Positions 1-35,725 of a DNA stretch of 35,725 nucleotides are shown here, piece after piece. This DNA comes from Pelomyxa schiedti (taxonomy: Eukaryota > Protista > Evosea), in contig JAHLWZ010000453.1 of the NCBI GenBank assembly GCA_020536535.1, positions 1 to 35,725 on the forward strand, read 5' to 3'. How positions within the stretch are numbered: the first letter of the stretch is position 1; the number at the start of each line of letters is the position of its first letter. The position numbers were made by a program, and so were the translations under genes. The notes under the pieces are model-generated. The model did no database searches and was not told the DNA's origin. It saw only the letters and a program-made list of their open reading frames with translations.

Positions 1-642
1 CTGCGTTTTCTTGTAGTTCGTTGTTACTGCAGTAATATCGTAAGGGCCTTGCACCCGTCATCAACAGTCATCCTATTTTTTTTTACTAGAATTTACCAGG
101 TTTCAACGGCAGAGAGTCAAAAGAAAAGTGTTTTCTTCACATTGGGATGTGGTGGAATGGCTAGAACAAGGTGCCACCACCTACTGTCGAGCATCCAGTT
201 CTTGTTTGTCAGTGAAAATTGTGGGACCACTGAGGGAAGGGGTTTTTTTTGAATGGAAAAACAGGGGAAATGAGCATCCTAGGTGAGGAGTTCCTGTAGT
301 GCTGCCTTGAGAAGGAAGGTGGCAATGGAGCTCAGAATGTGGGCACAAAGATGCAACTGGCCTTGGACTAGGGCGAGGATACGGCACTTCATTCTGACAT
401 TGCGGAATGAGGCAAACATCAGTGATCCCACAGATAGTAACCCCCTCCCTGTTGCATCAACTACCAGTGACAGGTCAACAAGAGGATGACACGCCAAGGC
501 ACAGAACACAAGTTCACTATAACATCCAACAAGGTGAAGCCACAACTGCACCTGTGTGGAGTTGTGAGCAAGCTTTTATGCGGAGGAGACAAAACAACAT
601 TGTCAGGAGGGGCTAGAACCAGAGGATTAAAAGTTCTATTCT
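1..642 (+). repeat. Copy 1 of a ~650-bp direct duplication (copy 2 at 32185-32847)
   Basis: Colinear with 32185-32847 from ctgcgttttcttgtag to aagttctattct. It differs by several substitutions and small indels, e.g. it lacks most of gggcaccagagattcaaaggcgctgcgg. It ends at the N gap. Confidence 0.97.
279..642 (-). CDS. 3' end of a second copy of the divergent ankyrin-like gene (32484-33749); 5' part lost in the gap
   Basis: Last exon VQLWLHLVGCYSELVFCALACHPLVDLS...LQELLT* and the preceding GTTCTA...ACAG intron match copy 2, with three amino-acid differences (Y/H, M/L, T/S). Confidence 0.75.
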
Positions 643-742
643 NNNNNNNNNNNNNNNNNNNNNNNNNNNNNNNNNNNNNNNNNNNNNNNNNNNNNNNNNN
701 NNNNNNNNNNNNNNNNNNNNNNNNNNNNNNNNNNNNNNNNNN
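643..742. other. Assembly gap (100 N)
   Basis: Run of exactly 100 N, a typical placeholder length. Confidence 0.99.
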
Positions 743-3700
743 ATGGTTTATGTGTTTTTCATACTGTTTTTGGGGAACTTACGTTTGGATGTGTTAGTGG
801 CAAGAATGGAGACAGAAAATCTTACGCGATTTGGTGGTGGGTCACATCTGCACAATCACATATAAATCTGATTTATGAGATAGGTTCCCAAGATGGATTG
901 CCAGTATTCTTCTCCCATTGTTTCTTTTGCTCCAACCTGTACGTTTTGTTTAGTTTGTTCTTCCCCCTTCATTGTATATTTACTTATATAAGAACTCAAG
1001 GCGGTAATTTTATGGGCTGCATATTCTATCTCTATTCGAGAAGGAAAAATGGCGTGCTGGATTGCCGTATTGTCCTCCCTAATTGCGATTATCCTTCTTG
1101 TCCTTAGAGGCAGACATGTATCCAAAAGGTGGATTTCTCCACCTGCAACCAAGCTACTCTTGAAGAGCATCAGTGTGTCCTTGCTTTACTCCAAAATGCC
1201 ATTTAATTGCATGTCTTTAGTTGAGGCACAGTTGGATTTCCTTGCCTTCCTTAGTACTGTGGCAGTATTGGTGACTATATTGAGAGCAAAAAATATTATC
1301 AGTTTTATTTCTCGAGGTGATCCTCGCCCCTACCGCCTTTATGTGCATGTTCAGATGGTTGTTGACTTTTTTTCCTTGATAGGCTAAACAAGTACCTCCG
1401 TTTAGGCTGTCTCTGTTGCAATCCTCTTATGCACCCCTCTCCTTCTTGTTATTGCTGTGACAGTGTGGAGGATACCAGCAACCTACAGAGCAATGAAAAT
1501 TACTGCTGCAAACCAACGAAAAAGGCATGCTGATCTAAGAGCGAAAAAAACTCTGAAGGCGAAAGAAGGGACGAATCAAAAAAAGAGAGATCATTTAATG
1601 GCATTGCTCTATGTCGCCTATGAGGATGTGAAGGGACCAGTGCATGTCATTTTCCAACAGACATATGGATGCTTGATTGACGCCCCCTTATTTGCATTGT
1701 TGATTCCCGTCCTTTTGTCACTTTGGCGTGCTCCCTCAGTCATCAGGGAGTTGTACAACACGGATTTAGAAAAGCGCCGGAGAGTGGCTGCATGGGCATT
1801 TTATCAGTGGTTATGTGACTTGCCCTTTGTTTGCATGCTTATTGTAATGCTTGCAGCTCCCTGGCGAATGTAGTAATCTCTCTTTTTTCCCTCCAATTTT
1901 TTTCCCTCTAAAAGACACTAAACAGGTATATACTATACCGGAAATATCCAAATGTATGCCGTTATGACATTTGGGAGCAGTTCATCAACCTCGTGTTACT
2001 GGATACAGCTTCTTTGTTGTCCATTTTCCTAATTGGTGTTACAATCTGGAGGATAAGTGACACGCGCACCAAATTGAAATCCCGAGGAGAAGCCCAACTT
2101 GGCGTTGTGCTTGTCAAACAAGCTCTGGAAGTGATACGAGACTTACCTTTCTTTTTGCTGCTTATTCCTATAATTTTCACAATCTGGCACGCAAAAAAGA
2201 CTTTGTTGGCTCTCGTGGCTGCCACACCTGATCTTCGCAGAGATATAGCACTAGTTCACTTCATAGAGTGGCTTAAAGACCTGCCCTACATAGTAATGTT
2301 CATTACTGTCACCCTTACGCTGTACAGACTACCGCCACTTCTTTTCAAACTTCGAAGGCAGGAATCACATGAGGATTCAATTTGGAGGGTACTTGTTGCA
2401 CAGCAGATGAAGTGTCTGTTCTGTGATGTGCCAGTTCTAGTTGCTTCAGCCTTCGTTTTTTTAAGCAGGTGGCACTGGCCCACAATGCAGAGGAACCTTC
2501 AGCAGTGTGATGACAAGCTGGGATTTGGCTTGCACAGAGCTGTTTTTCCTCCTTTTATGGAGTGCTTGTATGATAGCCCTTACTTCATTGCCGTGCTGCT
2601 GCTGTCATGTTCATGGAGGGCACCCTGGTTTTTACCAAAATTATGGAGACCAAGCAGTTTGAACGAGAAAAGAAGCATATGCCGGGAGTTCTTTATTGAT
2701 TTAGTCCTTGATGTGCCTGCAGTCCTTTGTGCGGTTGTTGTTTTCCTGCTTGTCTGGAATGCCTCCACACTAAAACATCAACTTCTTCATCCTACACCAG
2801 AACAAAATCGTCACAAAGCATGCTTTTCCTGCTTCAAATCGACAGTCAAAGATTTTCCCTACATCATGGGCTCCTTTGTGATCTGCATTACTCTAATTCG
2901 AGCACCTCTGTTCTTATTCCAGGTGAAGAGAACAAACACTCTCGAATCAAGAAAAAATGTTGTTTTCACAAATGTTGTGCTGATACCTCTTGACGTCATT
3001 GCTATTCCCGCTCTGTTTTTATTGCTTATATCCCTGTGGTGCACAAAACCGGCGTGGGGTATATTGAAGTCACTCTATGAGGAACTGCAATCACCAGTAC
3101 CACTTTCAACAGAGAACTTCCTGAAGTACTATAGTGACATCTTTTCTCTCCTGGGGATCTTGATGTGCACTGCTACACTTGTTGCTGTGTGGGCGCCACT
3201 TGCTTCGGTTGGCCCGTGGAGAGGTTACTTGTTGGTGAAGGAACTGAAGGAGAACACTGAGTACTGGGATTGTTGGACACACTTCTCCCTCTGCTGCAAA
3301 CATGGAGGTCTCTTGATGGAAGATTGGCTTTGTGGAGTTTTATTCATAATGCTCCTCTGTTCTTGGAGAAGTGTACCCACTTTCAAATCTGTGTTCTTCT
3401 CTGAAGCAGTGCTATCTTTTTCACATTGTCATCATGCCGTTTTATCTCAGTTGGGATTCTTTGTTGAGGATTTACCTTACCTGATCCCATTCATCTGTAC
3501 CCTTATCATTTCTCCTTGGCGTATTCCGAGTTTGGTCCAGAACATGATTTCAGCACAAGGTGATAAGACCAAGCCAACAAGAGATTTCTTACAACAGAAA
3601 AGAGAGTTTGTTGTTCACCAACTCCGGCTTGGGGTGTTAGATGTCTTTTGCGCCGCTGGTATTATCTTAATTCTTCTCACACTGTGGAGAGTTCCCTCTC

Positions 3701-6700
3701 TTCGTAGAAATTATAGAACGAATTCTTGGCATACTGTGGTTTGTGATGAACTTGTAGCATGGTGCAGTGATGCTCCTTATGTTCCTTTTGTCCTTCTCTG
3801 TTTCCTTTTCCCCTGGCACTACAAAAAATTGAGGACTTCTCTTGCAAACGATAACTGGCACAGTGGGGCCATGTTCCTTGCTTTCGAAGGACTTCTGGAT
3901 ATCCCTTGCTTCTTGTTAGCTCTATTTGTAATTGCTACTGTGTGGAACGCACATAAGCTGTGTGTAAAAATCAGAGCCTGCGAAGGTTTTGACAGGCACC
4001 ACTGTGTATGGCGATATTTCCTCAAAACAGTGCTGGACCTTCCCTATATTCTCATGTGCAGCATTTCCCTTTTGGTTCCTTTGAGAAGTCCACTCCTCAT
4101 CAAGGATTTTTGTAGATGCAATGGTCACAACGAAAAATGCACCGCCGCTGTGATGCATTTCTCTTTACTGTTTCTCGATCTATTTTGTGTGTTGATGTCA
4201 ATTGTCCTTCTGTGCACTCTCTGGCAGGCTCCAACATTTATTTCGATCGTCAAAGAATATGTTAGGAGCTTTACTCAGCTGAAGAGTTGCTCAACATTTC
4301 AATTTAATTTGAGCATTCACAAAGACATTTATCAACTGTTCTGCGCTTTGATAATTGACGTGCCTTTCTCACTCTGTCTTGCACTTACTCTTGTGTGCCC
4401 ATGGAGATTGTTAGAATTTGTGAGGTACGCAAGGCAAGCACATTGCACTGCTTCCTTCTGGGAGAAAAGAATTAAACTCCTAAAGTTGTCTTGGCTGGCA
4501 ATCGTCGATATCTCATGTCTCCCTTTGTTCATTCTCTTAATTCTATCGTGGCGAAGTTACCTCACAATCTCTTGGATGAAGGCCAACTCCACTTTTTCAC
4601 AAGCCCCGTCTTCAAATGTTGTTGGTAAGGCACCCTTGACAGTTCCCGAGAAAGGTGAGACTTCAGCCAAAGGAGCCAGAAAGAAAAGGAACAAACGTAC
4701 TGAACCCAAGCTTTTCTGTTCGATGTTTTCTCTTCATGACCTGTATACACCTGTCCATCCCTTTCTCTTTTTTCAGGGTATTGAGCTGTTAATTGATTCT
4801 GTGTACATTGCCGTTGCACCATTTTTAATGTGGAGAATCCCTTCAGTGTTGTACAAAGCTTTTTTCCAAGATATTACAACTGCTGTACTCAGGCGGAAGC
4901 TTGTATCTGATCAGCTGCATGAAGTTGCTTTGGATTTACCTTACTCCATAATTTCAATATTTTTGTTGCTGGCACCATGGAGAGTGTGGTTCCTTTTCCG
5001 CAACTGCTATCAATTACTTGGCAAACCAGATACTCTTAAACGCAAGGAAGTTGTAGCACAGACCATTGAAGGGGGAAAAGATCTGGCCTGCTTTTGCATG
5101 CTGATCATCACCACTCTTTCATGGAGAGGGGTTCTTTTGTGGATCCGACTCTTCACGAATATTGCTGACTGGAGGGATATTGCTTTTACAGGTTTGTGGG
5201 AAAGAAGGAGAAATAACTGTAACGCCTTTCAATAGAATTCAAGGACTTCCTTTTTGATTTGCCATATCTGCCTCCTTTTGTACTTGTTTCTCTTCTCAGC
5301 TTTTGGCGCCTTCCAGCAATGTTTAAAGTATTCCAAGATAAAACAGTCACAGATTCCTCCAAGCGCACATTTGTACTTGCTCAGTTCAAAGAAATGATCA
5401 GTGACTACACTTCAGTCCTGCTCATTATCGTCATCTCCATTACTCTTTGGCGAGCTATTGCACTCTGGCGTGCTCTTTTGAGCAAGAAAAAAGGAGACAC
5501 TTGGCATAGTGTAGTGTTTGAGAATTTCCAAGTGTGGAAAGAGGACGCACCATACGCCCCTCTATTCGTAGTCTTGTGTTTTGTTGCACCATGGAGGGTT
5601 AAAGGCTTGACATACAACTTGCTTTTTAATGTCTCACTCGATACACATGCAAAACACAGAAGTATCATGACCGAGTTGAAGGAGGGATTTCTGGATCACT
5701 TGTCCCTTCTCCAGCTCATTGTAATGCTTGTTACATTGTGGAGGGTGTACCCCTTAATCCGTGCCTTGTACAGTAATATCGAAGGGAGAACCTGTCGCAC
5801 CATTATCTTTGTTCAATTTCGTGAGTGGCTGCAGGATACACCTTACATACCTCTGGTTATTGTATTGTTCATTTGCATGCCATGGCGGATTCCTTCCTTT
5901 GTGCATGAAATTCGCAATTCCACTTCTCCATGGCGGAACCATGCACTCTCCAACGTGCAGAAGGGAGTAAGTGACATCCCTGCTGCCCTCTGTGTGCTAG
6001 TTCTACTTCTCTCCTGGAGATGTGTGTTCACTATTAAATCTCTCTGGTTTCATCAAACTGAGACTTCCGAGTGGACGACGGTTGCATTTTCTTGCTTTTG
6101 GGAGTTGATGTACGATCTCCCTTGGGTCCCTGTTGTTCTTGCCATGGGCTGTTTCTTCCCATGGCGGCTTGTGCACTTTTTCTTTCATCTCAAGAACTCT
6201 TCTTCTGTTCAGAGAAGGGATCTACTTGCATATTTGATGATGGGGTGCAAAGATTATCCTGCTGCACTGAAGTCCACAGTTATACTTTGCACTGTGTGGT
6301 ACCTTCGGCGGTACCTGTCAAAACTGTTGGCATCTCCTTCATCGTTTCATGCACTCACTTCAAAATACTTCATAAAAGTGTGTCTCGACATGCCTTATAT
6401 AATGTGCCTCGGCGTATCAATTGCCGTTCCTTGGCGAACCCCACTTGTTGTATACGATTTGTACAGGTACGGCTCGAAGTTGAGGGAGAGGAGATACATC
6501 GCTCGAACCCATATCAGAAGACTTCTCTATGATCCACTTTGCATATTTTGCTTCTTTTTCATACTCCTTACTGCCTACCGCCTAAAAACAACTCTGCGAC
6601 AAATTTACAACAAATTAAGAGAGGAACAGGAAGTACTTGAAGAAATGCACCGGGAGTTGGCTGTTAAAACCACCAAACCATCTAAAAGAAACAAAACACA

Positions 6701-9434
6701 AGTTCTGAATGGTCCATCACCCATGCAGTGGGCTCTTTTCTCAGAATTTAAGAAACTATGCACTGATTTGTTATGCATTGCAATATGCACTATTTTAGCT
6801 TGGCGGTTACCATCAACAATCAGCCGGATGAGGCTGTGTGCCAATGAAAAATTGCGTCTGACAGTGTGCCTCTACAGTTTGAATGAACTGTGCGAAGATT
6901 TACCTTATACAGTACCGTTCCTTGTTGTCCTGCTTTTTGGCTTGCCCCGCGTCACGTATTTTCATTTCAAGGAAGACAAACGAAGAGATGGCTTACTGTG
7001 GTGTTTATTTGCTTCACCCAGTATCACAAGTTATGAAAAACGCATGGCTGTGGCTGCTACAGCCAGGCTCGCTGTGGCAGATCTTCTGTGCTTTATTCTA
7101 AGTGTACCCATTTTAATAACAATGTGGCGTGCGAAATCGGCCTACACTGCTTTCACCCATTCCGCACACAAGCATCAAGTTATTGTTGATCAGTTCTTCT
7201 GTTGGATATCAGAAGTTCCATATGCATCTCTGGTTCCTTTAATGGCACTTTTCTTCCCATGGAGATTATTATTTTTGGCACGAGAAAAGCGCTTACACGA
7301 TGCCCGTGCCGTGAAGGGCAAGATTCTACACCATTTCTTCATTGGATTTGCTGATATTTTTTGCTTTGCCTTGCTGTGTTTGCTTCTACCTTTCCCCTGG
7401 CGAATTGTTGGATTCTACAGAACCAGAAAACTGACTGGTGAATTCCACATGAGTGTTTTTTACCAAGTTTTCCTATTACTCTCCGATGCTATTCTATTTG
7501 TGCAGATTCTATTTATTATTGCTTGTGTTATACATGTTCCACCACTTATTGGATACACTGTATCAAGTATTTTCGAATACTTCCGTTCCCAAAAGTTAAG
7601 GCGAAGTGCATATCATATTCCAATGTCACCAAATTCTGGATCTCCAGTCAGCAAACTTCCAGAAGAGTGTCTTGTCGAAATTTTCTCTCACCTCTCTGCA
7701 CGTGATATCGCCAAGTGTTCAGAGGTTTCCAAACGTTGGTACAACATAACTCAACTGGAGAGTCTGTGGAGGACTTTACTTGAACGCGACTTTCAACTTC
7801 TTGGCTCGAATCGGTCTTCAAGGCTTGTATACCAATTTCGATATAGAAGGCGAGCACTTGGGACTATTAGGTCAACACTGAGGACAGGGATAGTTGGCAT
7901 CAGGGCAGTTACAATGCGTTTATTTATTCAATCCGTGCATACTATTCCGCACAGCATAGCATTGCCTCTAAAACTACTTGGACTAGTTATAGGTGTACCA
8001 ATTATTCGGTATCATCAATACCGTGCACGTACACGAATAGGAATTACTTACATCGGCGTCCTTACGAGAACTGTAAGCACTGATTTCTGGCATCTTGGAA
8101 GAGCCTTCTTTGAAGCAGTTGCAATTGTGTTCCCTTTCTTGGTCTTAAATGAGATTTCTTTTGCTCTGAGCACTATTAATTTCTCGGTCCTCTACATAAT
8201 TACACTTGGTGCCAGAAGGCCAGAGCTTATACCAATGCCCCTTCTTGTACTTTTGCATTGCGTGCATTCGGTTGCTGCACCGTTCTTAGTACTCTTACAG
8301 ATACCAATTCTCATTTTGCCCGAACTCTGTCTGTGTAAATTCTACGGCATCTCTTTGTCCATCCTGGAATTGGGAAGAGTAATGTCATGGAGTTTTCTTC
8401 TCTTTACATTAGTGTGGACCTTCATGATTTTCCCTGTCTGTGAAGCTCTCACAATTCAATACATAGAGAAATATTTTGTTGCATTCTCCCCTGGATATCT
8501 TTACTGGCATATCGGTCGGGCAATCAAACACCTTTCCTTGAAAATAACCAAAACAGTTCAAGCACTCTACAGGGCATTTGCCCATTTGTTACACAAGGCT
8601 GTTAAAGCAATCTCCTCCGTTCTGAAGACTCTACTCTCCGTACTAATGCGCCTAGTTGAGATTCTCAGACTCGTGGTTCAACTCACGCTGCAGCTAGTTT
8701 TTGCTGTACTGGGAGCAAACAACCGGCTGCTTGCCATGATAACCCACAAGTGCTTCCTTCACGGCCAGCTCGGCAACATTCTCCTCACCCCTGCCTGCCT
8801 CGCCTGGGTGTCCTGGCCGCTCCTAATCCCCCTCCAGACACGCAGCATCGCCCTCGGGATCCCTGCGACCGTCGCGTTCCTGTTCCTCACACGCCAGGCG
8901 ACTCGCGTAGTCAGCCGGCACTGGAGGCACTGGAGCTTCTCGCCAACGCCTCAGCTCACACTGGAGTCCCTCACTCTCGTGCCCGTGGAGCAAGGCAACG
9001 CGGTGAGCGCCACGCTGCTCGGCACCAAGCCAGCTTCACTCAGCATCAAGGCCGCTTGCTTGTGCATCAAGTCCAAAGGCACCTGGGCAGCTCTGGACCT
9101 CGCACTGGGCCACGGCGCGGTCTCTTTCTTCAGAGCAGTCCTGCACCCTGTCAGACTGAGCCCGGGGATGTTCCCCACCAGTGCAATTGCGGCCGGAAGC
9201 TCTACTTTCAGAATCGCAATGAGGCTTCCTGTTTCCAAGCCGGTTCTACTTGCGAAGCTCGAAGACATGCGTGACAGGGCGGACAACGCTACTCTTGAAT
9301 TCGTTGTGGAATTTGGTGAATTCTTGATACACTGGGAGGCAGATGGTGTTTTGTTTAAAATCACAGCCACTCCCAATGACTTACTGCGCACATTACACAC
9401 AAACAAGAACCTCTTGGAGTTAGACAAATATTAA
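743..9434 (+). CDS. Giant (>2,800 aa) multi-pass membrane repeat protein with an internal F-box; 5' end truncated by the gap
   Basis: ORFs 1049-1387, 1457-1873, 1993-5235 and 5259-9434 join in frame through GT-AG introns (QM|AVSV, PWRM|YILY, AFT|EFKDFLFDLPY). Upstream exons (YAIWW|FPRWIASILL..QP|VQLKAVILW) extend back to the gap. The protein has recurrent D-x-P-(hydrophobic 15-18)-W-R units. Stop codon TAA at 9432-9434. Confidence 0.88.
7650..7795 (+). other. F-box motif inside the giant membrane protein
   Basis: SKLPEECLVEIFSHLSARDIAKCSEVSKRWYNITQLESLWRTLLERDF matches the F-box consensus LP.E.L..IF..L...DL..C..V.K.W.......LW. Confidence 0.92.
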
Positions 9435-9543
9435 TACAATTTAACAGTCAATAGCCAAACTACTTTTGTTTTTAGAAAAAGTCTATTATTCAAGTCTAAA
9501 TGTAAATGTGTACAGAATTCACTACTTGGCTTCGGAAGAGTAG

Positions 9544-12500
9544 CTAGAGGAGCATTTTGATGCGGAAAACAACAAGGAGGCGAGGGCCTTCAACTGAGTT
9601 GGCCCAAATATCCAGGGTACCTTTCCTTGGTCCTGTGTATGTAGAGTCAGCAGTTGGTGATGGAGTTGGCTCAGTGCTTGATGCAGTTGCTGATGCTGAT
9701 GCTGATGCGGATGTGGATGTGGATGTCGAGGCAGTGGTGAAAGTGGGGAGTGTAGGAATGAACATGGATGCGGCTGTGGCTATACACGAAGCTGCGAGGG
9801 AGATTGTGTTAGTATCTTCGGCTTTGGGATTGATGTTAGGGAGCGATGGTGCGGTGGTGTCTGCTATTATGGTCGAGACAATATTCGGACCAAATGTGAT
9901 TGGAACGGGGTTTGAGAGTGCCGTTTTTACAGAGGACGCACCGGCAACTTCGTAGGTCTGTGCATCAAACAAAAACAAGCCGTTGTCACGGCGAGTGGTG
10001 ACAAGTATCTGCATGATATTCGGGTATGCAAACAGATGCAGCCCTGTTAGTAGTTGCGGGCAAACATCTAATCTTTGAAGCAATTGGGGTCTAAGGAGTT
10101 CATTGGGTAATACATTACTGGCTGTTGTAGTAGTGGTTGAAGCTGGCGTGTTCTGTGTTTTTGTAGATGGCTGCCAGACTAATACTCTGCCACCAATTAC
10201 ACACCACACCTTCCCTTCATGCAGAGTCATCCCTGCAATGCGTTTATGGCCAAAAACAGGCACTGTAAACATGAGCTTGTTAGTCTTTGAGCAACATACT
10301 CCCACGCTTCCGTAGGCACCAACCCATACTTGCTCTGCGTCAGGTACATAGCATAGACAGTTCGGTGAGAGGTCAGAAAGAGGCACTTGGGCAAGGTTCT
10401 TCATTGCGCCATCAATATAGCCACAAATCACAAGTGTAGATTCCCTTCCACTTGCACACCACACAACGCCTGGTGACACAATTGCCATGCTTTGTATCAC
10501 AGACTTCGAGGAGGAAAAAAGCTGCAGTTTCCCTACTGCACCCCTTATCCTGGGATCAACAGCAACTAGGTTGGCTGATTCTACCCCACAAAATACTATG
10601 CCTGTTGTACTGCACAAGCACATTACCCATACACGTTTTTCATGTGACTCATGCTGCGAAGAATCTGAGGAGACAGTTGAGTGCACACGGCTGTGTTTGG
10701 AAAGTCTGACACTTGCCGGAATCGTGCCTGTGGTGTTGACGGTTGCAATCACATCAGTTCGTATACGGCATATATGTTCTCTTGTCTGACTGTTGTACAC
10801 TTGCAAGGTGCCATCATCACACCCGCACCAGATTTCATCACCGACTCGGAGGAGAGAATAGACACGCACAAATGGATCCACAGTATAGTCGACAGAGATA
10901 TCAATAAGGGCAGCTTTTCAGTCAATTAAAAGGAATTCCTAAGTTCATTTTATGGGCTTACAGCTGTCAGAGGTCTGCGCTTTGTTAATGTCATTAGCGA
11001 TGCTGGAGATTCTTTCCAAAGCGCCCTTGAGTTTTCCGTAGAATGGTGCATGTGGAGATGTTTCCTACAAACAATGTTAAAAGAGATCATGAAAGGCAAA
11101 TTACTTTCACAAGATCCTTGGCAGAGATTGGTAAAAAGTCAATGAGTTGAGTATATAAAACAAAGAGGTGTACATACTGCAATTAACATTTTATCTGCGA
11201 ATAAGTGTCTTTTGAGTTGAAGAAATGGCAGTTTAGTACATACATCGCGATATTCTTTGAATGGGAGTAATCAAAAGTTCTTGTAAATCAAAGTTTGGTA
11301 TTCCTGCTTTTTTGGCTGCTTGGATTTGTTGCTTGGAAATAAGGTAAGTCTAGCAATTTGCAGCTATCAACCAATACTTTGACGAAAGAGTCTAAGTCTG
11401 GGATAGTCCGGCGAGTCAGCAAACAATTGGACAGTTTAAAGTGATTTTCTAAAAATGGCGTGTATATTGAGACCATGCTACTTATAGATTCTTTCATGAA
11501 TGTATTGGCGACATTCTCTACTGATTGCTCTCTATTGCGCATTTAAAAAATTAAAATTTTGGTTGTCATGTGAGCTAATTACTGTTTAAATGAAGCTAAA
11601 AGGTCAACAGTAAAAGATAAAATGGGCACAAGAGTGGCCAGAGCTGTAGGCATAAAGCTCGGAATCATGCACCGGTCAGATGTTGCAAGCTTATTGGAAA
11701 GTGGTTCAATGAAAAACTATTTCCTCAGTTAAACAATTCACAGTAAAGTCAATGTCATTTCATTACCTTCAGTACATTTTTCATGTGCTTTACATAATTT
11801 TCTTCTGTGGTAACAAGTTCCTCCAGAATGCTTCCAATTTTGTCTGTTTTTCCTACAAGGGAGGTTATGACCTGGAGAAGAAGAATGTGTTCAAGGTACC
11901 ACACATATGTCTGTAATACTTTAGTATAGATTGCTGTGTGATACACGCTTGAATATATGTGGCAGCTTGAGTTATGTTGTCTTGGACGGTTGGTGGATGA
12001 GTGCTTGCGGACCCTTCAAGCACTCCATCAATAGGACTGGTGCATTTACCAATAACACTTCCCCCGCTGCCAATGCCAGAACTGCCGCTTCCACTGCCAC
12101 TACGTGAGTGTCCGTGGTGGCTGCTGCGACGAGTGTAACTCGGGGAAGGGCTTTTGTGTTGTCGGTTTGGAGAAGTATCACCTCCTCCAGACATTCTCAT
12201 CGAGGATTCTCGTCGAATTGAACGCCTTTCAGGAGAAGGAGAAAGAGAAGGAGAAGAAGGCGAAGGCGAAGGAGAAGGAGAAGGAGGGTTGGGATTGGGA
12301 GTGACCCCAAGAGCTGCCAAAGCAGATGTTGTGGCTGCAGCTGCAGCCGCAAATCCAGGAGGTAATTTACTGAGATCCGCGACTCCCGGAGATGGTGGTG
12401 CAGTGACTGATGGTGTTGATGAAGTTTGTGCCATTGGTGATACTGGTGAAGTAAATACAGAGAAACTGCAATGGCGATTACTGGACATGGAAGTAGTACG

Positions 12501-12921
12501 ATGTAAGCCTCCCCAGCTTACTGCCGAGAATCAGTCAAAAGAGATAGTACGAGGGGAAAAAATTACTTCGCCGGGAAAACAGTTTGTGCATAGGTGTTGT
12601 GTCCACTTTTAGACAGAGTGTTTGTGGTGCCTTATCAATACAAGATTGGTGCACCACCATTCCACAGTCTTGTATACGAAACGAAGAAAAATTAACGTGC
12701 GCAGCCAATTGGGAAAAATAGGCTCACCTTTGCACACATAATGGTGGTGCTTTGCCTTTGCCTCAGTACTGTACGCGTAAATCGAAAGGAAAAAAAAAAA
12801 AGGTGGGGGAGCGGGAAAAAAGGAGAGCAACAAGGAGGAAGAAAACACACTCACAAACAGCACATTTGATTGTAGTGTCGGTCTTGACGAGCTTCAGCAC
12901 AGTTGGGTCATGGCTCGTCAT
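9544..12921 (-). CDS. RhoGEF: N-terminal C1 zinc finger, Ser/Pro-rich linker, IQ-like motif, DH domain, C-terminal beta-propeller
   Basis: Spliced C1 domain: MTSH...CAVCD..YVCKDCGMVVHQSC...C. DH hallmarks: ILEELVTTEENYVKHM, FFIEPL, DLQELLITPIQRISRYKMLIADLVKETSPHAPFYGKLKGALERISSIANDIN. Terminal exon 9544-~10907 has WD-like blades (LLRVGDEIWCGCDDGTLQVYN). Confidence 0.88.
9678..9727 (-). repeat. Hexamer microsatellites encoding (TS)n(AS)n in the RhoGEF tail
   Basis: gatgctgatgctgatgctgatgcggatgtggatgtggatgtc on the + strand. Confidence 0.8.
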
Positions 12922-13251
12922 TTTTGGGATTTTTTTTTTTTTTTGTTGTTTGTGTTTTCTGTTTCTGCTTGTTCAACAACACCAAAAACTCTTATCTCGT
13001 GAACTACTCTTCACGTAAAACAGTTCGAACAAAAAAAAGAGATCTTGGTGCACTGAATTTGTTGTTGGTATGGATGATGAAGCCAACTGTACGCAACATC
13101 ACCATGGTTCAAAGGGAAATGGGATGGAATGGGGGAAAAAAACGGAGATGAAATTAATGGTATTGTATTGATATCAAAGTTGGTGTGGAAAAAGGTGTGC
13201 TATTAGTAGCCCAACAGTGAAAAATTGTATGTCTGCACGAGCACAAAGGTT

Positions 13252-13642
13252 CTAGGCAGTCTTGAAAAGCAGTACAGCCACTTGGCCCAGGTAGAAATAT
13301 ATGAATCCCTTGCTCTCATGTGTAACAAAAGAACCAAAGTTGCGTCCTACAATGCAGTGCCATGTGGGATGGAACTTTTTGTCGAATTCCTAGCATATTT
13401 TTGTTTTTTAAGATCAGTCAGAAACCACACCACACAAAATTACAGGGGGTCAGGCGACTTTTTTTCTTGGGAGAAAACCCCATAAAAACCAAACACTACG
13501 TCGAAAAAACCTTCTTGATGTAGCCGGCAATGTCCTTCTCGATTGTGAATTTCTCCATTGCGGCTGTTGCGCAGTCAATGGCTTCGGCTTGCATCTCGTC
13601 GGTCATGTCCGCATTTTTCACAACTGCCTTGCGGTCCGTCAT
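13252..13642 (-). CDS. DYNLL1: Dynein light chain LC8 (89 aa, one intron 13390-13510)
   Basis: [44 protein letters not shown]|[45 protein letters not shown] is a canonical LC8 sequence. It is missing from the ORF track. Confidence 0.98.
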
Positions 13643-13777
13643 CTCCACCACCTCGATTTATTTTTTTTGTTTTGTTTGTTTTCGTATTTCTGCGTTTGCT
13701 GTCGGCGAAATCCAATCAAAAAGGCAAACTTTGAAGCTGGGCGAAATCGGGGAACAACAGGAGCAAGAAAGCTTAGC

Positions 13778-15288
13778 TCAAGGTTCTTGGGCTGCAAGTG
13801 TTGGTGTTGTTGTTTCTGTTGTTTGGTGAACCTTGACCGCATTGGCAAATTCCTGTGAGTGTTGTTCCAGTTCTTGTTGCATTTCTTCTGGAGTCTCGAA
13901 GTCAAATCTTTCTCTGATTTCTCCAAGCCTGGTGGGTGCCACATTAATTTAAATTTTCGTTTCTATGGTTGGTTGGAAAAGGTGGATATGCACACCTGTC
14001 ATATTCCCAAGACGTTGGACCCGCGGCAATGTTCCATAAGTTCTCAGTGACAGGGTCCAGGGTTCCAAACACATAGCCATTTGCTTTATCTATGACCTTG
14101 ACCAATTCATACATGCTCTCCTTGCTCTAAAAAACCCGGTGAAGCATTTCGTGGGAAAAAAAGTAGTTCTACAATGATACCTGCACATCGAGAGTTGCAA
14201 AGCTGACAAGGTTGAAGTCGGAAACTAGTTCACACAGAGCAGCGTTCAGTTTCTTAAATTTGGAACCGAAGGTATCAGCATCAAGTAATTCTTTCAAGTG
14301 CTCCAAATCCATTGCGTCAGTATAAAATTCCAAATCGAATGCTGCGTTGCAAAGAAACAGTCAATGTAGAGAAGATAACCAATAACAAACAAAGCATGGA
14401 ATTACCAAGTGGCCCATATTTTTGTAGGAGGTCTATCTTAGATAAAACATTGACATGAGGAAGCCCGAGTTGCAGCATAGCATTGAGGCAAAACAATAAG
14501 GCTGCAATGTAGGTTGTTGGCTGACCACAGTAAAACGAATCAACAAGTTGCACAGCTGCAAGCTTCCAAAGATATTACAAACTCTGGTGTGGTGCAAAGG
14601 ATGTGTACGAGAACTGGATTATCTAGGTGTGACAAACCCGGAATCCTATTTTGGAGAGACGTTCCACTATAGCCTGTACAGAGTGGTGGTGTGTGTATAG
14701 CTCAACCTGTCCTGGACAATCGAACAAGAAGTAGTGGTCTATCACAAGATAAGAAGAGTTGCTAAATGAGTAGGAGAAACTTTTCAATAATGCAAGTTTT
14801 TCCTCAAGCCAGTCAATGTTTTTTTCCAGGTACTCCATACAATACATCAATGCTGTAAGAAAAGGGTCATAATTTGCTATGGGTGACATTAGCACACCTC
14901 CATTTGGACCCAATTCTGTCTCTTTCATCACATCATTGAGGTTTATAAGTTCAGAAATATTGACATCACATTTATATCTAACGTTACCATTAAAATGTAA
15001 CCAAAGTTCTCAGGGAACAAACGGTAGTCTCTCATTGGCAGGATCCAAGTTTACAATTGCAACTTTCCTAACCAGCCAAAAGATTTGAAACGTTAAAATA
15101 ACACTAGTACAACTAAAAAAGAAAGGGAGGAAAGTACCTGCCAATTTGAGAAAGAAATTGTTGCATTCCGTTACACAGTGTCGTCTTTCCAGAGCCAGGT
15201 GATCCTTGTTGCAAACACTTAGCCAAAGGTCATTGTGGGAAACGATGGTACCAATCACAAACTGCCCGAAGTGCGTCTCTTTCGCCAT
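13778..15288 (-). CDS. GPN2: GPN-loop GTPase 2
   Basis: Spliced motifs: FGQFVIGSPGSGKTT, IVNLDPANE, ELGPNGG, YFLFDCPGQVELYTHH, LPHVNVLSKIDL, VIDKANGYVF. Confidence 0.95.
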
Positions 15289-15663
15289 CAGGTTTTTTTT
15301 CTTTTAGTACGTTTCGGTCAACACCCTCGGAAGGGCTAAGTCTCAGGGAATCTCCGTCTAAGCACTCCTCGTGGGTGCTTGCTTCCTGAGAACCCAGGAA
15401 TCCTCAGTGGGAGATCCCCCATCTTTGATGGCCCAATTAACTCAAAGACAACTGCAAACCCGACACAATTTAGAGAAAACAAACGAAAATACGAACGCAA
15501 TCAGAGATGCAGACGCCTGCCTCACCTAGTACTGTGGCTTTTTCTTTTGATTTCGTTTTGATTTTAGTCTCATCGGATCTCTGCAGCCCCTACCGGTTTG
15601 TTTATTGACGCCAATACAGACTTTGCTGGTGTGTTGGGTTTTGTTTCCTGCGTAAATGAGTGA
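15289..15663. promoter_or_regulatory. Probable bidirectional promoter region between GPN2 and UTP18
   Basis: ~375-bp spacer between divergent start codons. No specific motif was assigned. Confidence 0.4.
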
Positions 15664-17868
15664 ATGAGATCTACTGGTGCTTTATTTGTGGGTAATTGCG
15701 TAACTCAACTTTGTCGTAGCCAAAGCAACGATCCCTGGCGTCTTTTTTGAGGACAAGACAGGCAGAAGAGCACACGTGCGAAAACCAAAACCCACAATCG
15801 CAGCAGAATCCGGCACTCCCGCATTGGTAAATGACCCCCAAAGAGAAGCTCTTCTTCAGAGAGCATCAAATGCAGAGCTTGAGAGGGATTCTACTTTGGA
15901 TAGTTTGAAGAAGAGCCTCAAGAACACCAAAGTACCAAAACCTGTTGCTAGTCCCGCACCAGCTGCTCCTCAAACAGCGAAACCTCAAACCCCTAGCTCT
16001 CTGAAGCCCAAAGCTCCAGATACAGGAACAATGCTAATGTTGGAAGAAGAAAGGCTGACAAATAAACTCTTCGGGAAAAAGGAGCTGCACTTTTCAACTG
16101 GAGAGACAATCGCAGTGGATGGGGAGGATGAGGATGACGAAAGAGAGAAAGTTATCCAAGAGTTAGAGGCAGAAGATGAAGCTAGCGATGAAGAGGATAA
16201 TGATCGCGAAGAGTTACCCGCCACCGAATCAGGTATACTCACCTACTTGTTTTCTTTCCTCAAGTAACATAGCAAGGTGAAGAGGACCAAGCCGTGTGGC
16301 ATGATCCTGACGATGAGCAGATGGTCTCAACTCGCTATGGAAGATACTCTGCCAGTGACCTGCGGGCTCAGTTTGTTTTTCTTTTTTCGGGCGTTATCTC
16401 TCACTTTAATCCTTCATAGGCGGGAGCAATTTTGTCTGCAACCAACGACATGGGCTAGGATAAAGCGACCTCGCCTTTCTTCTTCCAAGGACGTAACAGA
16501 CACCCTGATAGGAGAAAGAGGAGCTGCTTTACTAGCCAGTACATCTGATGTATTGGAGTCACAACGGGGAGTGCTGACTCCTGGTTACCTTGGAGTTAAA
16601 AATATTGGTCTCATCCCATCCTCGGTTCGTTTTTCATCCCTACTCCCCTAGTTTCACATCTATAGGGGCAACCCTCTTCTGTGCAATTTCATCTTAACGA
16701 ACAATTGGTTATGTTCACAACACTGCAAGGGCATTTTCTCATGCACAGAGTACTACTCCATAGTAAATCTCCAGTTAATGTAAACGAATGCAGATTGGGA
16801 ACAACATGTTTCACCCAACGGCCCGATTTTGGAAGTTTCATAACTTCTCCTGCTTGTGTAGCGCGTTCACAGCAGATTATACTGAAGCTTTGGTCACTGG
16901 AGATCAACCCTATTTCTTTTCAGTGGATGTGGAATCTGAAAAAATCACGAAGATTCCCTATTTAACAAGTTGTTCCATTCATATCCTTATTACTCCCTGA
17001 CAGTGAATATCAGGGCAAGCCGAAAGGGCTTATCCTCACTTCTCGGTGTCTCCCGACAATAACGTACTTGCATTTTCCGGAGAAGACGGAAACGCCTTAA
17101 TTGTTTCTCGAGCAAGTAAGCAGGTTGTTGGCAAGTGCCGAGTACCTTCCGGTTCACTTCAAAAAACATGCTTTTCCTCCAACGGTTCAAGATTGTTTGC
17201 CCTTGACTGTATGCTTTCACTTTAATTTGCTACAGTATTGCGCACAACTGAATTAACTGGAACCAACTACCTCCCTTAAAAGCCCGCGGACGTGTGACCT
17301 GCTTTGATACAAGGACTTACATGCCTGTGTACTCCTATTCCGACCAGGGCAATGTCCAGTCACATGCGTTTGCCCTCTCTCCAAATGATAAGTGGCAAGC
17401 AGTTGGGTATGAAACTGTCCTTCCACTTGCTCCCGCTCTGGGATTGACTATCTTCCAGCTCTGATGTTGGTGTGCTCAACTTGTACCAGTCTGATGCTCT
17501 ACCAGCAAAGCCCCACCCAAAGCCTCTCTGGTCCTCACTCGCACTCACTACAGCAGTAACCCACATTTCGTTCAACCAAGACTCGAACTTGCTTGCCTGG
17601 AGTTCCCCGACACTGGAATGCTCACTTCGCATTGTATGTATTCCCGCGAGTACCTTTCTTCCTCCTCTGTATAGTTGACTAACCGAATGCACACATACAA
17701 CCAACACCAAAGGCCCACGTTCCATCACAGTCCATCTTTTGCGACTTCCCTATGGGGAAACTCAAGAGCAAAGTACAGACCTTTGCCATAAGCCCTTCCA
17801 GCAAATACATAGCAATAGGCATACCAACAGCAGTCCGGCTCCACTCCCTGGATCCCTACAACCTCTAG
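15664..17868 (+). CDS. UTP18: U3 snoRNA-associated WD40 protein UTP18 (start codon tentative)
   Basis: Acidic N-terminus with EEERLTNKLFG and AVWHDPDDE. WD40 C-terminus: ALVTGDQPYFFSVDV, PKPLWSSLALTTAVTHISFNQDSNLLA, RIAHVPSQSIFCDFP...FAISPSSKYIAIG. All fit the UTP18 pattern. Confidence 0.85.
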
Positions 17869-18014
17869 GATTCGTTCACAAAGAACACGATCAAAACTCC
17901 GGATCACGATGGCCACTTCTCCAAAACAAAGAAAAAAAGCGCGTACTTTTTTGTTCTGTTTTTGTCCAACACTCACCCTGTGAGAAGAGAAGCGACGGGA
18001 AGGGGGAATCGACG

Positions 18015-21516
<3,502 letters not shown>

Positions 21517-21740
21517 AAAATGTTTTTTTTTTGCACAGCCTGTTTTTGTTGGGTTGCTTCCCAAGCAAATCCCATGGCAATAGGCCCTTGTGGGACTCGC
21601 TCGTGGGTCCTGGCAAAGGATGATGTCGAACTCCACAGTGACATTGATACTCCATGATTTCGGCAAGATCAGGGACCACCCCGGCGGTTTCGCCCTCTGA
21701 TTAGATTCCAGGAAGTCAATTGGGATACGGTTTGGCCCTT

Positions 21741-22028
21741 ATGTCGGTGAACGGTGGGGAGCGCAGAGGACTAATGTCAGTTCTTCTCTTTGTTTCTCGT
21801 GCACTGGTTGGGTAGTGACATCTTATATTGTTTTCCCTCGTAGGAGTGGGGATCACAACGATGGAGAGAGCAAGCAGTGGCACACCAACGTGATGTTGTG
21901 CTCAGCAGCGACGGTGGTCGTAGGGACCATCGCTGCCGTCTTCGCCGCGGTTTCTTTCGCCTACGTCTTTCAGATCTGGAGCACTGTGGAAACTCCAACA
22001 GAAGTAATTAATTACTCTTCGTTTTATG

Positions 22029-22065
<37 letters not shown>

Positions 22066-25000
22066 CACATTGTGGCCATAGACGACTGTTATTTCCACTT
22101 ACACTGACACAGTGATCAACTACGTCACGAGCAACAACCTTGTTTCAGTCCAACAGTTGCTCTCAATGGGTGCAGACCCTAATTCTCGCAATCCCTCTGG
22201 GATGACTCTTCTAATGATAGCAGCCGGGAGGGGCTACATGCAAATGGTTACTGGCTTCCCTCTGCGTTCCTTCATGCTTAATCCGGGAAAACCAGGTTGA
22301 TCTGTTGCTAAATGCTGGTGCTGACCCCACATGGCTGGATTCGAGAATGGGAACCACTGCCCTGCACATGGCTTGTCAAGGTATTGAGTTGAGAACATGT
22401 TCTATGCCCATTTCCACTTTTTTTGATTAGGAGGAAACCCAGATATTGTTACTATGCTGGCTGAACACGGAGCATTTTTGGACCTTCAGGCTGCCAGAAA
22501 TGGTAATTATGGCACTTCAAAGGAATGACAGTAACAAAAAAAAAGGGCACACAGCACTGATGGACGCAGTGTGGTATTAACACAATTTCTTTTCTGTTGC
22601 AGCTGTACACGGTAACCACTCATTCCACCAATTTAGGTACAAAAACCCAGATGCCGTGCAGCGGCTTGTCGATTTGGGTGCCAATATGTACCTGTATTCA
22701 CACTATGGCAAAAATGCAACTATGTTCATTGAGACAGGCAAGTCCGCAAAAGATCAAAATCTCTATGACAAGATACAACTTATTTTGGAGTATGTCACAC
22801 CCTTCCGTTTTCTTGTAATGATCTTTTTTATATTATTCTCCAACAAATGCCAGCAATTACGCTAAATCCATTGATGAGACTATTTCCAATCAACTCCTGT
22901 TTAATGCAGTACTTGCCCATGATATTGATACTGTCAGAGAGTTACTTTCTACGGGTTACACAAATATTGATGAAAGAAGACCAAATACAATGACCCCAGA
23001 AGATGGCTATACACCGTATGACAACAAGTCCTTGTCATCGATGTGATCTTTTTCTTTTTTGGCTTCAGACTCCTTTTAGCGGCCCGAGATGGGGAAACAG
23101 AAATTGTGGAAGTATTATTGGAGTATGGAGCTGATATCACTGCAGTGGACTATTTCATGAAGGTGTGACTTTTTTCTTTTATTGTCTCGTTCTCAAGAAC
23201 ATTTTACATCACTCAGGCAACAGCAGGCCATAAATGCGCATACAATGGATTCCCTGACACCTGTCAATCCTTGATAGATAATGGGGGTCTTGAAATTGAT
23301 GCCCAAGGGCCAGTTAATGGAAAAACGGTAAATATGTAGCTGAACACTATTCAACTAGTTATTGCTTTGTGGTAAATACGCTGAACACAATAAAGGCTTT
23401 GCATGATGCTATTTGGCATGGACACAGTGAAGCCGCCTCTGTTTTGATAAATGGTGGTGCACGCACCGACCTCTTCTCCTGGGATGGTCTGTCTGTTTAT
23501 CAAGTTAAATCACTTTCCACTGCATCAAATAACATCTCCCAAATCAGGAAGCAAAGAAGTTCTGGTACTATGATATTATGGACCTCGTTAATGGTGTTAA
23601 CTGTTACGAATCTCATCAAACATTCACTTTCCCCCAGACACAGAGTACATACCTCCATCAGACTCCTTCATAGGAAAAGTTCTGGGAAACGATCTCGTTG
23701 CTGTACAAATATTACTGCAGCAAGGTGAATGGTTTTGTGTAGTGTAAATCTGAATTTCCCGTAGGTCAGGATGTAAACCAGAAAGACAGTAATGGAATGG
23801 TACCACTCGCGAATATTAATCCTATATTAAGAGAGTTCTTTTAAGACAGGTCTGCACTATGCATCTGGTCGATGCTTTGCCCAAATGGTAGATCTTTTAC
23901 TCAACTCTGGGGCAAGTCCCGTTCTTCTAGACTCCGAAATGGGGACCAGTGCTTTGCACCTTGCTGCTCAGGGTACTTGCTACTTCCGGTAGGTTGTTGC
24001 TTTGTGCTGATAAACGGGTTGGAAAAAACCCAAAAAGGGGGATGTGTTGATGTTGCATCTCTTCTCCTGGAGCATGGTGCTTTTCTCGACTTGAACAATG
24101 CGTTTGCGGTATGGGTTTTTTGTCCCACTATTTGCCAACACATTCAAAGGGACATACACCATTGCAAGAGGCAGTATGGTACAAGAACCCTACTGTTTCA
24201 ACGTGAGTTGCTAAATTTTTTTTCGTCATTTAATGTTGTTTTTGACGCGATAAAAAGGCTCCTTATGGAAAGTGGAGCAAATTTAGCCATCCAAAACCAC
24301 TATGGAAATACGGTGGATGACTTCTTAGATGACTCCCCTGTTTCCACAATGGATGTTGTAATCAACAATGCAACTTCTCTTGGTATGTTGAATTCCGGCA
24401 TGTGCTAATGCAGATTAACGAACCAATCAGCTCTGGAAAACCGCATACAAGAGATAGAAGATATACTTGACTCACAACAGCTGAACGCAGCAACGATGGC
24501 GGACAACCTGACTGCCGTCAATCTTCTGTTGGCTGCTGGTTACACAGATCTTAACGAACGACGCCCTAACATTGGTGTAAGATGGGATGGCTATACCCCG
24601 TATGAAAACTAGTTCCTTTCTGGTTTCCTCACCGAGTACCAATCAGATTGCTGCTGGCAGCTATAAATGGATATTCCGATATCTTTTCGAAAATACTTCA
24701 CCACATTGAATGAATTGTTTTTCCATGACTCCAATTACACATCGTTCTTGCATTATTGCAGGCAGGTGCAGATATAAAAGTTGTGGACTACTACATGAAG
24801 TCGACTGTAGCCCACAAGTGTGGGTATGGAGGCTTCCCAGACGTATGCAGAATCATTGTAAATTGGGGAGGTCTGGAATTGAACGCTCAAGGGCCAATAA
24901 ATGGCTACACTGTGTGTACTCCCTCTCGTTCCCTCCGTATTTCCTTTGTTCGGAGTATACACTATACTAAAACGTTACGGCTTTGAAGACCTACATTCTG

Positions 25001-25790
25001 ATGTCTCATTTTCTCCTTGATGTAGGCACTACATGATTCGATATGGCATGGTCATACAGAAACAGCCACGGTTTTAGTAGAAGCAGGTCTCTTATTACCG
25101 TCGCAAATGACACAAGTTCAGCACAAGCTTCTAACATCCTTGTAGGCGCCAAGACGAACCTTGTGGCCTGGGATGGACTTGTCCCCCTAACAGGTCCCTT
25201 TCCTTTCTCCCTCTGCCTTAGACAAACTGCACTCTACAACAGAATCCCAAAAATACGGCTTTGAGGATGTTGAAGATCTTCTTGACAATGCAACTGATCC
25301 CTCCAACAACGTATATCCCTCAAATAAATAATAGCGGGGCCGTTTTCACGATGCTTTCAAGATATCACCAGACATTGATGGCATTGTCAGAGTCATGAAC
25401 GTTTTTGGAGTTATTCCTGGTAAAATGGGTGACATGGAAAGGTTGAATGATTACCCGGTAATAAAATATCAACTCACCACGTGACACATTTCCAGTCTCG
25501 TTTCATCATATGCCCCCAATGTGCGGACTGAACAAGGCTGTTTGCTTTTCGACTTTGTCACGGCCCAAACCCCACCCGGTTCTGGGTTTCCGGCAACCAT
25601 GTACCTGTATGAGAAGTGGCAGACCCAAGCCGATTTGGAGACACACGTTGCACTCCAAGTAACAATGAACCCTTATGTTTATGTGACTGTCTTCTAACTG
25701 TCCTCAAAGAGCACCCAAGACTTCACCAATTCAATGCAGCAATTGCTTGTCTCTAGCAGCACCCAATATTGCAACGATGTATCGCTGTGA
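21741..25790 (+). CDS. Signal-anchored protein with two tandem ankyrin-repeat modules and a C-terminal ABM (antibiotic-biosynthesis-monooxygenase/YgiN/LsrG-like) domain; ~26 introns, start codon uncertain (21741 or 21893)
   Basis: TM segment AATVVVGTIAAVFAAVSFAYVF. Ankyrin repeats: GMTLLMIAAGRGY..MVDLLLNAGAD, MGTTALHMACQGG, GHTALMDAVWYK, GYTPLLLAARDG, GKTALHDAIWHGH, all repeated in a second module. ABM: IVRVMNVFGVIPGKMGDMESLVSSYAPNVRTEQGCLLFDFV...MYLYEKWQTQADLETHVALQSTQDF. The fusion needs a 24-nt intron at 25311-25334. Confidence 0.82.
24679..24738 (+). other. AT-AC (U12-type) spliceosomal intron, 60 nt
   Basis: 5' end ATATCTTTT, branch-like TTTTTCCATGAC ~10 nt from the 3' end, terminal AC. 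Removal gives GYSD|IVLALLQAGADIKVVDYYMK, gap-free with module 1 GETEIVEVLLEYGADITAVDYFMK. There is no GT before the in-frame TGA. Confidence 0.85.
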
Positions 25791-25833
25791 CCCCTTTACC
25801 AACAAAAATTTATTTTCCCATTTCTCGTTAACG

Positions 25834-27288
25834 ATGATCCAAGTGACAGAGATGCTGCGCGCTGGCGAGCAGCTGGCGGCGTTGGCACTAGCTATCTACC
25901 GCCGGTCGCAACAGGTAGTAGCACTCGTAAGCAGCAGCAGCAGCAACACCAAAAACGAGGGACCACCGAGCGCCAAGAGACCCAGGACGTCGGCTACGAC
26001 AACTACGGCCAGCGGCGCCGCTGCTGCCGAGGCCTCGCGAGCGCCGCAGCCACAGCTTGTGCTGCGGCACCCTCCCGTGAGCATGCTGCCGATGAGCGTG
26101 CTGCGATACAGCGTCGGGGACCCGTGGGTGCTGCGGCACGAGAGGCTTGTGGCCGTGTCGGTGCTGGCGGGGCCCGCGGACAACTACGAGTGGGCGTGGG
26201 TCGCGCTTGGGGTGTCCGGGACGCTGGGCGTCACTGTGGGACCCAGCGTGCTGGCTAGGGAAAGATGGGGATGTGGGCCCCGCGTCTGCGGTTTCCTCCA
26301 AGGCGAGTCCCAGTGTGTGGCGCTGTTCGAGGGCCTGCTGCAAACTGATTCGGGGCTTTACTGCTCTGGTCTCTGCGCCGCTGCGTGTTCCTCTGTTGAG
26401 GGTAATGGGAGGAGTGTGTCGGAATCACAGATACTTGTGGCTGACAGGTCCACAATCTTAACGAGAGAGTCGGATGAGGGAGTATTTCGGTGTTGCTGCA
26501 ACGGCATGTGGGTGGTGGCCCTTGTGGGTGGGCCTTGTCCACCCGGGGACACAATGAGGCTGTGGAAGCTGAGTGGCTCTCTCCCCACAAAACAACAAGC
26601 GCACGACATCAGGCTCCCAGACCATTATCTCTCCAGTTGCAAGGAAACCTTTGTGCTGAAATTCTCTGATACGCAGCTTGCCTCGGGTGCTATCCAGCAA
26701 CAAAATGAACTCTGCTGGTTGAGGCTTTTGGGCAGTAAGTTGAGAGTTGATATCATTGACCTTCAGCGATCATTCACCAGTGGGCACCTAGTAGTGGTTA
26801 CAAGTTCAGAGTTCTATTATTCAATGCAGGCAATAATCTGGCCCCCCTTAATTACAACCAATCAAGGGAGATTGTACGCTCTCTTAAAAAAGATACAAGC
26901 ACCACCCTGTGAGAGGTATTCTGAAGTTCTGGATGCCTTTTCTGGTTCCAAGCTGCCCTTCAGTGGCACCATAATCTCCACAGCTGATGATAAAGGCCAC
27001 GTTGTCATGCAGAGGAAGAACACCCCCGACTCGTATGAAATTGTGGACATTGCACACCCAGAACGTGGGACTCGGCACGCGTGGCGCTTTCCTGACCACT
27101 TTTTCAAATTCCAAGATGCAGGGTTGCTTTCTACCTGTCCCCAGGACAACGGACACAGAAACACAGTCAAGATATGGGACACACTCACTGGCTTCTTAAT
27201 CATTTCGTTCTCCGTCCCATCCAGACAAAACACCTCAGTACACTCTTTCATTTCCGTTCACAAGGTGGGTTCAAAACAAAACACCTGA
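25834..27288 (+). CDS. Intronless hypothetical protein (~484 aa), function unknown
   Basis: Long open frame (ORF track 25747-27288). The first ATG past the upstream gene's stop is at 25834 (an ATG at 25777 overlaps that gene's end). The 5' half is GC-rich and the C-terminal half is beta-strand rich (TVKIWDTLTGFLIISF). No family was confidently recognised. Confidence 0.7.
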   Translation: MIQVTEMLRAGEQLAALALAIYRRSQQVVALVSSSSSNTKNEGPPSAKRPRTSATTTTASGAAAAEASRAPQPQLVLRHPPVSMLPMSVLRYSVGDPWVLRHERLVAVSVLAGPADNYEWAWVALGVSGTLGVTVGPSVLARERWGCGPRVCGFLQGESQCVALFEGLLQTDSGLYCSGLCAAACSSVEGNGRSVSESQILVADRSTILTRESDEGVFRCCCNGMWVVALVGGPCPPGDTMRLWKLSGSLPTKQQAHDIRLPDHYLSSCKETFVLKFSDTQLASGAIQQQNELCWLRLLGSKLRVDIIDLQRSFTSGHLVVVTSSEFYYSMQAIIWPPLITTNQGRLYALLKKIQAPPCERYSEVLDAFSGSKLPFSGTIISTADDKGHVVMQRKNTPDSYEIVDIAHPERGTRHAWRFPDHFFKFQDAGLLSTCPQDNGHRNTVKIWDTLTGFLIISFSVPSRQNTSVHSFISVHKVGSKQNT

Positions 27289-27389
27289 AGAGTCCTCCAA
27301 AAATTTGTGAGAACTTCTCAACAAAAAAATCCAAAAAAAAGGGGTTGTAGTTTTGTGTTACAATTTGTCAATATCATACAGAGTATTAA

Positions 27390-28138
27390 CTAGGAGTACA
27401 CTTGCGGCAGCTCGCTTGCCATTAGCTTTTTTGACAACATCTCAAACAATGTATCCACATTTTCACCAGTCTTTGCTGAGCATTCGTACAAAATGGGTTT
27501 GTGTTCTCCAAAACGCCTCACAAAGGCGTCAGCTTGGGCAAAAGATACTTGCCTCTTGTCTTCAATATCAACTTTGTTTCCAGCCACTGCCACCACACAA
27601 TTTACATTTGCTGTAGCACGAGATCTTCAATCCAGCGCGACACAGAGTCAAAGGAAGGCTGTGGTGAAAAATAGAAATAAGTGAGAAGGCTGAGGTTGAG
27701 TTGCGTTTCCTTTACCGGACTAGTGATGTCGTAAACTATAACACCAGCATGGGCACCCCTCATGTACATTGGGGTCAGAGAGCGGTACCTCTCCTGGCCT
27801 GCTGTATCCCATATCTAAAGTGGCATGAGCTTCAAATTCGGCAATGAATGTTACAACACATTTAAGGTAGTTAAGTTACCTCTAATTTTACAATGCATCC
27901 ATCAACTGCTACATTGTGCACTTGGTATGTGGCACTTGGTCAATATTAGAACCCAGTTTTAAAAAAGAAAGGGGAAATACCCAATGGTGCTGGGAATTTC
28001 TGGAATAAAAGCATTACTAGTAAGCCTCGTTACTATCGATGTTTTGCCGGCGCTGGGGTCGCCCAGAAGCACGACTTTATAGGTGATGTGTCGCTTTTCT
28101 TTTGGTATACTTCTATGCACCCTCACTGTGGGTAACAT
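27390..28138 (-). CDS. Rab5/21/22-family small GTPase with an apparent 1-nt deletion near 27621 (pseudogene or sequence error)
   Basis: [20 protein letters not shown]|ATY, LE|[33 protein letters not shown], then a frame change to [29 protein letters not shown]. Confidence 0.88.
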
Positions 28139-28505
28139 TAGGCCTCTTTTAACCGACAAAAAATTGTTTTTTTCGTTCGTACGTGAAGAAGGAAAAAAAC
28201 ACACAATGCGGCTCGGCGGCATCAGCACCATTGATGTCATCAAACCACCCAGTCGTCTTTGTTGTGGTCTTTTTCCCGCCGCTGCTGCACCACCCCATCG
28301 AATCTCCGCCTTGTTTTTCTTTCTTTTCTCTCCTTTCTTTAATGGCGGAAGTTAGTTTCCAGATTCGCCTTTTTTTCCTCTGGGGTGATGTTTATTTATT
28401 TATCACGTCGGATCTTCTTTATTTCGCCTTCGAAGGCCTCGTGAAGAAAGGTTCACTTTCAGCCAGTTATCCATCTTCCCGCTTTGGTCAGAGAACCCTG
28501 AGGTT

Positions 28506-31072
28506 CTACGACTTCCAAAGTTTGACGGAGCCGTCGTCAGCGTGCGTCGCTACTACGTTGTGGTGGGGGTGTATGATGACCCCCTCTACCTCTTTCTCGT
28601 GAGTCCGCATCACGTGCTCCATTTTTCCGGTGGCAACACTGAAGCTGTACAGGGCGCCGTCTTGGGCTCCGCAGTGAAGCCAGTCGCCTCTGGGGGATAC
28701 TGAGAAGCTGGTGAAGCACACTGCGGCACCGGTGGAGGTGCTATCAGTCATTGAATTCTTGTGCAGCTCTTCATTGAGTTCGGCCTGGTGTGCTTTTTCT
28801 AGTTCCAGTGCTGTTTCTACGGTTTTGACCTCTGGGTTGATATTGATTATCGAGGATGATGTTGTAGTGGGTGCTGTTGGAGCGAGTGAATCAACTCCTA
28901 TGTTTGCTGTGAATGTCCGCACACTTTGTCCTTTGAGAGTGACCAAGTGAACAACATTTGACTGAGTCAATACTAGTAGTTGCTCAATGTTGCTCGGATT
29001 GTGCAGTAATCCAATCACTGCACAGTCTCGTATATGTTGCGCAACTACATTGGCTCCGGCTGTGCTAGAGGCAGAAGTTGGTGTTGTACTTCCCGTTGCA
29101 CCAGGCATTGGGGTGGTAGGTTGGGTGAGTGAAGACGTGGTTTTGAGTAGAGATGGTTTGAAGGTCAACAGGCAATCCGTCGTTTTTGCATCCCACACTT
29201 TGACAGTTGAATCTGATGAGGCAGTTACAACCCAAGCAGAATTGTGGGAATAAACGGCATCATTCACATAGGAAGTGTGTCCCCGGAATACCTAAAGCGG
29301 TCATGCGTTTATTTGATTTTATGTTTCCATAAAAATGGTACCTTAAGTGTTTTACCAGACTTCAATCCATGCACCCGTGCAGTGCAGTCATACGAACCAC
29401 TGAGAAGTTGTTGTGCTCCAGAATCATAAGCAAACTGCAGTGTTGTTAATCTCTATATAAGGAGAAGAGGTACTGACTGCTAGACATGTAACCCCTTGTT
29501 CATGTGCGCGGTCAAAGCGCCGTAAGCACTTGCCCGTTCTAATAGTCCAAACCTTGATTCCTCCATCCCGTGCTCCTGTTGCAAGTGTCTCTGAATCGCG
29601 ACTGAAGCACATGCACAAAACTGCAGTGTTTTCATGCAACATGAATTCATCATCGGCCTTGGTAATCTTACAAGAAGTGGATAGATTGTGCAACACACTT
29701 GATACTTAAGCATGGTATTTATCTTTCCAGTTTCCCAGTCCCAAACTTCAATGAATCCATCAATACTGCCCATTACAAGGTACTGTCCATCTGGTGAAAA
29801 CTGCATTGGTGTTAAATGTAAATTACATTCGAGGAAATCACCTTAATACACTCCGCACCCGTTTTGCCGAGTTTGATTATTCTCTCAAGAGACTTAGGGT
29901 ACATCTGAAAAAGTGTTGAATGGCAAGAAAAATAGAGAGGAATGGAATACCTCATTTTCTATTGCTCTGGTTACAGTTGCTCCTCTGAACAGATCGAACT
30001 TGCCGTCAGGTGGCAACATGCCTTGGATCCTCTGCCACTTCAACGATTGGCACAACAGGGATAGTAGTCGTGACGGCGGAACTACTACAACTTCACTTGA
30101 CAATGTTTGTGCCAATGTAGCCCTTCGGTTTTCTTTGCTGATACTGCCATATAAATCCGTCGGGTCAATGTACCCCAACTGCAGCATTCTATCAAGACTG
30201 ACAAACCTACCTATCGGTAAAATCTCTGTAAAGGAATTTGACTCTATACCGCTCTGGATGGTTATTTTTCATGTAAAGCATTGGTTGAGTTTGCTTGAGC
30301 AATGCCCTGGCAGCTTCGAGTTCACGCAATTCTGCTAGTTCCATAATAATATGTTCATATAAGTCCATTAACTTTTCCGACGGGAGCTGCACACTCATTA
30401 GGAAGCCAATGAAATACAAGTGAAAACCTTGAGGGTAGATGTAGCCTGAAGGACTGAATCCCAATGGCCGTTTTTAATATCGGAAACAAAGGCATCCAAG
30501 CTGCATGTAAAATTACTTTTGAGTTCATGACTAGTTGATTATGCATTATGTCACCCGTAACAACAAGGCGTTGTTCAGGATTATATGAGAGATATCCAAC
30601 GTATTCTGTATTCAGTTTTTAATACATTCCTTCAGTATTATCGTAGATTCAAGTTCACAGAAAAGGTCACACACTTGTCAACTGTGTTCAACATGACCTG
30701 TGATTCGGTTTGTAATGCCCTCATTGCTGTTAACAAATTGTTTTCCTTCAAAAACTGAAGGATCAGCCTGACAACGTCCGCCGAGTCGATTTCCTGTACA
30801 GTACCGAGGGCGCCAGAATTAGTCCCAGTCACATTTGTTGCACTGGTTGGCATTTGTACAACTGGTCCCGAAGACTGAGGTGCCGTGCTCCCGGTGGCTC
30901 CAGTCGAAGGCACCATCTCCGCTGCAGCATTTCCACTGGTTGCCATTGGCGATATAACGAGTTTTGATGGCTGTTGCGTCGCGCGTCCTTGGCCGACAGT
31001 CTTCTTTCCCCCACTCGCGGGTAAAGCCGGTGGCGGCATACGCCCACTTTCCGACTTGTTGTGTGCGCTCAT
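28506..31072 (-). CDS. SMU1: Spliceosomal WD40 protein SMU1
   Basis: [20 protein letters not shown] (LisH), [111 protein letters not shown]. Confidence 0.96.
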
Positions 31073-31246
31073 AACTTGTTCGTATGGAACTTGTTTGTCG
31101 CCGTCGGCGTGCGGCGTATGGGTCGAGGGTTTATTTGTTTAGTGTAATAAAAACAAGGAAAAATTAAAATCTGTATCTCTTCAATCATTTGGCATGTGTT
31201 CAGGGCAACCAAGTCAACCAATCAGTGATTTGGGTATTTTCCAGAC

Positions 31247-32176
31247 TCAGGACTCAATGGCAGGCTCCTCAGTGCGTTCCAGGGGGAATTTGGCAGAGAT
31301 TGACACGGAAGAAGATCCTGAGGGCCCCTTTTGCTTCTGGGACAATGGCATCGTTGGGACAACAGCAGTTGTAGTCACTGGTATCCTGGTCTTCACAGAG
31401 CTTGTAGCGGACGAAGGGGAATTCTCTGAAGCAGAAAAACCAGTGGATGGAGCCTCAGGTTGTTGCTGTTGCTGCTGTTGGATTTGATGGTCCTCCTCCT
31501 CCTCTTCTCCTTCAGCCCTGGCGGCGGTCTGGCCAACGACTTGTGGGATTTGCCTCAACGCCCTGTGCATGGTCCTCCTCGGGCTTATCTGTTGCGGCTG
31601 AAATTCCGAGAGCCTACCGGCCGCGCCAATGACCCTGGCCTTAAGTCGATTCACCTGCTCATACAGCCCAGTCCTGTGCATGTAGAAGTACGTAGCCCCG
31701 CACCCACTGAGGAAGATAATAGCAGGCCAGACCAAGAACGTGGAAAACAGAGCCGAGTGCACGTCCTTGCTGTCAGCAAGCCCCTCGATGTACCCCTGCA
31801 CAAACGCCACCGGCGACTTTGCCAGCCTCCCCACGGCCCCAAGAGTGTCCACAACAGCGCTCGAGACAACCTCCACAGGCAGCACCCTCGTGATCCCCAG
31901 GCTGTGGCCCACGACCCTCAGGGCCCGCACGACGCCCCCGCCGGCCTGCGAGTACTCGGGCATGTGGCCTGACTTGTACCCAGCGCAAAAGAACAGCCTG
32001 CTGAGACGCTCGGCCACCCACTCGACGGCGCGGACCGGCGACCTGGAGGTGTACCCCGTCTCCTTGCAGATGAAGTCTCCCACAATCCCGGCGCCTACAG
32101 CCCCGATTGCTCCCACCACCACCGACTTGGGCACGATCCCGCCTCCACCAAACACCACACGCAAGTTGGGCATCAT
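31247..32176 (-). CDS. Intronless hypothetical membrane protein (309 aa)
   Basis: Open frame with GC3-rich codons, hydrophobic segments (VVVGAIGAVGAGIVG; FSTFLVWPAIIFLSGCGATYFY) and a low-complexity E/Q/S/T tail. Confidence 0.7.
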   Translation of the reverse strand: MMPNLRVVFGGGGIVPKSVVVGAIGAVGAGIVGDFICKETGYTSRSPVRAVEWVAERLSRLFFCAGYKSGHMPEYSQAGGGVVRALRVVGHSLGITRVLPVEVVSSAVVDTLGAVGRLAKSPVAFVQGYIEGLADSKDVHSALFSTFLVWPAIIFLSGCGATYFYMHRTGLYEQVNRLKARVIGAAGRLSEFQPQQISPRRTMHRALRQIPQVVGQTAARAEGEEEEEDHQIQQQQQQQPEAPSTGFSASENSPSSATSSVKTRIPVTTTAVVPTMPLSQKQKGPSGSSSVSISAKFPLERTEEPAIES

Positions 32177-32184
32177 CCCTCAAT

Positions 32185-32847
32185 CTGCGTTTTCTTGTAG
32201 TTCGTTGTACTGCAGTAATATCGTAAGGGTCTTGCACCCGTCATCAACAGTCATCATCCTATTTTTTTTTACTAGAATTTACCGGGTTTCAACGGGCACC
32301 AGAGATTCAAAGGCGCTGCGGAAAGAAAAGTGTTTTCTTCACATTGGGATGTGGTGGAATGGCTAGAACAAGGTGCCACCACCACCTACTGTCGAGCATC
32401 CAGTTCTTGTTTGTCAGTGAAAATTGTGGGACCACTGAGGGAAGGGGTTTTTTTTGAATGGAAAAACAGGGGAAATGAGCATCCTAGGTGAGGAGTTCCT
32501 GTAGTGCTGCCTTGAGAAGGAAGCTGGCAATGGAGCTCAGAATGTGGGCACAAAGATGCAACTGGCCTTGGACTAGGGCGAGGATACGGCACTTCAGTCT
32601 GACATTGCGGAATGAGGCAAACATCAGTGATCCCACAGATAGTAACCCCCTCCCTGTTGCATCAACTACCAGTGACAGGTCAACAAGAGGATGACACGCC
32701 AAGGCACAGAACACAAGTTCACTATGACATCCAACAAGGTGAAGCCACAACTGCACCTGTGTGGAGTTGTGAGCAAGCTTTTATGCGGAGGAGACAAAAC
32801 AACATTGTCAGGAGGGGCTAGAACCAGAGGATTAAAAGTTCTATTCT
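32185..32847 (+). repeat. Copy 2 of the ~650-bp duplication (copy 1 at 1-642)
   Basis: Direct sequence match to 1-642. Confidence 0.97.
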
Positions 32848-33749
32848 TCATGATGGCAAGAGCGTGGTTGGGGCAATCAAAAGCAACTGCCTTCTTGATT
32901 AACCATTCTCCAACAAGTACACTGCTGTTGCCATTATCTCTGATAACCAATCCCAAATCGAGGTTTGGGTGTTGTGCAAATGCTGCTCCTATTACCGCCC
33001 AGCCAACTCTTGTAGAAGCACCACCGCCCTTTATCATCACCAGTTCAAATAGGGTAGTGCTGTTGTCTTTACATTTTGCGTGGGGTTGAAACGCAGGGTG
33101 TTCGATAACAGACAAGAGTGCAGGGTGCAAGCCAGAGTCATCTGAACTGAATTTCGAAAATAAGTACTCACAGGCCGGGCTTCCGTCCGAAAAGTCTACG
33201 TTGGGATCGAATCTGGGGTTCTTGACAATTCCCTTCTGAGCGGAAACTAGCCTCTTGTCCACGGCTCTTTGCAGTAGGCACACATCTTCACACCTCTCAT
33301 TTGGATCAAACTTTTCGTGCTGGGTTATGAGCAACTGCGCAAACGCTGAGCTGTGGTCCATGGCGTACCACAAAGCCGGCACTATTTTGGTTCCCTCAAG
33401 TTGTGCCGCTTTCATTTTTGTAGTTGTCTCCGGCGCAACGGCAACGTCGTGCAAAAACGCCTCGTATTCCCACTCTCGGAAATCGTGAAACAAGTCCTCT
33501 TCGTCGTACATCTCGCGCCTGGGAACTGATATATAACACAAAGCGGGGTCGAACTTGTCGTGCCGCAGTATCCTCTTCAGCAAGTACATATCAGAGCCAT
33601 CAATGGCAACCTGAAACAGAGATCTGCCGTCTTCGTGCCTGCCGTTTGGATCGAACCGCTCTTCATCGTCACGCGACGTAGGTCTGTTTAAGATAAGAAA
33701 CACCGAAAAAAAAGCGGCACCTCAAATCAGTGAAAAGCACATGTCTCAT
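32484..33749 (-). CDS. Divergent ankyrin-like repeat protein (introns 33684-33720 and 32757-32824)
   Basis: Recurring FDPN/HP..D turns followed by helix pairs (RFDPNGRHEDGRSLFQVAI, KFDPNERCEDVCLLQRAV, RFDPNVDFSDG, HPNLDL, HPLVDL). Splicing NPL|VQLW joins ORFs 32666-33703 and 32484-32756 in frame. Confidence 0.62.
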
Positions 33750-33891
33750 CTGGCACCTCTCCCCTGCCAGAAACCGAAACCGTCCGTTTTGTTGCGGACC
33801 AGAATGCCGAAGTTTCAAATAAAAAAACGTCGCGTTAACGGTCAGCGGAGAGCGTAGATCTAATCAAACTCATAGAGGTGCCGCGACACTG
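33750..33891. promoter_or_regulatory. Very short divergent spacer (probable bidirectional promoter) between the ankyrin-like gene and RAD52
   Basis: ~140 bp between opposing predicted start codons. Confidence 0.35.
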
Positions 33892-34737
33892 ATGTTTGGA
33901 GAGGTTAATTTCACGGAGACGGAGCGGCGGGAGGTTGGTGCCGCTTTGCAGAAGATGCTGGGTCCTGACCAGTTGTGTTTTCGTGAAGCGGCTTCTTTCA
34001 GGGGTGACGGTAACACCGACCGAAACACTATTTTCTGATTGAGCTATTTCTCATTGAGAAGAAAACCAAAGGAAAGTCGAAGATAATCGCCTACCTTAAC
34101 ACTGACAAGGCAATTGACCTCGCAAACCAGGTTTTGGTGACATGTTCTGCGGTCACTATTAATAATATTTATTCCCAGGTTTTTGGGATGCATGGCTGGA
34201 GTTCTTCAATAAAGAGTATAGGCCTTGATACAGTACAATCCCGAACTGTAATTGTGTTCAAAAACTTACGATAACAAAACTAGCTTGAGCAAGTCGGCGA
34301 ATCCAAGTGGATTGCAGGCTGCAGTGCTATTGTTCGCATCCAATTAAAAGATGGAACCTACCATGAGGTAAAAGGAACCGCCTGTAACTGTATTGATTTC
34401 CTTCAGGATGTAGGATATGGAGTGAGTGATGGTGTCTCCAAACTTCTTGCTCTCGAGTGTGCAAAAAAGGTAATTTCTGATGTGAACTTACACCTACAAA
34501 CACATTAAAGATGGCTGCCTCAGATGCTTTCAAGCGGTTGATCATGTAAACTCTTCCAATAGCTCATATCCCATTAGCGCACTTCGTATGTTTGGAAACT
34601 TTTTGGGGAACAGTGCATACTCAGATGCTCATGTAGAACAAGTTTTAAGAGGCAAGCAAAAACCAGAATTACCATTCTCTAAATGCAACACAGCAAAAAT
34701 GTCCTCAACCACCCCCACAACCACAGGAAAATCCTGA
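33892..34737 (+). CDS. RAD52: Short RAD52/Rad22-family ssDNA-annealing protein (N-terminal domain only)
   Basis: [49 protein letters not shown]...[21 protein letters not shown]...[26 protein letters not shown], over six GT-AG introns. It is missing from the ORF track. Confidence 0.93.
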
Positions 34738-34995
34738 GGCTAAATGCACATTCTGCCATTTCCTTTCCCTCCTGTCGCCAGGCCTGTACTCTATCGCTCA
34801 AATCGCCCAAAGCAACTTTTGGATGTTAACACAGAGGAGCTAAAAAAAGTCTCTTTGCTTTTGATTGACAATTCATTCAGGTCTAACCAAAACATACAAG
34901 AGCAGGATAGCCTGTTAGTTTGTGACCAGTGTGCCCTTTTTCCATCTTCCTTCAAACAGGAGAACCCCCATTCTCTTTTTTTGTCAGTTCTGGAA

Positions 34996-35725
34996 ATGAT
35001 GGCTACTTCCTCCGTCTTTTGGTTGTTGTGTTCGGTGTGACGAGGTGTGGGTGCGCTGACATCCTATCAAACAGCTTTTCCTCTGCTTTGGTGCACTGCG
35101 ACTTCCAATCCATATGCCGGCTCTCCCGCGCGAGCCGGGCCCTGCGTGCAGTGTCCAGCACGGACGAGGTGTGGGGGCGCCTGCTCCACAACGGGCAGTG
35201 GAGGCGCAGCTACGACCGGTCCGCCACCTGCCAGCGAGACGACGGCACCCACGTCTCGGACTGCGTGTGCTCCCTGACCCACGTGCGGCGCAAGGTCGCG
35301 GCCCTCGCTGCGTGGGGGTGCGGGTGCCCCTGCGCGTGCAGGGTGGCCGCTGCTGAGGGCCCTGGGGCGACGCCTCTGTGCTGCAAGATGAGATTCGCTT
35401 GCGCTTACACGGGATGCTTCTGGGGTTCCGTGTATGTATGTGGATTTCTCGGTGGCGCTGCTCTAGTTTTGTATACTTGTTTGGTGCCCTTTGTGATTAT
35501 TATGGGAGGGGAGGAGCTAATTTAGATGTTGTTGGCAGGGAAAGTATGAGGTTATTTTCAGGGAATTCATGGATTTTCCCAGGGGACTCTTGGTTGACTC
35601 GTCTGTATAAACTCTGGTACCCAAGCACAAAGAAAAAGGTATTGTGGATTGGCCCAGAGTACTCAGGTAAATCAAGATCAGAAGTTCTATGTAATGACTT
35701 TATTTAGGAAAAACTACTGCACTCC
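34996..35725 (+). CDS. F-box-like protein, probably continuing into an Arf/Arl-type GTPase domain (partial, runs off the window; start and middle splice uncertain)
   Basis: ADILSNSFSSALVHCDFQSICRLSRASRALRAVSSTDEVWGRLL is F-box-like. Further on, WLTRLYKLWYPSTKKKVLWIGPEYSG|KTTAL appears after removing intron 35667-35707. Confidence 0.6.

What the first reader, a model, noticed from the sequence alone, without database searches (positions are those of the whole stretch)
743..7650. Unrecognised membrane-embedded tandem repeat (D-x-P...W-R, ~48 aa, roughly 35-40 copies)
Seen: each unit has an Asp-x-Pro cap, a 15-18-residue hydrophobic helix ending in W-R/W-H, then an amphipathic basic helix. Examples: IRDLPFFLLLIPIIFTIWHAKK, LKDLPYIVMFITVTLTLYRLPP, KEDAPYAPLFVVLCFVAPWRVK. 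Units tend to alternate between a DxPY...PWR type and a D-phi...TLWR type, suggesting a ~100-aa super-repeat. Two similar basic loops (KKRNK ~4680, KRNK ~6685) hint at a still larger internal duplication. Inference: a membrane solenoid or scaffold (pore, tether or curvature device). I cannot assign it to a named Pfam family.
Basis: partly seen in the sequence, partly recalled or inferred. Interest (0 to 1): 0.75.

Follow-up and report, generated by a model that had tools for sequence, protein, structure and literature searches.

The report
Giant membrane-repeat F-box protein family
An amoeba gene encodes a protein of about 2,800 residues built from about 40 copies of a 48-residue membrane-helix unit followed by an F-box, the tag that recruits ubiquitin-ligase machinery; it belongs to a large, unnamed and unstudied protein family that occurs in many protists, including the laboratory amoeba Dictyostelium.

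Summary
Window bases ~1050-7550 (+ strand) are one Pelomyxa schiedti gene, publicly annotated as hypothetical protein Pelo_5677.

**The repeat**
- It has 38-42 tandem units of about 48 aa.
- Each unit reads: amphipathic lead-in, Asp-x-Pro, 15 uncharged hydrophobic residues, Trp-Arg, then a short amphipathic basic helix.
- Two unit types alternate, giving a ~96-aa super-repeat.

**The rest of the gene**
- The same gene continues into a canonical F-box, a multi-helix hydrophobic domain and a beta-rich tail.

**Relatives**
- No Pfam family, solved structure or paper matches the repeat.
- A profile of the double unit finds 765 protein clusters: Amoebozoa including Dictyostelium discoideum, Anaeramoeba, Cyanophora, Picozoa, Paulinella and a diplonemid.
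- Long forms carry the F-box after the array; short forms lack it.

**Reading**
- Most likely this is a membrane-integral SCF substrate receptor or scaffold. That function is inferred, not shown.
- Membrane topology is unresolved, because the loops after both unit types are equally basic.
- The suggested larger internal duplication is not supported.
- The public gene model probably drops about 500 coding residues.

The parts
643..742 (.). Assembly gap (run of N) just upstream of the gene. The true 5' end may be missing.
   Evidence: Sequence read. The Mastigella orthologue has about 94 N-terminal residues with no counterpart in the window.
806..9434 (+). Whole gene (public model Pelo_5677), including the stop codon at 9432-9434.
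   Evidence: P0001 is 100% identical to the window ORF. It maps to nine exons.
839..885 (+). Annotated small intron (47 nt) between short 5' exons. Not independently verified.
   Evidence: Mapping of P0001.
952..994 (+). Annotated small intron (43 nt). Not independently verified.
   Evidence: Mapping of P0001.
1172..1222 (+). Small intron (51 nt).
   Evidence: It appears as a gap in the tblastn alignment of the Mastigella orthologue.
1358..1405 (+). Small GT-AG intron (48 nt), containing in-frame stops.
1870..1925 (+). Small GT-AG intron (56 nt).
5192..5235 (+). Small GT-AG intron (44 nt) joining the two long exons. It splits one repeat unit.
1223..7550 (+). Tandem array of 38-42 units of about 48 aa (D-x-P, 15 hydrophobic residues, W-R, amphipathic helix). 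A and B types alternate.
1926..5191 (+). Long exon with about 21 units, one uninterrupted reading frame.
3124..3864 (+). In-frame 741-nt stretch that the public model removes as an intron. It is an open frame made of intact repeat units and is probably coding.
   Evidence: mapping; open frame; collinear with the 2863-aa Mastigella transcript protein.
4006..4776 (+). Second in-frame stretch (771 nt) that the public model removes. Also an open frame of repeat units, including the KKRNK loop.
5236..7550 (+). Repeat-bearing part of the last exon (about 16 units).
7629..7760 (+). F-box domain.
   Evidence: Pfam F-box-like 52.5 bits (cut-off 24.3) and F-box 46.5 bits (cut-off 20.5). Skp2 F-box by sequence, E 7e-6. 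Model superposes on Skp1-bound F-boxes at rmsd 0.8-2.4 A.
7812..8921 (+). Conserved C-terminal hydrophobic multi-helix domain, with about 7-8 hydrophobic segments.
8940..9404 (+). C-terminal beta-rich domain (pLDDT 80-89), conserved in family members with and without the F-box. Fold not assigned.
   Evidence: Weak likeness only: NPC2 Z 5.0, C2 and Kir C-terminal domain.

Best explanation
The region is the repeat domain of one intron-poor Pelomyxa schiedti gene. The protein has about 2,780 residues if the long exon is read through.

**Shown**
- It has about 40 tandem 48-residue units. Each has a uniformly uncharged 15-residue hydrophobic helix, opened by a near-invariant Asp-x-Pro and closed by Trp-Arg. 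A short amphipathic basic helix and a polar linker follow.
- Two unit types alternate.
- The array is followed by a canonical F-box, a conserved hydrophobic multi-helix domain and a beta-rich tail.
- It belongs to a large, unnamed family spread across several eukaryotic supergroups.
- The genome encodes Skp1.

**Inferred**
- The hydrophobic helices are embedded in a membrane. Most simply, neighbours run antiparallel, so each A+B pair is a transmembrane hairpin and the array forms a long ribbon of helices covered on its surfaces by amphipathic helices.
- The cytosolic F-box recruits Skp1-cullin. The protein would then act as a membrane-integral SCF substrate receptor or scaffold that marks membrane or membrane-proximal proteins for ubiquitination.
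- F-box-less short forms keep the array and the C-terminal domain. These two parts therefore carry the family's core function, which is still unknown, and the F-box couples that function to ubiquitination.
For: - **Periodicity and unit count:**
- **Membrane character:** core positions 13-27 and 61-75 have K/R at 0.03 or less and D/E at 0.01 or less over about 1,100 units each. The core has a helical moment of 0.05, against 0.18-0.19 for the post-Arg helix. The only solved-structure sequence matches of the unit profile are de novo designed transmembrane bundles (6m6z at E 3e-5, 6u1s).
- **Alternation of A and B types:** found in Pelomyxa and independently in Mastigella.
- **Predicted structure:** a periodic long helix plus short helix per unit.
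- **F-box:**. Skp1 genes are present in the same genome.
- **Conserved architecture:** 23 of 165 fetched relatives carry an F-box directly after the array. Pfam confirms this in Mastigella, Balamuthia, Soliformovum, a JGI protein and a GILJ transcript protein, and weakly in Picozoa.
- **C-terminal domain:** the last 538 aa are conserved in members with and without the F-box.
- **Family size and spread:** 765 clusters at E<=1e-3 and 126 at E<=1e-30. Organisms are named.
Against: - No experiment exists for any member, and all public names are 'hypothetical' or plainly wrong.
- Topology is unresolved. Loops after A and B units are equally basic (about 4-5 K/R each) and N-glycosylation sequons are rare in both. 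That fits the positive-inside rule poorly if the helices alternate across the membrane.
- The strictly hydrophobic stretch is only 15 residues, which is short for a bilayer.
- The AlphaFold models have low confidence (pLDDT 62.9 and 68.7; pTM 0.35 and 0.34), and I could not inspect coordinates.
- The Asp-Arg pairing idea is unproven. Joint loss of Arg(i) and Asp(i+1) had an odds ratio of 7.9 in one alignment but was absent with a single-unit model.
- Some F-box proteins act with Skp1 outside SCF ligases, so ligase function does not follow automatically.
Confidence: 0.55

Rival explanations
1. Monotopic hairpin array that shapes membranes, a 'super-reticulon'. In each unit the semi-hydrophobic pre-Asp helix and the 15-residue core form a wedge or re-entrant hairpin that turns at D-x-P. 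All basic loops and the F-box stay in the cytosol. Forty wedges, each with an amphipathic helix, would bend or stabilise curved membranes, and the F-box would be accessory or act with Skp1 outside a ligase.
For: - All loops are alike: net basic and poor in sequons, whatever the unit type. This is what one expects if they all lie on the cytosolic side.
- Conserved basic residues sit at both ends of the 28-30-residue hydrophobic segment (R/H 78% at position 47, R 88-90% at position 76), with Asp-x-Pro in between.
- Every unit carries an amphipathic helix.
- From general knowledge, reticulon and REEP proteins combine hairpins with an amphipathic helix.
Against: - AlphaFold draws one continuous helix through D-x-P in all 16 modelled units, with the break just before Trp-Arg.
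- A 95%-conserved Asp at a hairpin tip inside the bilayer would be costly.
- The pre-Asp segment has a polar stripe, so it is not truly membrane-like.
- The A/B alternation is more naturally explained by two opposite orientations.
Confidence: 0.22
2. Soluble or peripheral alpha-solenoid of the HEAT/ARM type, with a two-helix unit of about 47 aa. The hydrophobic helices would form a buried core and the protein would be a cytosolic F-box adaptor.
For: - The period of about 47-48 aa and the helix-turn-helix unit match HEAT-like repeats.
- The loops are symmetric in charge.
- The weak fold-search rows are helical repeat proteins.
Against: - Fifteen consecutive positions carry essentially no charged residue across more than 1,000 units, which is not seen in soluble repeats.
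- About 56% of unit positions are hydrophobic.
- There is no Pfam HEAT, ARM or TPR hit even at E<=1.
- The best fold matches have TM-score 0.13 or less (normalised to the model) and Z 6.0 or less, which is the noise level for helical models.
- The unit profile matches only designed transmembrane proteins.
Confidence: 0.1
3. Ion-conducting or mechanosensitive membrane machine (Piezo-like blade, or a path lined by the repeated Asp residues). The F-box would serve only for turnover control.
For: - The size and the number of helices (about 40, plus about 8 in the C-terminal domain) recall Piezo's 38 helices with amphipathic surface helices (general knowledge).
- There is one near-invariant acidic residue per helix.
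Against: - No Pfam Piezo or channel domain was found.
- The unit is one helix per 48 aa, not a four-helix bundle.
- No pore-like module was recognised in the C-terminal model.
- This reading has no direct support.
Confidence: 0.08
4. Artefact: a non-coding or decaying repeat, or an assembly or annotation error, that only looks like a protein.
For: - There is an assembly gap at 643-742.
- The public gene model differs from the open frame.
Against: - The open frames run for 1080 and 1391 codons.
- Transcript-derived orthologues exist in Mastigella, Clastostelium, Pyxidicula and Soliformovum.
- The alignment to the Mastigella protein is collinear.
- Hundreds of relatives exist.
Confidence: 0.02

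Closest known systems
F-box proteins, the substrate receptors of SCF (Skp1-Cul1-F-box) ubiquitin ligases, e.g. Skp2, FBXL2, Fbs2
   Same: A bona fide F-box that passes Pfam thresholds. The model superposes on Skp1-bound F-boxes, and Skp1 is present in the genome.
   Different: - Known F-box proteins pair the box with soluble LRR, WD40, Kelch or other domains placed C-terminal to it, and reach membranes at most through lipid anchors (general knowledge).
- Here the box sits after about 40 hydrophobic helices and before about 8 more.
- No paper in the held library uses any of four phrases for a transmembrane or membrane-bound F-box protein.
Mitochondrial carrier family (SLC25; Pfam Mito_carr)
   Same: By design only: tandem ~100-aa repeats of two membrane helices joined by a short amphipathic helix, with charged Pro/Asp/Arg signature motifs at helix ends (general knowledge).
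   Different: - Carriers have three repeats, against about 20 double repeats here.
- The motif order differs: P-x-[DE]-x-x-[KR] in carriers, against D-x-P ... W-R here.
- There is no Pfam match even at E<=1.
Piezo mechanosensitive channels
   Same: A very large protein with dozens of membrane helices arranged as internal repeats, with amphipathic helices lying on the membrane (general knowledge).
   Different: - The Piezo unit is a four-helix bundle of more than 200 aa with a C-terminal pore module.
- No Piezo Pfam domain or fold match was found here.
TatA/Hcf106, and reticulon/REEP hairpin proteins
   Same: A short hydrophobic helix followed directly by an amphipathic helix. JGI even labels relative P0024 'TatA'.
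   Different: - Those proteins have one or two such elements per polypeptide and act as oligomers. Here about 40 are linked covalently.
- No Pfam match was found, so the public label is spurious.
De novo designed transmembrane helical bundles (TMH4C4, TMHC8_R)
   Same: These are the only solved-structure sequence matches of the unit profile: 6m6z at E 3e-5 and 6u1s at E 0.38. They share an idealised hydrophobic span capped by aromatic and Arg residues.
   Different: These are artificial proteins. The match covers about 26 profile positions and reflects composition and design logic, not ancestry.
HEAT/ARM alpha-solenoid repeats
   Same: A period of about 47 aa with two helices per unit.
   Different: Those are soluble with an amphipathic core. 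Here 15 consecutive positions are strictly uncharged and there is no Pfam hit.

Membership tests
F-box protein (SCF substrate receptor) | F-box domain above Pfam's curated thresholds | tested here: met
   PF12937 scores 52.5 bits (cut-off 24.3) and PF00646 scores 46.5 bits (cut-off 20.5), at residues 798-841 of the last exon.
F-box protein (SCF substrate receptor) | Three-helix F-box fold as seen bound to Skp1 | tested here: met
   The model superposes on 1fs1 at rmsd 0.8-0.9 A over 39-41 residues (46-49% identity), and on 8zuh, 1fs2, 6w66 and 9luo at 1.1-2.4 A. Local pLDDT is 71-79.
F-box protein (SCF substrate receptor) | Partner Skp1 encoded in the same genome | tested here: met
   PF01466 matches above cut-off at five loci of G000.
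F-box protein (SCF substrate receptor) | Physical binding to Skp1/Cul1 and substrate ubiquitination | not testable with these tools
   Needs pull-down and ubiquitination assays.
Unnamed 'D-x-P...W-R' membrane-repeat family (defined here) | Multiple tandem ~48-aa units matching the double-unit profile | tested here: met
   The public model of this gene scores 931 bits with 19 stretches. 765 other clusters score E<=1e-3.
Unnamed 'D-x-P...W-R' membrane-repeat family (defined here) | Conserved C-terminal hydrophobic plus beta-rich domain | tested here: met
   Shared with P0019, P0020, P0023, P0048, P0006, P0092, P0002, P0075 and P0143.
Piezo channels | Piezo Pfam domains or pore module | tested here: not met
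   No Pfam hit at E<=1. No fold match.
Mitochondrial carrier family | Match to Mito_carr (PF00153) with the P-x-[DE]-x-x-[KR] signature | tested here: not met
   No Pfam hit at E<=1 on any exon. The motif is different.
TatA/Hcf106 | Match to the TatA family model | tested here: not met
   No Pfam hit at E<=1. The 'TatA' label belongs to the JGI relative P0024 alone.
HEAT/ARM/TPR solenoids | Match to a solenoid repeat model or fold | tested here: not met
   No Pfam hit. Best fold rows have TM-score 0.13 or less (normalised to the model) and Z 6.0 or less.
Polytopic (bilayer-spanning) membrane protein | Helices that cross the bilayer with defined in/out topology | tested here: inconclusive
   The charge-free 15-residue cores argue for membrane embedding. 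Equal loop charge and rare sequons leave the orientation open. No topology predictor or coordinates were available.

The most novel reading that the evidence does not exclude
This would be a previously unrecognised, ancient eukaryotic membrane architecture, possibly as old as the last common eukaryotic ancestor. Dozens of near-identical single helices, each bracketed by an invariant Asp and Trp-Arg, are strung in one polypeptide into an intramembrane ribbon or 'picket fence' tens of nanometres long. The ribbon organises or senses a membrane domain. In the long forms it couples that domain directly to SCF ubiquitination. That would make it a new class of membrane solenoid and the first membrane-integral F-box receptor.
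Probability: 0.3. Interest if true: 0.85.

Novelty: new variant of a known kind. Interest (0 to 1): 0.68.

Why it matters
If the reading holds, three things follow.

1. **A new protein family.** Proteins of 1,400-3,400 residues with a new type of membrane repeat have escaped Pfam and the papers searched here, although the family has hundreds of members across several eukaryotic supergroups.
2. **A new kind of F-box protein.** The recognition module would be a 40-helix membrane array. This suggests a route by which SCF ligases could read membrane-embedded features directly, a job otherwise assigned to RING ligases such as Hrd1 or Doa10.
3. **A natural model for membrane-protein design.** Very long single-chain membrane helix arrays resemble idealised designed transmembrane proteins and are of interest to structural biologists.

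The short form exists in Dictyostelium discoideum, so localisation, knockout and structure work are immediately feasible.

Tried and rejected
- **Pfam.** Scans of every exon and of 12 relatives found nothing on the repeat.
- **ESM Atlas.** The paralogue P0002 and the C-terminal piece gave no usable hit.
- **Fold searches.**
  - The repeat model gave Foldseek E>=0.55 and VIA-wide best Z 6.0, both at noise level.
  - In the C-terminal model only the F-box is recognised. The beta tail gives weak NPC2, C2 and Kir-like rows with Z 5 or less.
- **Asp-Arg contact test by joint loss.** It was positive in the double-unit alignment (OR 7.9, p 6e-6). It was not reproduced with a single-unit model (OR 1.0), so I treat it as inconclusive.
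- **Topology from loop charge and sequons.** No asymmetry was found.
- **Larger internal duplication linking the two basic loops.** Not supported.
- **Word searches.**
  - The first search, with the last exon, found only the gene's own public model and two relatives.
  - The search with the paralogue alignment found six proteins, including the query.
  - The first search with P0048 timed out. It succeeded when repeated on its C-terminal region.
- **Literature.** Searches for membrane F-box proteins and for the accession numbers found nothing relevant.
- **Joined gene model.** Searches used single exons by reference, or the public protein that a tool returned.
- **Source.** The contig is not human; it is Pelomyxa schiedti.

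Full report
**Source and gene structure**

The window's last long ORF is 100% identical to NCBI 'hypothetical protein Pelo_5677 [Pelomyxa schiedti]'. The contig is therefore from this anaerobic amoeba and is not human. The assembly has 52 Mb in 5,337 contigs.

The gene lies on the + strand from about 806 to 9434. Small GT-AG introns of 43-56 nt were read directly or mapped from the public protein: 839-885, 952-994, 1172-1222, 1358-1405, 1870-1925 and 5192-5235. Two of them (1172-1222 and 1358-1405) appear as gaps when the Mastigella orthologue is aligned to the DNA.

The public 2,278-aa model also removes two much larger 'introns', 3124-3864 (741 nt) and 4006-4776 (771 nt). Several points suggest these stretches are coding:
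- Both are in frame and lie inside an uninterrupted 1,080-codon ORF.
- Both consist of intact repeat units.
- The transcript-derived Mastigella eilhardi orthologue is 2,863 aa and aligns collinearly across them.

The protein is therefore more likely about 2,780 aa. An assembly gap (643-742) sits just upstream, and the first ~94 residues of the Mastigella protein have no counterpart in the window. All searches used single exons by reference or the public protein returned by a tool.

**The observation**

- Hydropathy autocorrelation peaks at lags 47/96/144/192 in both long exons. The value of 0.41-0.49 at lag 47-48 exceeds the maximum of 300 residue shuffles and of 300 block shuffles, which is 0.26-0.32.
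- A unit HMM finds 41 stretches. Counting those above 5 bits plus the unit(s) in the 1223-1357 exon gives 38-42 copies.
- The core is strikingly constant: Asp, x, Pro or a hydrophobic residue, 13-14 further uncharged residues, Trp/Tyr, Arg. That is 16-18 residues from Asp to Arg.
- AlphaFold2 on the last 16 units gives the same pattern throughout, with modest confidence (pLDDT 62.9, pTM 0.35). Each unit has a 28-30-residue helix running from about 17 residues before the Asp to just before the Trp. A 12-13-residue helix starting at Trp-Arg follows, then a short loop.
- The post-Arg helix is amphipathic (helical moment 0.18-0.19). The core is uniformly hydrophobic (moment 0.05).

**Alternation**

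Units anchored on the Asp score 13-16 within a type and 0.4 between types, with 0 of 2000 permutations reaching that difference. Type-specific HMMs give runs such as BABABABAB (exon C) and ABABABABAB (exon D). Long alternating runs also appear in the independent Mastigella protein. The evolutionary unit is therefore a ~96-aa pair.

The suggested still larger duplication is not supported. Exon-versus-exon alignments reach only 22-24% identity in several registers, and they do not pair the two basic loops.

**What the whole protein is**

Directly after the array comes a canonical F-box. After that comes a ~540-aa region with about 7-8 hydrophobic segments and a beta-rich tail of about 155 residues (pLDDT 80-89). 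This region is conserved in relatives with and without the F-box. The tail has no convincing fold match; the rows are NPC2 at Z 5.0, plus C2 and Kir C-terminal domains, all weak. The genome encodes Skp1 at five loci.

**Relatives**

Word-based searches gave a handful of hits. I then built a 94-position profile from 20 double units of this gene and two paralogues and ran it against 1.84 billion representative proteins. It found 765 clusters at E<=1e-3, 413 at E<=1e-10 and 126 at E<=1e-30. Most of the 150 best hits listed are 1,100-3,400 aa, with a minority of shorter proteins and fragments, and carry 3-27 matched stretches.

Named members:
- Amoebozoa: Mastigella, Balamuthia, Pyxidicula, Clastostelium, Soliformovum, and dictyostelids including Dictyostelium discoideum.
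- Other lineages: Anaeramoeba flamelloides, Cyanophora paradoxa, a picozoan, Paulinella chromatophora and the diplonemid Artemidia.

All are 'hypothetical' or carry obviously wrong names ('homeobox protein', 'Rab-GAP/TBC-related', 'Polyprotein', 'TatA').

Across 1,338 double units from 163 proteins other than the two Pelomyxa seed proteins, Asp is 95% conserved, Arg 90% and Trp/Tyr 84%. A basic residue 13 positions before the Asp is 78% conserved. The 15 core positions carry essentially no charged residue.

Two forms exist:
- **Long forms** (about 1,800-3,400 aa). In 23 of the 165 fetched proteins, fragments of such forms included, an F-box follows the array.
- **Short forms** (about 1,250-1,630 aa, roughly 12-16 units). 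These lack the F-box and include all dictyostelid orthologues and the Pelomyxa paralogue Pelo_7295.

Pelomyxa itself has five family loci.

**Comparison with what is known**

- No Pfam family matches the repeats in any member tested.
- The only solved-structure sequence matches of the unit profile are de novo designed transmembrane bundles. This is a compositional likeness, and it underlines how 'ideal' these membrane spans look.
- Fold searches with the repeat model are at noise level.
- Literature searches found no description of a transmembrane F-box protein, of this family or of the accessions.
- By design, the nearest analogues are mitochondrial carriers (~100-aa two-helix repeats with charged signatures), Piezo (dozens of repeated helices), TatA/reticulon-type 'short hydrophobic helix plus amphipathic helix' elements, and HEAT-like 47-aa solenoids. 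Membership in each was tested by Pfam and not met.

**Mechanism**

*Shown:*
- The repeat anatomy.
- The membrane-like cores.
- The alternation.
- The F-box.
- The conserved C-terminal domain.
- Skp1 in the genome.
- The wide family.

*Inferred (confidence about 0.55 for the package):* the helices are membrane-embedded and neighbours are antiparallel, so each A+B pair is a hairpin. The array forms a long ribbon whose surfaces are covered by amphipathic helices. The F-box recruits Skp1-cullin, making the long forms membrane-integral SCF receptors or scaffolds.

*The main weakness is topology.* Loops after A and B units are equally basic and equally poor in glycosylation sequons. This fits the positive-inside rule badly for an alternating topology. 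It keeps alive a rival in which every unit is a cytosol-facing hairpin wedge, a curvature device of the reticulon type. A soluble solenoid is unlikely because of the charge-free cores.

A test for Asp-Arg contacts between neighbouring units by joint loss was positive in one alignment. It was not reproduced in another, so I do not rely on it.

**Verdict**

The object is a new, widespread and unannotated membrane-repeat family, and the window's member is an F-box protein of unprecedented architecture. Function and topology remain to be tested, and the Dictyostelium orthologue makes that practical.

Another first-stage note on this window (s1-386796) had already flagged the F-box part of the same gene.

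Noticed in passing
window 3124-3864 and 4006-4776: The public gene model (Pelo_5677, 2,278 aa) removes two in-frame stretches of 741 and 771 nt as introns. All other introns of the gene are 43-56 nt. Both stretches are open and made of intact repeat units, so the public protein probably lacks about 500 residues. Alternatively these are alternatively spliced 'exitrons'.
   Followed up: partly
window 643-742 and 806-1171: An assembly gap lies just upstream of the annotated start. The three short 5' exons are weakly supported. The Mastigella orthologue has about 94 extra N-terminal residues with hydrophobic segments that were not found in the window.
   Followed up: partly
window 8940-9404: The C-terminal beta-rich domain is predicted with the highest confidence of the protein (pLDDT 80-89) and is conserved in F-box-less relatives. 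It has only weak likeness to NPC2/ML, C2 and Kir cytoplasmic beta-sandwiches. It would need to be folded alone.
   Followed up: partly
G000 contigs C579 (~93.8-97.2 kb), C802 (~56-61 kb), C231 (~96.7-100.1 kb), C851 (~63.3-65.2 kb): Four further loci of the same repeat family occur in the Pelomyxa genome. C579 is Pelo_7295, a 1,379-aa short form without an F-box. The C231 and C851 matches are fragmented by stops or introns and were not examined.
   Followed up: partly
relatives P0021/P0163, P0024, P0065, P0179: Public names of family members are misleading: 'homeobox protein', 'rab-gap/tbc-related', 'Sec-independent protein translocase protein TatA' and 'Polyprotein'. None of those tested is supported by a Pfam hit.
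   Followed up: partly
G000 contigs C76, C911, C832, C165, C1244: At least five Skp1-like loci occur in this genome. That is a notable expansion of the SCF adaptor.
   Followed up: no

What the first reader, a model, noticed from the sequence alone, without database searches (positions are those of the whole stretch)
21741..25790. Signal-anchored double ankyrin module fused to an ABM monooxygenase-like domain: candidate new system, possibly of bacterial origin
Seen: an N-terminal TM helix, a Thr-rich stalk, two ~330-aa paralogous ankyrin modules, several N-x-S/T sequons (NAT, NYT, NLT), then an ABM/dimeric alpha-beta-barrel signature (VFGVIPGK...RTEQGCLLFDF...YLYEKWQTQADLETH). Established: ABM/YgiN/LsrG proteins are cofactor-free enzymes acting on quinols, polyketides or the AI-2 signal, and are mostly bacterial. 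Inference from recall: module motifs such as D.RMG..ALH.A.QGG, GAF.DL....GHT.L.DAVW and E..AQG..NG.TALHD..WHGH resemble a bacterial ankyrin family. This suggests horizontal transfer, internal duplication, heavy intronisation (~26 introns) and relocation to the secretory lumen or cell surface, e.g. for modifying bacterial metabolites or handling oxygen/quinols.
Basis: partly seen in the sequence, partly recalled or inferred. Interest (0 to 1): 0.78.

Follow-up and report, generated by a model that had tools for sequence, protein, structure and literature searches.

The report
Amoeba gene from bacterial ankyrin family
The anaerobic amoeba Pelomyxa schiedti expresses one membrane-anchored protein made of two copies of an ankyrin module that is otherwise known here only from bacteria, joined to a small enzyme-like (ABM) domain. 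The public annotation wrongly splits it into two genes, and its function is untested.

Summary
Window 21741-25790 (+) is one gene of Pelomyxa schiedti (contig JAHLWZ010000453.1) with 26-27 exons and about 835-863 residues.

- **Layout:** one N-terminal hydrophobic anchor, a short Thr-rich stretch, two 335-residue ankyrin modules (50% identical to each other) and a C-terminal ABM domain.
- **Transcript:** RNA contigs confirm 17 introns, including the one that removes the in-frame TAA near 25330. Ankyrin and ABM are therefore on one transcript.
- **Annotation error:** GenBank splits the gene in two (650 aa and 205 aa) at an AT-AC (U12-type) intron, 24679-24738. The RNA contig splices that intron out.
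- **Ankyrin origin:** each module aligns end to end (42-48% identity, E about 1e-90) with a whole 330-360-residue bacterial 8-repeat ankyrin protein. That family turned up in at least 425 bacterial genome stretches across many phyla. The two modules are sisters (100/100) and lie among bacterial rows.
- **Bacterial partners:** the bacterial proteins are often fused or adjacent to DJ-1/PfpI, epoxide hydrolase, SnoaL/NTF2-like and ChrR-cupin enzymes. No bacterial ankyrin-ABM fusion was seen.
- **ABM domain:** confirmed by Pfam (35 bits) and by fold (pLDDT 90, TM 0.72-0.80), but it has no close relatives.

Transfer from bacteria, duplication and intron gain are supported. Lumenal or surface exposure and any enzymatic role remain untested.

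The parts
21741..25790 (+). Whole gene: 26 exons from ATG 21893 (835 aa), or 27 exons from ATG 21741 (about 863 aa); stop codon at 25788-25790
   Evidence: Gene model built. GenBank models A (21741-24713) and B (24795-25790) are listed. RNA contig X1 runs spliced from 23215 to the 3' end.
21741..21892 (+). Optional 5' coding part as implied by the GenBank model's length: exon 21741-21775, 68-nt intron 21776-21843, then 21844-21892. It adds 28 residues before the hydrophobic segment.
   Evidence: Reconstructed from the GenBank product length of 650 aa and the sequence. There is no RNA cover here, so it is unverified.
21896..21976 (+). Single hydrophobic segment of about 27 residues: membrane anchor or signal anchor
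   Evidence: It is the only stretch with 19-residue hydropathy above 1.6 in the whole model.
21977..22120 (+). Short Thr-rich juxtamembrane stretch (8 Thr in 22 residues), interrupted by intron 22004-22081, which holds a long T-run
22103..23639 (+). Ankyrin module 1 (residues 45-380 counted from M21893; about 8 repeats as 4 + linker + 4), with 10 predicted introns
   Evidence: Pfam Ank hit on exon 2. 47.6% identity over 332 residues to bacterial P0022, E 1.6e-95. Only its last part, from 23215, is covered by RNA.
23658..25292 (+). Ankyrin module 2 (residues 386-722), with 11 introns, all RNA-supported
   Evidence: Pfam Ank hit on exon 14. 46-48% identity over about 330 residues to P0022 and L015. 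Joints listed.
24679..24738 (+). AT-AC (U12-type) intron, starting ATATCTTT and ending AC, with TCCATGAC about 10 nt before the 3' end. The GenBank annotation breaks the gene at this point.
   Evidence: Contig X1 record positions 958-989 lie on 24647-24678 and position 990 lies on 24739. Sequence. GenBank model A ends at 24713, inside the intron.
25311..25361 (+). GT-AG intron that removes the in-frame TAA near 25330 and joins the ankyrin part to the ABM part
   Evidence: Joint 25310 to 25362 is present in contigs of both RNA runs X1 and X2.
25362..25787 (+). Linker plus ABM domain (ferredoxin-like, strand-helix-strand-strand-helix-helix-strand), in three exons: 25362-25441, 25496-25658 and 25710-25790
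   Evidence: Pfam PF03992 35.2 bits, E 1.5e-8, profile positions 2-75 of 78. AlphaFold model pLDDT 90.2. Foldseek top PDB matches are all ABM proteins, TM 0.72-0.80. All 30 nearest ESM Atlas models are ABM.

Best explanation
This is one nuclear gene of Pelomyxa schiedti. It encodes a single-pass, N-terminally anchored protein of about 835-863 residues.

Shown here:
- The body is two tandem copies of an 8-repeat ankyrin module. Each copy is homologous along its full length to a complete protein of a widespread bacterial ankyrin family.
- A C-terminal ABM (dimeric alpha-beta-barrel) domain follows.
- One spliced transcript joins the last part of module 1 (from 23215), all of module 2 and the ABM domain.

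Inferred history:
- An ancestor of Pelomyxa acquired a bacterial ankyrin gene.
- At least three introns entered it, because they are shared in position and phase by both modules.
- The module then duplicated in tandem, and more introns were gained, including a U12-type one.
- An anchor exon and an ABM domain were attached at some point. The order of these two events is unknown.

Inferred mechanism:
- The ABM domain, which works as a homodimer in the solved family members, pairs two chains at the membrane.
- It binds or converts a small aromatic or quinone-like or other reactive compound without a cofactor.
- The ankyrin modules act as protein-binding platforms.
- This mirrors the bacterial relatives, where the same ankyrin module is repeatedly fused or adjacent to small detoxifying or tailoring enzymes: DJ-1/PfpI, epoxide hydrolase, SnoaL/NTF2-like, ChrR-type cupin and quinone-reductase-like proteins.

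Which side of the membrane the body faces is not settled.
For: One gene, expressed:
- Spliced RNA contigs from two single-cell RNA runs confirm 17 introns. These include 25311-25361 (ankyrin to ABM) and the AT-AC intron 24679-24738, which bridges the two GenBank models.
- The database protein P0001 (KAH3762475.1) equals my splice model of the last 205 residues.

Eukaryotic gene, not contamination:
- It has introns, and its neighbours are a Polo-box kinase, WD40 proteins, Arf and Rad52.

Bacterial family:
- P0001 residues 1-98 hit a Sphingobacterium protein at 51% identity.
- The modules are 42-48% identical over about 330 residues to family members, E 1e-85 to 1e-99. A generic ankyrin control gives 25% identity and 55 bits.
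- 425 bacterial genome stretches encode relatives, across Cyanobacteriota, Actinomycetota, Pseudomonadota, Bacteroidota, Planctomycetota, Chloroflexota, Bacillota and other phyla.

Duplication after divergence from the sampled bacteria:
- The modules are sisters at 99 (quick tree) and 100/100 (careful tree). They sit inside a 95/90-supported group of 21 rows that are otherwise bacterial.

Intron history:
- Three intron positions are identical in place and phase between the modules, two more are offset by 1 nt, and the rest are module-specific.

ABM domain:
-.

Partner-enzyme theme in bacteria:
- 23 of 80 loci carry extensions of at least 80 residues. Those I scanned are DJ-1/PfpI, SnoaL_2/LEH or EHN plus alpha/beta hydrolase; four C-terminal ones gave no clear Pfam hit.
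- Among 121 neighbour ORFs of 37 non-redundant loci: alpha/beta hydrolase 13, DJ-1 6, Cupin_7 6, EHN 4, Zn-ADH 4, SnoaL_2 3, EthD 2. Single loci are shown.
Against: - No RNA covers 21741-23214, so the start codon, the anchor exon and their link to module 1 are model-based.
- No bacterial or other eukaryotic ankyrin-ABM fusion was found.
- The ABM domain has no close relative, so its origin and its substrate cannot be inferred.
- ABM domains have very diverse activities, and some may only bind ligands.
- Pelomyxa is an anaerobe, which argues against a strictly O2-dependent monooxygenase role.
- The tree is unrooted, and other eukaryotes were not searched with a full module, so the direction of transfer rests mainly on taxonomic breadth.
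- The neighbourhood counts have no background control.
Confidence: 0.55

Rival explanations
1. Lumenal or surface version. The hydrophobic segment is a type II signal anchor, so the ankyrin modules and the ABM domain face the ER or vesicle lumen, a phagosome or symbiont vacuole, or the cell surface. There they would act on bacterial or environmental metabolites.
For: - The segment is long and is followed by a Thr-rich, acidic stretch with no positive charge, while the optional N-terminal tail holds R, R and K.
- Some bacterial relatives are secreted and sit beside secreted enzymes: Sphingobacterium, Formosa, P0022, P0025 and P0028.
- P. schiedti houses prokaryotic endosymbionts (PMC10579272 abstract).
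Against: - Net charge within 15 residues of either side of the segment is about equal.
- The count of N-x-S/T sequons is at chance level: 6 observed against 6.8 expected.
- Only about 11 of 120 bacterial members have a signal peptide, and the rows nearest to Pelomyxa lack one.
- From general knowledge, eukaryotic ankyrin domains are nearly always cytoplasmic.
Confidence: 0.4
2. Cytosol-facing version. The N-terminal segment tethers the protein to the ER, the plasma membrane or an organelle outer membrane, with the ankyrin modules and the ABM domain in the cytosol, as a membrane-bound scaffold.
For: - Most bacterial relatives, including the nearest ones, are cytoplasmic.
- P. schiedti has many other cytosolic-type ankyrin-enzyme fusion genes according to earlier scan notes (unchecked).
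- The long hydrophobic segment is compatible with an N-out anchor.
Against: - The Thr-rich acidic stalk after the segment is typical of exoplasmic juxtamembrane regions.
- No positive residue follows the segment.
Confidence: 0.4
3. Two separate genes, as annotated in GenBank: a 650-residue ankyrin protein and a 205-residue ankyrin-ABM protein.
For: - This is the GenBank annotation.
- One 221-nt contig of run X2 (24682-24902) runs unspliced through most of the AT-AC intron.
Against: - Contig X1 (1658 nt, depth 18.9) is continuous and in frame across 24678/24739 and on to the stop.
- Model A ends at a stop inside an intron that has U12 consensus ends.
- Model B starts inside an ankyrin repeat, at the DYYMK motif that is internal to the module in module 1 and in the bacterial family.
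Confidence: 0.04
4. The family is eukaryotic or ancient in origin, and the bacterial copies derive from eukaryotes. This is the usual assumption for bacterial ankyrins. Pelomyxa would then have inherited its copy vertically.
For: - The tree is unrooted, so rooting on the Pelomyxa stem is formally possible.
- Other eukaryotes were not searched with a full module.
Against: - At least 425 bacterial genome stretches in a dozen or more phyla carry the family, mostly free-living organisms, and the genes sit in operon-like clusters.
- No named eukaryote appears among the 120 best family hits.
- No close relative was found in JGI metagenomes.
- The Pelomyxa pair sits inside a 95/90-supported subgroup.
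Confidence: 0.06

Closest known systems
Uncharacterised bacterial 8-repeat ankyrin family (for example Sphingobacterium siyangense P0008, Formosa agariphila P0016, and Nostoc or Dolichospermum fusion proteins)
   Same: - Full-length colinear homology of each Pelomyxa module: 42-51% identity, the same 4 + linker helix + 4 repeat plan, and the same atypical motifs (LDxRMG..ALH, GAF.D...GHT.L.DAVW, ELDAQGPYNGYTALHDAVWHGH).
- The same habit of carrying one small enzyme-like domain at one end.
   Different: - Pelomyxa has two modules in tandem, 25-26 spliceosomal introns and a eukaryotic-style N-terminal anchor.
- Its partner domain is ABM. I did not see ABM fused to or beside the bacterial genes; those carry DJ-1/PfpI, SnoaL/NTF2-like or epoxide hydrolase.
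ABM / dimeric alpha-beta-barrel proteins (Pfam PF03992; for example YgiN 1r6y, LsrG 3qmq, SnoaB 3kg1, Rv0793 1y0h, DR_2100 3e8o)
   Same: - Pfam match above threshold.
- Predicted fold superposes at TM 0.72-0.80.
- The conserved P, G, F, E and H columns of the alignment are present.
   Different: - Only 13-21% identity to solved members, and no close sequence relative anywhere.
- It is a single domain at the end of a long membrane-anchored ankyrin protein, not a free protein of about 100 residues or a tandem pair.
- The host is an anaerobe.
- Activity is unknown.
Pseudomonas aeruginosa AnkB, a periplasmic ankyrin-like protein needed for full KatB catalase activity (recalled from Howell et al. 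2000; not checked here)
   Same: It is an extracytoplasmic, membrane-tethered bacterial ankyrin protein that supports a stress-defence enzyme. This is a possible model for how an ankyrin module could work with a detoxifying enzyme.
   Different: It is much shorter (about four repeats). No homology test was done here and no membership is claimed.
Other ankyrin-enzyme fusion genes of P. schiedti noted by this scan (for example ankyrin with a 2OG oxygenase)
   Same: The same genome shows the same tendency to join ankyrin arrays to enzyme domains.
   Different: Those notes report no bacterial-type ankyrin module. I did not check them.

Membership tests
ABM domain (PF03992, dimeric alpha-beta barrel) | Profile match above the curated threshold over most of the domain | tested here: met
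   35.2 bits against a cut-off of 23.1, E 1.5e-8, profile positions 2-75 of 78. One exon alone scores 23.4 bits.
ABM domain (PF03992, dimeric alpha-beta barrel) | Ferredoxin-like strand-helix-strand-strand-helix-helix-strand fold that superposes on solved ABM proteins | tested here: met
   AlphaFold model pLDDT 90.2. Foldseek top PDB hits are all ABM or Dabb-type proteins, E 1e-8 to 1e-5, TM 0.7-0.8. The nearest Atlas models are all ABM.
ABM domain (PF03992, dimeric alpha-beta barrel) | Homodimer barrel and cofactor-free catalysis | not testable with these tools
   This needs purified protein.
Bacterial 8-repeat ankyrin family (P0008/P0022/P0038 type) | End-to-end colinear similarity to a whole family member, well above generic ankyrin similarity | tested here: met
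   42-48% identity over 320-335 residues, 245-287 bits. A generic ankyrin control (P0009) gives 25% identity and 53-58 bits.
Bacterial 8-repeat ankyrin family (P0008/P0022/P0038 type) | Branches among family members in a tree | tested here: met
   The Pelomyxa pair (100/100) lies inside a 95/90-supported group of 21 rows. The tree is unrooted.
Gene transfer from bacteria to a eukaryote | The gene is truly in the eukaryotic genome (introns, eukaryotic neighbours, spliced RNA) | tested here: met
Gene transfer from bacteria to a eukaryote | The family is broad in bacteria and absent or rare in other eukaryotes | tested here: inconclusive
   Breadth in bacteria is shown. No named eukaryote is among the 120 best hits, and no close metagenomic relative was found. 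No search with a full Pelomyxa module against eukaryotic proteomes could be run.
Type II signal-anchored secretory-pathway protein | Single N-terminal hydrophobic segment | tested here: met
Type II signal-anchored secretory-pathway protein | Orientation with the body outside the cytosol (charge bias, excess of glycosylation sites) | tested here: inconclusive
   Flanking charges are about equal. Sequons: 6 observed against 6.8 expected. No dedicated topology predictor was on hand.
U12-type (AT-AC) intron | AT-AC ends with an ATATCYTT 5' site and a TCCTTRAC-like branch site 10-15 nt from the 3' end, and removed in RNA | tested here: met
   Sequence. Contig X1 is continuous from 24678 to 24739.

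The most novel reading that the evidence does not exclude
The protein sits in the membrane of phagosomes or of the vacuoles that hold Pelomyxa's bacterial and archaeal partners, with its body inside. A module taken from bacteria would hold a partner there, and the ABM domain would convert a prokaryote-derived quinol, signal or reactive compound. That would make it a host-side tool of the symbiosis built from a transferred bacterial part.
Probability: 0.07. Interest if true: 0.8.

Novelty: new variant of a known kind. Interest (0 to 1): 0.5.

Why it matters
- **Annotation.** The finding corrects a public annotation: two GenBank proteins are one gene, split by an unrecognised AT-AC intron. The genome paper lists no AT-AC introns, so other Pelomyxa genes may be broken in the same way.
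- **Direction of transfer.** Bacterial ankyrins are usually assumed to come from eukaryotes. Here a large family of mostly free-living bacteria appears to have supplied a module to a eukaryote. The module then gained more than 20 introns and duplicated. Three intron positions are shared between the copies, which gives a relative order of intron gain and duplication.
- **The bacterial family itself.** It is present in hundreds of bacterial species and swaps partners among DJ-1/PfpI, epoxide hydrolase, SnoaL-like and cupin enzymes. My paper searches found no description of it, and it may be the more general lead.

Tried and rejected
- **Exhaustive 1.84-billion-protein search with the 54-residue ABM exon.** It returned the GenBank fragment plus three weak tandem-ABM proteins and three repeat-protein artefacts. 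It was useful only for giving a referable protein id.
- **Word search with the ABM domain.** Blank.
- **PDB sequence search with the ABM exon.** Blank.
- **NCBIfam on exons.** Only noise.
- **ESM Atlas feature search.** The ABM part gave ABM clusters at sub-threshold scores. The whole fragment gave generic ankyrins.
- **JGI metagenome scan with the 205-residue fragment.** Four loci matched, on the ankyrin part only, at about 40% identity. There was no close relative and no ankyrin-ABM.
- **Narrow ABM profile against all ORFs of 80 bacterial loci.** No hit. The profile's sensitivity was not controlled, so this is a weak negative.
- **PDB profile search with the ankyrin family.** Only generic and designed ankyrins.
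- **Paper searches.** Nothing relevant on ankyrin with ABM or on the bacterial family.
- **Cys pair.** Both modules share a C-x8-C pair that I considered as a possible disulphide. I dropped this because the two positions are ordinary buried ankyrin core positions and no coordinates were available.
- **Peroxisomal signal.** I checked the C-terminus for one; the ending VSL is not canonical.
- **Left out, as the operators' note requires.** The joined 835-residue spliced model has no reference, so it was never typed or sent to any remote search or fold tool. Remote work used single exons by reference, the GenBank fragment P0001 and bacterial proxies. Exons were joined only inside local scripts, by coordinates, for frame checks, module comparison, local BLAST against fetched proteins and trees.
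Full report
**Source and setting**

The 54-residue ABM exon found a database protein identical to my splice model of the gene's end. That protein is KAH3762475.1, named 'ankyrin 2,3/unc44 [Pelomyxa schiedti]', on a contig of 35,725 nt in assembly GCA_020536535.1 (JAHLWZ010000453.1). The contig is therefore this whole window. Neighbouring called genes are eukaryotic: a kinase with a Polo box, WD40 proteins, Arf and Rad52. The genome paper reports 7.43 introns per gene and only GT-AG, GC-AG and one GT-GG boundary (PMC8887013).

**Gene structure**

Reading the sequence and laying public contigs on it gives one + strand gene.

- Two single-cell RNA runs of one study carry spliced contigs. One is 1,658 nt long and runs from 23215 to the 3' end.
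- Fifteen listed joints, plus two more that I derived from the record coordinates (24679-24738 and 24912-25025), give 17 RNA-supported introns.
- The remaining eight or nine introns, upstream of 23215, are predicted. They keep the frame open and give a gap-poor alignment to module 2 and to bacterial homologues.
- From ATG 21893 the model has 26 exons and 835 residues and ends at 25790.
- The length of the GenBank model implies an extra exon at 21741-21775 and a 68-nt intron, which add 28 residues. This part has no RNA cover.
- The cDNA contigs start at different internal points next to template-switch oligo sequence. I read these as truncated cDNAs, not as an internal promoter.

**The fusion is real and the annotation is split**

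- The joint 25310 to 25362 is present in both RNA runs. It removes the intron that holds the TAA near 25330, so ankyrin and ABM lie in one reading frame.
- GenBank has two models: 21741-24713 (650 aa) and 24795-25790 (205 aa).
- The break falls in intron 24679-24738. This intron begins ATATCTTT, ends AC, and has TCCATGAC about 10 nt from its end, so it is a U12-type AT-AC intron.
- Contig X1 passes from 24678 straight to 24739.
- A shallow 221-nt contig of run X2 retains most of this intron. That could be pre-mRNA or DNA in the library.

**Protein layout**

- There is one hydrophobic segment, residues 1-28 counted from M21893, and no other.
- A Thr-rich acidic stretch follows, with 8 Thr in 22 residues.
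- Two modules follow, at residues 45-380 and 386-722, with 166 of 335 positions identical. Pfam finds Ank repeats in single exons.
- Six N-x-S/T sequons occur, against 6.8 expected from shuffling. They say nothing about glycosylation.

**The ankyrin modules belong to a bacterial family**

- The ankyrin part of the GenBank fragment hit a 349-residue Sphingobacterium protein at 51% identity.
- Searching with that protein gave a large family of 330-360-residue proteins. Named sources include Bacteroidota, Cyanobacteria, Streptomyces, Deinococcus, Bordetella, Chloroflexota and others.
- In local BLAST each Pelomyxa module aligns end to end with whole family members at 42-48% identity and E 1e-85 to 1e-99. 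A generic ankyrin protein gives 25% identity and about 55 bits.
- A scan of one genome per bacterial and archaeal species, using two family motifs, found 425 stretches that encode relatives in many phyla.
- An AlphaFold model of the near relative P0038 (pLDDT 94) shows two ankyrin stacks joined by a 26-residue helix.

**Trees**

- In a 122-row quick tree and a 51-row careful tree the two modules are sisters (99, then 100/100) on a long stem.
- In the careful tree they lie inside a 95/90-supported group of 21 rows. The named rows of that group are from Cyanobacteriota, Actinomycetota, Acidobacteriota, Bacillota, Bacteroidota, Chloroflexota and other bacterial phyla, and several rows have no taxon label.
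- The duplication therefore followed the split from all sampled bacterial relatives.
- The trees are unrooted, and I could not search eukaryotic proteomes with a full module. The direction of transfer rests on breadth in bacteria against a single known eukaryotic host.

**Intron history**

- Three introns sit at the same place and phase in both modules: after ACQ, in GYTP, and before ALHD.
- Two more are offset by exactly one nucleotide. The others are specific to one module, including the AT-AC intron.
- Some introns therefore predate the duplication and many came later.

**What the bacterial relatives suggest**

- **Signal peptides.** About 11 of 120 family members have N-terminal signal peptides. 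In Sphingobacterium and Formosa the neighbouring genes are also secreted. The rows nearest to Pelomyxa lack signal peptides.
- **Fusions.** 23 of 80 loci carry extra domains in the same ORF. I scanned ten of these extensions:
  - DJ-1/PfpI at either end;
  - SnoaL_2/LEH at the N-terminus;
  - epoxide hydrolase N-domain plus alpha/beta hydrolase at the C-terminus;
  - four C-terminal extensions of about 135 residues with no clear Pfam hit, of the same kind as the weakly SnoaL_4-like extension of P0028.
- **Neighbours.** Among 121 neighbour ORFs of 37 non-redundant loci the commonest families are alpha/beta hydrolases (13), DJ-1/PfpI (6), ChrR-type cupin (6), EHN (4), zinc ADH (4), SnoaL_2 (3) and EthD (2; I recall it as belonging to the same Pfam clan as ABM, not checked here). 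Single loci also show Flavodoxin_2, glyoxalase and nitroreductase.
- **Limits.** No background control was run, and ABM itself was not seen fused or adjacent.
- **My reading.** The ankyrin module habitually works with one small detoxifying or tailoring enzyme. In Pelomyxa that partner is an ABM domain. This is an inference.

**The ABM domain**

- The whole domain scores 35.2 bits against PF03992.
- A model built with six distant ABM halves has pLDDT 90.2 and the expected strand-helix-strand-strand-helix-helix-strand order.
- Its best PDB matches are ABM proteins: DR_2100, Rv0793, PA3566, YgiN, LsrG and SnoaB, at TM 0.72-0.80. All nearest Atlas models are ABM.
- It has no close sequence relative, so neither its source nor its substrate can be named.
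- It is a single domain and solved ABM proteins are dimers, so I expect it to pair two chains. This is untested.

**Topology**

Net charge within 15 residues on either side of the hydrophobic segment is about equal. The Thr-rich acidic stalk favours an exoplasmic body. The cytoplasmic nature of most relatives, and of eukaryotic ankyrins in general, favours a cytosolic body. I rate the two about equally.

**Verdict**

- Transfer from bacteria, tandem duplication and heavy intron gain are well supported.
- The 'new system' claim, the secretory relocation and the proposed substrates are not supported by any test I could run.
- This is a new variant of known kinds (a transferred gene and a domain fusion), with a corrected gene model and a lead to an undescribed bacterial ankyrin family.

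**Limits of method**

It was built only inside local scripts, by coordinates.

Noticed in passing
window 24679-24738: An AT-AC U12-type intron is spliced in RNA, and gene prediction failed at this point. The genome paper lists only GT-AG, GC-AG and one GT-GG boundary, so minor-class introns seem to be unannotated in this assembly and may split other genes.
   Followed up: partly
window 24682-24902: A shallow 221-nt contig of RNA run X2 runs unspliced through most of the AT-AC intron. It may be retained pre-mRNA (slow U12 splicing) or DNA in the library.
   Followed up: no
window 22503-22545 vs 24109-24149, and 23504-23547 vs 25194-25242: Two intron pairs in the duplicated modules sit at homologous sites but are offset by exactly one nucleotide (phase 1 vs 0, and phase 0 vs 1). 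This could be one-base intron sliding or independent insertion at the same proto-splice site.
   Followed up: partly
window 22020-22071: A T-run of about 50 nt lies inside the first confirmed-frame intron. The DNA contigs of run X3 break there, so its exact length may be uncertain in the assembly.
   Followed up: no
window 25777-27285 (+): An intronless open frame of 503 residues starts 11 nt before the stop of the ankyrin-ABM gene, in a GC-richer stretch. It has no called gene in GenBank and no Pfam match. RNA contigs reach at least 25800.
   Followed up: partly
L011, L013, L066, L035, L069, L070, L042 and other bacterial loci: The bacterial 8-repeat ankyrin family is fused in one ORF to DJ-1/PfpI (Nostocales, Dolichospermum, Dulcicalothrix), to epoxide hydrolase (Micromonospora, Streptosporangium) or to SnoaL_2 (Chlorogloeopsis). 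A conserved ChrR-type cupin of about 180 residues lies next to it in several phyla (L010, L011, L014, L026, L030, L040).
   Followed up: partly
tree: The bacterial family tree does not follow phylum boundaries. For example, Vulcanimicrobiota and Synergistota bins carry nearly identical copies, and a cyanobacterial row is sister to an actinomycete row. This suggests frequent transfer among bacteria, or mis-binned contigs.
   Followed up: no
window 18015-21516: The upstream gene is a kinase with a Polo box. Its last exon encodes a long Gln/Pro-rich tail (ORF 20851-21516).
   Followed up: no

Follow-up and report, generated by a model that had tools for sequence, protein, structure and literature searches.

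We found that a 60-nt stretch interrupting an ankyrin repeat in a gene of Pelomyxa schiedti is very probably a genuine U12-type AT-AC intron, judged from its signals and reading frame, and that the public annotation splits one gene in two at this intron. The gene lies in the 35,725-nt stretch of contig JAHLWZ010000453.1 that was analysed here (the window). We lean slightly towards the view that the intron arose de novo within a gene acquired from bacteria by Pelomyxidae. Minor introns are already known in this organism; the splitting of the gene is a point new here, and what the intron adds is the probable de novo birth of a minor intron in a transferred gene, together with the cause of the split public model.

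The probable AT-AC intron and the gene that it interrupts

The exon structure was derived by hand, and it is identical to the public models, KAH3762474.1 (P0003) and KAH3762475.1 (P0007), wherever those exist. Databases were queried with individual exons or with the public proteins, while the joined translation served for local alignments and trees. The parts of the gene are, in order, a membrane anchor, ankyrin module 1, a linker, ankyrin module 2 and an ABM domain (Table 1). In precomputed Pfam annotation, P0007 carries PF12796 and, C-terminally, PF03992 (ABM). The two modules, of ~310 residues each, share 50% protein identity. An exon-level Pfam scan gave only weak ankyrin matches, with no match for the exon after the AT-AC intron, and the protein atlas gave generic ankyrin clusters only. 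With ~26 introns in ~880 codons, about 1 per 100 nt of coding sequence, the gene is denser in introns than the genome average, which is 7.43 introns per gene (PMC8887013).

Table 1. Coordinates of the gene and of the features in and around its AT-AC intron (positions in the window)
Feature	Position	Strand	Remarks
Single gene, ~27 exons/26 introns	21741..25790	+	exons of P0003 and P0007 mapped to the window
Ankyrin module 1	22112..23484	+	8 GT-AG introns; spliced model open, 100% identical to P0003 residues 76-384
Ankyrin module 2	23663..25175	+	9 GT-AG introns and the AT-AC intron
GT-AG intron, 47 nt, phase 2	24600..24646	+	position and phase common with module 1 intron 23016-23068
Micro-exon, 32 nt, between the GT-AG and AT-AC introns	24647..24678	+	
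Putative AT-AC intron, 60 nt, phase 1	24679..24738	+	ATATCTTTTCG to TTTTTCCATGACTCCAATTAC
5' splice site ATATCTTTT	24679..24687	+	U12 consensus ATATCCTTT; T for C at +6
In-frame TGA within the AT-AC intron	24711..24713	+	stop codon of KAH3762474.1
Branch-site motif TTCCATGAC	24721..24729	+	consensus TTCCTTRAC; 8/9 bases
3' terminal AC	24737..24738	+	
Exon downstream of the AT-AC intron	24739..24911	+	first 18 full codons at 24741-24794

The exon before the intron ends in ...GGATATTCCG and the next exon opens with ACATCGTT. Read without splicing, the frame continues as ...GYSDIFSKILHHIE and then meets the TGA. When the 60 nt are excised, the exons are joined as TCCG/ACATC and the protein reads ...INGYSD/IVLALLQAGAD...; removal of the form ATATCTTTT...TCCATGAC(9 nt)AC leaves a product that is gap-free against both module 1 and the Mastigella eilhardi orthologue derived from transcripts. 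At the homologous point of module 1 (23100/23101) there is no intron, and the protein alignment of the two modules is gap-free there. Every excision that keeps the frame, is free of stop codons and rejoins the homologous downstream frame was enumerated. None of these excisions starts with GT, and a canonical rescue was rejected: the two GC-AG options (24657 or 24660 to 24761) each delete 14-15 residues, half a repeat. With an alternative AT-AC register, 24681-24740, the protein is unchanged, the junction codon being GAT in place of GAC, but the ATATC donor is missing. The combined donor, branch and AC pattern had a single match in the window, and 100 shuffles gave none.

The 5' splice site agrees with /RTATCCTTT at 8 of 9 bases, T at +6 being the sole mismatch, and the mismatch in the predicted branch helix is A-A. 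The A at 24728, presumably the branch point, has a distance of 10 nt to the 3' end of the intron; in U12-type introns the branch motif is placed about 8-20 nt before the 3' splice site. The branch motif is followed by TCCAATTAC, without a polypyrimidine tract. On all these points the initial annotation proved sound: it had described a frame running into TGA with no GT donor available, an AT-AC excision that restores the match to an intron-free site in module 1, and a donor and branch each one base from the U12 consensus; the alternative canonical splice pattern that it had named as a threat to the intron did not emerge from the enumeration.

U2-type AT-AC introns, a small class, combine a donor of the major type with a polypyrimidine tract. 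Removal of the present intron by the major (U2-type) spliceosome is extremely unlikely, since its donor is ATATC..., its U12-type branch motif lies 10 nt from the end with nothing pyrimidine-rich after it, and its branch spacing agrees with that of the other AT-AC candidates of the genome. What favours such removal is that donor and branch are each one base off the U12 consensus and that the ATATCTTT donor variant shows no genome-wide enrichment. For the U12-type intron, we propose recognition of ATATCTTTT by U11 and base pairing of U12 to TCCATGAC, 10 nt ahead of the terminal AC; excision, by joining ...TCCG to ACATC..., would then restore one ankyrin repeat and one gene of ~880 codons.

Continuity of the product is seen in Mastigella eilhardi, which belongs to the sister genus within Pelomyxidae and is known from its transcriptome only. 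A word search with P0003 retrieved its orthologue in EukProt EP01105 as two Trinity ORFs, P0168 (661 aa) and P0174 (880 aa, full-length). P0174 has the parts of the P. schiedti gene in the same order within one ORF, and both ORFs read ...LQGYTDIVVELLQ... / ...LQGYTDIVVELLQAGADPKVVDYYMK... uninterrupted over the site of the intron. Module 2 of the two species aligns over 312 aa with one gap in total, which is not at the intron site. KAH3762475.1 starts at Met 24795, 18 codons after the intron, and 15 of these 18 codons are identical to Mastigella; with two separate genes they would be untranslated. Both public models were returned by a representative search with the downstream exon.

That the stretch is unspliced, either with two genes as annotated or with module 2 a decaying pseudogene cut at the TGA, is quite improbable. 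KAH3762474.1, which reads into the intron, does end and KAH3762475.1 does start on either side of it, and the public models were refined with transcript data (PMC8887013). However, the published pipeline reported only GT-AG and GC-AG introns and one GT-GG intron (PMC8887013), so an AT-AC intron could only break the gene model. In addition to the conserved codons before the Met of the second model, the remaining exons of module 2 are all open, the orthologue is one ORF, and it is very unlikely that a 60-nt insert would carry the two U12 signals in register by chance. The spliced single-gene product thus appears to be by far the best reading of the sequence. The continuity of the Mastigella ORF would back this product, not the splicing event in P. 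schiedti; we infer that the intron is actually spliced in P. schiedti and that this depends on the minor spliceosome. The two models produced by the split are wrongly named, one "ketosteroid isomerase" and the other "ankyrin 2,3/unc44". Because the published annotation contains no AT-AC introns and a gene is split here, the gene models and the published count of minor introns are likely incomplete.

Similar CCAAT-type 3' ends are found in several introns of the gene (24423-24430, 24639-24646, 24730-24738 and 22626-22636), with CCAATCAG in two introns, TCCAATTAC in the AT-AC intron and CCAATTTAG in one; the likeness may be accidental or mark a local 3' signal. An origin of the AT-AC intron from an introner or repeat was rejected, as the intron and its flanks are unique in the 52-Mb genome and show no local duplication.

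Minor spliceosome and AT-AC introns of the genome

The genome searched comprises 52,367,397 bases in 5337 contigs. Three of the four minor snRNAs are encoded in it, with genes above the Rfam gathering cut-offs (U11, 67.5 bits; U12, 58.2; U6atac, 62.7). The 5' end of U11, UAAAAGGG, and the branch-pairing box of U12, AGUAAGGAAAA, are kept. U4atac was not detected in the genome and the U11-48K zinc finger was searched for and not found, both of which are weak negatives. The initial annotation had proposed a working minor spliceosome and a search for its snRNAs and proteins. Three of the snRNAs bear this out, U4atac and the U11-48K protein do not, and as a new point the proposal falls away: P. schiedti has 90 published minor introns (Larue & Roy 2023, PMC10639083), its minor spliceosome and AT-AC introns are already known, and the class of the present intron is ordinary there.

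The sole convincing U6atac gene (L003:1501-1619, which is G000:C841:53279-53397) has GCCGAGAGA where the Rfam consensus has AAGGAGAGA; this candidate is without the usual AAGGA box for pairing with the 5' splice site. Pairing with the 5' splice site is normally the task of the AAGGAGAGA box of U6atac, and no further U6atac copy with this usual box turned up in the genome.

The pattern ATATCCTT...TCCNTRAC...AC had 16 matches in the genome versus 1 in the reversed control, and its strict form had 6 versus 0. The candidates of both forms are 49-77 nt long, and other AT-AC candidates of the genome have 7-10 nt after the branch motif. With the ATATCTTT donor, the same pattern gave 4 matches versus 3 in the control. 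This variant is not enriched, and the donor of the present intron is accordingly sub-optimal; by our own reasoning, U at +6 could still wobble-pair with a G in U11. When the other AT-AC candidates were tested for open frames within ±120 nt, their exons were too short to inform. In the census on strict signals, AT-AC had 16 matches versus 1 in the control and GT-AG had 5 versus 5, and the AT-AC subtype seems to be dominant among the strong-consensus minor introns of P. schiedti.

The window contains a second candidate minor-type intron, 16981-17013, of 33 nt. It has a perfect donor, ATATCCTTA, and TCCCTGAC 11 nt before the terminal AG, and its excision rids a WD40-like gene of two in-frame TGA codons. 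The frame is likewise preserved by a weak GT-AG alternative, 16972-17013 (donor GTTCCA).

The putative intron shares with the canonical U12 AT-AC introns of animals and plants the AT-AC termini, the ATATC donor, a TCCTTRAC-like branch near the 3' end, the lack of a pyrimidine tract, phase 1 and a lone position among many GT-AG introns. It differs from them in its length of only 60 nt, in having one mismatch per signal and in its place in a gene that is of bacterial type and restricted to one lineage, rather than in an ancient and conserved host gene. The other minor introns of P. schiedti, namely the 90 of Larue & Roy (2023) and those of our census, resemble it in genome, length class and signals. 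However, most of the other AT-AC candidates have the perfect ATATCCTT donor whereas the present intron has T at +6, and the present intron is in a duplicated module whose copy has none. In Blastocystis, minor introns are likewise very short and the AT-AC subtype is apparently dominant, as in our census of P. schiedti (PMC10639083), but Blastocystis belongs to another supergroup and its introns are mostly of phase 0 and ~40 nt (PMC10639083).

Probable bacterial origin of the gene

Each module belongs to an ankyrin family of ~340 aa, and proteins matching the whole 57-residue exon are ~330-360 aa long. The family is encoded in at least 220 GTDB bacterial species of more than 10 phyla (one genome per species scanned), including Bacteroidota, Cyanobacteriota, Actinomycetota, Planctomycetota, Pseudomonadota, Chloroflexota and Myxococcota, and many of the bacterial copies are on chromosomes of free-living taxa. 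Identity of P0007 to proteins of Sphingobacterium and Formosa is 51-53%. The eukaryotic matches that could be identified are those of Pelomyxa, Mastigella and Pelomyxa-like Logan ORFs only. In the representative search, whole-exon matches attributable to an organism were Pelomyxa's own models or bacterial, and the rest were metagenome or Logan sequences of bacterial length; the named eukaryotic orthologue of Mastigella came from the word search. Beyond the two modules, no further paralogue was found in the P. schiedti genome.

In the tree, module 1 of P. schiedti, the Logan relative and Mastigella formed one clade (bootstrap/SH-aLRT, 100/100) and module 2 of P. schiedti and Mastigella another (100/99). 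The two modules grouped together with support of 90/76, and together with the Logan ORFs P0044 and P0081, which are not attributed to Pelomyxidae, with 98/96. This last clade sits among bacterial clades. With the tree unrooted, taxonomic distribution is the basis for the direction of transfer; transfer from bacteria to the pelomyxid ancestor is the parsimonious reading, and we regard this direction as likely. The suggestion of the initial annotation that the gene is lineage-specific and possibly transferred agrees well with its occurrence in a single eukaryotic lineage and at least 220 bacterial species and with its place in the tree.

Ankyrin repeats are as a rule a eukaryotic feature, and an acquired origin is often assumed for the ankyrin proteins of bacteria. 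This general knowledge and the lack of a root in the tree would fit a family that is anciently eukaryotic and was acquired by bacteria, in which case the intron could be old and inherited. We consider such an origin unlikely, since Mastigella supplies the sole named eukaryotic orthologue, all attributable whole-exon matches of the representative search are of Pelomyxa or bacterial, and the family is spread over many bacterial phyla and chromosomes of free-living taxa. In the case of transfer from bacteria, a single-module ankyrin gene would have been acquired by the ancestor of Pelomyxidae and then internally duplicated, and the AT-AC intron and the other ~25 introns of the gene would have been created after the transfer. 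The broad bacterial spread of the family and its restriction to Pelomyxidae among identified eukaryotes make a post-transfer gain the most likely origin of the intron.

Timing and meaning of the probable intron gain

Over both modules there are 13 distinct intron positions. Three are exactly shared and two nearly so, three are specific to module 1 and five, the AT-AC intron among them, to module 2. As 8 of the 13 positions differ, intron turnover is general in this gene. The clades of modules 1 and 2 each contain Pelomyxa and Mastigella, so the duplication predates the split of these genera. The initial annotation had taken the intron as apparently gained or lost after the duplication, and its setting as pointing to recent gain. 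Creation of the intron remains likely in a gene of bacterial type; "recent" was not borne out, the duplication being old, nor was "after the duplication", given how many positions differ. Gain in module 2 after the duplication is conceivable, as is an earlier gain with loss from module 1.

A module 1 intron, 23163-23216, which lies between K and A of ...FMK/AT..., appears to be absent in a close Pelomyxa-like relative. The Logan ORF P0082 runs MKATSGHKC... uninterrupted there and then reads into the next intron. This difference suggests recent intron turnover.

We hold it somewhat doubtful that the intron is older than the internal duplication, with a precise loss from module 1 at a later time. 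The three exactly and two nearly shared positions indicate that the gene already had introns before it was duplicated, the duplication is old, and the presence of an intron varies between close relatives, as at 23163-23216; all these are in line with early gain and later loss. On the other hand, the ancestor would have needed up to 13 introns in ~310 codons, followed by 8 precise losses. Moreover, the intron density of P. schiedti is twice that of Mastigamoeba (PMC8887013), which suggests net gain. A metagenome scan for genomic DNA of relatives found no relative.

The nearest parallel for creation of the intron within the Amoebozoa is the expansion in Physarum polycephalum, another amoebozoan, whose minor introns were in part newly made rather than all inherited. 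The density of minor introns in Physarum is vastly higher, P. schiedti offering one documented case and a modest repertoire; P. schiedti is also without an evident transformed consensus, its odd U6atac box aside.

Minor introns are usually regarded as relics of great age, and their gain as negligible. Since the bacterial ancestor was free of introns, an AT-AC intron in such a gene would be a clean, polarity-free case of minor-intron birth. If the intron was indeed created in the transferred gene, the birth of minor introns would be active in the Pelomyxa lineage, and the largely unannotated, AT-AC-rich repertoire of Pelomyxa would be the second amoebozoan system, after Physarum, for the study of minor-intron origins. 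The case suggests a genome-wide test, namely a count of U12 introns in the transferred genes of Pelomyxa, by which the rate of minor-intron birth would become measurable.
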